From an uncultured Nitrososphaeraceae archaeon (GTDB lineage: Archaea > Thermoproteota > Nitrososphaeria > Nitrososphaerales > Nitrososphaeraceae), in contig CAWGVG010000009.1 in the NCBI GenBank assembly GCA_963825865.1, positions 13,289-77,288 of the forward strand: DNA of 64,000 nt. Direction: 5' to 3'. Positions within the stretch are counted from its first letter, which is position 1. Each line of letters begins with the position of its first letter. A program made the position numbers and the translations under genes. The notes under the pieces were generated by a model. That model did not search any database and was not told the DNA's origin. It saw only the letters and a list, made by a program, of their open reading frames with translations. Below are positions 1 through 64,000 of this stretch, one piece after another.

Positions 1-8
1 AAATTTAC

Positions 9-329
9 ATGAACAACACAAGAACTCTAGCAATAGTTGCTGTCTTAACAGCAGCAACATTAGTAGTAGGACTAACAGTCGGAGCAGCAACGCCATCAGC
101 ATTTGCTGGTGGGAATAAAGAAAGACAGGACAAATACATGAAAGGAGGACATGATGATTACAAGAAAGCAAGACAAACTAATGGAAATGATGGCGCTAAG
201 GCGAATGGTAACACAGTTACCGTCCAGGCAGCCAAACAACACGGCATAGTGAGTGGATTTGATAACACAGCAGAACAAGAGGCTCAAAACCTGATATGTA
301 CCTCATCCAAGTTCAACCTGTGTAAGTGA
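9..329 (+). CDS. Small secreted/exported protein (signal peptide); C-terminus possibly frameshifted
   Basis: Basic-hydrophobic N-terminus MNNTRTLAIVAVLTAATLVVG...SAFA; low-complexity body. Confidence 0.6.
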   Translation: MNNTRTLAIVAVLTAATLVVGLTVGAATPSAFAGGNKERQDKYMKGGHDDYKKARQTNGNDGAKANGNTVTVQAAKQHGIVSGFDNTAEQEAQNLICTSSKFNLCK

Positions 330-610
330 AGGCGAGCGAAACTAACGCAACTAACGCAACTGACAACAACAATGATGGCGGCCCCGCTGGCGATGGCAAC
401 GGATAATAGTATAAAGTGGATCACAGGCAGGATCATTTTAACTAATTAATCAAAATGCCTTGAGAGAGGGAATAAGAAGCCTATCCCATTTATTTTTTAT
501 AAAAAATACAATACAATAAACAAATTTAAATAGAAAGATGTATAATGTATATTGCTTATCTTTTCTCTATGTATTAGATTTGTTGGCTCATAATTAAATT
601 ACACACTTTT

Positions 611-871
611 TTAATTTATTAAAAGTGACAAATTACATTCTTGGCAAAAGTAGCAAAGCCCATTAAAATCAGATGATAATGACATTATATCATAACAGCG
701 AGGACATTCGATTTCCTGTTCTAAATCTTGCAGCATTTTCTTTTCTCCCTTGTTATCCTCAATTTCTTTCACATTTTGCAAAGGATTAAGATCGACTTGT
801 TGTGGTTGCTGTTGCTGCTGATGCTGCTGCTGCAATAGCAATTTCTTGCTCCTCATTTTTTTGACTAGCAC
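611..871 (-). CDS. Small Zn-ribbon protein with poly-Q, divergent from the radA cassette
   Basis: CPRC and CQEC pairs in the C-terminal half. Confidence 0.6.
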   Translation of the reverse strand: MLVKKMRSKKLLLQQQHQQQQQPQQVDLNPLQNVKEIEDNKGEKKMLQDLEQEIECPRCYDIMSLSSDFNGLCYFCQECNLSLLIN

Positions 872-1070
872 TGATTGGCTTGAGTTACTATTATGTCCTG
901 AATCACTATAAGGGGAGGAAGTCTCTACTTGTATTGTACCTAATTAGAATGGTATATTACGATCAATGTACCTCTCTCCCCCTGTACCCAAGTAGCTTTC
1001 TTAGTTATATGCAAGACAAAGTCAATGCAATATCAAGAGGTCAGATAAAATCACGTCTCATGTCAGTGAA

Positions 1071-2149
1071 TTGCGGCTAGAGGACCTACCTGATGTTGAA
1101 CCATATTTGATAAATAAACTAAAAAGAGCTGGAATACAATCAGTTTTAGACCTAGCCGCATCAATCCCCATTGAACTTGCAGGAGGAGGAGATTATATCG
1201 ATGATGACAACTCCGCAATTACAGCTGACATAGAGACAATATCACAACTTGTAGGAAAGGCCAAAAAGGCCCTTGTAGGTTTCGGCGTACTTAATAAAGA
1301 GTTCTGTACAGCTGAAGAGTTTCTTGAAAAAAGGAACAATCTCGTCAGATTTACAACAGGATCTGTAAACCTGGATGCATTTTTGAAAGGTGGAATAGAA
1401 TCACAAGCAATTACAGAGATTGCTGGGGAATTTGGTTCAGGAAAAAGTCAGTTATGTCATACTTTATGCGTTACTGCTGCTGGCTAATAAGGAGAAAGGA
1501 AAACGAGTGGGAGGAGCAGTAGCAGGAGACCTTAACAGGAATAATAATAATAATATAATATTCATAGATACAGAAAACACCTTCAGGCCAGAGAGAATTC
1601 ACCAGATAGCTGAAGGCAGAGGTCTCGAGCCAGAGGAAATAATGAAAAGAGTGTTTGTATGCAAAATATACAATAGTGCTCATCTTGAAGCTATAATAAA
1701 AAATCTTGGCAAGTCTATAGAACATTACAAAGCCAAGCTTGTCATAATTGATAGCATTATCTCGCTTCACAGAGCAGAATTTCCAGGAAGGGAAACTCTG
1801 GCTGAAAGACAGCAGAGGCTCAATGTTATGCTACATAGACTGATAAGACTAGCAGAAATTTACAATGTCGCAGTAGTTCTTACAAATCAAGTTCAGTCAC
1901 AACCAGATAATTTCTTTGGCGGTATTGGTGGTGGAAACGATCCAACGTGCGGCTGGTGGTAATATAATGGGACATGCTTCTACATACAGGATTTTTCTTA
2001 GAAAGGCTGGACGTAATAGAATAGCAATAATGCTTGATTCGCCACACCACGCATACGGTCAAGCTAAGTTTACAATAAGTGAAAAAGGAGTCCAAGATAC
2101 TGACGAGGAGGAGAAAGCAAGATCAGGGAAAGCAGTAACAATACAGTGA
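1071..2149 (+). CDS. radA: RadA/Rad51-family recombinase paralog, split over 3 ORFs by two frameshifts
   Basis: N-terminal HhH-like [16 protein letters not shown]; [17 protein letters not shown]; Walker [10 protein letters not shown]; [12 protein letters not shown]; Walker B LVIIDS; [10 protein letters not shown]; [12 protein letters not shown]; LDSPH. Confidence 0.9.
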
Positions 2150-2185
2150 GTCTGGCTGGTAGGTAGGAGGTAGTAGCCTAGCAAC

Positions 2186-4072
2186 ATGACCCCTGGAGAC
2201 AACAACATATTACGGACTATTCCTCAGGAAAAAGATTATCCTCTTGATCCAAATACAATTCCCGTACCACCATCATCCCAGCAGCCAAGACCGCAGGTAA
2301 CATTATCCGAATTAATTCCAGGGAAATATGTCTCTACTAGCGCAAGAGTAGTTTATTTAAAGACCATTGAAAGACAGGATGCTCTTGGGAGTAAGGTGCT
2401 ATTTTCTGGAATATTAGAGGATTCTACTTTCAAAGTTCCTTTTATTAGTCACAGGATTTCATATCCTTTGATAAGGAACTCTGTCTACAAATTCAACTCT
2501 GCTTATGTACATGAATTTTCGTCCTCAGATAAATCGCTTTTACTAGTAATAACAGAGCACACAAAGATAGACTCCAAGAATATTGAAGAATACAGAGAAT
2601 TTATTTGGAGTCCCAAGATTGAGTCAATAAAAAGGCCAGTTAGAAACCTTACTTTGCAGGGATTAATCACAACAGTACATAGTAATTCTGGGCTAGTCAA
2701 AAGATGTAACAAATGCAAATCAATAATCTATGATTCGTGTCCCAGTAAATGTCCTGAAGAGGAAGGGTGGGGTTGGGACCTCAGAGTGTCCTCAAGGCTC
2801 TACGACGGTTCAGGCGCTATTAAGATGGTTTTGACAAAGGATATTGCATCAAAGGTCTTACACATGAATTTAGCAGAGTTAATTTTACTTGCAACAACAA
2901 CATCGCACAGTAGTATTCCAGCCCAAAGATACAGCAACGGCCAAAACCATCACCAATTTCAACCACCATCTGTATTTACGATAAGGATACCGGATAGCAT
3001 CGATATAATAGAGGCAGTAACAGAGAACAATATTTTGTCGTCAACTTATAGAAGCAGTGAAAAGCTCATAGTAACTGATGGACGAAACCTTGTCTACTTT
3101 CCACCAAATGAGGAGAATGAGCAAAAGTTCTCAGAATCTGTCAAGAGGCCATTAAAGGCATCTGATGTAGAGGATAAAAAGATAATCAAAAGGCTGGTTG
3201 AAAAAGCACTTGACATTAGCCTAAGAAAAGTTACTGGCAAAAGGATGATGCAGGGGATTTATCTCCTTGAAGAGCCTATTTCCCTTTATAGATGTGAAAG
3301 GGCGAAACTATACCTTGGATTTTCAGTTAAGTTGAATATAAAAGAAAAGGAAAAAGAACAACAAGATAACGCGGCAGTTGTAACAACGACGACTGCTGTA
3401 ATTGAGACTACTCCACAAGCCCATGTTAGAGAAAGCGTGCTTGATTATATTAAAATGAGAAGGGAGCGTGGTGCATCTGCAAATGCCATTATACGTAACT
3501 TGTTAACATATAGAAATAAAGTGGTTGTGGCGCCATCTGGAAATTACGGTAGTATTGTTGATGTAATCATAAGAAAGGCAGAAACCCAACTCGTTTCAGA
3601 CACCGACAAGAGAAACTTGGTAGAATTCTGGAAACAGATCTATGGTATTGACATATCATCTGACGAAATTCCACTACTAAAAGTAAAGATGATGAATTCT
3701 GAGAATACCTTTACCTATCCCCCAAGTATGTGCTTTTTTGGGAGCGAATCTCTAATTATTCAAGCAGACGTTCAAAAATTCATTGAGAGCAAAAAGTCCA
3801 CACTCAAAGCAAGAATGGATGACACTATCAAAAAGGCAATCATAACACAAGATCTGACGATTGGACCTACAAAACTAGAATTTGATGAGGAACAGAATGG
3901 TTCACAAGGGCAGCGGCAGCCAGGTGACATTCAAAGCCACATTCTGCAAGAAATAAGACAGAAATTATTTGGGAGGAACGTTACAGCTAGAGGTTCAATC
4001 ATGTTTGTTCATGATGAGCTTTGGTTCTTTCCATACCAATTGAGAGCTTTCATAGAATGTGGATGGTCATGA
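2186..4072 (+). CDS. RPA-like OB-fold/Zn-finger protein with an inserted Argonaute-like N-L1-PAZ-L2 region
   Basis: Uninterrupted 628-aa ORF. OB1 aa ~37-130 (ARVV..SGILEDST); OB2 with SGLVKRCNKC..C...C..DLRVSSRLYDGSG; PAZ-like ESVLDYI...LVEFWKQIYGIDI...IPLLKV...YPPSMC; terminal EIRQKLFGRNVTARG completes OB2. Confidence 0.75.
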   Translation: MTPGDNNILRTIPQEKDYPLDPNTIPVPPSSQQPRPQVTLSELIPGKYVSTSARVVYLKTIERQDALGSKVLFSGILEDSTFKVPFISHRISYPLIRNSVYKFNSAYVHEFSSSDKSLLLVITEHTKIDSKNIEEYREFIWSPKIESIKRPVRNLTLQGLITTVHSNSGLVKRCNKCKSIIYDSCPSKCPEEEGWGWDLRVSSRLYDGSGAIKMVLTKDIASKVLHMNLAELILLATTTSHSSIPAQRYSNGQNHHQFQPPSVFTIRIPDSIDIIEAVTENNILSSTYRSSEKLIVTDGRNLVYFPPNEENEQKFSESVKRPLKASDVEDKKIIKRLVEKALDISLRKVTGKRMMQGIYLLEEPISLYRCERAKLYLGFSVKLNIKEKEKEQQDNAAVVTTTTAVIETTPQAHVRESVLDYIKMRRERGASANAIIRNLLTYRNKVVVAPSGNYGSIVDVIIRKAETQLVSDTDKRNLVEFWKQIYGIDISSDEIPLLKVKMMNSENTFTYPPSMCFFGSESLIIQADVQKFIESKKSTLKARMDDTIKKAIITQDLTIGPTKLEFDEEQNGSQGQRQPGDIQSHILQEIRQKLFGRNVTARGSIMFVHDELWFFPYQLRAFIECGWS

Positions 4073-4915
4073 CGTAAGAATGAGCATTTATACAATCAAT
4101 GAACCAAACAATAATAATAATCAAATCTCCTTTGAAATGTATTCGGCCTTAGAGCAATTTAATGAACAGAGAAACACCTTAAAGATGACTACTGGATCTG
4201 CAGACCTTGACTCGTTAATAGATGGTATACAAGAAGGGTTGTTCTATCTATTTTATGGCAACAACCATGCAGTACAGGATTCCCTTGTGTACAGATTCCT
4301 TGTGAACTGTGTACTGCCAATAAAACAAAAACATGGTTTTGAATCAATGGGAGTTTGTTTTAATAATGCAGAATATTACAATAGTAGAAAGACATCTCTT
4401 AGCCCAGAAAAGTTAGGAGTTGCAGCAAAATGTGCTAGCATCGATCCAAAGATTGTTTTTAAGAACTTGTACATCCATACATGCATATAATGAGCAGCAA
4501 CAGCTATTGGTTGCAGAACAGGTTGCTGACCTAATAGAATCTAACAAGGACATCAAGTCTGCTAGTAGTTAATAGATTAACAAGATTTTTCAAAGAATCA
4601 AAAAAGAAAATGGAAACCGCCAATGTCTTGAAACAGGTTGTAGGAATAATTTGCAAGGCTTGTGCTAAGAACAAAGTAGCACTAGTATGCACTGGTGATT
4701 CAAATTTAACAAGTAAAGGTGTAATACCAAGGCCCACGGGGGGAATATACCTAAAGCATGCAGCAAATGTGATTGTACATATTAAAGAGTATCCTAACAG
4801 TACTGCTGCCATTCCTTCATTTAAGGCAACATTAGTTAAACATCAGTATATGAAAACTCCAAAATCAGCAATTCTTTACCTTAGAAAGTGTGGAGGAATG
4901 ATGCTTTTAGATTGA
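4059..4915 (+). CDS. Inactivated RadA/RecA-fold protein (frameshifted; ORFs 4059-4490 and 4610-4915 plus intervening sequence)
   Basis: MTTGSADLDSLIDGIQEG is RadA-like, but the Walker A position reads FYGNNHAVQD (no GKT/S) and the Walker B position reads LLVVN; C-terminal PTGGIYLKHAANV and ATLVKH. Confidence 0.75.
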
Positions 4916-4933
4916 TGTGGCGGTGTTGGAGAT

Positions 4934-5306
4934 ATAGGCAGAATAACGCCATCATTTCGTCAGTTATATGAAGAAACGATATCAGAGCTAAGAATGGAGC
5001 TGCAGGCAGCACTTGTAGATTTAGGTCATAAGAGTGCATTTGAATTGCTGTTAAAGGAAGCCTGGAATCCAGAACAGGCTGCTATGGGTAATTCTACACT
5101 TACCAACGGTTAGTGACAAACTAAATGTCATGGCATCAATACACAATAGAAAGCTTATTGCAGTATTGGCAAAGGAATTGAAGGAAAAGGATGTTGAGAT
5201 AGAGGAACTCAAGCAGAATATCACGTTACTTCAAGATAAATTAAATGACATACACATGGAAATGAAACCCAAGGGAGACAAGCAACTACAGCAACAGCAA
5301 CAGTAG
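4934..5306 (+). CDS. Small helical PolB2-associated-type protein (arCOG07300-like); apparent ATA start; one +1 indel near 5100; absent from the ORF track
   Basis: Manual translation (I/M)GRITPSFRQLYEETISELRMELQAALVDLGHKSAFELLLKEAW; 373 nt versus 372 nt for the intact paralog at 27163-27534. Confidence 0.75.
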
Positions 5307-5337
5307 TAGGAATAATTGGAGCCATAATATAATAACA

Positions 5338-7785
5338 ATGTCAAGTTGTACCGGCTGGCTCTTTGATATTTCTATAGAACATAATCAAGCTGTCCTGTGG
5401 ATAAAAACTATCGATAGACAGATCCTTAAGCTAATAGACACTTATCAGCCAAGGTTCTACATATTACCTAAAAATGAAACTGATGGATTACATCTTTTCC
5501 AAATATTATCTCAACAACCCATAGTGGCTAAAGTTAGATGGGAGGAGGACAAGCTTACAAATCTTTTTGATCATGATTGCACTACAACAAAAAAGAAAAA
5601 ACTAATTTGTGTTTATCCACAATCCACACAGTATTATGCGCCCATTCTAAAAATATTAGAAAAAGACCAGCGAGTCAAGCAATTGTTCAATACAGATCTC
5701 TCACATATCCAGCAATATTTGTTTACCAAATTGAGAATTGAACCTACAAGCAAAGTTGAAGTCGAGTATGAGGGTACTAAGTTACTTAGAATAAGCAAAA
5801 TTGATGATGAACAAGAGGTATCTCCACCGCCCTTTTCATTACTATATTTTGACGTTCAGACATTTTCAGGAAAATTTACTTTTGAAGATCCGATTAGAAT
5901 GATAAAGGTTAGGTATGAAATTGGTGATGCAAAGGAATGGAACATGTTTCATTCCAAAGCAATGCAGAAAACATCATCCTTCAGGATTTCTCTAATTACG
6001 TGCTAGATAAAGATCCAGACATTATTGTTTGCATAGAGCGAATCTGAGAGTAAAATATTTCATTACCTATTTACACGAATAAAGAAACTTGGGCTTGACT
6101 TGCAACTTGGGAGAGAGGGCTCAGTAAAGGATCTCATGAATTTAAAGCGCCCAATGTCCAGAGTGGATCAAAGGTAGAATTTGCATTGAAAGCAGATGAT
6201 GGTAATGGTGGGATTAATAGACAACATTCAACATTTGATAATTTTGGGCTTGCAGGATTAATAGAAAGATCAAAGTTCGGTTTCGTTCCTTTGAGAATAG
6301 CTGCAAGATATGGTATAAACCGTCTAATAGATAGCAGAAACTGTTATCAATTAATCCAGAGAGGCTTTGTTATTTCAAAGAATAATCATTCTGGTGGAAG
6401 CAAGCAATAGCAACAACAACCATGAACGCATCAGGACTTTAGAGGAACTAGTCTCAAGGGATAAGGGCGGTATGATAATTTCTCCTCAGGTAGGCCTGCA
6501 TGAAAATGTTGTATCACTAGATTATGACAGCGAATACGCAAATCTAATAGTGAATCACAATCTAAGCTATGAAACTGTTACTTTACAGCAAGATGGAGTA
6601 GTCGTAGTACTACAACAATCCAATGACAACGAAGAAAGGCTTACTGCCAACAGTAGTGGAGAAATTTCTCAAAAGACGGCTCTATTTCAAGAGACTATTA
6701 AAAGAACTATTCAAAAGAGAGCATGGAGTCTCTCTGGTGCGAACAGCGTGTCAATTCACTAAAGAACATACTTGTTTGTCTTTATGGTACAACTGGTTCC
6801 CTTTGGAATAGATATGGTAATGTGCTTGTATTTGAGGAAATTAACAAGATATCTAGGGAAATATTGATAAAAACAAAGGATATTGTTCAGCAGTTAGGCT
6901 ATGAGCTGGTATATGCTGATACAGACTCGGTATTTATTAAAAAGAAAGATGCCGCTACTGCTGACACAGACCACAAGCAGTTATGAACAAGTTATAGATA
7001 TGCTGTGCAAAGAAACAGGCCTTTCAATCTCTATTGATTATAATTATAAGTTTTTAGTTCTATTACCTTGGAAGCTGACGAAAACATAGAGGCACTCAAG
7101 CATTACTATGGGATTACGCAACAAGGAGAACTAGTTGTTAGAGGTATAGAAATTAGGAGACATGATATTCCAAACTTTATAAAACAATTTCAAACTGAAT
7201 TGCTATACACGCTTTTTGATTGTAAAGATTCAGCTGAGGTAGATAAGCAAAGGATATGAAAATGGTCTTTTATTGGTTACCAAGGCAATAGATAAAATTA
7301 TGACAGGTGAAGACTTTCACCAAGAGGATCTTGTAATCTCCAAGTTGCTTGGACAGGATATAGAAAAATACAAGAGCTTATTTCCTCATGTGTCCGCTGC
7401 CATTCAATTATTAAGCAATAAAGAGAGGAGGTAAATACCCAACAAAAGGCGACACTATCCAGTATATCTATACAAATTCAAAACACAACAATCCTCTTTG
7501 CAGAGTTGTACCTTTAGAGATTTTACAAAAAGAGGAGGAAAAAGGAAAGACAGCAAGGAGAATGGTAAAACTCTGAATTATGACAAGGATAAGTACAGAG
7601 AAATGATACTTGATGCTGCAGAAACTGTTCTAGGTTATTTCGGCTTTAATAGGACTGTTTATGGAAATCCTGGGAACGATAGAAAGAAAAAGAGAAAATG
7701 GTATGAGGAATTGTATGAAGAAAGAACAAAAGATATTCAAGCAGAGATGATGATGGAAAAACAACAACATGGTAAAGCCCAATAA
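5338..7785 (+). CDS. polB: Family B DNA polymerase (PolB2-like context), multiply frameshifted in this assembly
   Basis: GWLFDI start; ExoI-position FDVQT; DKGGMIISPQVGLHENV; motif A LDYDSEYANLI..NLSYET; motif B KNILVCLYG; motif C YADTDS; KHYYG; RGIEIRRHD; YDKDKY. Confidence 0.9.
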
Positions 7786-8030
7786 TAAAGCCCATCGCAG
7801 TACTACCAGTCAGCAGAATACCAAGGTTTGTCATTGGACGTTATTGGTAAGATAGAAACTATAGTTTTGTGATAAAATCCTAAAATTCTCTACTGATATA
7901 TGATTACAGATTCCATCATAGTTTTCAATATTGAATTCCTTAGTTGCATCGGTAGGGTATTCCACTGTCTAACAAATATAAAAATTATGTCGGGTTTACC
8001 AATGGTATATTATCCTACATTACATCTACA

Positions 8031-9452
8031 TCATGTGGCTGGCTTTCCATATAGCCCGGCTGCGCTCATTGTGATAAATTCTGCATTCTTTTGCATTTCT
8101 AAGATTGTTTTAGCACCACAGTAGCTTAAGCCAGATCTTAAGCCACCTACAAGTTGCCTAATAATCTCAACTACGCTGCCTTTGTATGGAACCATTGCTT
8201 CTACTCCTTCTGGGACATAGTCGTTCAAGTCATCTGAATCTATGACCTGTGACCCTTCTTCTCGGTATTTTCTACCAAGGGATGCATAGAATGATGCCAT
8301 TCCTCTATACATTTTAAACTTTTTTCCATTCTTGCTTAACGTTTTGCCTGGACTTTCATCTGTCCCGCCAAATAGGCCACCAACCATGATGGAAGATGCG
8401 CCAGCTGCTATTGCTTTTGCTGCATCTCCTGACGTTCTAATGCCACCATCAGAGATAACAGGAATATCATATTCTTTTGCTACTTTAACACTGTCCATGA
8501 TTGCTGTTAGTTGGGGAACGCCTGACCCGGTAATTATTCTTGTGATGCAAATGGACCCTGATCCTACGCCTACCTTTATTGCATCTACTCCTGCTTTAAT
8601 CAAGTCATTGGCACCTTCGCCAGTGGCAACGTTTCCAGCAATAAGTTGACAATTTGGAAAAACCTTTTTGATCATATGTACTGTATTGATTGCATTTTCA
8701 CTATGACCGTGGGCAATATCTACAACTATTGTATCGGAGCCCGCTGCCAAAAGTGCTTCTGCACGTTCTAAATAATCACCTTTCACTCCAACCGCTCCTC
8801 CAACTAGTAGTCTACCCTTTTTGTCTTTAGAAGCATATGGATATTGATCCATTTTTAAAATGTCTTTACTTGTAATAAGGCCAACTATTCGTTTCTTGTC
8901 GTCGATTACAGGTAATTTTTCGATTCTATGAGTGTGCAGGATCTCTTTAGCTTGATCTATTGTGGTCCCGTCCTTAGCAGTGATAACGTCTTTGCTCATG
9001 AGATCTGAAACTTTGCTTTTTAAGTTTTTTTCAAAGGTGATATCTCGTCTGGTAATAATGCCTGCAAGTTTTTTTCCATCCTCTTCAACTAGCAAACCTG
9101 AAACCCCATATTGACCCATCATGCTCTTTGCATCATGAATCATCATATTTGATCTGATAGTATACGGTTGTTCGATGATAACTGATTCAGATCGTTTCAC
9201 TTTTAGAACTTCATCTACTTGATCTTCAATTGTCATAAATCTATGAATAATACCGATGCCTCCTTCTCTTGCCAAGGCAATAGCCATCCCAGATTCTGTA
9301 ACTGTATCCATATTAGCACTAATTAGTGGTATATTTAGTGTAATATTTCGTGATAGTTTTGTTTTTAAATCAGTCTGAGATCTAGAAATTATGGGCGATC
9401 GCTTAGGGACAAGAAGCACGTCATCAAATGTTAGGCCATTTTTAATTTCCAA
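8031..9452 (-). CDS. guaB: IMP dehydrogenase with CBS pair (C-terminal end probably frameshifted)
   Basis: GLTFDDVLLVP, SANMDTVTE, KVGVGSGSICITR, YRGMAS, VPEGVE. Confidence 0.97.
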   Translation of the reverse strand: MEIKNGLTFDDVLLVPKRSPIISRSQTDLKTKLSRNITLNIPLISANMDTVTESGMAIALAREGGIGIIHRFMTIEDQVDEVLKVKRSESVIIEQPYTIRSNMMIHDAKSMMGQYGVSGLLVEEDGKKLAGIITRRDITFEKNLKSKVSDLMSKDVITAKDGTTIDQAKEILHTHRIEKLPVIDDKKRIVGLITSKDILKMDQYPYASKDKKGRLLVGGAVGVKGDYLERAEALLAAGSDTIVVDIAHGHSENAINTVHMIKKVFPNCQLIAGNVATGEGANDLIKAGVDAIKVGVGSGSICITRIITGSGVPQLTAIMDSVKVAKEYDIPVISDGGIRTSGDAAKAIAAGASSIMVGGLFGGTDESPGKTLSKNGKKFKMYRGMASFYASLGRKYREEGSQVIDSDDLNDYVPEGVEAMVPYKGSVVEIIRQLVGGLRSGLSYCGAKTILEMQKNAEFITMSAAGLYGKPAT

Positions 9453-9503
9453 TATTCCATGCTGTCTAGTCCCTATGTAGGATTATAAGCGTTTTCCTTC
9501 TCC

Positions 9504-9669
9504 GGATGTGTCGAATAACTACGACTACGACTGGAAATAATAGCCGATTGATCTTTGTCTTGTTACACCATCTTGCTCATGAACATATTATAGAGGGACG
9601 CTTTTAGAAAGATTCTGCTTTGGACCATCATATAGCTTGTTTGGAGACGATTAGTTATTCAACACACCA
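9504..9669. mobile_element. ~165-bp non-autonomous IS5 (IS903-like) derivative / MITE
   Basis: TIRs GATGTGTCGAATAACTA (from 9505) versus reverse complement GGTGTGTTGAATAACTA (from 9668), 15/17; direct repeat CCTTCTCC at 9496-9503 and 9670-9677; minus strand encodes FLKASLYNMF, an IS5 transposase C-terminus. Confidence 0.8.
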
Positions 9670-9749
9670 CCTTCTCCTAATAATATGCAGTTTGAATATT
9701 GAGCATTTGTTTTGAGTCAATATTAACCCAAATAGAAAAACGTTCGACC

Positions 9750-10607
9750 TTAATGAAGTAGCTCTAACATTGTCAGGGCTTGTACTGTTTCTTTTACATT
9801 GTGGGTTCTGATAATGTTCGCACCATTCAATACAGATATTACTTCTGACACCACTGATGGAATTAAGCGTCCTTTGGTTTTCAAGTTAAATAAATTGCCT
9901 ATAAATGATTTTCCTGAGATTGATATACAGATTGGTTTTGATAATGTTTTAAGTTCATTTAGCTTTGAAATAACTTCAATATCGCGGATATACCATGGAA
10001 GATCTTTTATTTTTGTGAAGAATGGATTTTTGCCTTCTGCTCTAAAAAAGCCGATAGAGGGATCGATAATTATATTATCATTAGCAATTTTTGCTCTTTT
10101 TGCTATTAATAGACTTTGTTTTAAAGTTTTTATTGTGCCTGAAATCTTGCCTAAAGCAGATAGTGATTGATTGTTTCCAAATGCGCCAATAATCACCGGC
10201 AGTCTTGATTCCGATACAATATCTGCTAGATTGACATCATACTTTAATCCCGTTATATCATTGATTGCATCTGCACCAAATGTGATAGCTTCCTTAGCTA
10301 CACTAGATCTTGGAGTATCTACTGACACTGGAAGGTCGCAACTGCTCTTTACAGCCTTTATCGCCAGTTCCATCCTTTTTGTCTCTTCTTCCACTGAAAT
10401 AGTAGTTTCAAGATAGGGTGCAGTAGACATGGCACCGACGTCGATGATTTCAGCTCCACTATCTTGCATCTTTCTTGATGTTTTAGCGATTTCTTCATTA
10501 GTAATCTTGATAGAATCCTTGTAAAATGATTCTGGACTCGCATTAATTATGCCCATTACTTTCACTGGGACTTGGTCTCCGATCAATACCTTGCCAATAG
10601 CTGTCAA
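9750..10607 (-). CDS. folP: Dihydropteroate synthase
   Basis: VMGIINASPESF, IIDVGAMST, SVDT, INDITG, IIDPSIGF, SGKSF, IIRTHNV. Confidence 0.92.
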   Translation of the reverse strand: MTAIGKVLIGDQVPVKVMGIINASPESFYKDSIKITNEEIAKTSRKMQDSGAEIIDVGAMSTAPYLETTISVEEETKRMELAIKAVKSSCDLPVSVDTPRSSVAKEAITFGADAINDITGLKYDVNLADIVSESRLPVIIGAFGNNQSLSALGKISGTIKTLKQSLLIAKRAKIANDNIIIDPSIGFFRAEGKNPFFTKIKDLPWYIRDIEVISKLNELKTLSKPICISISGKSFIGNLFNLKTKGRLIPSVVSEVISVLNGANIIRTHNVKETVQALTMLELLH

Positions 10608-10922
10608 GTTATAAGGTTACTTTATTTTCTATTACATACTCTTATCTATTTTCTCTCTACCACAAGATCACCCAGCATCCTTCACGGCGGAGGCTCATAT
10701 ATATATATATTTATATATGATACAATATCCTTCTTTTCTGGTCTAGTTCGACATGTATTAATTAAGTACTACTATTTTTTTCAGGAAATAAATAATATTT
10801 TTTATGCGTAAAATACATTTGATATAAATGTATTATATTTTTAAGCTAATTTTGTAGCTTAAAATTTAAGAGGGTAACACTTTGATCTTTGATATAGAAG
10901 TGTTGAAGTTACAGGTCAAATC

Positions 10923-13623
10923 GTGATGGTTAGGACAATTGATAAAGCTCATACCGTGCTCTCGTATATTGAGGGAAGTTTAAAAAATGTAACAATAGTT
11001 AATGACAAGATCACATGTCATGGATTTATTTTCTCTTTACTAAATCCACCAGTTCCCTTAGGAGGCAATATTGTGTCTCTTGACATTTATACAGATGAAA
11101 TTCCAGTTTCAAAAAAGTCAATTTATATTGCAACTTCGGAGGACGTTGTCAATTCGTCCATACTATCTGAAGACCGGCCTATATCGTTTAAGCCATTCCA
11201 AAGTGCAAGATTCCTAATAATAAATGAAGGACCATTAGAAGAAAAAAAGAAACACAAAGTTGTTATCTTGAGTAAACTTGAAGGATTTGAACAGATAATT
11301 ATTCCTTTTACATTTAGCGATTATGTTCAAGATCAAAGAGAAAGAATCTTTATTCCTTCGGACCTATTTGATGACCATCAATCTATTACAACTAATGAAG
11401 ATACTATATTTAAAAACTTCACAACTCCGTTGATACTATCCGGGAAAAAAGCATATATAGTATGTTCATCAAACGGTGCACTTTCAGCTAATTGGACTTG
11501 GATGGGAGCAAGATATGATAACGGAGGGTTATATGTTCCACCTGCGCGAGCTTTTGGTAGAATCATAGTAGAGATATCGATGAATGAGGGAGTAACGTAA
11601 AAGACTTCCAAATTTCGTCACATCTTCTAGACATGAGAACGGACTTCTTTACACAAGGCACGAGGTATCCGGATTAGAAGTAAAAAGGACATTGTTTGTA
11701 CCAATTGAAAACAAAGGGTTTGTTATTGTCCTAAATCTTGATCTGTTAAACGGACATAATAGTAACAGTAACAATATAGATTTTACAAAATTAAGTTTGA
11801 AGAAGAAATCAGAAAAATCGAAAAGAAAGATTCGTGTACATTTCATCATTGATGGTAATATCACAAGCTATGGTTTAGCTGCAATTTCTCAAAGTAATTT
11901 TTGTAAATTGCTTACGACGGAAAATTGCTTACAAATTCAGACGGCTGCAAAAAAGGGTATTGCACACTATTTTGGAGCAATTGGAATAGCACCAAAGGGT
12001 TTGAAACCTAAGGTTATATCAGATTCTTTTAATAATGATCTGGAGCTATCGTATGACCTTGAAATTGAATCAGGCATGAATAGCGAGATTGCACTGATAG
12101 CTGCTGGTAGCTTTAGCACTACTACAGATTGCTTAGATGAATACCGGTTTATCAGAGACAATTACAGATCTCTTTTAGAGGACACTAAGAATCATTTCAA
12201 GACTGTTTCACATTCTACTCTGCAGATGGGATCAAATCTGAAGCAAAGTCCCACTACTTTAAAACTGGTCAGAGCCTTCGAAAAAGCAAAAACTAGTATG
12301 GAATATTTAAAAGCAGATTACGACGGACTTGGAGCAGGAATTTGCGCAGGCCTTCCAAGGTTTCCTAATTACTGGGCTAGAGATACAGGTTGGTCGCTAA
12401 GGGGATATCTCTCTATGGGTGATTATAATTTTGCCTTTGCAACCATTGAGAACTTTCTGCGCCGCCAGGCTAAAAAAACATCTACGATCGCAGCGAAAGG
12501 AGAGCTACCGATGATAATTAGTGGCAGGGCTTTTCTTCACAATACTACTTATGGGTCAGCTGATTCCACTTTTCTTTTCCCTTGGGCAATACGCGAATAT
12601 GTATTTGCGACCGGGAATGTAAATTATTTGAAAAAGAGATGGAACTCTATCACTGACCTCATTAATTGGGGATTTTTGAAGGATACAGATGGAGACGGAC
12701 TAGTTGAACATGGATTTACAGGAATTGCAGAAAAACTGCCTATTCAGGATTCTACATGGATGGATCATATCGATAGGAGGAAGAGTGCAAACGATATTCA
12801 AGCATTATTTTATGAGAATTTGAAAATTGGAAGCGAGCTAGCAAGAATTGTTGGTGATAATTATAATCAAGAAAGATGGCTCAGATATGCCGAACAACTA
12901 CAAAGTAAAATTGATTCCCAATATTGGGATGCTAAGACCAAGTTCTACTATGATACTATTCGAAGAGATGGTTCAAAGGATCCCAGTATAAGGCCTAATG
13001 CCCTTGTTCTTTTGCTGGCAGATACAGTAAGAGATAGTAGTAAAGCGGAGTCTGTTCTTACAAGAATCGAAAAAAATGATATTACTACGACTTGGGGAGT
13101 TAGAACATTAAGTTCTACGGATCCGAAGTATCATCCAAGCCTTTATCACGATGGTGCTGTATGGCCTCTTGTAACCGGTTGGTGTGCGGTTAGTGAAATT
13201 AAATTTGGCAGGAAAGAACAAGCTCTTTATTACATTGAGTCTATGGCAGAACGAATTCTGTCTGAAAATGGTATGTTTGCTGAAACGTACAGAGGTGATC
13301 GACCCGAACCTTTTAACTCATGTATACTTCAAGCATGGTCTGTTGGAATGTATATTTATGCAATACGCGAGATGATGCTTGGTATGAAGTTGAATATGAT
13401 TGAGAATAAGATCCAGTTTGAACCTCAAATTCCCGAGTCTTTGAGAAACAACGCTGTGCCTATTAATTTTGAACATAATATAGATACTCTAGAAGGCACG
13501 AGAAGATTCCAAATTGTTGTTGATCCCAATCGTGAAAAAATATCTATTATATTTAAGAATAGTGGCGTTAAGATAGAGCCAGAAATTTTTAGTAATTCCT
13601 ACTCGGTTGAAATTGAAAATTGA
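10923..13623 (+). CDS. Amylo-alpha-1,6-glucosidase / glycogen-debranching-like glycoside hydrolase; ORFs 10923-11600 and 11692-13623 may be one frameshifted gene
   Basis: AGLPRFPNYWARDT, SADST, TWMD, IRPNAL, WGVRTLS, YHDGAVWP, QAWS; the frame of the second ORF is open upstream of its called start. Confidence 0.8.
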
Positions 13624-13925
13624 ACTGCTAGAAGATAAGAAAGTCTCCATCATATAGATACTTGAGTTTGGATATGCTTACAACAACAACAACAAAAGAG
13701 CATAACACACATAGACACAATACGGCAGACAATAGGGCAATTTTCTATAATTTCGTATGGTTTAAATTAAATTTAAGATCTTCCTAGAATCAAAAAATTG
13801 ATGATACAGGTTGATCTGGCGAGAAAGAGAGTCTGTATTTATTGGCTGAACTATAAAGCGTTATATTTGAATTTTTGCAAAGAAGGCAATGACTTTCTCT
13901 CTCTTTTCATGGTGAAGTAAACAAT

Positions 13926-14931
13926 ATGATATTAATAGATGAAAAAAGAATATTTAAAATAATAAATGAACAAAATCCGCGCTCAGTAGCGCTTAACGGA
14001 CCAGAAGGTCTCATACCGAAAATCCAGGATAGCGCAAATAATATTACAGAAAAGTTTGGTATTCCTGCATACATTATTGGCGATGCGTGCTGGGGGTCAT
14101 GCGACTTGAATACACATGCGGCAGACATGTTGGGTGCTGAAATTTTGTTCAATATCGGTCATACTATTACGATGGAAACATTTGGTAAGAAAATAGTAAT
14201 GATTGATGCTTATGATGATGTCAGTTTTGACATAGTGGCAAGAAAATGTGCAGTAGGTCTTAAAGATCAAAAGTACAAATCAATATCATTGGTAACCGAT
14301 AGCCAGCATCTCAACCAAATTGCTCATGTAAAAAAGATTTTTGAAGAATATGGCTACCATGTAATCATAGGTAGAGGAAAGGGACAGCTAAGTGATGGGC
14401 AAGTTTTTGGTTGTGAATTCTATCCTGCCTATGGTATTCAAAAACTAGTCGATGCATACATTTTTCTTGGTCAAAGTATGTTTCATTCAGCAAGTATTGC
14501 AATGTCAACTGAAAAACCAACATATATGCTGGATCCATACTTTGAGGAATACTCTAGAATTAATGAATTTGCACAAGGTCTTCAAAAAAAGGCTATTTTA
14601 TCAATCTATAAAGCCTTGGATGTAGAAAGAATTGGTATTATAATTGGCTTGAAGGAAGGACAGTTTGCCCAAGTACCGAGCACTCGAATTGAAAAAGTCA
14701 TTTGAGCAATTAGGAAAGAAGATACAGTTAATTGCATTGACAGATATTACTGATGACCGGCTGCAGAACTTTAAAGGAATTGATGCTTTTGTACAAGTTG
14801 CCTGTCCCAGAATAGCTACAGATAATCCTTTTAAAAAGCCCATGCTTTCAGTTCCTCAAGCATTGGCTCTGATCAAACTGCTTAAAAAAGAGCCAATAGA
14901 CGATTTTCTAAAAATTCAGCATTGGCTTTAA
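13926..14931 (+). CDS. dph2: Diphthamide biosynthesis enzyme Dph2 (one frameshift near 14680)
   Basis: PEGL, CWGSCD, GQVFGC, GLKEGQ, VACPRI. Confidence 0.93.
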
Positions 14932-15475
14932 GTGGAATAGGAGCTGATGAACCATTACAAAGGATTTATCGTTTGAGATAATCTGACTTTCATAAAATTT
15001 TTTATCTTTATCATGATTAATTAATATATCTGGACGATAGGCAAATAATATCATATTTACTTATTATTATTTTCCTCTCATAGTGCATTCTTTAAGTAGA
15101 CTACAATATTTGTCTATGCAAATAATGCATTTTATAGACGATTTTAATCCTATTTAATTGCAGTTCTTATTGAACTTTTGCAAAGTCTACGTAAGCAGAA
15201 CAAAAATATAGTACAAATGCTTACATTAAAAGAGATCCAGTCTACATTAATATTAATATATATAATAATATTTGTACTTATATATGGAAGTCTCGAACGA
15301 CAATAACTTATTGAATTGACACGTAATGTTTTTGATTATTTTATTTCACATAAGTCAAACTTAAAAAATAGTAGAAAAAATGAATTTTTAGGCATGTTCT
15401 CCATTGTTTTATGGTACTCTGCCTTTTGAAATATGATGTATGTTTGCTCGCTGTGATATTCTAGTTATATTATGG

Positions 15476-16301
15476 TCAGCCTGTGCTATCTCCGCCTGTG
15501 GTTCCTCCTGCTCCTCCGCCGCCTGTGGTTCCTCCTGCTGCTCCTCCGCCGCCTGTGGTTCCTCCTGCTGCTCCTCCGCCGCCTGTGGTTCCTCCTGCTG
15601 CTCCTGCTCCGCCTAACGTGGTTCCTCCTGCTGCTGCTCCGCCTAAGCTAGCTGCAGAAGTAGCACTAGTTATATTGTTCATTGTTTGAGCCTGGCTTGT
15701 TTGCGCAGTAACAGAATATGTTGCTATGAATGGTGAGCTACCTGAGCCGTGAAGAGCAAGTGCATTACCTGAGAATGGGATAGAAGCTGAAACTACGGCT
15801 TTGTCAGGTACCAGTGCTGTAGAAATGATTCCTTTACCGGAAGGAGATACTGATACTGGTATTGCTCCAAATGCTTTTGGTATAATGGTTGTAGCCGGAT
15901 TTATACCCGTCAATTGGTGCCATAGTTCTGCTTGTACGCCTTTGCTCGCTGTGAATGTGATTACACCAGTATAGACTGCACCATCTTTCCTAAGTGGCAA
16001 AACTACTGCAACCTGCTCCTTTTGATGTCCTGCTAATGGACTTATGGTAGAAGCAACCGTTCCCTGTAATACAACATTCTTACCTACGGGTGATGCTGAT
16101 GGGTTGGCCGCTGCCAGTGGACGCTGCCCCACTAGGGGTAGGTTTAGGGGCCGGACTGGGTGAAGCCTGTGCGAATGCTTGTTGTGATAATTGACTGCCA
16201 GTGATTAACGAGGATGTTACAAGTATTGCAGAAATTGCAATCCCTGCTAATATCGCGCTATTAGTCTGCTTTTTATTCATCATTGCAAACAGCTTGGGCA
16301 T
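15476..16301 (-). CDS. Secreted protein with Gly/Ala/Thr-rich repeat tail (frameshift near 16130)
   Basis: Signal peptide ending QQAFA in 16080-16301; globular part and (GGGAAGGTTG)n tail in 15476-16132. Confidence 0.7.
15491..15643. repeat. Coding tandem repeat, ~30-bp unit GCCTGTGGTTCCTCCTGCTGCTCCTCCGCC, about 5 imperfect copies
   Basis: Directly visible; no unique spacers. Confidence 0.9.
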
Positions 16302-16596
16302 TAAATTTATTTGTTTCCTTCCTCTATTACGATATTACATTCAGTTTCCATTTTCTATAAGAAGGTTACATAGATAAGAAGAGTTATCTTCTATGTAATC
16401 AATACACAATAAATGAATTAAAGCATCTCATCATTTGATCTCTTTATTAAACAATAAAGTATCCTGATACTTGATTCTATAGTTTTAACTCTAGTTTATT
16501 ATAAATCTAATAAGGAAAATGTATTTGTATGTATATCAAGCATTCATATGTCTTTTATAAACATAGACTCTTTCTCTCATAGGAATTTAGGTAATT

Positions 16597-17777
16597 GAGA
16601 CATGGGCATAATTCATTTCTATATTTTTCATCTATCATTTAGTGCTCGCATTAACTACATAACATGTGTTTGATTGATTTTGGTCGTTGACTAGGTCTGG
16701 TTTTATAATTGTAGTAGACAAGGATTTGATACAGTAGTACTGACAGAAGTACTATTCCAGGCAGCCTTCTGATAGCCTCTTACCGGTAATGGGTCTATTC
16801 TAAAAATAGATTTAATATGTTCTATTAGTGGTTCTATCGATTTACTTCTCCAAGAGTAAATAGCCTGTCCTAACTCAGATTCATAGAATTGTATCAGCTC
16901 TAGTCTATTCTTTGGGGTATTTTTGTACCTTTGTACTGGACATACCAGTTCAAATCCTCTTTTAGTACTCAAATCATATAGTTTATTGTCGTCATACCCA
17001 GAATCACCTATCATGAAACATGTTTCTAGGAACAGAGATGATGATGATGATGATATCATAGGATTGTACATTTGATTATCCTGTACATTAGCAGTTGTAA
17101 AATCTGCTGCAAAGGTACTATGGTAGAACCAGTACTTGATATCAAATGTAGTTTGTAACCAAATATCCAACCTCTGGTATGACTGAATCCCCACCTGGCA
17201 TCTGTATCTATACCTGAACGTGGTACTATTCCTTTATCCATAGATGATTTGTGCCAAACATGTCCTCTGGCTTTGAGCAATGTACTATCTATTGCAACAA
17301 TATAAGGGTCTATTATCTTCCCATTTACTAATAGACTAGTCATAGTAGCAATCCTTTCCTTGATGTCTATGGATATGGTCTTAAGACGTCTGTCAAATGT
17401 TCGTCTATCTGGTATTTGGGTAAGACCACATCTTTTCATTATCTTCTTATTGTAAGGGTAATCCATTCCTAGGAATTCATGTAATGCGTTGTTAGAATCC
17501 ATTCTAAACCACAATCTGACTATGAAACATCGTAGTATGACAGTAGAAGAATAGACGTATGGTCTACCTCTTTTTTTCATCTTTTGTGATTCTGGCCATG
17601 GTATCAAGCCTATCAAATACAGAATACCAATAAGGATGGATTCTGAACTATCATGTGCTGTCCTTTGAGGATGTTTTATTATATGTCATCACAAATTCAG
17701 ACATCCAAAGGATAGCTTTAGCCTAATTCATCAATATATATTTGCAAAAAATAGAGCTGGATTTATGTCCAATCGTC
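16597..17777 (-). mobile_element. Complete insertion sequence with DDE transposase (IS4/IS5/IS982-like clan; CDS ~16660-17616, frameshifted)
   Basis: KRGRP, VAIDSTL, DARWG..GWIFGYKLH, IGDSGYD, R..IE; 8-bp direct repeat AGGTAATT at 16589-16596 and 17778-17785; imperfect TIR GAGACATGGGCATAATT / GACGATTGGACATAAAT. Confidence 0.85.
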
Positions 17778-17914
17778 AGGTAATTTGAAGAACCCAACCC
17801 TCAGGTAAGAATTTAGTTTTATTCTTCTTATCTCCAATTGCAGTTGCATATCTCCATACTTCAGTTTTTTTATCAACATACATTTCTGCTTTAATTTTAG
17901 TCAAGGCTTCAATT

Positions 17915-18373
17915 TCACGCTCGCAAACCATCCTTGTCGGCATTCATCGAAAATTTTCTACAAAACAGACATTTTCTATCTAATAATACAGATTTGCTAT
18001 TTTCATTATCAATAACAGGATAGGCGCGACACGCAAATGGGCGTTGTTTGTAAATTCTACATTTAAAGCCCCCATGCGGTGATCTTTGTGAACTTTCTAT
18101 CCCTAGAAATGGACAGAGATTACCATCTGAGTTCTTGCCTAGCATTTGATAAGCTATTATTTTTTTTGGACCATTACCTTTCCCATTCTTTCCAAGCCCT
18201 AATCTTGGAATAATTTTTACGTCTATACCCATTTTCCATGCCAACTCTTCGATTCTTGATTTTTCTTCTGGGAGTATCAAAACCCCTATTTTTCCATATC
18301 CGATAGAAGGATAATAATCTCGATATATGCAACAATCTGAGCAGTCATTAACACAGCTAAACTTTTGGAGCAT
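17915..18373 (-). CDS. YkgJ-family cysteine-cluster (Zn/Fe-chelating) protein
   Basis: C..CSDCC, CPFL, CRIY..RP..CRAYP. Confidence 0.85.
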   Translation of the reverse strand: MLQKFSCVNDCSDCCIYRDYYPSIGYGKIGVLILPEEKSRIEELAWKMGIDVKIIPRLGLGKNGKGNGPKKIIAYQMLGKNSDGNLCPFLGIESSQRSPHGGFKCRIYKQRPFACRAYPVIDNENSKSVLLDRKCLFCRKFSMNADKDGLRA

Positions 18374-18380
18374 TAGGTTG

Positions 18381-18881
18381 TTACCCCTGATTTTGATGAA
18401 TACATTTCCATGCTATGCTGTCAGTTTTAAGATCAGAATATTGCAGGAATTTGATATCATAAACCGATTTCGATTTTTTTAAAAGCTCAAGGTCAAACTT
18501 TTTATCTTCTTCTACCTTTCTATTTCTATTTTCTTTATAAATGCCAAATCGTAAAATGACTTTCTTTTCGTAACCTTCTTTGAACCGGTAATAGTTTTCT
18601 GACATTGGAATATTTTTTACAAGTCCACTATTATTATCTTTATATTCTGAACCACCATAAAGAATAAACCAGTAACTACTATCTCTTTCAATGAATCTAA
18701 GTTTAATTTGATCATCGGGCCACCACTCTATAGTTTTTTTCCATAGTCTGAACGCATATATTTTATCCTCGAACACAGGAAAAACATTCATGTAAACATC
18801 GTGATAACGATAACCCACACCAACAAAACCGCTGAACCATGTTATGGGTTTCTTTGACATCAATATCAATAGATCTATCAA
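18381..18881 (-). CDS. Hypothetical protein
   Basis: 166-aa ORF directly upstream of, and co-oriented with, the YkgJ gene. Confidence 0.65.
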   Translation of the reverse strand: MIDLLILMSKKPITWFSGFVGVGYRYHDVYMNVFPVFEDKIYAFRLWKKTIEWWPDDQIKLRFIERDSSYWFILYGGSEYKDNNSGLVKNIPMSENYYRFKEGYEKKVILRFGIYKENRNRKVEEDKKFDLELLKKSKSVYDIKFLQYSDLKTDSIAWKCIHQNQG

Positions 18882-19285
18882 AATATATATCTAGGGAGAT
18901 ATGTCTGTTTCTCGATTAGAAGAATCTTATTTTATTAATCAATATATTTGAAGTGTGTTTATTATAATTAGCCAATTCATGAATAGATATAAGACTTGGC
19001 TAAGAAGAATTTGCATACGGTATTAACTTAGCAAACATTAAAAGATCTAATTAACTTTTTGATTGGGAACATTCTTTACTTTCCTACCGAAGAGGAAACT
19101 AACAAACTAAATAACTTGTAATTTTTTGGAACTAATATCTGGATATCAGATTGACTATTGTTGAAAGAAAAGATAACAGAAATAATTCAATGTTGATTTA
19201 AACAACAGATATTGTAAAACAAATACACACCAACAAAACCTAAATTATTATTATCTTTTGATATTTTTGCCCATCTATCTCTGCT

Positions 19286-19513
19286 TTAAATCGATGTGAC
19301 TCCAAATTTACGATACAGTACCTGTCTTTCTTTTTTCACCAGCAAAACTCTGTTTGAGGGTATAAGCTCAAAATTTTCTGACATATTTATAAATTCTAGA
19401 AGTGAAACTTCAACAACCGAACTAAAGTCACGATAACTTACGGAATAAAGATCAGGGTTATCAGCATACAGAGCTTTGCTAAAAATTTCTTGGAGTCGTC
19501 CTTTCCTTGTCAT
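19286..19513 (-). CDS. DUF504-like small protein
   Basis: YSVSYRD...IPSNRV...VLYRK pattern; 4-bp overlap with leuD. Confidence 0.65.
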   Translation of the reverse strand: MTRKGRLQEIFSKALYADNPDLYSVSYRDFSSVVEVSLLEFINMSENFELIPSNRVLLVKKERQVLYRKFGVTSI

Positions 19514-20004
19514 ATATTATCATAGTTCATTAATCCGCCTACTTCAACTATCTTTGCAATTAGCTCCGGAAATGCTTTCATGGAATAAGATTCCTTACTT
19601 GTTAAATTAGTAATTTTATTCTGTTTGATATCAATTTCAAGTTCGGCTTTATCTGAAATTTTTTTCATAGTCGATTCCTCAATTTCTATTGGAAGCAAGT
19701 AGCCTCCATCTACAGCATTTCTATAAAAGATTCTCGCAAACGAGGGAGCCAAAATCGCCTTGATGCCAGCATATGAAAGAGCAATAGGTGCATGCTCCCT
19801 ACTTGAACCACATCCAAAGTTATTTCCAGTTACCAAAAAATCACCTTGCGAGACTTTCTCTGGAAATTTAGGATCGATTCCTTCCATAGCATGTTTAGAT
19901 AATTCTTTGTGATCATGAATCTTAAGGTAAGGACCAGGAATGATAACATCAGTATCAATATTTGCCCTTTCGTATTTGTGAACTGTACCTCTCATGACAT
20001 TCAA
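19510..20004 (-). CDS. leuD: 3-isopropylmalate dehydratase / homoaconitase small subunit
   Basis: NIDTDVIIP, NFGCGSSREHA, SFARIFYRN. Confidence 0.93.
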   Translation of the reverse strand: MNVMRGTVHKYERANIDTDVIIPGPYLKIHDHKELSKHAMEGIDPKFPEKVSQGDFLVTGNNFGCGSSREHAPIALSYAGIKAILAPSFARIFYRNAVDGGYLLPIEIEESTMKKISDKAELEIDIKQNKITNLTSKESYSMKAFPELIAKIVEVGGLMNYDNI

Positions 20005-21285
20005 TCCATTAGATCCCTTGGGTCTGTAATCTTGCCTGTAATGGCAGATGCTGCGACTACAACTGGCGATGCCAAATAAGTTTGTGATTCTACATGTCCC
20101 ATTCTGCCAGGGAAGTTTCTATTTGTTGTACTGACACATATCTCATTTTTTCCTAAGACCCCCATATGAGCTCCACAACAGGCTCCACATGTTGGCGGTC
20201 CGACTACTGCACCTGCTTCTATGAATATACTCACCAGACCTTCTTTTATGGCCTTTATGTAAATTGATTGAGCTGCTGGTAAAACTTCTGTCCTTACCTT
20301 TACTTTCTTGCCTTTGAGTAGTTTGGCGGATAATCGTAAGTCTTCAAGTTTTGCACCTGTGCATGAGCCAATGTACGCCTTGTCTATTTCTACTCCTTGC
20401 AATTCTCTGGCTGCACTAATATTATCAGGAGAAAACGGCTTAGCCACAGTAGGTTCTAATTTATCAATTTCATAAGTGTACAATTCAGAAAAGTCTGCGT
20501 TAACATCTCCTAGCACCGGAGAATATTGAGCGTCAGTTCTGTCATGCAAGTATTCATTAGTTGTGACATCTGGCTCAATAATTCCATTTTTTGCTCCAGC
20601 TTCTGTAGTCATGTTAGTAAGTGTGAGACGTTCATCAATTCCAAGTTCTTTTATTATATCTCCAGAGAACTGCATAGCCTTATAATTTGCACCATCAGTT
20701 CCTACGTCACCAATAATTTTCAATATAATATCTTTTGCCATTACATAGTCTGGTTTTTTGCCTGTTAGTTTGAACATCATCGTCTCAGGGTACTTTGAAC
20801 CAGATCTGCCCATTCATCAGAACATATGCAATATCTGTATGACCAAGTCCGGTAGCAAATGCTCCCATTGCTCCAGTAGTATTAGTATGGGAATCTCCTC
20901 CAACATATACCTCACCTGGAAGTACCAATGCCTCCTCGTGTGATAAAGTATGGCAAATGCCGTACTGTCCCAATCCATATTTAAAATGTTTCTTTATACC
21001 AAATTTTTTTGTCCAATTAGAGAGTGCAATTACGTTCTCTGCAGAAACTCTATCTACAGCAGGAACAAAATGATCTTCTGTTATCCACACCCTGTCTGGA
21101 TCCCAAATACGTTCAAGTTTTTTTCCTTTCTTTTTTTCCAACTCGCTAAATACTTTAATGACTCCTGGTCCAGAAACGTCATGCATCATTACTTTATCTA
21201 TTTTTGCAAATACTACATCTCCAGGTGAAACTTTGGATTTGCCTGAGGCTTGTGCAAGTATTTTTTCGGTAATTGTCATTCCCAA
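20001..21285 (-). CDS. leuC: 3-isopropylmalate dehydratase / homoaconitase large subunit (frameshift near 20790)
   Basis: MTITEKI, GICH, GDSHT, IGSCT, CGACCG, STTNRNFPGRMG. Confidence 0.93.
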
Positions 21286-21479
21286 GCCAGATTCACTATA
21301 TACAAGCCCAGGTTTAATGACGGATTAAAACTTTTTGCATGGGATAGCATGTAGCTCAATTCATTTATGAAATACTCCACAATATTGGTTTTAACTTCCT
21401 AAATTGCTTCTGGGTTACAAGCTGATGGATTTTATTGTATAACATTACTTTCAATCCAGCTTCTGCTTTCTGAGCACTG

Positions 21480-22318
21480 AAATTCTTTGAAAGAAAGAAG
21501 GTTCAGCCAGTACTCTTTTGATTGAAGAAAATGCTATTTCAGATATCCACCTTCTGCCAGCATCTTTTAGCTGCTTCCATCCTTCAAACCAAGCTTTTTG
21601 ATATGGAAAACCTCATCCTTTCGTAATAGACATCCTTTAATCTTTTAGATGCATTCTTCATAATTCTTATTTCTGGCCCTGCGTTTATGTCATGTCATCC
21701 GGTATATTGAAGTTCTTTCTGTTGTCAATTGCTTTGTCTGCAGGTACTCTGTCTATATCGTATTTTCAGCAGTTTATTTTACCAGAGGACCAAACTTTTT
21801 TGTGTCATGAATATGCCCTTTAGTTATTCTAAAAGAAACGACTTTTTTTAATTTTTCATCAACAGCAATATGCAGTTTGATGAAATCCTTTTTCTCTCGT
21901 ATCCATTTGTCTTCTTCTATGTAACTGCCTTTCTTTGATACTGTTAGTGCTGATGCATCAACTATCAGTGTTAGTGGTTCCTCATTTTCGAAAACCATCT
22001 TTTCTTCAATAGATGGCTTGACCTTTAACATCCTTTTCCTCATATGCGTAAAACGCGTATCCTCAATCTTAACATAATCTGATAATCCACGTACTATACG
22101 TTGAACTGTACAGGTACGGAATCTTGAAGCCAATCTTCAAGAATGCAAGGAACTGGATGTAAATATCACCATACTGAAATGGTGCTCTACCTTGTTTTCA
22201 TTCATCTTTTTGATTTCAAAATTGGTAGATTTAGGAAACTAACATCAATCAGAACACGACCACATTCAATCAACGATTCATTGTACTAATGCCATGATGA
22301 TGACTTGTTTCCTGCCAT
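21480..22318 (-). pseudogene. Degraded IS5-family (IS903-like) transposase
   Basis: W.*YNESLIECG N-terminus, LIVDASAL, FIKLHIAVD, HD; several stops and frameshifts. Confidence 0.8.
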
Positions 22319-22411
22319 GTTATTAGAATAATAGTGGTTTAGCTTTAAGAATTGCGCTACAATCTAGCAATGGGAGAAAACCACAAAAGCATGAAGATCA
22401 TATCTAATTGA

Positions 22412-23158
22412 GTGGAAATTCTGCCAATATCAGTCTCAGTAAAAAAAAGTAAGTTTGATCTTTTTGATAGTTTAAATCTATCTGGTTTTAAATTCAGAGA
22501 AAATGACATTCTGATAGTTTCAAGCAAGTATGTTTCAATGAGCGAAGGATCGGTTATGAATCTGGATAAAATAAAGGTTAGCAAAAGAGCGAAATCTCTT
22601 GCTTCTGAATATCATATGAGTGCAAAACTTGCCGAGCTCACATTACGGGAATCTGATTATATTTACAAAGGAATTCCGGGTTTTTTGCTTGCTATCAAAA
22701 ATGGAATAATAGCTCCTAATGCAGGTATTGACAAGTCCAACGTGCCTCGAGGATTTGTCATACTATATCCAAGTAAGCCTTTCAGATCTGCAGAGAACTT
22801 GCGACGAAGATTCCTTGTTAATCGGGGTATTAAAGTTGGTGTTGTTATAGCAGACAGTCGTTTAATGCCTACGCGAATCGGTACTATCGGAGTAGCATTA
22901 GCTAGCGCAGGATTTGAACCTGTTGAAGATCAAAGAGGGAAAAAAGATTTGTTTGGGAATATTCTCAAAGTTACACTTAAGGCAGTTTCAGATAGCCTAG
23001 CTGCTATGGGAGTAGCAGTTATGGGTGAAAGTAACGAATCCATACCCATTGCTGTTATAAGAGGTATAAAGGTAATTACTACAGATAGAAAGCTCTCTTG
23101 GCATGATATGGCAGTAGATGCAAGACAGGATATTTATATCAGAGGATTACAGAGTTGA
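22412..23158 (+). CDS. cofE: Coenzyme F420:L-glutamate ligase
   Basis: VSSKYVSMSEG, PNAGIDKSN, DSR..P.R.G, DLFG..L.VT, MGESNE.IP. Confidence 0.9.
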   Translation: MEILPISVSVKKSKFDLFDSLNLSGFKFRENDILIVSSKYVSMSEGSVMNLDKIKVSKRAKSLASEYHMSAKLAELTLRESDYIYKGIPGFLLAIKNGIIAPNAGIDKSNVPRGFVILYPSKPFRSAENLRRRFLVNRGIKVGVVIADSRLMPTRIGTIGVALASAGFEPVEDQRGKKDLFGNILKVTLKAVSDSLAAMGVAVMGESNESIPIAVIRGIKVITTDRKLSWHDMAVDARQDIYIRGLQS

Positions 23159-23242
23159 ATTATTTCTCCTTCTTAGGATGAACAGATTTTCATGACATAG
23201 CGTTTTAATATTCCATATTATAAAATATGATTGCCATAATAC

Positions 23243-23797
23243 ATGCCCGAATTCCTGACAAGCTATCCTAGACGTATAAATGTGGTAAAGGGATTGCAAG
23301 ATTTTATACACCGTGAAGAAATAGAACTTGACCATTTAAGTTTGATGGTAAAAATAAAGAAAGACGAAATAATCAGAACGTTAATTTCAGAGGGTTTCAG
23401 ACGAGTCAAATTAGAAAACAAAAAATCTACCCAGATTGGTAACGGATTTACAAAGAAACTCATTAAACCTTGGGAAATACATGTTAGGCTATTGGATATT
23501 CAGCAGGGTTTGATTGCAATTCAGGCCGAAGTAGAAATCTCCCGGAAATATATCCAACATATTCGCTCGGTAAGAGCGCCAGTTATCTACGAAATAGAAT
23601 CTATTCTCAAAAACCATAGCATAGAATATCAAATCTGGAATGCAAAAGTCAGAGATTATATTACCAACATTATTGACAATCACCAGATTAAACTCAAAGC
23701 TCCAAAACTACCGGCTATGCCTTGGATACCCATGATATGTTTTGGAATAACTATAGCGACACTTGATGCATTAAAATTTCTAGGAGTGCTTCGATAA
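23243..23797 (+). CDS. Hypothetical protein with C-terminal hydrophobic anchor
   Basis: 184-aa ORF; C-terminal TM-like segment. Confidence 0.7.
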   Translation: MPEFLTSYPRRINVVKGLQDFIHREEIELDHLSLMVKIKKDEIIRTLISEGFRRVKLENKKSTQIGNGFTKKLIKPWEIHVRLLDIQQGLIAIQAEVEISRKYIQHIRSVRAPVIYEIESILKNHSIEYQIWNAKVRDYITNIIDNHQIKLKAPKLPAMPWIPMICFGITIATLDALKFLGVLR

Positions 23798-23798
23798 A

Positions 23799-24602
23799 TT
23801 AGTGTTTATTTTTCAGACTACCTTCATTATCACCTTTGTATAGATGTAATCCGTATTTCCAATTATGTTTTTCCATGTCATCTATAAAGGAAAGCAGAAC
23901 ATCCTCTATGGCTTTTAAGGCCTTCTGCCCTTTCTGAACAGTTGCTTTCCTTGGCGCTCCTGTTACCCCTGTATTTGTTAGCTCATTAAATCTCCAGTAT
24001 ATTCTTATATTCTTTGGTAACTTTGGAAATATTTCCTGCGGTGCATATTTCATGTCTACCAAATCAGGACGGGCTGCGAGCATTGCGGAAGTCTCTGCTT
24101 CCCCACCATGGCCAAGTCCATTCCATACATCAAAAAGGTTTTTTGTAATTTCACCAACTAGTACCCACCAAGCTTCTAAACAAGCAATTGCTACTTCGGG
24201 GTATTTGTCCTTTACCACTCTTGCAGCTAGCTCTATGGGAGCAATGTTCCCATCATGTCCGTTTATGACAAGAATCTTTTTTATATCATTTTTAACCAGA
24301 CTTGCAAAAAGATCTTCTATGACTCTTACAAGTGTTTCCGGCTCCAAACTTATGGTCATCTGAAAATCCATATGATGTAAACTAACTCCATATGGAACAG
24401 CTGGAAGTATCAAAACATTCTTATTCTTGTCAGACCTTTCAGCGACCCTTTTTGCTAACTCTATTGGGACAAGGAAATCTGAGCCAAATGGCATATGATC
24501 ACCGTGGTTTTCACATGCACCAAAAATAAGTATTGCCACAGTTTGTCTATTTACATTTTTTCTTACCTGTATTGCATTCATTTCTTCAAGCATACCATGC
24601 AA
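23799..24602 (-). CDS. Creatininase-family amidohydrolase
   Basis: GACENHGDHMPFGSD, YGVSLHH, NGHDGN, HGGEAETS. Confidence 0.92.
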   Translation of the reverse strand: MHGMLEEMNAIQVRKNVNRQTVAILIFGACENHGDHMPFGSDFLVPIELAKRVAERSDKNKNVLILPAVPYGVSLHHMDFQMTISLEPETLVRVIEDLFASLVKNDIKKILVINGHDGNIAPIELAARVVKDKYPEVAIACLEAWWVLVGEITKNLFDVWNGLGHGGEAETSAMLAARPDLVDMKYAPQEIFPKLPKNIRIYWRFNELTNTGVTGAPRKATVQKGQKALKAIEDVLLSFIDDMEKHNWKYGLHLYKGDNEGSLKNKH

Positions 24603-24752
24603 ATTAATTAGTCGCCTGGTTATTACGGTAATATAATGGTGAATTTAAGTATATAAAATGCATTAAACATTGAGAATACAATCAGACAACTTTTCATGCC
24701 CCTGTTATGAATGTATGATTTGAATAAGACCTTGTGTTATTAAAAACCTTTA

Positions 24753-27131
24753 TTACAACAGCTCCGCTTGGATATCTCTTGTTCTTTCTTTATGCAATTC
24801 CTCATACCATTTTCTTTTTTTCTTTCTATTATTCCTAGGATTTTCATAAACAGTCCTATCAAAGCCAAAATACCCTAGAACAGTTTCTGCGGCATCAAGT
24901 ATCATTTCTCTGTACTTATCCTTGTCATAATTCAGAGTTCTCTTTTCCTCCTTACCGTCTTTTTCTCCATTTTGCAAAATCTCTAAAGGTACAACTCTGC
25001 AAAGGGGATTTTTGTGTTGTGAGTTTGTGTAAATATACTGAATAGTATCACCTTTTGTTGGATACTTTCCTCCTTTATTGTTTAATTGATAGCATTGAAT
25101 AGCAGCAGAGACATGAGGAAATAAGCTCTTGTACTTTTGCATATACTGTCCAAGCAACTTGGAGATTACAAGATCCTCTTGGCGAATCTCTTCACCTGTC
25201 ATAATTTTATCTATTGCCTTGGTAACCAGTAAAAGAGCATTTTGATATCCTTTGTTTACCACTTCAACTGAATCTTTGCAATCAAAAAGTGTGTATAGCA
25301 ATTCAGTTTGAAATTCTTTTATAAAGTTTGGCCTGACTCTTTGGATAATCTATCTACAACTTGTAGATAATCGCTTATTGTTTTTGTAGTTGTACCAGGC
25401 AGCAGCAGCAGCAGCATCTTTCCTTTTAATAAATACAGAGTCTGTATCTGCATATACCAGCTCATAGCCTAACTGCTGAACAATATCCTTTGTTTTTATC
25501 AATATTTCCCTAGATATTTTGTTTATTTCCTCAAAAGCAAGCACATTACAATATCTATTCCAGAGAGAACCAGTTGCACCATAAAGACAAACTAGTATGT
25601 TCTTTAGTGAGTCAACACGCTGTTGACACCAGAAAGACTCTATGCTCTCCTTTGGTAGTTCTTTTAATAGTCTCTTAAAATAGAGCCGTCTTTTGAGAAA
25701 TTTTTCCACTACTGTTGGCAGTAAGCCTTTCTTTTCGTTGTCATTAGATTGTTGTACCTATGACTACTCCTAACCCTTGTTCTTGCTCCAAGGTAACAGT
25801 TTCATAGCTTATTGTGATTTACTATTAGATTTGCGTATTCGCTGTCATAATCTAATGCGACAACGTTTTCATGCAGGCCTACCTGAGGGGAAATTATCAT
25901 ACCGCCCTTATCCCTTGATACCAGTTCCTCTAAAGTCCTAATGCGTTCATGGTTGTTATTATTGTTCTTGCTTCCACCAGAATGATTATTCTTTGAAATA
26001 ACAAAGCCTCTCTGGATTAATTCATAACAGTTTCTGCTATCTATTAGACGGTTTATACCATACCTTGAAGCCATCCCCAAAGGAACGAAACCGAACCTTA
26101 ATCTCTCTATTAATCCTGCAAATCCAAAACCATTAAATGCTGGGTGTTGTTGTTGTCTATTGATCCCACCACTACGATCACTGCTTTCAAGGCAAATTCT
26201 GCCTTTGATCCACTCTGATAATGGGCGCTTTAAATTCATGAAATCGTCTGCTGAGACCTCTCTACCTAGTTGCAAGTTAAGCCCAAGTCTCTTTATTCGT
26301 GTAAATAGGTAATGAAATATTTTACTCTCAAACTCTCCCACGCAAACAATAATGTCTGGATCTTTATCAATCACATAATTAGAGAAATCCTGAATGATGG
26401 TATTTTCTGCATTACTTTGGAATGAAACATGTTCTCCATTCTCCTTTGAATCACCGCTTTCATACCTAACCTTTATCATTCTAATCGGATCATCAAAAGT
26501 AAATTTTCCTGAAAATGTCTGAACGTCAAAATATAGTAATGAAAAGGGCGGTGGAGATACCTCTTGTTCATCATCAATTTTGTTTATTTTAAGTACCTTA
26601 GTACCATCGGTACTCGACTTTAACTTTGCTTGTGGGTTCAATTTTCAATTTGGTAAACAAATATTGCTGGATATGAGAGAGATCTGTATTGAACAATTGC
26701 TTGACTCTCTGGTCTTTTTCTAATATTTTTAGAATGGGCGTATAATACTGCGTGGATTGTGGGTAAACACAAATTATACCAATTAACATTAATTCGCTAA
26801 CACTTTGCTAATATTTTGAGTTGAAATACGTCGATAGTTGTTAGCGAACTTTTGTTAACTGGTATAGTTTTTTCTTTTTTGTTGTAGTATTATCATGATC
26901 AAAAAGATTTGTAAGCTTGTCCTCCTCCCATCTAACTTTGGCCACTATGGTTTGTTGAGATAATATTTGGAAAAGATGTAATCCATCAGATTCATTTCTG
27001 GGTAATATGTAGAACCTTGGCTGATAAGTGTCTATTAGCTTAAGGATCTGTCTATCGATAGTTTTTATCCACAGGACAGCTTGATTATGTTCTATAGAAA
27101 TATCAAAAAGCCAGCCGGTACAACTTGACAT
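24753..27131 (-). pseudogene. polB: Second family B polymerase copy, disrupted by a MITE insertion and a ~150-bp internal deletion
   Basis: Collinear with 5338-7785; same motifs (DYDSEY, YADTDS); lacks the segment with KHYYG/RGIEIRRHD. Confidence 0.9.
26777..26864. mobile_element. 88-bp MITE with TA target duplication (IS630/Tc1-mariner-type signature)
   Basis: 26-bp TIRs (22/26) TACCAATTAACATTAATTCGCTAACA; TA at 26775-26776 and 26865-26866; the paralog has an empty site with a single TA near 5602. Confidence 0.92.
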
Positions 27132-27162
27132 TGTTATTATATTATGGCTCCAATTATTCCTA

Positions 27163-27534
27163 CTACTGTTGCTGTTGCTGTAGTTGCTTGTCTCCCTTGG
27201 GTTTCATTTCCATGTGTATGTCATTTAATTTATCTTGAAGTAACGTGATATCCTGCTTGAGTTCCTCTATTTCAACATCCTTTTCCTTTAATTCCTTTGC
27301 CAATACTGCAATAAGCTTTCTATTGTGTATTGATGCCATGACATTTAATTTGTCACTAACCGTGGGTAAGGTAGAATTACCCATAGCAGCCTGTTCTGGA
27401 TTCCAGGCTTCCTTTAACAGCAAGTCAAATGCACTTTTATGGCCTAAATCTACAAGCGCTGCCTGGAGCTCTGTTCTTAGCTCTGATATCGTTTCCTCAT
27501 ATAGTTGACGGAATGATGGCGTTATTCTACCTAT
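27163..27534 (-). CDS. Small PolB2-associated-type protein, copy 2 (123 aa if it starts at ATA 27534)
   Basis: Open frame (I/M)GRITPSFRQLYEETISELRTELQAALVDLGHKSAFDLLLKEAW...; in-frame TGA two codons upstream. Confidence 0.8.
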   Translation of the reverse strand: MGRITPSFRQLYEETISELRTELQAALVDLGHKSAFDLLLKEAWNPEQAAMGNSTLPTVSDKLNVMASIHNRKLIAVLAKELKEKDVEIEELKQDITLLQDKLNDIHMEMKPKGDKQLQQQQQ

Positions 27535-27571
27535 ATGTCAACACCCCAAATCAATTTTTTTGGTTCAGAAT

Positions 27572-28124
27572 TCAATCTAAAAGTGTTATTCCTCCACTAA
27601 ACTTTCTAAGGTAAAGAACTGTTGATTTGGGAGTTTTCATATACTGATGTTTAACCAATGTCGCTTTAAATGAAGGAATGGCAGCAGTACTGTTAGGATA
27701 TTCTTTAATATGTACAATCACATTTGCAGCATGTTTTAGGTATATTCCCCCTATGGGCCTTGGTATTACACCTTTGCTTGTCAAATTCGCATCACCAGTG
27801 CATACTAGTGCTACTTTACCCTTAGCACAAGCCTTGCAAACTATCCCTACAACCTGCTTCAGGACATTGGCAGTTTCCATTTTCTTTTTTGAGTCTTAAA
27901 ATCTTGTTAATCTATTAATTACTAGCAGACTTGATATCCTTGTTAGATTCTATTAGGTCAGCAACCTGTTCTGCAACCAATAGCTGTTGCTGGTCGTTAT
28001 ATGCTGTATGTATATACAAGTTCTTAAAAACAATCTTTGGATTTATGCTAGCACATTTTGCTGCAACTCCTAACTTTTCTGGGCTAAGAGACGTCTTTCT
28101 ACTGTTGTAATAATCTACATCCAA
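27572..28124 (-). pseudogene. 5'-truncated copy of the inactive RadA-like gene
   Basis: Matches ~4370-4915 from YYNSRKTSLSPEK onward; no homology upstream of ~28120. Confidence 0.85.
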
Positions 28125-28530
28125 TTTTTCTATACAAGCCTTTTGTTGAGAACAGTTTATTTCCTTTCAAACCCGGCGAAGATTTGCTCGTAAAGATAGG
28201 TAACCACAAGCTAAGTGTTACAAAACTAATAGATTAAAAATACAGTACAATAGTGATAAATAAAAGGCAAGCTAGTTAATAAACGATAACAATAAAAATT
28301 TGCAAAATATACAATACTTCAATTGCCTTGTGCTAACATGATTACGGAAAAACTAAGTTGGAGTTAGTTGATAGTGTAAGAAAAATCATTTATAATTAAT
28401 TTGATTTTAATGAGCCCTTTTAAGAAACAAAACTATATTTTGTGAAGACACATAGTGTTCTCGTTTACTTATAAGCATTCATTAGTATCATATGAATTCG
28501 TAAATAAGATGTTGTGATATAATTATTATT

Positions 28531-28743
28531 ATGGGACAAAGAGGAAAAGTAACTGATATTTCAGAACAAGCCACCTGTGAAATATGTGGTTTGACAGCTC
28601 GTACCAAAGATGAAATTGAAGAACATATAAGTCGTGCACATGAGACCAAAGGATCGAAAGTCTCATCAGAACAGAAGGTTGATCCCTTTCCAAAAAATAT
28701 TAAGATATCAACAACCGGCGAAAAAGAAGAACAACGTGAGTAA
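28531..28743 (+). CDS. Small C2H2 zinc-finger protein
   Basis: CEIC-x12-H-x4-H. Confidence 0.75.
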   Translation: MGQRGKVTDISEQATCEICGLTARTKDEIEEHISRAHETKGSKVSSEQKVDPFPKNIKISTTGEKEEQRE

Positions 28744-28886
28744 TCTGATATTTGAAAACAAAACTTTAGGAAGATCCTCAGCCACAAAACTTGAATTAAG
28801 GGCTACTGCGAAGTCATATACAAATATAGCTAACGAGAGATCTGCATTAGTATTCGGTTTGCCAATAACATCAGAATGATACGGAC

Positions 28887-29270
28887 ATGATCTTTAATTT
28901 TATCATAACCATAATTGTCAAAGCCTTTGCTATTGTCTATAGATGGTTAGATCAATATCTGATAGCATATCTTCTCAACTTTGTCAAAGGATTTGAATTT
29001 GCGATAATCATTATGTCTATGATATTGTTTCTACTGATTAGTGTATTCTTAACAATAAGACACCTAAAAAAATTGCCAAAATACTACATTATAGAAATTG
29101 TAGATGCCTATGGCAAGAAGACTACAATTGATGACTTAAGACTAATTTTTGCAACTTATGATGCTGCCGAAAGTTATGCCCGTTTTTATCGTGATATATA
29201 TAAAGAACAATACAAATTCAGAGTCATTGGTCTTAAGGATGAACGTATTGTTAACGAAAACAGGCCATAA
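28887..29270 (+). CDS. Hypothetical membrane protein
   Basis: Hydrophobic N-terminal half, soluble C-terminus. Confidence 0.55.
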   Translation: MIFNFIITIIVKAFAIVYRWLDQYLIAYLLNFVKGFEFAIIIMSMILFLLISVFLTIRHLKKLPKYYIIEIVDAYGKKTTIDDLRLIFATYDAAESYARFYRDIYKEQYKFRVIGLKDERIVNENRP

Positions 29271-29584
29271 AGAACAGGACATTTGAAGAATTTAATAGTA
29301 CAAAATGCAAACATAGAGGTTTCCTTGAATAGTATTCTATTGTTACAGTATTAGAAGCAGAACCAAACGAACTCATAATTTTTGAAACATAGTCCATGAT
29401 ATAAGCAGATTTGCTTACCATTTTCTTTGAGCAATATATTACGCAGATTCTCAATATTGCTATTTTCATCCATCTTAACAGGGCATTGCAAATGTCCCCT
29501 CAGGTAGTTATAAAGTATTACAATCCAGTATCAAAGTTTATGTTTAATTTACAGATCAATTCAATATGCATATAATACAGGACT

Positions 29585-30221
29585 ATGATGAAATCAAAAG
29601 TAGTGGTGCATCTCTATGAAAGCATATTCTCAAATCTAATCCATTAAAAGATCATATAAAAGAGATCTGATAATATATCTTCCTCCTGGTTATTCTCAAT
29701 CTTATTCAAAAAGATATGTTACTGTTTTTGGACTTCCCGGTTTGGGTAGTCAAGGAATGACATTATTAAATGCAGGATCCTCTAGGAGAGAATATTGAAG
29801 AAAGAGTGAATCGTTTGATTCAGGGAAAAAATGTGGCCAATGATTTTGGTGTTAGTGGATTGCTTTACGAGGTTTGGACAGCGTCGATTTACCCTTTAAC
29901 ACGAAAATAGTGGAAATGTTGCAAAACGCATGGAATCGCTGGCTCTCTTGGGATCCAGTCAGAATGGTTGAGAAGTATGGTAAGAATCTAAATAGGCTAA
30001 AATTTATCTGTCTTGACTGTGGAACTCGAGATGAGTTCAATCTCCACTGGGGAGATAGGATACTTCACTCTAAGCTTGAAAGTACAAATATAAAGCATTA
30101 TTACGAAGAGTTCAATGATGGACACATGCAAACTATCGATACGATCAATCACTACCAAAAATTTATTCTGCACTGTCATATGTCGTTTGGAGTCGATACG
30201 GTACAGACGACAACGCCCTAA
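29585..30221 (+). pseudogene. Degraded alpha/beta-hydrolase (esterase) with internal deletion
   Basis: LKSNPL, IYLPPGYS, LVLVDCFTRFG, then a jump to W.RWL.WDP, LDCGTRDEF, EEFNDGH; central nucleophile region not seen. Confidence 0.7.
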
Positions 30222-30275
30222 GAGTAACAGTTGTAACCATCATAAATATACTCTGGAATAGAGATTAAGCGAAGG

Positions 30276-31208
30276 TTATGATTTTGTCGCCTTTATCAAC
30301 ACATAATCAATAATTCCTTTTTCGGATAAATCTTTCATCTTCAATGCTGATTTATAGACAATATTTTCTGCCCTGTTATAAAGGATATTTTGGAAGTAAG
30401 ATTGACGTTCCTTCATAATTATATCTTTGAATATTTTTCTATTTTGAATATAATAATTGGTTAGAGGTGCATATACATGCGATCCTATGAATAGAATATC
30501 TTTGATCGTAAAACCCTCGTTTGCAATTATTGATTTAATGTTTGTTAATTTATAATGCTCTGATGCCCAAGTTAAAGAAAGAATTCCGAGTTTTATAAAT
30601 TGCATTAGTGATGCAGTGAGAACAGTTGTTATGACTGGGATGGCAATAACAAGCAATCCATCGTACTTCAAGACTCGCCTAGATTCTCGGATAAATTGTA
30701 TTAATGGTTTAAAATGCTGCGCAGATTCTAAAGCGACTACTCTGTCTACACAATGATCTACAAATGGCAATATTGTGGCAGTAGCATTTGCTAGTGTTAT
30801 AACACCATTAATATCAATAGTTTGGCTAATTGATGCATCTTTATAATATGCAATACTGGGAACTATTTTTGTGGCAGCTTCCAGTTGCTGAAGATTGATA
30901 TTTATACATACAATAGTGAGGAAGTTATACCTTGATTTCCAATGTATTGCTGGTGCGGAAAATCCACTTCCAACATCCATCACCTTTCTTGCAGAATGTA
31001 AGTCGGCAAATTCTCCCATTAACGTACAGAGTTCATATTGTGCCTGTAAAGGATTCTTAGTGTTTTTATTCCAGTATCCAAAATTAATCATATTTCCGCC
31101 CGTAGCGACCTGTACAAATGGTGTCAGAAAATTGTAAAAGTTAACAATATCTCGCTCATTTCTCCTGAGCATCCACAAAAAGGAGTTAAGTGGATTTAAT
31201 AAAACCAA
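30276..31208 (-). CDS. Class I SAM-dependent methyltransferase
   Basis: INFGYW, VMDVGSG, LPF, ALESAQHF. Confidence 0.88.
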   Translation of the reverse strand: MVLLNPLNSFLWMLRRNERDIVNFYNFLTPFVQVATGGNMINFGYWNKNTKNPLQAQYELCTLMGEFADLHSARKVMDVGSGFSAPAIHWKSRYNFLTIVCININLQQLEAATKIVPSIAYYKDASISQTIDINGVITLANATATILPFVDHCVDRVVALESAQHFKPLIQFIRESRRVLKYDGLLVIAIPVITTVLTASLMQFIKLGILSLTWASEHYKLTNIKSIIANEGFTIKDILFIGSHVYAPLTNYYIQNRKIFKDIIMKERQSYFQNILYNRAENIVYKSALKMKDLSEKGIIDYVLIKATKS

Positions 31209-31624
31209 CGTTACTATCTTTTAAGTGTTTTAATACGATATAACGGTTGTTACGCGTGTTGCGTTTGAAGAACTGATATAATGATAATAATATGTCTTGT
31301 TTTTATGACGAGTTTCGAAATTTTCATTCTCAACTACTTCAACAACATAAAAGTAATCACGTATTACTAGTATTCTAACTATCTTTACTGCCGTAGTAAA
31401 ACTCAGCACAAGGTTTTAAACAATAAAAAAAGTTCGTTACATGCTTGTTTGGTATTTCTTCTTCAGAAAAGTAAAAATTGTTTTTGTTGAGATTGTACTT
31501 AAACCTTAGAATCGACTTACGCTAACTCCGCCTCCTGTGGCTTGACATAGTATTCAGAAATTAGTTGGCTACTCTTCTTATATATTGATATATACTACCA
31601 AATGATGAATTATAGTAATTAATA

Positions 31625-33143
31625 TTGTCACGGAGGATAAATTCTAGAATTTCTCTGAAGATAGGAATTCTAGTAGTCATTGAAATCATCTCTATTATTA
31701 GTAGTTTTGGCATACTTGCATATTTTCAATCCCAAGGAACATTTTTAGGCAATTCTATAAATATTGCAGGCAAAAATCGATTTCTCACATCTAATCTTCT
31801 TTTGCAGACAATAGAACGTATTACAGGATCTCCCAATAATGTTCCATTGCTAAATGCTGCAATGAACAAATTGGAATCAAATATATCACTCTTAAAGCAA
31901 GGCGGAAAAATTATTTCTGACATAGAGATAAAGCCACTTCCTTCACAGTTCTTAGATCAATGGAAAATAATTGATGAAAAGTGGCATGTCTATAAAGAGT
32001 TTATTATAGATAAAGTAATCAACAAATCAAATCAACTAAAAACGACAATGACGGCAACAACAATTGATCAATCGACAAAAAGTGAATTGGAATCGATGGC
32101 TTTTAGCTTGGTTGATTCATCGGATAAATTAGTTGCACAGTTAGGAGAACTTGCGACAAAAAATTCCCAGAATTTAATGGTACTACAGATTCTTTTTGGA
32201 ATTTTAAATATAGGTATCCTTATATTTATCCTATACCTTGTAATGAAAATCATCAGACCAATATATGCTCTGACATATGCAACATCTGAAATTAAAAAAG
32301 GAAATCTTGATGTGTCAATAAAGTGTAAAGGCAACGACGAACTTTCAATTCTCAGCGAGTCATTCAATTCCATGGTAGATTCTATAAAAAACTATGTTAA
32401 AAATCAGAATGAGTTAGCAAATGAGCTGAAAGAAGCAAATGAGCAATTGAAAGATAAAGATCGATTAAAAGATGAATTCATTAATATCGCAGCCCATGAG
32501 TTACGTACTCCTATCCAACCTATACTTGGGTTGTCGGAAATACTTCTTCGTTCTCGTAAGGTAAATGGTAAAACTGATACAGAAGGAGAACAATCCCTAG
32601 AAGCTATCATTAGGAATTCAAAAAGATTGTTCCGACTTTCACAAGATATTTTAGATGTTTCAAAAATTGAAAGTCATTCTCTTGACCTAAAGAAAGAACG
32701 ATTCAATCTAAATGATGTGATTCTTGAATATCATCGAAGATTATATCAATCAAGCTGAAAAAGAAGGAAAGAGAGATATTAAGTTATTATATGAACCAAG
32801 GGAAGATATTTTTGTAGAAGCAGACAGAGGAAGGCTAAACCAGGTTATTTCTAATTTGATTAGTAACGCTGTCAAATTTACTAAAGAAGGAACTATATTT
32901 GTCAATGCAGAAAAGAAAGACAAACAACAGGTTATCGTTAGCATAAAGGATAGTGGCATTGGTATAGATCCCCAAATACAACCAAGGCTTTTTACAAAAT
33001 TTGCTACAAAATCACATACAGGTACTGGGTTAGGATTGTTTATCTCCAAAAATATCATAGAAGCTCACGGTGGCAGAATATGGGCTGAAAACAATTCTAA
33101 TGGCAAAGGAGCTACATTTTCATTTAGCTTTGCCAATAAGTAA
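31625..33143 (+). CDS. Membrane sensor histidine kinase (NarX/PilJ-like sensor, HAMP, HisKA, HATPase; frameshift near 32725)
   Basis: Two TM segments, INIAGKNR, HAMP, AAHELRTP, NLISNAVKF, DSGIG, GTGLGL. Confidence 0.92.
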
Positions 33144-33348
33144 ACAACAGCAGACAGACGTAAAGGAAACTAATCATCTTTAACACCATCAAGAATAAAA
33201 ACATTGCTTGTGAATAACCATCAGAGATAAAATGCTTTAGAATGTTTTTAAAAGATATACTGCTTTGTATTTGATGCGTTCTACGAACCTATGTCTGGCA
33301 TTATAATTTATTTGTTCTATTACTCCCCAGGCGACATATAAGATTTTG

Positions 33349-33819
33349 TTAATCTGGTCCCACAATAGGCAACGCCTTACTAGGTGGTAAGTTAAAAGTA
33401 TTTTGTTCTCGCTCTTTCTCTATTACTTTTTCAAACTCAATTGAGATCTCTACTGGTGCATTGAATTTTAGGCTCAGTTCATTGGCAAGGATTCCAATAG
33501 ATTTTGGGTCAGCAAATTCTTTTGAACCATTCAAGAAGACCCTTGTCTGACTATACAAAACCTTGCCGCCAAATTTTGCGTGAAGAAAATTTACAAGCTC
33601 TTGAACAATTTTTGGTGGAATTTCGTTATAGTAGAACGATATACCGTGAACAGGCTCGTTCTCATAAGGTGTGCCGTACTTAAACCAGAAAATACCGACT
33701 TGCTGATATTCACCTAGAATACATTTGATCTCCCAGTGATTAGTCTTTTCAATAGGATACCTTGCCTCTAAAACATCAGTAATGCCTAATCTCCAATATC
33801 TGACACGCATATTTACCAA
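33349..33819 (-). CDS. Hypothetical protein
   Basis: 156-aa ORF with globular composition. Confidence 0.65.
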   Translation of the reverse strand: MVNMRVRYWRLGITDVLEARYPIEKTNHWEIKCILGEYQQVGIFWFKYGTPYENEPVHGISFYYNEIPPKIVQELVNFLHAKFGGKVLYSQTRVFLNGSKEFADPKSIGILANELSLKFNAPVEISIEFEKVIEKEREQNTFNLPPSKALPIVGPD

Positions 33820-34304
33820 ATGTAATTTGATAGCTTTGTATAATAATGTACTACAGCACTCAATCTTACAGACTAGGGAAAGTCAACAATTCTGATATTA
33901 TCATTCATTTTCATGATCTTGCAAAGTTATTATATTGTCAGTATTTTTTGCAGATATACAGAGCTAAGCAATATTGCGATACCATTATAGAATTTGTATC
34001 GAACATGATAAACGACTTTGCCATTGCTTTTTTCTTAGAAATGATATTCTAAGAAGGTTGTTATTAGAATTTGAATTGTTCTCTTATTTAGTATAATGAA
34101 ATTTGATGTAATTTGATTCCATTAGCAATAACTAAGTGTAATAAATAACTGATGTATGACAGAAGACAAGAAACAATCAATCGATCGAATCTAGTTATTT
34201 TTATGAGCTGTTTTTAACAGTTTCAGATGAAGAATTATTGTTAATTTATTCTATAAACACATATTATATATTTGCTCGTCATCTCATCCCATTGGTATTA
34301 AAAT

Positions 34305-34808
34305 ATGATCAATGAAGAATATGTACAATTTCACGGGAGGATGAAATTATTAGCAGAAATGGAAAAACAGTTTGATAATCAAAATGAACAATATTTCAAG
34401 TGCCTACTGACTCATACTGATAATGTAATTAGAACGCGTGCAGTATGCATTTTAGCCGATCTAGCTGGTGAAGATGCAGTCGAACCTATAAGTCAAGTTC
34501 TCAAGAAAGACAATAATGCATTAGTTAGACACGAGGCAGCGTTTTCACTTGGTCAACTTGGTTTTACGAGCGCAGTAAATGCGCTCTCTGATGCGGTAAA
34601 GTTAGATCCAAGTCTATTTGTTAGACACGAAGCAGCAATTGCTTTGGGAGTAATAGGTTCTGAAGAAGCAAGGAAGATCCTTAATAAAGCATTAAATGAT
34701 GATGAGAGTGAAGAAGTAAAAAGCTCTGCAATCATCGCACTTGCAAATCTTGACTATATCTCAATCATGAAAAGAAATAATGAATTCACTAAAATGACAG
34801 GAGGATGA
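34305..34808 (+). CDS. HEAT-repeat (PBS lyase/DOHH-like) protein
   Basis: Repeated VRHEAA..LG motifs. Confidence 0.88.
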   Translation: MINEEYVQFHGRMKLLAEMEKQFDNQNEQYFKCLLTHTDNVIRTRAVCILADLAGEDAVEPISQVLKKDNNALVRHEAAFSLGQLGFTSAVNALSDAVKLDPSLFVRHEAAIALGVIGSEEARKILNKALNDDESEEVKSSAIIALANLDYISIMKRNNEFTKMTGG

Positions 34809-34856
34809 GTGATTCGCTTATACCTCTATCTTTACTATAAAATATGCAAACATCAA

Positions 34857-36959
34857 CTAGTGAGCTGAGACAATTGAACCATCAGTACCCATAACAAATT
34901 GATAAATATTATCAACATTGGAATCTTCAAAGATTTGCGCGTCATGCGTTATTATTACAATTTGAGATAGAGGTCCAACTCCTTCTCTGAATGCATCTGA
35001 AATAATTTTCACTAGAGCTTTTCGTCTTTCGTCATCCAAATTGGTTGTTGGTTCGTCCAAAAAAATGAAATCCAGTTTGTTTGAACCCATCATATATGCA
35101 ATTGCCAATCTCAGTGCAAGTGCCACTGCAACTTTTTCGCCTCCACTTAGAGAATCCATATCAATTTCGCCGTGCCTTCCAAAACACATCACCTCTACGT
35201 CTCGCGCCTTTTCTGTTAAGTCTATTCTTGAAATGCCAATATTAAACATTGAAGCATAGTCTGAGGCCTTCAAAGATATCATTTTCAATGCCCATGAACG
35301 AAGACTCAATCCAACAAATCCGTCCCTGTTAAATACTTCTGACCTGATATCTTCCAGCGTATTGACGTATTCAGCAGCATGTTCAAGTTCAGCAAGAATC
35401 TTGTTTGATGTATCTATAATTTCTGTGGCCTCTTGAATAGATCTCTGCGATGCTCCTATTTTTGTATTGATTTCAAGAAGTTCGTTTGAAAGCCTCGTAC
35501 GATTGAGCTTTGCATCTGTATATTCTTGTATTTTTAGTTCTTTTGTTTGCTCTCTCATTATACTGATTTTTTCAGCCAAGGACTTTGAAAAGTCATCAAT
35601 TCCCAGCTGGAAGGGACCTTTTTCTACCTTTATGATATTCTTTGGAAGTTTTGATAAATCAGCTTTCTTTTGAAGAAGTTCTTCCTCTAATGATACTATA
35701 TCTTGAAGGTTTGCAATACAATTTGTTGCTAGGAACTTTTCAGCTACTGCGACTTTCCTTTCTTTTTCTTCAAATGTATTTTCTTCCCTCTTAAGATTGG
35801 CCCTTTCTTTTAGTTCTTTGGTTTGCTCATCTATTTTCTGTTTTATTTCTTTTTGAATATGATTCACATCGAATACTTTATTAATTGTAGCAACGGATGA
35901 ACTACAAACAGGACATTTCCCATCCTTAATTTCTAGCCTGCTAGTACATTCTAACAATCCTTTTAGTCTTCCAGATTCTCCTTCATTATTGACAATTCTC
36001 TGTTGCACGTCTTCTAACTCTGCTCTTATCATCTGAAGGTTGATTTTGATTCCATCCTTTTCTGAGAAAATTACTAGGGAGTTACGGCCCTCCTTGGTAA
36101 TACGCTCTAGTTTTACAATGTCACTGTAAATGCGATCTTTTGTTTCATTTACATATTTGACAAGAGCATTCTCAATTGTCTGTAGTTCCCGCGCTTGTAG
36201 AATCAAAGGTTCCATACGTTCGATCTCTTTTTCGATACAACGTAATTTTCCGTCAATTACATTACTATGATTTTTTAATTGGTTCAGAAGATGTTCTAAT
36301 TCATAAAGATCTGCCATCTTTTGTTTGATTCCTCTTCTAATTGATTCAATTTGTTTGTCATCAAACCCTCCATTATGATCACGCAATCTTTCTCTAAAGC
36401 CGTCAATCACATCGTGCATAGTCTGATAAGCAAGATCTAGCCTGTCAATGCCAATCAAATTGTTCAGCAACTCTTTGAATTCCTTAGGCTGTGACTCAAT
36501 TATTTTGCTGAGCTCTCCTTGCTGGATGATTGCGGCTATTTTTAATTTCTTATAATCCATTCCGAGCACCTTTGCAACCTCTGCAGTCATAGATTCACCA
36601 AATTGCTTTCTTTCCCCAGAAATTATAATGCGTCGGTTGATATTGTTGTCCTCCCCGCCAGATAAGAATTCAAATTTCGCTGATATAGACTGTCCGGAAC
36701 CGCCTAACTGTCTGTATGCGCTATATTCTCTGGAGCCAATAGAAAAGTTCAGATGTACATATGATGATGATGTGCCTCTACGTATAAGGTTCTTGTTTGA
36801 TTTTCTTGTATGCTCTCCAAACAAAGCGAATGTTATTGCATCAATTACGCTCGATTTACCTGAACCATTATGACCAACAAAAATTGTAATTCCCTTATCG
36901 AACACTAGTGTAGTATTATTATGTGAAATGAAGTTATGTATCTTTATGTCTTTCATCAT
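34857..36959 (-). CDS. rad50: Rad50/SbcC ATPase
   Basis: GHNGSGKSS, Q-loop QQGE, CPVC zinc hook, LSGGE, LDEPT, ITHD. Confidence 0.95.
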   Translation of the reverse strand: MMKDIKIHNFISHNNTTLVFDKGITIFVGHNGSGKSSVIDAITFALFGEHTRKSNKNLIRRGTSSSYVHLNFSIGSREYSAYRQLGGSGQSISAKFEFLSGGEDNNINRRIIISGERKQFGESMTAEVAKVLGMDYKKLKIAAIIQQGELSKIIESQPKEFKELLNNLIGIDRLDLAYQTMHDVIDGFRERLRDHNGGFDDKQIESIRRGIKQKMADLYELEHLLNQLKNHSNVIDGKLRCIEKEIERMEPLILQARELQTIENALVKYVNETKDRIYSDIVKLERITKEGRNSLVIFSEKDGIKINLQMIRAELEDVQQRIVNNEGESGRLKGLLECTSRLEIKDGKCPVCSSSVATINKVFDVNHIQKEIKQKIDEQTKELKERANLKREENTFEEKERKVAVAEKFLATNCIANLQDIVSLEEELLQKKADLSKLPKNIIKVEKGPFQLGIDDFSKSLAEKISIMREQTKELKIQEYTDAKLNRTRLSNELLEINTKIGASQRSIQEATEIIDTSNKILAELEHAAEYVNTLEDIRSEVFNRDGFVGLSLRSWALKMISLKASDYASMFNIGISRIDLTEKARDVEVMCFGRHGEIDMDSLSGGEKVAVALALRLAIAYMMGSNKLDFIFLDEPTTNLDDERRKALVKIISDAFREGVGPLSQIVIITHDAQIFEDSNVDNIYQFVMGTDGSIVSAH

Positions 36960-38155
36960 ATGCTGGTTTTCGATTCTCCTAATACTCTATTGTTAGCTGT
37001 CTTCTTAGTATCATTATAGATTTTCCACAAAATATCCAATGCTGCACTTGCATCTCCACTACCTGCCAAAGGTAGAATATCGTTTATAGCAAGTGACGCC
37101 AGACCTTCCGATTTTAATGCTTCCTTTGCAAGTCTTTTCAATTCGCTATCTATATCAACAGGTTTTCCATTATAGGATAGCGGAGACGACGAAGACTGCT
37201 GCTCTATTGGCTGCCAAACATAATGCAGACAGGAATTATTTAGTTTTACGAGTTGTGTTGCTACAACTTTGGAATCAATTTGCTTTCCTGATATCTTTAA
37301 CATTGCTATGGGTTTCTTTTTATAACCCATAGTTTTTTTAATAATACCTAATAATTCATCTGCAATTGATTCATAATTTATGTCTGCAGCAAACTGTGCT
37401 CTTCTTTTCTCTAACTTTACCCAGTTTGTTGTTACTTCTTGTGCAGACATATCTGTCAGAAAGAATCCCTTCTCGACTTCCTTAATTCCCTCACTCGGGC
37501 TCAGATCAATTGAACCTGGATAAGATATCAACCCATCGAGGTAATCAAATCTCTTTTCGATATGATCATGATAATGTCCCATAGCATAGTAGTCAATTCC
37601 CTTCGGAAGGTCAGTAGAATTCAGTTCCCCCGCAAATCTGTTAAAATCTGCAAGACCCTGATGAAGCACAAGAATATTCTTGTTATTCTTTGCTCCATCG
37701 GCACCTTTTTGTTGTTTTGCTAGCTGCTCCGTAGTTTTGAATTGTTGCAAAAGACTCTCAATATTAGTTTTCCTCTCTTTATCAAAACCAAAAATAGTTA
37801 TATTGCCATATCGTATAGGCTGATTTTCCTTTAGTCTGGTAGCCAATCTGAGGTTATGAAAGACGTATGGAACAGGAACATCCTGCATTCTGTTAATATC
37901 GTGTTCTCCAAGAATGAAATATACAGGGATAGCCATCTCCTTAAGTTTTTTGAGTTGATTCGCTAGCTTGATTATTGACGCCCCGCTTGGTCGCGGAGTA
38001 TGAAAAATATCGCCTGCAAGTATAATTATTTCTGCATGTTCTTCTATTGATTTGTCAATTGCCTCTTCAAATATTTCATAAATGTCTTCTTCTCTTTCCT
38101 GTAGATTGAATTGTGAGTATCCAAGATGAATATCAGAGATATGGGAAATTAACAA
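36956..38155 (-). CDS. mre11: Mre11/SbcD nuclease
   Basis: SDIHLG, AGDIF, GEHD, HQG, GHYH, YPGS; 4-bp overlap with rad50. Confidence 0.95.
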   Translation of the reverse strand: MLISHISDIHLGYSQFNLQEREEDIYEIFEEAIDKSIEEHAEIIILAGDIFHTPRPSGASIIKLANQLKKLKEMAIPVYFILGEHDINRMQDVPVPYVFHNLRLATRLKENQPIRYGNITIFGFDKERKTNIESLLQQFKTTEQLAKQQKGADGAKNNKNILVLHQGLADFNRFAGELNSTDLPKGIDYYAMGHYHDHIEKRFDYLDGLISYPGSIDLSPSEGIKEVEKGFFLTDMSAQEVTTNWVKLEKRRAQFAADINYESIADELLGIIKKTMGYKKKPIAMLKISGKQIDSKVVATQLVKLNNSCLHYVWQPIEQQSSSSPLSYNGKPVDIDSELKRLAKEALKSEGLASLAINDILPLAGSGDASAALDILWKIYNDTKKTANNRVLGESKTSI

Positions 38156-38520
38156 AGCAAACTTTCAAAGAAAGTTATACACGATATAATATTATATCTG
38201 TTTTCATATCTTTTTTAATGCCGTTCTACGTTGTTAAGAGGAGCCTATAACACCCAAGACAGCTGCCGCTATAATCATGTAGGCATGCATGATCGATATT
38301 TGAGTAGATGTGTCACATGCACTTGAGCCGTTACTTAAAAGAAAGAAGTCCATCCTTCGATATGGCATTTAGAAGAAGCTGCTTTTTTGATGATCTTCTG
38401 TCATAGTATATACATACAGAAATACACTCACACATAGAGAGGCCATTATATCAATCCTGGACGTAGCCTTTCCTAATATATGATTGGGTCGATTCTCTGG
38501 CCATTTGGTTTTGAATTTGA

Positions 38521-40005
38521 CTATTTTTCCATTCTGCAACTGGATCTCGGATCGGCTCCCATCATCCGATCCTTTGCCTCATCTATCCTGGCAAAAGAGG
38601 GCAAATTGACCCACTGGCCTATCAAAAGAGCTTCTCCTGGATTAAGAGAAGGTAGCTGTTCTAAGAGCTTAGGACTCAATGATTCACTTGCTGCTGCTAC
38701 TTGGGTTTGATCTTCCTGTTGAACAATTTTCATTATTGCTAATGAACCCATCTGACTTAAGACAGCAGAATCAATTGAACGAGGGCGCTGAGAAACTACG
38801 ATTAAACCCATACCAAATTTCCTTCCTTCTCTTGCAACTTTTGCAGCAAAATATTTTGTATCAGTATACTCTTGTTTGGGAATAAAGACATGGGCTTCTT
38901 CAATCACTACTAATATTGGGTTCTTGAATCTGACAAAATCGCTGCCATTATTATTGTTTTTATTGATATTTTTTGCATTCTTACGATCCGCAAGTAAGGA
39001 TTCCAAGTAAAAAGCTATTGCTATATTTGCCTGTTTTTCAGTTAATTCTAGTAAACTGATTATGTTTACCTTGCCTTCCTTTATCATTGCCACTGGGTCG
39101 GATGCATCCGCTTGTAGGATATTCCTGAGTTTTCTACGTGCTTCCTTGACTTTGTCCTTAACCCTTTCTGCAGATGATTTAGTACGCTTTTCCATTTTCT
39201 CTATATTTTCTATATTTTCTTCAAGGGTCTGCCAAAAGTCATCTTCTACCCTCTGCTTGAGATCATCATCAAATGCCTTTGATAGGATAGTTTTTTGGAC
39301 GTCTGCAATATCTCTGATTTCTATAACTTCGGCAAATTTATCAGTGGATAATAACCTTGGATTTATCTTTGCAGGAATAAGATTTGCATTTCTTATATTG
39401 AGTCCTTTATAGTCATCATGATAATCAAAAATAGTCATTGTTCCTGGAATTTCTGAAACAGCTTTCGCAATCAGTGTAACAAGGTTGCTTTTTCCCATCC
39501 CTGTCATGGCAAGTATTCCAAGGTGTCTTGTAGTCACCTTATTGATGTTGATTTTAACCTCAACATCTTTTTGTCTAAGTAATGTTCCAATTCTTAGCCA
39601 TTCATCCTTCACTGGCTCAAAAATAATTTTCAATTCATTGGGTCTTGTTTCGAAAACTTCAGTTCCTGGCAAGGGAGGAATTTCTGGAATTATTGTTTTA
39701 CATTTTTGTAGCTCTTCAATAAGACCCAAGATTTTTACATTTGCTTTATAGCTCTTGTCACGTCTATTTTCGGATGCTATCTGTTTGCTCTCCAGCGCTT
39801 CTTCAAAGTTAGAAATATCATCACTCAGAGCCTCACTTTCAATTGAAGAGGATTCAACAACTCCGAGAACTTTTCTGCCTTGTGAATTTAGTATAACAAC
39901 ATATTCGCCAAGACTTATAGGGCGTCTGGCTTCAAACGTCACCCGGTCTGGTTTCGTGGGACCTACGACAATACCAATTTCCAAAGATCCATTGTTATCG
40001 TTCAT
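38521..40005 (-). CDS. herA: HerA helicase/ATPase (HAS barrel plus ATPase)
   Basis: RHLGILAMTGMGKS, EEAH, AREGRKFG, SQRP, GEAL. Confidence 0.93.
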   Translation of the reverse strand: MNDNNGSLEIGIVVGPTKPDRVTFEARRPISLGEYVVILNSQGRKVLGVVESSSIESEALSDDISNFEEALESKQIASENRRDKSYKANVKILGLIEELQKCKTIIPEIPPLPGTEVFETRPNELKIIFEPVKDEWLRIGTLLRQKDVEVKININKVTTRHLGILAMTGMGKSNLVTLIAKAVSEIPGTMTIFDYHDDYKGLNIRNANLIPAKINPRLLSTDKFAEVIEIRDIADVQKTILSKAFDDDLKQRVEDDFWQTLEENIENIEKMEKRTKSSAERVKDKVKEARRKLRNILQADASDPVAMIKEGKVNIISLLELTEKQANIAIAFYLESLLADRKNAKNINKNNNNGSDFVRFKNPILVVIEEAHVFIPKQEYTDTKYFAAKVAREGRKFGMGLIVVSQRPRSIDSAVLSQMGSLAIMKIVQQEDQTQVAAASESLSPKLLEQLPSLNPGEALLIGQWVNLPSFARIDEAKDRMMGADPRSSCRMEK

Positions 40006-40299
40006 TCAGAGCATCAGCCCACACAGTATATCTTACCAATAAACTATAGGGATCATAACCCTGCCTGCTATATATCTTCATTATGTATTTTGCATGTTTG
40101 GACTATAACAAGCTAGCCTAAAAATTTTGATACGTTTTTTAAAATAGTAGTAGCATCATCAGGAAAGACCTTCTAATAATAATATATAGAGGTATTTTGC
40201 GTATGACTATTATCGCTGCTGCATTCTTTTTTTGCTCATTGCAGTAATTTCGTTAGTGATCACACAAAAAAATAGAAAACAAAAAATTATTCAATAAGA

Positions 40300-41356
40300 C
40301 TACGTCATTATCTCACTGAGACGTCCTTTTTTGCTCGCTATTTTTATTTCACGTGCTATTCTTCTTCCCATACTCATAGGTTCATTAAAAATTAATCCAG
40401 AATAAGGCGAGCCATCGAGATAGAGGTTTGTTCCTGCAACGATCCTTGCCGAAAACTCAAATGCGATAAATTTTCCTTCTCTGTCATATACACCTTCAAG
40501 GCAAAAAGGACCTGTCATAGCTGGTGGCGGTACAAGGCGTTTTGCTCGCCTCTACAAATCTTTCTCCCATCGCATAAGCTTCCACAAGTAATGATTCTCT
40601 TAAAACAAGTGGAATGTTGCCCACGACGTTATATGATGGCTCCAATTCCACACCAAGCTGTTGTTTAGCAGGAATTCTGCCTATACCGTCAATATCAGAT
40701 TCGTACCTTTTGTCGACACCCATCAGCTCTAGCTCATTAGTTAATGGGGAATAAAAGAACTGCAGATAGGTTGGAACGCCCATGACATATTCCTGGATAT
40801 ATAAATCATCTTCATTTTTGATCGCATTCTGCTCAACCAATTTCCTAGCACCTTCTTCGAAAGTTTTCTTATTCCAAGCCAGAAAATAACCACGTCCACC
40901 TGCTGCTCCATGCAATTTTACAATACATAGTTTCCCAATATCGTTTTTCGATTTGATGTGTCTTGGAGTAATCAATTGGGATTCCTCCATTAGTTTCTGT
41001 TTTAGTTCCCTATCTGCTTCCCATCGCAGAATCCATTTGTTTCCAAAAATTGGAGTAGTGAGGCTTTCGATCTGTTCACTGTTCATATATGCAATTAATG
41101 TCCCAATAGGAATGATGATAGAATTAGTTTGACTGAGACGTTGTTGACACGAATGACCTAAAATTTCATTAAAATTTTCCACTACAATCATCTCATCGAT
41201 AAAGTTAAATCTTTTGTAAAGACTGAGTCGTCTTTTCTCACAGACTAGCAGTGTTCTAAAACCTTCAATTTTTGCACCTTTTAGCACTTGGAGCGAACAA
41301 TGGGATCCTAGTGTAGCGATTGTATAGCTTTTTTTGTTTAATGCCTTTTTTATCAA
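40300..41356 (-). CDS. purP: PurP-family ATP-grasp ligase (FAICAR synthetase; frameshift near 40525)
   Basis: [50 protein letters not shown]. Confidence 0.93.
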
Positions 41357-41434
41357 GACATGATATAACTATATTCGAGAGATTAAAATACTTCTTCGTA
41401 ATGAATATACTGCTCCAACACTTATGAGGTATTC

Positions 41435-42406
41435 ATGTATAACAAGATAGCACACACTGCTGAGCATGCTTTTATAGGATCACTACAAAAGTTACTTGGT
41501 CAAACGGTAAAAGTCAGAAAGGTAGAGCATTATGAATCTTCTAATACAGCCTTTATTACTATTTCCCAACTCGATTTAGATTTACTATTAAGAGCAGAAT
41601 CAGAAGTAAATTCTCTTATTACAACAGGAAGGAAAATTACGGTCTATTCGTTTGAATCATTAAGCGAAGCAAAAAAATGTCTACCTAAATTACGTGCAAA
41701 CGAAGAAAGAATAACAACATTCCAACCAGTACGTGTCGTAGAAATTGAAGGTCATGATCAATGCGCATGTACAATGGATCATGCAGAGAATATCAGTGAT
41801 TGTGAATTCTTTCTCGTAACTAGGATATCTAAAAGTGGTAACGAACATGAGGTAAATTTTGTAGTAGGAAAACAGGCTAAAGAAACTGCAATCACATTAT
41901 CAGTAAAACTACTAAAGGTTTGTAACGAAATAGGGGCAAACTTAAACACAGTTGAGAACACAGTAAGAAAATTGAAAATTGAAAATGAAGACAATCTTAA
42001 CAAGTTAAAAAAGCTAACTAGAGAAAAGCTCGATAGCCTCAGGTCCGATAACAACAATAATAGTGGAATATCAATTATTCAAGGAATATTTTCTGGGTTA
42101 GAAGAGGAAGAGATTCGTAAATTTGCAGGTACGAAGATTGCTGAATCAAAAAATACACTAATCATCGTTGTCAATTCAAATAACGATTCAGATGCTAATG
42201 CGAATATTGTATTAGCAAGAAACGAGGAGTCGCTAAACGTTGACTGCAATAAATTGTTCAAACAAGTCTCTGGTGCCGATGGAAAGGGTGGAGGAAAACC
42301 TCATTTTGTTACAGGTATGATAAAAAAGAATAGAGTACATAATATTATGAACGAAATTATTCAAGAAATCATTAAGCATAAAAGTACAATAAAACACATA
42401 GTCTGA
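41435..42406 (+). CDS. AlaX-like tRNA editing protein with C-terminal DHHA1 domain
   Basis: HTAEH (HxxxH), RVVEI, CTMDH (CxxxH), GKGGGK. Confidence 0.85.
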   Translation: MYNKIAHTAEHAFIGSLQKLLGQTVKVRKVEHYESSNTAFITISQLDLDLLLRAESEVNSLITTGRKITVYSFESLSEAKKCLPKLRANEERITTFQPVRVVEIEGHDQCACTMDHAENISDCEFFLVTRISKSGNEHEVNFVVGKQAKETAITLSVKLLKVCNEIGANLNTVENTVRKLKIENEDNLNKLKKLTREKLDSLRSDNNNNSGISIIQGIFSGLEEEEIRKFAGTKIAESKNTLIIVVNSNNDSDANANIVLARNEESLNVDCNKLFKQVSGADGKGGGKPHFVTGMIKKNRVHNIMNEIIQEIIKHKSTIKHIV

Positions 42407-42492
42407 TCGAGGGGGCATCGCTTTTATGTAAATATTTAGAATTATATATGTTATCATAGAGACAGCAGAAGAGGAACAATCAATTGCTAAAA

Positions 42493-42693
42493 TCAATGTT
42501 TTTTACCAACTGAGCTGTTATCAGTCTCTTTCTCTACAGCTTCTATATGACATTGATGACCTCTATGTTCCTTATCCAACATTCTTGCTTCTTCATTAGA
42601 GATGGGGAATTGTCCTTCATGAAGATGCGATTCTCCTTCCTTTTCTAAAAGAACTTTTTTGCAATTATCACAGATTAACTGTTGTATTATCAT
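42493..42693 (-). CDS. Small putative metal-binding protein
   Basis: CDNC and H..H.CH. Confidence 0.65.
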   Translation of the reverse strand: MIIQQLICDNCKKVLLEKEGESHLHEGQFPISNEEARMLDKEHRGHQCHIEAVEKETDNSSVGKKH

Positions 42694-43012
42694 TCTAAGA
42701 GTATTTTTAATCTCAATAATATTTAGACTATTCCTTTTTCATAATTTCTATACTGCATTAATTCTGTAAGGCTATTGAATATTTATTTACCAAAAAAGAA
42801 AATCTAATTCCGCTAAAAAATAACGAAATGACAGACACTGCAAAGTTTTTTTCATTATTGCCTATAAGCAAAACAATTAGTTCATTCATGTGTGTATTAT
42901 TTTTTGAGTAATGATAAGTCTTCCATCATATGCTTGTCCAAACAAGCATTGGCAATGGATTATTCAAAAAAAAGCTATAAAAGATTACATCATATGTCTA
43001 AAGCGCTAGCTT

Positions 43013-43318
43013 TTACTTCTTTAATATTCCTTTAAAAGTGTTACGCACAGTTCCAATCATCCCTTTCCGATTTTCCTTCTTTGCAACTAATTTGAAACAC
43101 TCTGGGCATAATGCACGCAAATTAGCCGGGCGATTGTCTTTCAAAGAGCCACTGATATGCTCAAAGTGAGGATGAATACTTGCACTAAATTTTATCGAAC
43201 ACTTTTGGCATCGATGGTGTGCCCTTTCCAAAACTGTTTGCCTTATGCTCATTGTAAGCCGCTCATATTTGCTTTTATCAACCTTCTCGCTTGGAGTCCC
43301 CCCGAAAAATGACAACAT
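43013..43318 (-). CDS. HNH-endonuclease-like small protein
   Basis: R..VLER..HRCQKC...HFEHI.G...DN..ANL..LCPEC; final His of the HNH motif replaced by Phe. Confidence 0.75.
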   Translation of the reverse strand: MLSFFGGTPSEKVDKSKYERLTMSIRQTVLERAHHRCQKCSIKFSASIHPHFEHISGSLKDNRPANLRALCPECFKLVAKKENRKGMIGTVRNTFKGILKK

Positions 43319-43711
43319 TTTATATCAAATTACCTTAAACTTATTTCTTACTGAATGGTTAGAGAGGATTAGATTCTTTGCTTTGATTATGATAGAATAT
43401 ATTATATCTAAATAGTTATACACAAATGGTATTATTATTAACTTTACTCTGAATATTGCTCTTATTACTCTTGCATTTTAGTACACGTAATAACAATACA
43501 AACATCATTAGGTAAGCATTTGTTATCATTATATTATATTTATTTTTAAACTTGTTTTTTGCTAATTTGTCTGTCATTTGATTTCTTATAAGGAGTATTT
43601 TCATGTACAAAACGATATCAGGTAAAATATTTTGATAGCAGCTTTGATAGCAGAAAATGGGATAGATATATTTATATCCATTTGGGATATTATCATTTCA
43701 TTGATATAAAA

Positions 43712-44498
43712 TCATTTTAATGTAGCAACATCTATTTTTGCATATATCTTTTGAAATTTATTCTCCATTTCTTCACGCATAGCTTTCATATCTTGCATTT
43801 CTTTATCTTTCTCATAATTTAGACTCCACACTTTTACCACTAGCTTCCAAAGTTGAATAGTCCAAAAACGTCAGATACTTCATACATTTACTAACATAAA
43901 TTTCTCTTCTCGCTGGCTCCTTCCTTGTGTAATAAGGGCTCTTGTTATGGTCTAAAAACCACTTAGAGTAATCTGTATTTGTTTGGTCGCTAATTACAGA
44001 CTTGAGAAATCTGCGAAAAGAATGCAAAGTTATTTTTCTTCGTCTTTGCTTCCCTTCTTTTCTTTGATCTAAACCTACTATCGTAAGTAACTTTTCGAAT
44101 CAACAATATTTTGATATATGCCATGTGGATTAACACTCTTATTATTGTAAATACTAGATCTTCTTCATTTCTAATTCTTGGTCTTTCTTCATTATTATAT
44201 TTCCATTCCAGCCATTGTTTAAAGTATTGCGTTGCTTCATCTGAGATGTAAATATTCCTTGCAGTTTTTGTCTTTGAATATTCCTTTCTGATATGAATTT
44301 TAGTTGGGTTAACTGTAAATCAACATCTTTTAACCTAATTGCCAGACCCTCTATTGCTCTCATACCACCACTAGCCAAAACTAACAGGTATGCTTTGAGT
44401 CGTCTATTATTACACGAAAGTAAAATCTTTCTAATATCTGAGGCATCTAGGGCTTCATCTTCTCTATATAATTTTGGCATCTTCACCTTTCTCTCCCA
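43712..44498 (-). pseudogene. Tyrosine recombinase/integrase remnant (N-terminus lost at the IS5 junction; frameshifted)
   Basis: LASGGMRAIE (catalytic Arg), TLHSFRR (HxxR), LDH...YY. Confidence 0.85.
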
Positions 44499-45102
44499 TG
44501 TGATTGCTCTTGATAGTACTGGTATCAAAGTAACTAACAGAGAGATGAGTGGCTGCCTCATAAATGGAATGTAAGAAAAGGATATCTCAAGATACACATA
44601 GCTGTTGATATTAAGAAAAAGAAAATTGTTTCACTTGATGTCACAAGTGAAGAAGTACATGATGGCAGCAGATTAAAGAAACTTGTAGACAATGCTTTAG
44701 AAAACAACACTCTGAAAAAAGTAATTGCAGATGGAGCATATGATAATAAAGAAAATTTTCAATATCTTTTAGATAATAATATTGAGGCTGCAATCAAAGT
44801 AAGGAAAAACTCTACTACATATGACAGATCGATAGGCTGTTATTCAAGAAAAATAGATGTGCTGAAGCAGCTAAAGCATTTTGAAAAATGGAAGACCAAA
44901 GTTAGTGATAGCTCTAGGTGGATAGCTGAAACAGTATTCTCATCTTTAAAACGTATGTTTGGAGAACATGTGTCTACAAGGAAGTTTCCAAACATGGTTA
45001 AGGAAATGATGCTAAAAGCATCGTTATACAATATGTTTATTGTAGAAAAATAGATTGTGAAGGCGACCTCACATAGTATGGTCAGGAGTTATGCAACAAT
45101 GC
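44499..45102 (+). mobile_element. 3' half of an IS5-family (IS903-like) element abutting the integrase
   Basis: IALDSTG, YLKIHIAVD, HD, ADGAYD, RWIAETVFSSLKR.FG, LKASLYNMF; end sequence GAGTTATGCAACAATGC is TIR-like. Confidence 0.88.
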
Positions 45103-45258
45103 ACATAACCTCTATTATTTTTTCAATTTTTAATGAATAAGAGTGAGTGAGTAGACTCGCTGTACACTCTTAAAATTTTGTGTTTTAATGCTTCCTTTGT
45201 GGTGGTGGTTGGTCAACTAGCTAGTAGTAAAATACTTCCTACAGTCTACTATTTCATA

Positions 45259-45450
45259 CTAAAATATTTCCTCATCCTTCCTTATTCCTGCTAAGCCAGT
45301 CTTGATCCCTACGGCACATTCCATACAGACACTTGTTGAGAATGGAAAGTTCTTCATACAACTTTTGCAGGTAGGTCTTTTGCATGTTGGACAAGGCTTT
45401 GTAAATGTCTGCATATTACATAAGTAACAGAAGCTCATATACAATATCAA
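45259..45450 (-). CDS. Small Cys-rich zinc-finger protein
   Basis: Four CxxC pairs in 63 aa. Confidence 0.65.
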   Translation of the reverse strand: MILYMSFCYLCNMQTFTKPCPTCKRPTCKSCMKNFPFSTSVCMECAVGIKTGLAGIRKDEEIF

Positions 45451-45769
45451 ATACGCACTTCTTACCTAAAAGTTTATTTGAGTATTTATGTGCAGATGAT
45501 GGTTTAAAAGAGAATTGTGTTTATTTTATTATCACTTAACTAATAGTAGGCTATGCAAAGCAGGAAAGACATTAAGTAACGTGCAGGTAATCACTCACTT
45601 CTACGATATCAATGGCAATAATGTCGGAGGACTCCAGCAAGTACCAATCAGCCCTACAACGCTAAAGTCATTTCAATCTGGAGTATTTAATATTAAAGCG
45701 CCCACATCAGCAATGAGTGTAACGCCATCGTTCCAAGATATGAGATGATGATAAATAATAACTAAGCAA

Positions 45770-46330
45770 GAGCTCCAAGACGTTGTGGTGCCTGCTGTGA
45801 ACCAGGTAGGATTTCATCCATTTCTATACCAAAAGGATCTGTTATCGTTCTGCGGGAAGAAGAACACTATTCATCTTGAAGCTTATATCCCGCTGACCAG
45901 AGGGTACAGTTAACAGCATTGTAAATATCCATCTAGTTCTTTTGTGTAAAGTATCATTGGTTATTATGAACGAGATTCCACCTTGATGGCGATAGTGCTT
46001 CTTCTATAGAACCGCTATGAAACCATACAACTTGTCCATTTTTCGAATTCTAATTAACCACCGAGACTTTACAGAAAAGAGTATCTATTACTTTACAATA
46101 CTCTTAACCACCCAACTATTCTAGCAGTAGCAAAGAAGCATGGCAACAAAACGCCAGCCCAGGTATTGATACGCTGGAGCTTGCAGACATGGCTTGGTCG
46201 TAATTCCAAAATCCATACGCAAGGACCGGATCCATAGAACATCCAGGTGTTTGACTTCCAGCTTGGACATGAAGATATGAGAATCCTAGACTCGCTGGAC
46301 GAGAATTTGCAGATAGACAGAGGCCGTTAA
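45770..46330 (+). pseudogene. Aldo/keto reductase C-terminal remnant interrupted by a 190-bp insert
   Basis: Manual translation [21 protein letters not shown]...[10 protein letters not shown] | LNHPTILAVAKKHGNKTPAQVLIRWSLQ..VIPKS. Confidence 0.8.
45914..46103. mobile_element. 190-bp MITE-like insert with TTAA duplication
   Basis: TTAA at 45910-45913 and 46104-46107; ends CAGCATTGTAAA versus reverse complement GAGTATTGTAAA (10/12); removal nearly rejoins the AKR frame. Confidence 0.7.
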
Positions 46331-47017
46331 AATAATAATTGGGTCAAGGTTTATGACAATGTTGCCCAATGGTATACAAAATAACTAAGAACTACAAGGA
46401 AGAAAAGATGAATACACAATAGTCGATGTACGACTCATGATTTCAACAAACCAAACTGCAAATCACATATCGACCAACAATCCAAGAGTTGAGTCATAGT
46501 CAGCCTCATCTATGAGGTATGGATTATCATCATCACCCACATTAACAGATCTATGTGTTAGTCTGATTGACTTTATAACTGGCATATTAATAAATGAAGT
46601 GTCTGAATTTATGTCGTTATTTGTTCATAACATAACCTAGATTTGGAAATAGTTAAAGCTTAGCAAAGGACATATTTTCATTCTGTGAATCATCCTTCCA
46701 AACTCAAACTTACCATAGGACAGAGGAACAAATTAAAGTCATTTATGAAGAATACGGGTAACAAAAAGGAATACCGTAGGCATTGTTAATAGGAGCTGTT
46801 CTCATAGTTCCAAGGATTCTACATGTAGAAAAGCTATGGAAATCTAAAGGTAGTATTGATGGCATTACGACAGCAACTTTCTTTGGAGCAGCAGGTATGG
46901 GCAGCATTTATGAATTTATCTCCCATAGTGAGGGCTTTTGCAGTAGGTATGCCTTTAGTCGAATTTTTATAAGTTTACACGAGGTCTAAAAAGGAACAGA
47001 TAAGCACAGTTGCAAAC

Positions 47018-47053
47018 TGACGCTTTTGACGAGGTATTTGACGCTTTTGACGA
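47018..47053 (+). promoter_or_regulatory. Direct repeat TGACGCTTTTGACGA x2 (21-bp period), candidate operator
   Basis: Exact 15-mers at 47018-47032 and 47039-47053, just upstream of an AT-rich TATA-like tract and ATG 47093. Confidence 0.5.
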
Positions 47054-47092
47054 ATATTTTAATAGATCTTACTTCTACAATTACATCATATA

Positions 47093-48789
47093 ATGCCTTC
47101 CAAACTTCCTGATAATCTTAAATCGCAGGTGATACAAGACTGGCTAAGTGGTAAGCAAAGAGATAAAATCGCAGGAGATAATGGCCTTAGTGCGGGAGCT
47201 GTAACAAACACAGTGAATGAATGGAGACTTGCCTTAGGTTTTTCTGCAGCAGACGGATTGAGGGAGCTTGCTGTTACTCTAAAGAAGATTGGCATCACTC
47301 CTGCTCAATGTGCTCTAGGTTTTAGAATTGCAATGACGATGAATAGATTGGGAGTAAGAGAGGATAAGTTTGAATCATTTATGTCTGATGTTTACAACCG
47401 CTGCAACAACCTGTGGGCTAACGCCAGAAAGCATCGCTTATTATATGACTAACTTGATTGAGTTTTCAAAGACTATACCATTTTCTCAGATATCGGAGTT
47501 CATTCAGCAAAAGGCAGAAGAGAAAATAAAGTTAGAAGAAGAAACCCAAAAGTTAAAGGACCAAATAAAAATTCTAAAGGAGGAAAAATCAAGTAGTGAG
47601 GCTCGTCGTACCTCTGCTTTATACGAAGAAAACATTACTACTGTTCAAGCTAAAATCGTATTCGGAATTAAAAGAATCACTTGGCGGGTACCGGATATCT
47701 ATCGATGCTGACATTCCAAAATTTGCTAAAGTAGTTCATGGAATAAGTCAAAAGGGTTATGATGTTGGTGAAGTTATAAAACAATTCTCAGATTTAGAAT
47801 CAGCTGAGGACTGACTATTGGTCTTATAAAGCATCAATCCCAGATTTGAAAAAGAAATATGATGACTTGAACCAAGAATGTTCTACACTAGAGCAGTCGG
47901 TGAATTCCTATAACCAAAAACTTTCTTTGTATGATGAGCTGCAAGCTATGGGACTTGGTCTTAAGGAGCTGAAACTGTTGCGCAATACTATTAACGAGAT
48001 TGCATATGCAAATAATATACCTGCAGATCAGGCTCAGCAAAAGTTCTATAAAGATATTGAGGAACATTACGATGATAAGATAGGTTTTGAATTGCAGTTA
48101 AATAAACTTCGGTCCGAGATTTCTACTGTTAATATCAACTTAAATGTCTTACGAACAGCATTGCTTGCTCAACCATTGGTCGCACCATCGTTACAAAGGC
48201 TTTTTTCCAAAGGAGTAGTCGAGCAGGATATTGTTGAGCTTGCAAACTTCTTATTTGAAATATTTAATGTTATCGATGGTGGGAGGAGCACCAATGCAGA
48301 TAAACAATCTCTTATGAGCGGATTGCAGAAATATGGTGGCGTAAAAACTATAATACAAAAATTAAATCAACAAGCAGATGAATTAAGAAATCAAATATAT
48401 CAACTACAAAGACAGAAGCAAGATTTGAAGGAACAGAACCAAAAGATGCTTTCCATTTTAGCATATTCAAAGCCGCTTGTTGAGTTTTTAGATGGATCGG
48501 CTCATTCATTTAGTAACGATGAAGATAATATAACACCCCTCACACTGATTGCATGTATTTTGTATATTTTGTACCTTCGTTACGTAGGAGTTGAAAAATT
48601 GGCAGATGATGATCTTAACAAATTATTTGTAACTGCTGCTAGACGCTGCCAGAGGTGAAAGCTGTTTCTATTCCAGATTTGAAGTTGGCTATCGGAAAAG
48701 CTCTTAGAGCTTTGATAGACAAATTAGATAGCAAGTCGCAGCCTAACGAAGATATTTCGCTGATTAATAACCAGCAAAACAAGCAATAA
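47093..48789 (+). CDS. Large coiled-coil protein with N-terminal HTH-like segment (several frameshifts; 4 ORFs)
   Basis: VIQDWLSGKQRDKIAGDNGLSAGAVTNTVNEW (HTH-like); heptad-rich remainder; consecutive same-strand overlapping ORFs. Confidence 0.7.
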
Positions 48790-49352
48790 TGTGGTGTATA
48801 TCTGGTACAGTATTTGACGTCAAATCAACATATCAGAAATATCGAAAATTACCGGAATACAAAGCCAAACTATACAAGCATATTCTTGCTAATTCTTGAG
48901 TTTCGCTTCAGAATGTGACACCTAATCTTTCTCAGCCTTGAATATATGTATCGGTTATCCTATCTAATGATAAGATGATGATGGTAATAGTATTATTGCC
49001 GTTGAAAAATATACCAGCAGAGAGTATGACAACGAAGACTGTTATCCTATTATTATTGGTGAGTACATCATTACATTTTGTATATTTGGTCATTACATTA
49101 ACACGTGACGCAAAATTGTTATAAAATTATATCCTTTAACGGTTAAAGTTAAGGTTGAAGCATGAATATTTGGTTTACGTTTAGTTAATGATAGCAGGTA
49201 GAAATTCGATGTTTTTCATTGGAAACACAATGAATGCACTAAAAATCACTTTTTTTAACATTTTTAGTAAAAGAAAAAAAGAAGATAGTCCCTGTGATAT
49301 TTCTTCTTGGTTGTGCTGCACTTAATGCAGCAAACCAATTAGGTGTTGAAGA

Positions 49353-50466
49353 CTAGGCTGTAGCTGTCGCATTAGTAGATGGTCCTGCAACTACTTCACT
49401 ACCCTTTGGAGGTACCCATGTCCCTGCTGGATGGTCAGTTGCAGTTGAACTAGCATTAGCTATTACAGCAAATGCTCCACCTTTCAAAACATGGTTCATA
49501 GAATGATCGACTCCTACATAGATACCTGCTTCTGGAAATGTTGATTCAATAACTGAAGCTGAACCTGGTGGAATCCACCATGTTTGTCCGTTCTCAAGTT
49601 GGGTGCCATATCTATTCTTAATTGAACCATCATGTACACTAATTATTCCACCGATGAAAGTGAAATGATACGCCGTTATTGGGACCTGCATTGACAACAT
49701 ACCATCTTGTGAGTTCACCTGGCTTGACCATGAATGGTTTAGCATCCTTGTTAAGCTCAATTTTGACAATTTGGCCGATTGATGGTACATATTTAAAAGC
49801 CATGCCATTGGTTAAGCTCAAATCTGGTTGGTCATTGACGAATTTAGTCATATTAAATGAACCAGTTTTCCCGTTCGTTCCTATGAATAATCCTTTGTCT
49901 GCACTGTTGTAATTTTCACCAAAAACCATATAGAATTCTTTGGCTGGTTGTTCATTTTGTGGATGTACTACAATACCACCATACATGCCGCTAGCAATAT
50001 GTTCCCATATACCATTAAGAGCGTCGGCACTGCAGTGATAAAAGAAAACACCTGCATAATCACCTTGCAATGACCAAGTCTTAGATTCACCAGGTTTTAC
50101 AGGACCAGAATTTGCCTTGGTGGCACCAAACCCTGCATGAAAGTCCATACTATGTACGAGTGTACCATTATTCTTTAGTGTGATTTCCAATGTATCTCCC
50201 TGATCAATAGCAATTACTGGACCAGGAATCGTACCGTTGAAAACCATCGCATTATATTTTATTCCACCCGGATGAAGCGCGTCATCTGGAGCAACCTGCA
50301 CTACTTTTTCACTTGCAACTAATAGAACTTTTTTTGTTTTTCCTGTAGGTGCTTGTGCGTGTGCCTGGAATGGAGACTTCCCCAACATAACAGGACTAAA
50401 AAGAAGCCCCGCAATAAGAACACCCGCTACAATACCTGCAACAATAACCTTGTTCATCGAGGCCAA
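49353..50466 (-). CDS. nirK: Copper-containing nitrite reductase, archaeal type (frameshift near 49670)
   Basis: Signal peptide; FNGTIPGP; HSMDFH; YHC...EHIASGMYG; NAGPN; domain-2 VDH. Confidence 0.88.
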
Positions 50467-50590
50467 TTGATAGATTTCACTATTAAAAAGCTTTCGATAT
50501 TTCTATGTAGTATTTCTTACATTACATTATTAATAGGAAAACAGTTTAGCTCTTTAATATATACTTTTATCTATCTGTTACGCTTTACTC

Positions 50591-51613
50591 CTATAATTTG
50601 TCACCATTTTTATCATCCTTAAGTAAATCTATTATTCCATAGATTGGTTGTCCTTTAAAGTAATTGGCAGTTATATTAGAGTCTAGAGCAATGTATATTG
50701 TATTTAGCCTTTCAATTACTATTTCTGCATGTACCCCTTTCCATTTATCAGTTCCATTTAATTCAACGTCAACTGTTCCCATGATGGAAGCAGTCCCATC
50801 AGAGCCGAGGTAAACGGTTCTATTGGCGTCAGCTTGGAAGTTAAGTAGTTTAATAATATGACTTCCTGTTCCGTCAATATGTAACATAGTAAAGTTCGCT
50901 GCAAAATCTCTCACATTTCCTTTTTTGACGCTCAAATTCCAATCTCCAGTCAATATAAATGGTTTTTCAGTTTGGGTTTGTGTTGTCGATGCTGCCTGTG
51001 TAATCGACTCGGGGTATCTGCTGTGTGAACTACTGGATATCATCGAGCCCATAATTAACCTTGTCAATAAATTAATCATACTATTGTCTAAATTTTGACT
51101 AGCAGATGTTGAATTGTAAGAATCCATTGTTCTGCTGAATATGTTACTATTAACAATGGAATCCGACTCACTTGGCGTAGTCGAATTATTATTGTATGTC
51201 TTGGTACGATTTCCTTCAACTCTGTTGACTATTCCATTATTAACAGGACTGTTGTGGCTGGCATTGGTTATAGTTGCGTTGTAGATTGCATTTGATTCAT
51301 TAACGCTGGTAATTTCTGATGGTGTAGATTCCTTCGTATCAATAAGCAAAGAAGCTATTGAACCCTTGGCAAAGAATGTGTTATTAGAGGTAGTATTAGA
51401 GCCTCCTTTTGCGATAATAGAAGTAGAGTTCTTTTGTATTGCAGATATGTTGTTATTATTTCCTATTACTTTTTTTGTGTCCCTATTATTAGTTATTGTG
51501 TCATTCGTTGGTGGATTTGAATGCACAAGAACTGATCTCATAGAAAGTATAAGTGCAAAACCGATTCCGAAAGACAGAGTTAGTATAAATAACATAGACG
51601 TTTTCTTTTTCAT
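50591..51613 (-). CDS. Secreted/membrane-anchored hypothetical protein with Asn/Ser/Thr-rich linkers
   Basis: N-terminal hydrophobic segment; C-terminal beta-rich domain ending YFKGQPIYG. Confidence 0.7.
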   Translation of the reverse strand: MKKKTSMLFILTLSFGIGFALILSMRSVLVHSNPPTNDTITNNRDTKKVIGNNNNISAIQKNSTSIIAKGGSNTTSNNTFFAKGSIASLLIDTKESTPSEITSVNESNAIYNATITNASHNSPVNNGIVNRVEGNRTKTYNNNSTTPSESDSIVNSNIFSRTMDSYNSTSASQNLDNSMINLLTRLIMGSMISSSSHSRYPESITQAASTTQTQTEKPFILTGDWNLSVKKGNVRDFAANFTMLHIDGTGSHIIKLLNFQADANRTVYLGSDGTASIMGTVDVELNGTDKWKGVHAEIVIERLNTIYIALDSNITANYFKGQPIYGIIDLLKDDKNGDKL

Positions 51614-52161
51614 TGGATAAACGTGCAGGTATGAACTTTAACGCCTTAAAGTCTATATTAATTGATCTCAAACATAATTTAATAAAACATGTATGTAATG
51701 TCTAGAATCAAAATTAATCCCACTATTTATATAGATTATGTCAGCCAGTAATACTCATCTCTTATGTCTTTAATTTAGGTAACAGACTATCAGTTACAAC
51801 CAAGCCTGAATCACTCCCGTCATTACTCAAATAGCAATTATTCAGCAGATGAATTAATTAACTAATTGGATAATTTGAATAGATTTTTTACTAGGGAGGA
51901 TTGTGTTTACTTAATCGGGCTAGCCCATCTTGATTTATAGAACTCCTTCTTAAAACACATTTATTATACATGTTAACGAAAAAATCCAATGGTCATAAGA
52001 GGCTGACTACAAGACAGCAAACCACCCTTTCATGTATATTATATATGCTTTGCAATGCTTGATTGAATGGCCTGTTATTAACAGTTGTAAGGTCGTATTA
52101 TATACAGGGTCCTGCTTGCTGAACAAGAAGGCATGGTTTCTAATAAAAATTCTATCATTTA

Positions 52162-52545
52162 CTAACTGTTTTCATGGACATTATATTCATATATTTTTTC
52201 CAAAGCTACCCTGATTTTATCTGCTCTCCATGACATTTCACTGATTGCATCTTTACTGAGATTTGAATCCCATTCATCTAGAACTGTTTTTGAGATTTCA
52301 GTGGCATGATAAAGAATACTCCAATAAGGATGATGCTCGGATGTGGCATAAGATAATTCAAGAACTTCTGATAGCGCAGAGGACGCCTTTTTAACAATGG
52401 TTGTATCTTGACTGCAAATTCTAATAACTCCACATTCTTTATCTATACTGATTGTCATAGATACTCCTTCTTCTTTGTTAAAAAGTTCTACTAGTGATTC
52501 TATTCGTCCAGATATTCGTTCTATGATCTTATTTTCGGACGGCAT
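52162..52545 (-). CDS. Hypothetical protein
   Basis: 127-aa ORF. Confidence 0.65.
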   Translation of the reverse strand: MPSENKIIERISGRIESLVELFNKEEGVSMTISIDKECGVIRICSQDTTIVKKASSALSEVLELSYATSEHHPYWSILYHATEISKTVLDEWDSNLSKDAISEMSWRADKIRVALEKIYEYNVHENS

Positions 52546-52674
52546 TAGTGTTATAAAGTTGCTGCCATGTTATAATTTAATTGGCTTTATTTTAACTTAG
52601 ACAAATAAAAAACCTATCTTGCTAAAATATATTATTAGTCTGCAAGCATGAGTGTGTAATTAGTGTAAGTATAG

Positions 52675-53631
52675 GGCTTTGTAGAAAACATTCTTTTGAA
52701 CCCGTCAAAGCTTTCTAGAAGTGTAATCCAATATAGATATTGAATGAATCCAGATACGTTAGACTAGCAAATACTATGTGTATCGTGTTTTAAGAAATTC
52801 AAGAATACCACTGTTTCTTCACAGAAAGAGCAACCATCTATTTAGCGTATAGCAACATATGGTCTTGCTTACTGTCGTACAGTATGAAGGTAAGAGTTAT
52901 AGAATGTTTGTCGAGTGGCTGGTTGAAGCCTATTACCTTAGGTTGTTCCTACAATTGTCACGTATACCTCATTTTACAACATTGCAAAAGTTTGCAGATA
53001 GAATCAATCGTCCACTGCTTGGAAAAATAATTTCTTCATTCATCATACTTACAGGTACTAGACACATATTTGCAGGCATAGATTCGACTGGATTCAAGGT
53101 GACACATGCATCAGAATACTATACTGAAAGAGCTAATCTGAGGAGAAGGAAATATGCCAAATTATCGATAGGTGCTGACGTACTACAACAGATAATCTGT
53201 AACATAAGGATAAGACGAGCTCCAACAAGACATGATAATATAGATTTTAAACCAATTGTAAAGAGGATTGCAAATATTATACCACTGTCTGTGGTAACGG
53301 CTGATAAAGCCTATGACAGTGAAGACAATCATCTTTTGGTAAGAGAAGAGTTAGGTGCATTCAGTGTTATTCCAGCACGACATAAAGATGTACCAATATG
53401 GAATACACATAGAAAATACAGAAAACAAATGAAGCTTGGGTATCCCAAAATACTGTACAGTCAAAGGAACAAGGATGAAACCATAATTTCTGTAATAAAA
53501 CGGCTGTTTGGAGAGCACCTGATGTCTAGGTTGATTCGAACACAGAACAGAGAACTATCTCTCAGATGCATGGCCTACAACATGCACAGATTAACCAACC
53601 TCATCATAATATTGAGGGTTTCTACAAAGCC
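52675..53631 (+). mobile_element. IS5-family insertion sequence; transposase ORF 52859-53716 with damaged 5' end
   Basis: 13-bp TIR GGCTTTGTAGAAA; flanking AAGTATA at 52667-52673 and 53632-53638; PHFTTL, GIDSTG, HD, ADKAYD, Y.QRN..ET..S.IKR. Confidence 0.92.
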
Positions 53632-53743
53632 AAGTATATATAATATATCACCTATAAAATTCCAAATTATCGTTTTTAGCATAGTAATATATCATTCCCA
53701 GAGGCATCAATTGTAAAGTTTTTTGGAATTTACGCGATAAAGT

Positions 53744-55417
53744 CTATAATGGAAGAGTTACTGCACCCTCTGATGCTGACTGCACCAATGAAGCATATTT
53801 AGCTAATGCACCTTTAGTATAATGCGGTTTTATTGCTTTCCATTTTTTTCTTCTTCTGTTCATTTCAGCTTTTGATATCATTAATTCGATTTTCCCTTTT
53901 ACAATATCAATAATAATTTGGTCATCATCCTTTACCAATGAAATTGGTCCTCCAACCATTGCTTCAGGCGAAACATGACCTACCATGAATCCTTTGGTAG
54001 CGCCAGAAAATCTTCCATCCGTCACCATTGCTACTTTTTCTCCGAGTCCCTGACCAACTATAGCTGCGGTAACTGCCAGCATTTCTCTCATGCCTGGACC
54101 TCCTTTGGGACCTTCATATCTGATTACTACAACATCACCTTCGACTATCTTTCTATTAGATACTGCTTCAAAAGCATCTTCTTCAGATTCGAAAACTTTG
54201 GCTTTCCCAACGAATCGAGTATTTTTTATGCCAGCAATTTTTATGACAGCGCCTTCTGTAGCCAATGAACCCTTTAGAATTCTGAGTACACCTTCTTTAT
54301 GAATAGGTTCTTCAATAGATTTGACAACATCTTGATCGACAGGTATATCAAAAGTCATTGATTCAAGGTTATCTTTCATAGTCATTCCGGTAACTGTCAA
54401 CACATCCCCATGGAGTAATCCTTTCTTGAACAGCTTATTCAAAATAACAGGGACGCCGCCAATTTTGTCAAGATCTAGCATTACGTAAAATCCGCCAGGC
54501 CTCATATTGGCGATATGTGGAATTCGTCTGGAGATTCTTTCGAAATCTTTTATTTCTAATTTAACACCCATTTCCCTTGCAATTGCCAAAAGGTGGAGGA
54601 CCGCATTAGTTGAACCGCCAATTGCATTTGCCATTGCAATTGCATTTTCAAAAGCTTCAAAAGTCATTATATCTTTGGGGCGAATGTTATTTTCTATTAT
54701 ATTGAAAATCGCTTTCCCTGTATTATAACATATTTGATATCTTCTGTCGCTTTCAGCTGGCGGAGTAGCACTTCCTGGTAATGACATCCCAATTGCCTCA
54801 CTTATAGAAGCCATAGTATTAGCAGTATACATCCCAGCACAGGACCCAGCCGTCGGGCATGCAACATTTTCCAAACTTATTAGCTCTTGCATAGTCATCT
54901 TACCTGCATCATATATGCCAACAGCTTCATAGACATCTTGAATTGTTACCTGTCTGCCATCCCAATTTCCTGGCATAATCGTACCTCCATACACAAATAT
55001 GGCAGGTAAGTTAAGACGAGCCATACCCATTAAAGATCCAGGCAAACTCTTGTCGCAGCCGGAGATTCCCACAATAGCATCATACTGATGAGCCATCATC
55101 ATTACTTCAATTGAATCAGCAATAATCTCCCTGCTAACCAATGAGGCTTTCATTCCTTCATGACCCATTGCAATTGCATCAGACACAGCAATGCAAGTAA
55201 ATTCTCTGGGAGTGCAGCCCGCCTCTTTTATCCCATCTTTAGCACATTGTGCAAGTTTACCCAGATGTATATTGCAAGGTGTTGCTTCATTGCATGTAGA
55301 AGAAACGCCGACTAATGGTTTTTCCAAATCCTGATCTTTGAGACCCATTGCTTTGAACATTGCTCTATGGGGAGCCCTAGATACACCTTCAATAACTTTT
55401 CTGCTTACAAGTGTCAT
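53744..55417 (-). CDS. ilvD: Dihydroxy-acid dehydratase
   Basis: [52 protein letters not shown]. Confidence 0.98.
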
Positions 55418-55506
55418 TCACATAGGTTGTTGTGTTTTCTATATTTTAAGATTCATTACAATAAACTCAATCTCAATATAAAAATAATGAAAAAAGTATA
55501 ATAAAA

Positions 55507-55695
55507 TTAATCTAAGATTGCCGTAATCTTTATCGCATCTAGGCCTTCTGCCTTAAAAGTAGTTTCACACATACCACATTCAGAATTGCCACTTGAAAGA
55601 TCCTTGGCTGAAATTTCCTCATTTAAATAATCACATTTAGGACAGTGAAATGAGAAATTTATCTCAAAACCCTCTAACTCGATTGCTTCTCCCAT
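55507..55695 (-). CDS. Small Zn-ribbon protein
   Basis: CPKC and CGMC. Confidence 0.65.
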   Translation of the reverse strand: MGEAIELEGFEINFSFHCPKCDYLNEEISAKDLSSGNSECGMCETTFKAEGLDAIKITAILD

Positions 55696-55887
55696 AGCCT
55701 ATCATTTAGGCGAATTTGACATATTTAAAATTCGCTACGACAATTTCTTGCAAATTATACCATTCACACCCCTATGATATCTCTTAAATTCGCAAAATAC
55801 TACTATTACTAGATGATTACCAAAGGAATTATATAATTAAATCATTAGAAAACATCAGAATAATAACAGACAATGTAATATAGATGG

Positions 55888-57456
55888 TCAGTAAGAGAAT
55901 GTAATTTTTTTATACAACCATGATTTCCTTTGAATTACCAACAGACCTAAAAATACAGATCCTATCATTAAGAAAAATGCATAAGTTGGAAACTCTGGAA
56001 CGACTACATATCCTCTTGCCAGACCATTGCGTGTAAGGTCAGGCGTCTGTCCAGCTTTGAGCAGTCCGTTAATCTGGAGCTGTATCTGATATATGTCTCT
56101 AGCGGGGAAAGTGACTGTTTGAGTATCGACTGCATTTTTTGCCAAGAGACCTTGTTTTGTTATTACTGCATGGCCATTTTTATCCAGTATTAACATGTCA
56201 TATTTTATATCATTAGTTGATAATGGATTAGAAGTAACCGGATCATAAAACGAAATTTTTACAGTTGATTGTGTTTTTGGCATAAGGGGATTTGGAGACC
56301 ACGACACAGCAGCATGAATTCCACCAGTATTTGTAACTAGATCGGAGGAAGTTGCAATCTGTTGTTGAGTGCTGCCGCTGGCAGTAGATGGTGATAATAA
56401 AACGAATTTCATTACTCCATTATTATTATCATTATTATTAGCACTGTTGTTAGATCTACTACTAACTCCATTGGTATTATTATTATTATTATTATTACTA
56501 GCTTTTACTTGCCCCTGTGCAAGTTTTAGTATATCATTCTTGTTAACTAGATAATGTACAACCATCGCATCAGAAAAAGAAAAAGGATCAATCGCCAGGG
56601 AACGACCTGATAATGGTTGTCCGTTTACTGTTGCGTTGAATAGAGTTGAATCGCCAATGCCTTTCCAAGATTTTGGAAGTCTCATTTCCTCATGTACAAA
56701 AATGGGTTGTTGTTGGATACGCGTTAGATTCCAGTTAAACGGCATTGACCAAGAAAATAACTTCTTCGCAGGATCGAAATTAAGGTTGTTATTTATTTTA
56801 TCATAGTAGGATATAAGAGTCGTATTGTAATGATGATTCTGATAATCCCATGTGTTGTGATAAACGTCACCTACGCTAAGATATGAATCAAATTTCGGGG
56901 CATTATCAGGTACAAATATATTTCTATCGTTGTCAATTCCAAAAATTTCAACATGAAAATGATATAGTCCACCTTCCAAGAGCACTGGACCTTTAATATT
57001 TATAGTGCCGCCCGGATCAGCCACCCAAGCATTTTGGAAAGGATCTTGCTCTCCATATATAGTAAGGGTACCGTTTGCAGGTTGTAACTTCAACGTAAGT
57101 AATCCATTGTGAGCATGAAAAAAGTCTCTTAGAAGAGGTTTTTGATTTGCCGATGATAATTGTGTCGTTCCTTTAGTTACCGTTATTTCATAAGTGACAT
57201 GTTGAATCGTCTGGTTATTATTTGCATCAAATAATCTAAATTGCATATATGCATCCTGTCTATTATCGGTAGTTAAAAAGGGTGGATTGACCTTAACAAA
57301 AAGACTTGCCTGCCTGTTTCCTACACTAGCAGGAGGTAAGTTTTCTTGAGTTAAGCCGTCAGCGTATGCTTTTTGGTTAAAGTATTGTGGAATAAACGAG
57401 ACAAATATCATAAAAATAGGCAAAGTAATACATGCGAAAATGATTTTTTGATGCAT
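55888..57456 (-). CDS. PEFG-CTERM-type surface protein (archaeosortase substrate)
   Basis: Signal peptide ending AYA; C-terminal VVPEFP followed by a TM segment and basic residues. Confidence 0.85.
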   Translation of the reverse strand: MHQKIIFACITLPIFMIFVSFIPQYFNQKAYADGLTQENLPPASVGNRQASLFVKVNPPFLTTDNRQDAYMQFRLFDANNNQTIQHVTYEITVTKGTTQLSSANQKPLLRDFFHAHNGLLTLKLQPANGTLTIYGEQDPFQNAWVADPGGTINIKGPVLLEGGLYHFHVEIFGIDNDRNIFVPDNAPKFDSYLSVGDVYHNTWDYQNHHYNTTLISYYDKINNNLNFDPAKKLFSWSMPFNWNLTRIQQQPIFVHEEMRLPKSWKGIGDSTLFNATVNGQPLSGRSLAIDPFSFSDAMVVHYLVNKNDILKLAQGQVKASNNNNNNNTNGVSSRSNNSANNNDNNNGVMKFVLLSPSTASGSTQQQIATSSDLVTNTGGIHAAVSWSPNPLMPKTQSTVKISFYDPVTSNPLSTNDIKYDMLILDKNGHAVITKQGLLAKNAVDTQTVTFPARDIYQIQLQINGLLKAGQTPDLTRNGLARGYVVVPEFPTYAFFLMIGSVFLGLLVIQRKSWLYKKITFSY

Positions 57457-57601
57457 AATGGTTAATAGTTCAAATATGTTTTCATTGTACTATTTAATCC
57501 TTGATATAACAAGGGCTCTATAGCACAGTTATGATTTCTACTGAACTACTGACAACAATGGTATAAATTATTGCAAAGCGTGATTATAGTTAAATATACC
57601 C

Positions 57602-58852
57602 ATGACATTGAAGCATTTCGCGGCAATTTCAGCTATTGTTATTTTAACAATTGTAATAGTATCTGCAGTTGTGATCATAACACCTAGACAAGATTCCTTG
57701 AAATTTATTCAAGCTAGATCTCCACCTATACCAACAAATCTGAATAGCGTTACTTTAAATCACGATAACAGCCTAATGTTTGCTACAAATAGTAGTAGAC
57801 CAAGTGTCTCGCTTATGATCATAACTATCACGAATAAAGGGTCATTTTTAGGTGGCGCGACATATTCAATTACTCCTCTTAGTAGTTCAAGTAATTATAC
57901 TGTTAAGGATGATGGGCCCAGAGACACAAACAAAGCATCTCCAGGAATTATTACAATTGCTGAATTACCTAACGGCAACTATACAGTAACGGAAGTAAAT
58001 TCTTCTCAAGGATATTCTGTAGATAAAGTCTCAAAGATCATTGAAATAAAACCAGGTCAAAATGCTCCAATTACAACATTTACCAATATTCCCTTAAATG
58101 AAGTCGAACAAAATAATAATAACTCTCAAATCAAATCGATCACGTATACTGCGAAATTTGAATGTGGCTCCATAATTGGAGATGAAGGTCCGCTCAGACC
58201 CGGACACTATGATACAGACATTAGTATTTTCAACAGACAAGAATACCCTGTCAAAATATTACTGAATGCCTTAGTCAATGATGGTAAAGGCACCAACGCA
58301 ATAGTAAAAACCTTGCAACCACAAACATCTACAGCAATAACTTGCAAAGATCTTCGTCAATTATTTAACATCGGAAATAATAGCAAAGAAATGGTAGAGG
58401 GATTTGTAGTGATAGGCGTTCATTTCAATAATGGTGTATTGGGTTCTCTATATGATAATGGCGGCAGCAGCACGATAATCACCCCTCCGCTATCGAAGGA
58501 TGAAATTAATTTTCTCGATGTACAGGTATTTTATACAGCAAACGCGCTCGAAACTCTTCCTCATGAGATAATGGTGGATAAGATCACGTTTTCTATTCTT
58601 AATGATACATCAAAAAAGATCCCACTCCCATTATTAACAAAAACACTAAATATAGATCTTCAATCGCAAATGAATCAAATATCTGATCCCGAGTCCAAGA
58701 TAAAGAGTGTTCTGGCTAAAAGTTATAATTTATCTGACCATGAAGTTGAAGGGCTAAAGATTAAAATCATCGATGTTGGCATTGGAGTCGGTACTATGAT
58801 TGATGACCATGCGATTTCCTCATCGACAGTAAGACCTCAATCCAGTACTTAA
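57602..58852 (+). CDS. Secreted/anchored protein with a prealbumin (SpaA)-like domain
   Basis: N-terminal TM; LGGATYSI...LPNGNYTVTEV..SQGY. Confidence 0.7.
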   Translation: MTLKHFAAISAIVILTIVIVSAVVIITPRQDSLKFIQARSPPIPTNLNSVTLNHDNSLMFATNSSRPSVSLMIITITNKGSFLGGATYSITPLSSSSNYTVKDDGPRDTNKASPGIITIAELPNGNYTVTEVNSSQGYSVDKVSKIIEIKPGQNAPITTFTNIPLNEVEQNNNNSQIKSITYTAKFECGSIIGDEGPLRPGHYDTDISIFNRQEYPVKILLNALVNDGKGTNAIVKTLQPQTSTAITCKDLRQLFNIGNNSKEMVEGFVVIGVHFNNGVLGSLYDNGGSSTIITPPLSKDEINFLDVQVFYTANALETLPHEIMVDKITFSILNDTSKKIPLPLLTKTLNIDLQSQMNQISDPESKIKSVLAKSYNLSDHEVEGLKIKIIDVGIGVGTMIDDHAISSSTVRPQSST

Positions 58853-59153
58853 CCTGCAATTTTGAATGCAGCCAAAAATAGATGCTTACGATATTCTTTG
58901 ATACTAGCGTTCTGGATAGAATGATATATAATATATAGTAATCCAAGTTTTACCAGCCCCGATCTAAGACATAGGTTGAAATTCTTTTGTCTATATGAAC
59001 TAACATCGCTGTGGATTTCCACATTAATTTCAGCAATAGCATAATATTACCTAAGAAACTAATAAAATATTTTCACGCAGCATTAAAAAATAGTACAAAA
59101 GTATTAAAGAAAGAATCCCAGTCAATGATAATTAGAAAATAAAGGCATAAAGT

Positions 59154-60374
59154 TTGACATTGAGAAAGATCGTAGTCATGATGATAGCGATACTAGTGGC
59201 TATTGGAGCGGCCGCTTTCACATATGCTCAATTCAATGACCAAGGTTCTTCAATAATTGATAAAATAGAGTCGCTACTTTTAGGTGGAAGTTTCAATAAA
59301 CGCGATTCTAATTTAGGTCAAGATGCATTTCAAGTTGGATATACAGGTACAACGGTAGCTACCGCAAGAGATCTGACATTACCTGAATTATTTAAAAGGG
59401 TTGAAAAATCAGTAGTACGGATAACGGGTACAAGTGATACTTCGAGCAGTCTTCAAGCCAATTCCAGATTAGGTTCTGGATTTGTATATGACACCAACAG
59501 ACACATTATTACAAACTATCATGTAGCCGGAGGTGGTAGAGATCTTGATGTTACATTTATGGACGGGAATATTTATCATGCTAAATTAATCGGCTCTGAT
59601 CCTTTTACAGATTTAGCAGTATTATATGTACAAGATGTACCAAAAGATAAGCTCGCTCCATTGCCGTTGGGTGATTCTGCAAAGTCAAGTGTTGGTGAAC
59701 AAATAGCAGCAATTGGCAATCCATTTGGGCTATCGGGGTCTATGACAGCAGGGATTATTAGTGGACTTGGTAGGATCATTCCCTCTAATCCAAGCTCAGG
59801 TTCACAGTATTCTATTCCAAATATAATCCAGATAGATGCACCAATTAATCCAGGTAATTCTGGCGGACCTCTGCTAAACATGAAAGGTGAAGTTATAGGA
59901 GTTAATTCGGCAATCTTTTCGACAACAGGTGAATTCTCCGGTATTGGACTTGCTATTCCATCAAATGCCTTAAGCAAAGTTGTACCTTCGCTAATTACTA
60001 AAAGATCATTCAATCATCCCTGGCTTGGACTTTCAGGCACCAATATTACACCGGAAATAGCAGATGTGATAGGATTAAAGGAACCCAGAGGATTTCTTGT
60101 GGTAGATATTATTTCTGGCAGTCCTGCTGAGAAAGCAGGAATACATGGAGGGAAGCAACTGAATAGTATTAACGGAAGACAGATGCCACTTGGGGGAGAT
60201 GTAATAGAAGAAATAGATAACAAAACTATAAGAAAAATCGACGATATTCTTGTATACCTTGAAACAGAGAAAGCGATTGGCGATAACGTAAAGATTTCTG
60301 TTTTTAGAGAAGGTCAAATTCGAAAAATCAATTTAATTCTTGTTGCAAGACCGAGTTCACAAGAGTCTCCTTAG
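59154..60374 (+). CDS. htrA: HtrA/DegP-family serine protease with PDZ domain
   Basis: LGSGF, ITNYHV, DLAVL, AIGNPFG, INPGNSGGPL, SPAEKAG. Confidence 0.93.
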   Translation: MTLRKIVVMMIAILVAIGAAAFTYAQFNDQGSSIIDKIESLLLGGSFNKRDSNLGQDAFQVGYTGTTVATARDLTLPELFKRVEKSVVRITGTSDTSSSLQANSRLGSGFVYDTNRHIITNYHVAGGGRDLDVTFMDGNIYHAKLIGSDPFTDLAVLYVQDVPKDKLAPLPLGDSAKSSVGEQIAAIGNPFGLSGSMTAGIISGLGRIIPSNPSSGSQYSIPNIIQIDAPINPGNSGGPLLNMKGEVIGVNSAIFSTTGEFSGIGLAIPSNALSKVVPSLITKRSFNHPWLGLSGTNITPEIADVIGLKEPRGFLVVDIISGSPAEKAGIHGGKQLNSINGRQMPLGGDVIEEIDNKTIRKIDDILVYLETEKAIGDNVKISVFREGQIRKINLILVARPSSQESP

Positions 60375-60866
60375 TTTGTTTTCATTGTAATTTAGAAATA
60401 TGCAAAAAATAGCGATGGCTGATAATTGGCCGTCAACAGAAAACAACTGTAGATATATTATCAGTTTCTTTAAGATAGATTAAGCAGTGTAATGATATAA
60501 TGATAAGAAAGTTGCTTTTATGTCGGCATTCTGGCTAAAAGGAAATATCTCAGTGTGAAGTCATAACATTTTTCTCTAAAAATATACAACTGCTACACAT
60601 TCTACCATATACACTACACACATACACACACAATCAAGCGTTATAGTAGCAGTATCAAGAGATGGTGATAACACCTTCTATCTTACTATCTTTCCACTCT
60701 CGCATATGCGAGTTTGGTAGAAAAACTCATTTTTAGTATTACTTTGAAAATATGCGAACAGGCCATAATATCAACACTTCCCGTTGGTTAATGTTTGTTT
60801 GGTTGCTCAATTAATTAAAAAAAGTATACCACTATACCTAAAAATGATAATCTCTCATGTCGTTAA

Positions 60867-61205
60867 TTGTGGCGAGGAGGCAGGAATGTGGAAAGTGTGA
60901 TTAACGAAGAAATCTTTGATACTGTAAATGCAATAAGATTAGCATGCAAAGGCGATAGGCTACCTCATTATTATTCTACAAGGGGAACAACTTTATTTAC
61001 AACTGATAAAGGAGATAATACTTTCTTCTTCTTTCTTCAATGGACGAACTGGCAAACTGAAGAAAGCCAGATAGTACCTTGCAATAAGGAAGAAGCATTT
61101 CATTTTCTATACGACCTATATGGATCTAGCTACACAGATACAACCGATGAGGATTTGGACGAAATTTTGAAAAAGTATTTCCCTAATAGAACAATTGCGG
61201 GATAA
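60867..61205 (+). CDS. Hypothetical protein
   Basis: 112-aa ORF in an AT-rich region; start uncertain. Confidence 0.5.
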   Translation: MWRGGRNVESVINEEIFDTVNAIRLACKGDRLPHYYSTRGTTLFTTDKGDNTFFFFLQWTNWQTEESQIVPCNKEEAFHFLYDLYGSSYTDTTDEDLDEILKKYFPNRTIAG

Positions 61206-61487
61206 TCAAATTATTATTTAATTTTATAAAAAATACTTTTCATAATATAAAGGAATTTTGTATCAGATTATCCGATAGTCGATTTCTATTATTTCCCTGC
61301 AAATTGCATGAATAGTTGGTATAGTTTATTCGAAAATATGGTGGTCTTGCATTGAGTTTTTTAAGAAAATAGAAGTGAATAAAGAGAAAATCATGACAAG
61401 TATCGCATTTTTAGCATATACACTTTGTGAAAATATATTTATCAAAGCTAAAATATAAAACTAACTCATTTATTTTTAAACTTACTT

Positions 61488-61718
61488 TTGACCGGTCACT
61501 GGCACAAATCATTGAATGACAATTTGAAGCTAAGGTATAAAATCAACCATAATCGTGTTAGCTATAATAACAAAACTGGAATGTATGAAAGTGGATCAGA
61601 AGCCTATGATAGATATGATCAGGCAAGGGAAAATAAGTGGAAATGTGAGAAATGTGATAATCGGTTTGCTACAGTTAAAAAACTGAAACAACACAAGATA
61701 GAATTTCACTCATATTAG
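61488..61718 (+). CDS. Small C2H2 zinc-finger protein
   Basis: WKCEKC...F...LKQHKIEFHSY. Confidence 0.75.
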   Translation: MTGHWHKSLNDNLKLRYKINHNRVSYNNKTGMYESGSEAYDRYDQARENKWKCEKCDNRFATVKKLKQHKIEFHSY

Positions 61719-62277
61719 TGTATTTATATCAAGCATATATTTTAATTTTAGCAATATAATCGCATAATAACAATCCATGGCTGCTCTAATTGTATTTTAT
61801 ATATGCCTTTTAAGAAGTCTACTTTTTATTATTTAGCTGGTTGATTAATTGTTAAATAATTGTTAAATAACCAACAACTACTAACAGACTCACAGTACGC
61901 ATAGTATGAGATTATCACTCTATAGCAATGTTATCAACAAAAAAATAGCACATCCTTGGCTTTTGCTAAATAAAAAGTTGTATGTATGTAATAAAATCAA
62001 AAAAGAAGAAGCATCTATCATGACCAATCTACAACCGGAATATCAAGTATCATTAAGATATAACAATAGAAACATTTGCAAGGCAGACGTTATTAGGAAT
62101 ACATTATAAAATAAAATAAAAATTGATTACATTCAGCGAATGATACATGGAATGCAAGTTGATTCTACACAAAGTGCAAACTAAAATAGAATATATCGAT
62201 TGAAATTATTCGCATAAAACACATCGGACTAAATGACTAAAGTGATCATAGTGATATATAAATAGCAACTACAAATT

Positions 62278-63498
62278 GTGGTATATATGATAAAGATTGG
62301 GTTAATTGGGAAAACAAATACAGGAAAGACGACGTTCTTTGATTCCGCGACGCTTGCTACTGCAGAAATTTCCAATTATCCATTCACTACTAAACACCCT
62401 AACATTGGTAATGCTAACGCTATCAATTTATGTGTTCACAAAGAGTTTAATGTCAAAGATAGTCCAAAGAACTCGCGATGTATTGATGGCTGGAGATTTA
62501 TTCCAGTTGATTTGGTTGATTTGCCAGGATTGATAAAAGGTGCTTGGGAAGGTAAAGGTTTGGGCAATCAGTTTTTAGCTGTTGCTGCTCAATCTGATGC
62601 GCTTTTGCACATTGTTGATGCATCTGGCAGCATTGATGCCTCGGGAAAAATAGCCGAGGCTGGTACAGGAGATCCTATAGCAGATATCAGCTGATATCGA
62701 AGAAGAGTTAGTCATGTGGTATCTAAAGCTTCTTGAAGGTAATCGTGATAAAATTTCACGAGCTGTCAATTCTGGCATCGATATTGTTTATGCGATTACA
62801 GATGTATTCCGAGGAATTGGAGTTAGAGAAGAAGATGTGAGACTTGCGCTCCAAGATAACGGGCTTGTAGGTATTAAATTTGACGACATTGATTTCCAAA
62901 AAAGTAAGGACTTTTGTTGGAGTTTGAGAGATATATCAAAACCAACGTTAATTGTAGCCAATAAGATTGATTTACCTTCTGCAGCAGAGAACTTTCGCAG
63001 ACTACGCGAACAATACAAGGATATGATTGTGGTTCCTTCTAGTGCAGATGCAGAACTTACTTTAAGACGGGCTGAGAGCCCGGCTTGATTCAATACCTCG
63101 CAGGTGATGAACGATTCGAAATAAAGGATCAGGCCGGGCTAAATGATAAACAAAGGTGGGCACTAAATTTCATAAGAAAGGACATACTTGGGGAGTACAT
63201 GCGAACTGGTGTTCAATTTGCTATTAATGTTGCAGTGTTTAAATTACTAAGAATGAATACAGTTTATCCGGTCACTGATGCAAGTAAATTGTCCGATAAA
63301 TATGGAAATATTTTACCTGATGTATATTTAATGAAATCCAGTTCCACTGTTGAAGATCTGGCAAGGGATATACATAGTGAGTTGACAAAAGGATTACTCT
63401 ATGCAATAGATATTCGTGATGGTCTAAGATTACCGACTAACTATCAACTTAAAGATCGGGATATAATATCTATAGTATCAACAAGGAAAAAGAAATAG
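62278..63498 (+). CDS. ychF: YchF/OBG-family GTPase with TGS domain (two frameshifts)
   Basis: GKTNTGKTT, NYPFTT, DLPGL..GA..GKGLGNQFL, ANKID, IHSEL, LKDRDII. Confidence 0.92.
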
Positions 63499-64000
63499 TG
63501 AGGTATGAATGACGAATCATAGAGACATTCATACTTGCATCCCATAACTAAAAGGGATTTGACTTCGTATAACAATCATAAGTGGTAGTGGTTTTTCAAG
63601 TGGATCTCACCAACAATATCCATTTGGGGTGAAAAAGACAGATCCATTTTGATTGTGTGGGGTTGTATTTGATTGCCAGTCTTTGGGAGGCTCAGAGGGA
63701 CATTATTATTCCACGATTCCATGAAGTAAATGATATGCTTTCCACAAACACAAAGCAGGTGCGATATTATCTTTTATGATGTTTGAGGAGAAAGAAGAAT
63801 GAGGCAGACAACAACTAGTAAATCTTACTGAATTAGCAGAAGGTATGCGCAGGAATTCGGAACTCGAATCAAGATCGAAGTTGTGGTGGTGGTAGATTTG
63901 ATAGCAAAGAAAATTGTTGTAGATATTCTGGAAACAGAAAGCAAAATTTTTGTTTATGATGTTTTAGAAGTTTATGACACACGACACTATGATTAGGATG

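Follow-up and report, generated by a model that had tools for sequence, protein, structure and literature searches.

Zinc finger replication protein A (RPA) proteins of archaea, such as P. abyssi Rpa1 (8oej and 8aaj), consist of two consecutive OB folds, the second of which carries a C4-type zinc finger and a helical element between strands β3 and β4. RPA binds single-stranded DNA (ssDNA) in the 5′-to-3′ direction, with the zinc finger OB fold on the 3′ side. PAZ domains bind 3′ ends, and to our knowledge, apart from the case described here, PAZ and the Argonaute N-lobe belong to proteins of guide-directed silencing and defence. In short prokaryotic Argonaute (pAgo) systems, a relative of the N-lobe, APAZ, is found apart from MID-PIWI and fused to another domain. 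As far as we know, APAZ has no PAZ domain and always works with an adjacent short pAgo.

Among translesion systems, E. coli Pol V owes its activation to the 3′ tip of the RecA filament. The Pol V mutasome (UmuD′2C-RecA), which combines a translesion polymerase with a RecA-family protein, is used as a comparison in passages of PMC11791011. The main text of that paper (Timinskas 2025) and of PMC4104785 (Makarova 2014) reports an archaeal PolB2 "mutasome" operon with the order inactive RadA (iRadA), small helical protein, PolB2, together with an association with Orc1/Cdc6 and a DxD motif that is intact in some TACK members. PolB2 is presented in passages of PMC11791011 as an extender of distorted primer termini that is bound to iRadA through a RadA-filament-like contact and that has often been transferred among archaea. 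RPA, SSB, PAZ and Argonaute do not appear in the main text of either paper.

The window analysed here is the whole 64,000-nucleotide stretch from an uncultured Nitrososphaeraceae archaeon. As a sequence-only reading of this DNA had stated, positions 2186..4072 of the plus strand hold a single unbroken 628-aa ORF, which we call RPA-PAZ. The ORF has 876 homologues at E ≤ 1e-3, and those listed are 67 to 93% identical over 77 to 99% of the length. A 1-nt indel at 4043/4044 makes its last ~8 residues unlike those of any relative: it rewrites the C-terminal residues relative to soil contigs from four studies and to 28 of 28 aligned relatives.

The N-terminal part of the protein resembles RPA. OB fold 1 (aa ~37-130; 2294..2575, plus strand; model strands at 49-130) is followed by the first part of OB fold 2 (aa ~143-237; 2612..2896, plus strand), comprising strands 1 to 3, the zinc finger and the start of the β3-β4 helices. 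NCBIfam replication factor A models matched aa 37-233 and aa 47-231 at E ~3e-16. The scores fell far under the curated equivalog cut-offs (59.8 versus 556 bits and 59.4 versus 447 bits); RPA-PAZ is a divergent relative and not the housekeeping orthologue. Alignment of the family with Geoglobus RPA by hhalign covered aa 34-242 at 97.9% probability (E 5.5e-13), and the best Foldseek match of the full-length model was P. abyssi RPA (8oej, E 9.5e-10). The zinc finger reads C174-x2-C177-x7-C185-x3-C189 within OB fold 2; C174, C177 and C185 are invariant across 18 diverse members, and the fourth position is C or H. The earlier proposal of an OB fold followed by a zinc finger OB fold of the euryarchaeal RPA type was thus upheld.

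We then located the insertion. BLASTP against Geoglobus RPA aligned aa 17-236 with RPA residues 104-304 (E 5e-13) and, in a colinear second segment that is weak on its own (E 0.03), aa 583-603 with residues 310-330. RPA-PAZ thus has ~346 residues where the plain Geoglobus RPA has 5, in agreement with the ~350-aa insert and the resumption at aa ~588-603 that had been read from the sequence. The full-length model is mediocre (pLDDT 63, pTM 0.44), and its helix at 582-594 and strands at 598-608 and 611-622 agree with the BLASTP resumption. The second part of OB fold 2 (aa ~582-622; 3929..4051, plus strand; conservation 0.80) is accordingly placed after the insert; following the predicted helix, the two last strands would complete the OB2 barrel as strands 4 and 5.

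The insert was also modelled alone (AF2; pLDDT 75.8, pTM 0.67). All 46 PDB matches listed by Foldseek for this model were Argonaute or PIWI proteins, with E values down to 6e-10, query-normalised TM scores of up to 0.52 over 326 to 398 aligned columns, and identities of 10 to 13%. In this model the insert runs through an Argonaute N-domain-like region (aa ~260-350; 2963..3235), whose boundaries we set from the model's secondary structure, an L1-like long β-hairpin region (aa ~351-417; 3236..3436), a PAZ domain (aa ~418-520; 3437..3745) and a short L2-like helix pair (aa ~521-566; 3746..3883; model helices at insert positions 288-315), all on the plus strand. The N-L1-PAZ-L2 order proposed earlier therefore holds for the lobe as a whole, with an L2 portion that is short, two helices only.

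PAZ was the one part of the insert detected by a Pfam profile. The match, to aa 462-519 (E 1.5e-4), scored 22.1 bits, which is below the gathering cut-off of 28.8. The same profile reached E ≤ 0.01 in 26 of 29 members, with 4.6e-6 as the best value, and E ≤ 1 in 13 of the 18 diverse members; precomputed PF02170 annotations were present on 3 of 120 listed homologues. PAZ is also the most conserved segment of the protein, with a mean majority fraction of 0.83 against 0.79 to 0.81 for the OB folds. F481, W482, Y486 and Y511, which lie inside the Pfam-matched stretch, are invariant across 29 members. ArgoN, ArgoL1, ArgoL2, Dicer_platform and DUF4708 gave no Pfam match in the window protein at E ≤ 10 or in the 18 diverse members at E ≤ 1, and searches of PDB sequences with the protein and with the family profile returned neither an RPA nor an Argonaute chain at E ≤ 10. 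Since these profile and sequence searches gave no Argonaute, the Argonaute-like identity of the lobe is visible by fold comparison only and rests on predicted structure. A profile of the insert searched against 1.84 billion representatives gave 166 matches; the 150 listed comprised only this architecture or short fragments, with no canonical Argonaute among them. We conclude from the models that the insert is an Argonaute N-L1-PAZ-(short L2) lobe spliced into the β3-β4 helical element of OB fold 2.

The protein has no MID-PIWI. Pfam Piwi had no match in the window's own genome (81.8% complete) or in any of 201 Nitrososphaeraceae genomes, which extends to the family the earlier observation that the window lacks a MID-PIWI gene. 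Because RPA-PAZ ends in OB strands and no Piwi was found in its genome or the 201 relatives, it is not an Argonaute. It shares the predicted N-L1-PAZ-L2 fold with long Argonautes (KmAgo 8xhv, MILI 9ij4, SIWI 9nhd, HrAgo1 8r3z, and human AGO1 and AGO2) but differs from them in the missing MID and PIWI domains, in its short L2 and in the placement of the lobe inside another domain. Unlike APAZ, it contains a PAZ domain and occurs with no PIWI gene in the genomes searched. From archaeal RPA it is set apart by the ~345-residue Argonaute-like lobe in the β3-β4 element, by its place in a polymerase/recombinase operon and its accessory distribution, and by the fact that no winged-helix or partner-subunit genes were seen. 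We found no earlier description of an RPA with an Argonaute lobe in a polymerase operon in open-access papers or bioRxiv, in line with the earlier impression that the architecture was new.

Misassembly of two separate genes was considered and rejected, as the full-length form is present in many assemblies that are independent of one another. RPA-PAZ was present in 38 of the 201 Nitrososphaeraceae genomes and 9 of 18 genera, with 0/34 and 0/37 in the genomes of two well-sampled genera. Outside this family, full-length forms extend to another family of the same class (G037) and to a distant one within the phylum (G688), and members elsewhere in the phylum are divergent.

The gene also has a nearly constant neighbourhood: RadA, RPA-PAZ, inactive RadA, small helical protein, family-B polymerase. 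We counted this context in 39 public loci, obtained by a related-locus search that reached close relatives only. RadA lay directly upstream in 34 of the 39 (four of the other five have less than 210 nt upstream), the inactive RadA lay downstream in 29 (of the remaining ten loci, seven break off within 300 nt), and PolB followed in 22. The genes overlap or abut, as in a 4-nt overlap between RadA and RPA-PAZ at one locus (L041). Among the 201 genomes, which as relatives are not independent of one another, the small protein was found in 33, RPA-PAZ in 38, both in 31 and neither in 161. RadA is missing from the distant G688 operon and is therefore not a partner everywhere. The architecture, its conservation and its fixed place in the operon are shown, with the fold assignments coming from the models, and RPA-PAZ is best explained as a chimeric ssDNA-binding protein.

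In the window the cassette RadA (1098..2119, plus strand) has Pfam Rad51 matches on both pieces and retains the Walker A motif GEFGSGKS; intact relatives score 395 bits with NCBIfam RadA against a cut-off of 259. The iRadA-like paralogue (4122..4912, plus strand) lacks Walker A. Inactive RadAs of the cassette match Pfam Rad51 (E 5.8e-14 to 1.3e-16), and none of four sequences examined contains G-x4-GK[ST]. Between it and PolB lies a conserved ORF of 101 to 134 aa (4934..5252, plus strand; the position of PPB2), with no family match in the profile libraries searched and an N-terminal motif common to two distant lineages. The last gene (5332..7752, plus strand) is a family-B polymerase by profile; intact relatives have 735 to 772 aa, and the window copy keeps the motif YADTDS. 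An assignment of this gene to the replicative PolB1 was rejected on operon structure and on the presence of another 829-aa open PolB frame elsewhere in the genome. Of the earlier suggestion that RPA-PAZ serves a neighbouring RadA and PolB, then, the fixed link stands, with two corrections: the polymerase is not the replicative one, and the window copies of both genes are frameshifted.

Genes three to five of the cassette correspond to the PolB2 operon of the literature, the polymerase being PolB2-type by operon structure only. Besides the order of iRadA, small helical protein and family-B polymerase, the likeness to the operon in PMC4104785 and PMC11791011, as far as their main text describes it, extends to a fusion of iRadA with the small protein (in one genome), an adjoining Orc1/Cdc6 gene (in the G688 operon; Cdc6_lid E 2.4e-20) and an intact DxD motif in the polymerase. 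The cassette differs from that operon in two extra leading genes, the active-type RadA and RPA-PAZ. The parallel with Pol V is a functional analogy only; Pol V has no ssDNA- or 3′-end-binding subunit of its own.

We infer that RPA-PAZ is an ssDNA- and 3′-end-binding accessory subunit of a damage-tolerance/recombination module, a reading that we hold to be about evenly balanced between right and wrong. The OB folds would hold a stretch of ssDNA, and the PAZ pocket, beside the ssDNA groove on its 3′ side, would grip a free or unpaired 3′-OH end, perhaps a 3′ tail that has been resected or is invading, or a primer terminus that has frayed at a lesion. RPA-PAZ might in this way mark the 3′ end both for the cassette RadA and for the PolB2-iRadA-PPB2 complex, which would extend it. 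In P. abyssi RPA, according to passages in PMC10122647, the β3-β4 helical insertion of the zinc finger OB fold touches the ssDNA backbone. A complex prediction of RPA-PAZ (582 aa, 29 rows) with RadA (335 aa, 13 rows) scored 0.00 in both runs, which had no controls, and is uninformative either way. The cassette is patchy, multicopy and often broken across genomes, which is odd for a repair operon and counts against this mechanism. A bolder version, which we think improbable, is that the RPA OB folds replace MID-PIWI, so that the protein would grip one DNA strand at the 3′ end as well as lengthwise and present it to a recombinase and an extender polymerase, turning a guide-holding lobe to repair or recombination beyond silencing and defence. 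Such a half-Argonaute may be akin to uncharacterised eukaryotic PAZ-like proteins (DUF4708/C18orf63), and may also assist the copying of the cassette within genomes.

If the lobe has instead kept its guide-binding role, it might hold the 3′ end of a short DNA or RNA guide, with the OB folds in place of MID-PIWI, and the complex might direct RadA or the polymerase to complementary sequences for defence or targeted recombination. Retention of the full N-L1-PAZ-L2 lobe and not PAZ alone, its site at the ssDNA groove of OB2, and the adjacent gene for a recombinase capable of homology search would suit this role. The MID pocket, which binds the 5′ end and is the defining feature of guide loading, is missing, however, the cassette encodes no nuclease or other effector, and its match is to a translesion-polymerase operon; we give this explanation very little weight. 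Hardly more credible to us is a lobe reduced to a protein-protein scaffold or structural spacer, with a PAZ pocket that no longer binds nucleic acid. N-lobe relatives without nucleic acid end binding do exist in short-Argonaute systems (APAZ), the PAZ match lies under the Pfam cut-off and L2 is truncated, but no segment is better conserved than PAZ, and the aromatic residues in its Pfam-matched stretch do not vary.

The state of the window's own copy bears on a different concern, which is about this copy and not the family: that RPA-PAZ here is the last open frame of a dying cassette, open by chance or through recent gene conversion. All four partners are disrupted (two frameshifts in RadA, seen as three frames against the intact locus L050; two in iRadA, also against L050; one in the small protein; and in PolB, against L050, at least two frameshifts, with 15 stops when three overlapping HSPs are added up), leaving RPA-PAZ as the sole open ORF, and even it has the indel that alters its end. 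With RadA, inactive RadA, the small protein and PolB disrupted, this copy cannot hand anything to its own neighbours. This genome has a second cassette copy on contig C10, in which the RPA-PAZ gene carries 10 stops. Against a mere relic, the 1.9-kb gene has no disruption while its partners, PolB left aside, have at least five lesions in 2.2 kb; a rough Poisson estimate is that ~4 disruptions would be expected (P ~0.01). Moreover, an independent metagenomic protein shares 93% identity with it over 99% of the length. Faulty assembly is another possible source of the indels, and the whole cassette could then be intact in the organism: soil contigs that are 90 to 99% identical do not have those at 4482, 4558, 6405 and 7241. 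On this evidence we consider a relic rather unlikely.

Duplication and patchiness raise the further question of whether the cassette is a selfish or mobile replication-recombination unit and not a repair operon of the host. RPA-PAZ would then take part in copying the element, for instance by holding the 3′ end used as primer when recombination-dependent synthesis drives copy-and-paste. The distribution over 38 of 201 genomes and half of the genera fits such an element, as do the several copies and many fragments in single genomes (G257 has three loci, a single contig of G201 carries two and a fragment, and the window's own genome, G000, has no fewer than four such places). In G000 a 7.2-kb unit (580..7760, no strand assigned) is 91.6% identical to the likewise decayed copy on C10, and a second partial cassette in the window (24756..28160, minus strand) has an iRadA remnant, an intact small protein and a disrupted PolB without RadA or RPA-PAZ. 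The flanking genes vary between genomes, and the frequent transfer of PolB2 reported in passages of PMC11791011 points the same way. Yet no integrase, transposase or Cas1 was found in or next to the cassette among the 10 flanking ORFs scanned, which were housekeeping genes (for example thermosome, NadA and PRTase) or had no match. Searches of the 580/7760 ends found no terminal inverted or direct repeats, no relative on viral contigs was confirmed among 83 candidate stretches, and the three downstream genes have their counterpart in a chromosomal operon already known from the damage response. We regard a selfish or mobile cassette as unlikely.

An entire Argonaute lobe would thus be built into a genome-maintenance protein, in organisms in which no PIWI gene was found. 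If the accessory-subunit reading is right, RPA-PAZ would be the first example of an ssDNA-binding protein that has its own dedicated 3′-end reader, and the active-type RadA and RPA-PAZ would be two unreported components of the PolB2 operon, whose holoenzyme is known only from models. The protein also bears on the evolution and reuse of the Argonaute lobe. The family is abundant in soil ammonia-oxidising archaea, and damage tolerance there may differ from the Sulfolobus model.

One further comparison concerns Dicer platform-PAZ and the eukaryotic DUF4708 (C18orf63-like) proteins. RPA-PAZ matches neither of the corresponding Pfam families, and no Dicer is among the 46 listed PDB matches. The nearest protein-language-model clusters, with scores of 0.94 to 0.91, are nonetheless ones with PAZ, Dicer_platform or DUF4708, an observation that we take as a lead only.

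The RPA-PAZ ORF runs uninterrupted for 628 aa on the forward strand of the window (2186-4072). A protein search recovered 876 homologues at E ≤ 1e-3. Among the matches listed, 120 homologues were 67 to 93% identical to RPA-PAZ over 77 to 99% of the query, and their sources were soil metagenomes nearly throughout, the few named ones being Nitrososphaeraceae. Such conservation identifies RPA-PAZ as a genuine gene. NCBIfam replication factor A models matched aa 37-233 (E ~3e-16) with a score so far below the curated cut-offs that we regard the protein as a divergent relative of RPA, distinct from the housekeeping one. A profile built from 18 diverse members matched aa 34-242 to a plain Geoglobus RPA with 97.9% probability, and the best PDB match of the full-length model was P. 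abyssi RPA (Foldseek, E 9.5e-10). These matches bear out the RPA-type OB and Zn-finger fold that the sequence-only reading had assigned to the N-terminal part of the protein. The Zn finger, C174-x2-C177-x7-C185-x3-C189, is conserved among family members.

The low-confidence N-terminal tail contains a conserved proline-rich motif, DYPDPxTLPxPP (aa 17-30; window 2234-2275). Nitrososphaeria members, which have an upstream RadA too, carry the motif; divergent members, one relative of which has an operon without RadA, lack it. It could serve to bind a partner.

We then located the insertion, earlier claimed to lie within the Zn-finger OB fold (OB2). BLASTP aligned aa 17-236 to Geoglobus RPA 104-304 and, colinearly, aa 583-603 to residues 310-330 (E 0.03). 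The alignment thus resumes at aa 583, with ~346 residues where the plain protein has 5, in agreement with the claim. After the insert, the predicted model has one helix and two strands, and the C-terminal strands likely close OB2. In P. abyssi RPA, the β3-β4 helical element of this OB touches the ssDNA backbone (PMC10122647).

The sole Pfam match in the insert was PAZ (aa 462-519, E 1.5e-4, score under the gathering cut-off). This signal recurred in 26 of 29 family members and 13 of 18 diverse members, and conservation within RPA-PAZ is highest in the PAZ segment. The full-length AF2 model was mediocre (pLDDT 63); an insert-only model from 18 sequences reached pLDDT 75.8 and pTM 0.67. All 46 PDB matches listed by Foldseek for the insert model were Argonaute or PIWI proteins (E 6e-10 to 1e-7), aligned over 326 to 398 columns among those listed, with query-normalised TM of up to 0.52 (MILI, SIWI), 0.49 (KmAgo) and 0.48 (Asgard HrAgo1). 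The model has an N-like α/β unit, a long β-hairpin L1 and PAZ, so that the order N-L1-PAZ-L2 read from the sequence reappears in the predicted fold; unlike Argonaute and PIWI proteins, RPA-PAZ keeps only two L2-like helices. Sequence-only searches of the PDB with the protein and with the family profile gave no RPA or Argonaute chain (E ≤ 10), and the N and L1 assignments therefore come from the predicted fold. Divergent members of 428 to 528 aa retain the same layout. A search of 1.84 billion representatives with the insert profile recovered the insert only within the RPA architecture or as short fragments (best 150 of 166 matches). Two proteins of 1497 and 1670 aa (P0248, P0271) match profile positions ~242-269 only, 8 to 9 times each, a short repeated motif like the end of PAZ.

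By language-model search, the clusters nearest to the insert were PAZ, Dicer-platform and DUF4708. For aa 255-575 they include eukaryotic DUF4708 (C18orf63-like) proteins, some with PAZ, a further candidate for a PAZ family without PIWI; among the papers listed by a literature search, none addressed its function. The reported lack of a MID-PIWI gene in the window extends to its genome (81.8% complete) and to 201 Nitrososphaeraceae genomes, 114 of them high quality, none of which had a Pfam Piwi match.

Looking for the fusion elsewhere in Nitrososphaeria, as the sequence-only reading had suggested, we found the RPA-PAZ gene in 3 of 151 genomes sampled across the class, in none of 80 from its largest family, and in 38 of 201 Nitrososphaeraceae genomes (9 of 18 genera), tallies for the latter taking in two genomes flagged unpublished (G307, G223). 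In this family it frequently occurs in multiple copies, plus fragments with stops. With a divergent query, 2 of 401 genomes sampled across the phylum had the gene, one being the window's own. No earlier description of the architecture was found in open-access papers and bioRxiv.

RPA-PAZ is the second gene of a five-gene cassette: RadA, RPA-PAZ, a second RadA-like gene (iRadA), a small protein and a family-B polymerase. Among 39 public loci, drawn from a smaller number of genomes and not independent of one another, RadA is the immediate upstream neighbour in 34; of the five exceptions, four have <210 nt of upstream sequence. The second RadA lies downstream in 29, with seven of the ten exceptions ending within 300 nt, and PolB follows in 22. 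The neighbourhood claimed for RadA and PolB thus held across loci; in the window itself both genes are frameshifted. The first RadA scores 395 bits (NCBIfam cut-off 259) and keeps Walker A, which the second is without. The small protein shares an N-terminal motif across distant lineages and had no family match in profile searches. Across the 201 genomes it occurred in 33 and RPA-PAZ in 38, with both in 31 and neither in 161.

In gene order and content, the downstream trio matches iRadA-PPB2-PolB2, the PolB2 operon known from the literature; the match extends to an intact DxD motif and, in a genome of a distant family (G688), to a neighbouring Orc1/Cdc6 gene (PMC4104785; PMC11791011). The main text of these papers makes no mention of RPA, SSB, PAZ or Argonaute. 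The G688 operon has a degraded RPA-PAZ, iRadA, the small protein and PolB, and no RadA. In a second family (G037), a 375-aa iRadA-like protein (L043 10909-12033) repeats, by eye, the pattern of the following small protein in its C-terminal part; it resembles an iRadA-PPB2-type fusion, with a further, unfused copy after it.

In RPA, the Zn-finger OB sits on the 3' side of bound ssDNA. OB1 and OB2 of RPA-PAZ would bind ssDNA in this polarity. The exit point of the lobe is at the groove of OB2, and PAZ could therefore either cap the bound strand at its 3' end or take hold of a primer end that is unpaired. In PMC11791011, PolB2 is characterised as an extender that acts on distorted primer termini and is bound to iRadA by a filament-like contact; we therefore propose that RPA-PAZ may be an ssDNA/3'-end sensor linking RadA filaments to the PolB2 complex. 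Beside the conservation peak in PAZ, the lobe as a mere scaffold seems very improbable, and so does RPA-PAZ as a guide binder, for all the Argonaute-like fold and given the empty Piwi searches.

Decay bears on whether the window ORF is a relic. Compared with an intact cassette (L050), RadA and iRadA have two frameshifts each, the small protein one, PolB at least two plus many stops, and RPA-PAZ none. Contig C10 carries a second copy, with 91.6% identity across 7.2 kb, and there the broken gene is RPA-PAZ, with 10 stops. A third, partial cassette in the window (24756-28160, reverse strand) has an iRadA remnant with stops, a disrupted PolB and an intact 124-aa PPB2-like ORF (~27178-27537), and no RadA or RPA-PAZ. 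Soil contigs from four studies, 90 to 99% identical, lack the indels at 4482, 4558, 6405 and 7241 and are one base shorter at 4043/4044, a difference that accounts for the aberrant last residues of the window ORF (...YQLRAFIECGWS; in all 28 relatives aligned, the ending is ...NQLQLS or much the same). The lesions are either real pseudogenes or assembly errors, and we consider a relic in this genome unlikely. The genome (4.98 Mb) has 24 Pfam DNA_pol_B matches, many short or with stops, and nine to the small protein, with cassette and polymerase matches spread over at least 14 contigs; these sequences record repeated rounds of multiplication and decay of the cassette or of its polymerase. Such multiplication would suit a selfish module, but no integrase was found among ten flanking ORFs, no terminal repeats at the ends of the duplicated unit and no relatives in viral contigs, and we hold this to be quite unlikely.

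Inside the duplicated unit, divergent from RadA, an 86-aa ORF (611-871, reverse strand) has two CxxC pairs and a glutamine run, with no family match in profile searches. Upstream of the cassette lies a small protein whose N-terminus is hydrophobic (9-329, forward strand), two paralogues of which precede the C10 copy (L044 3354-3599 and 5152-5421).
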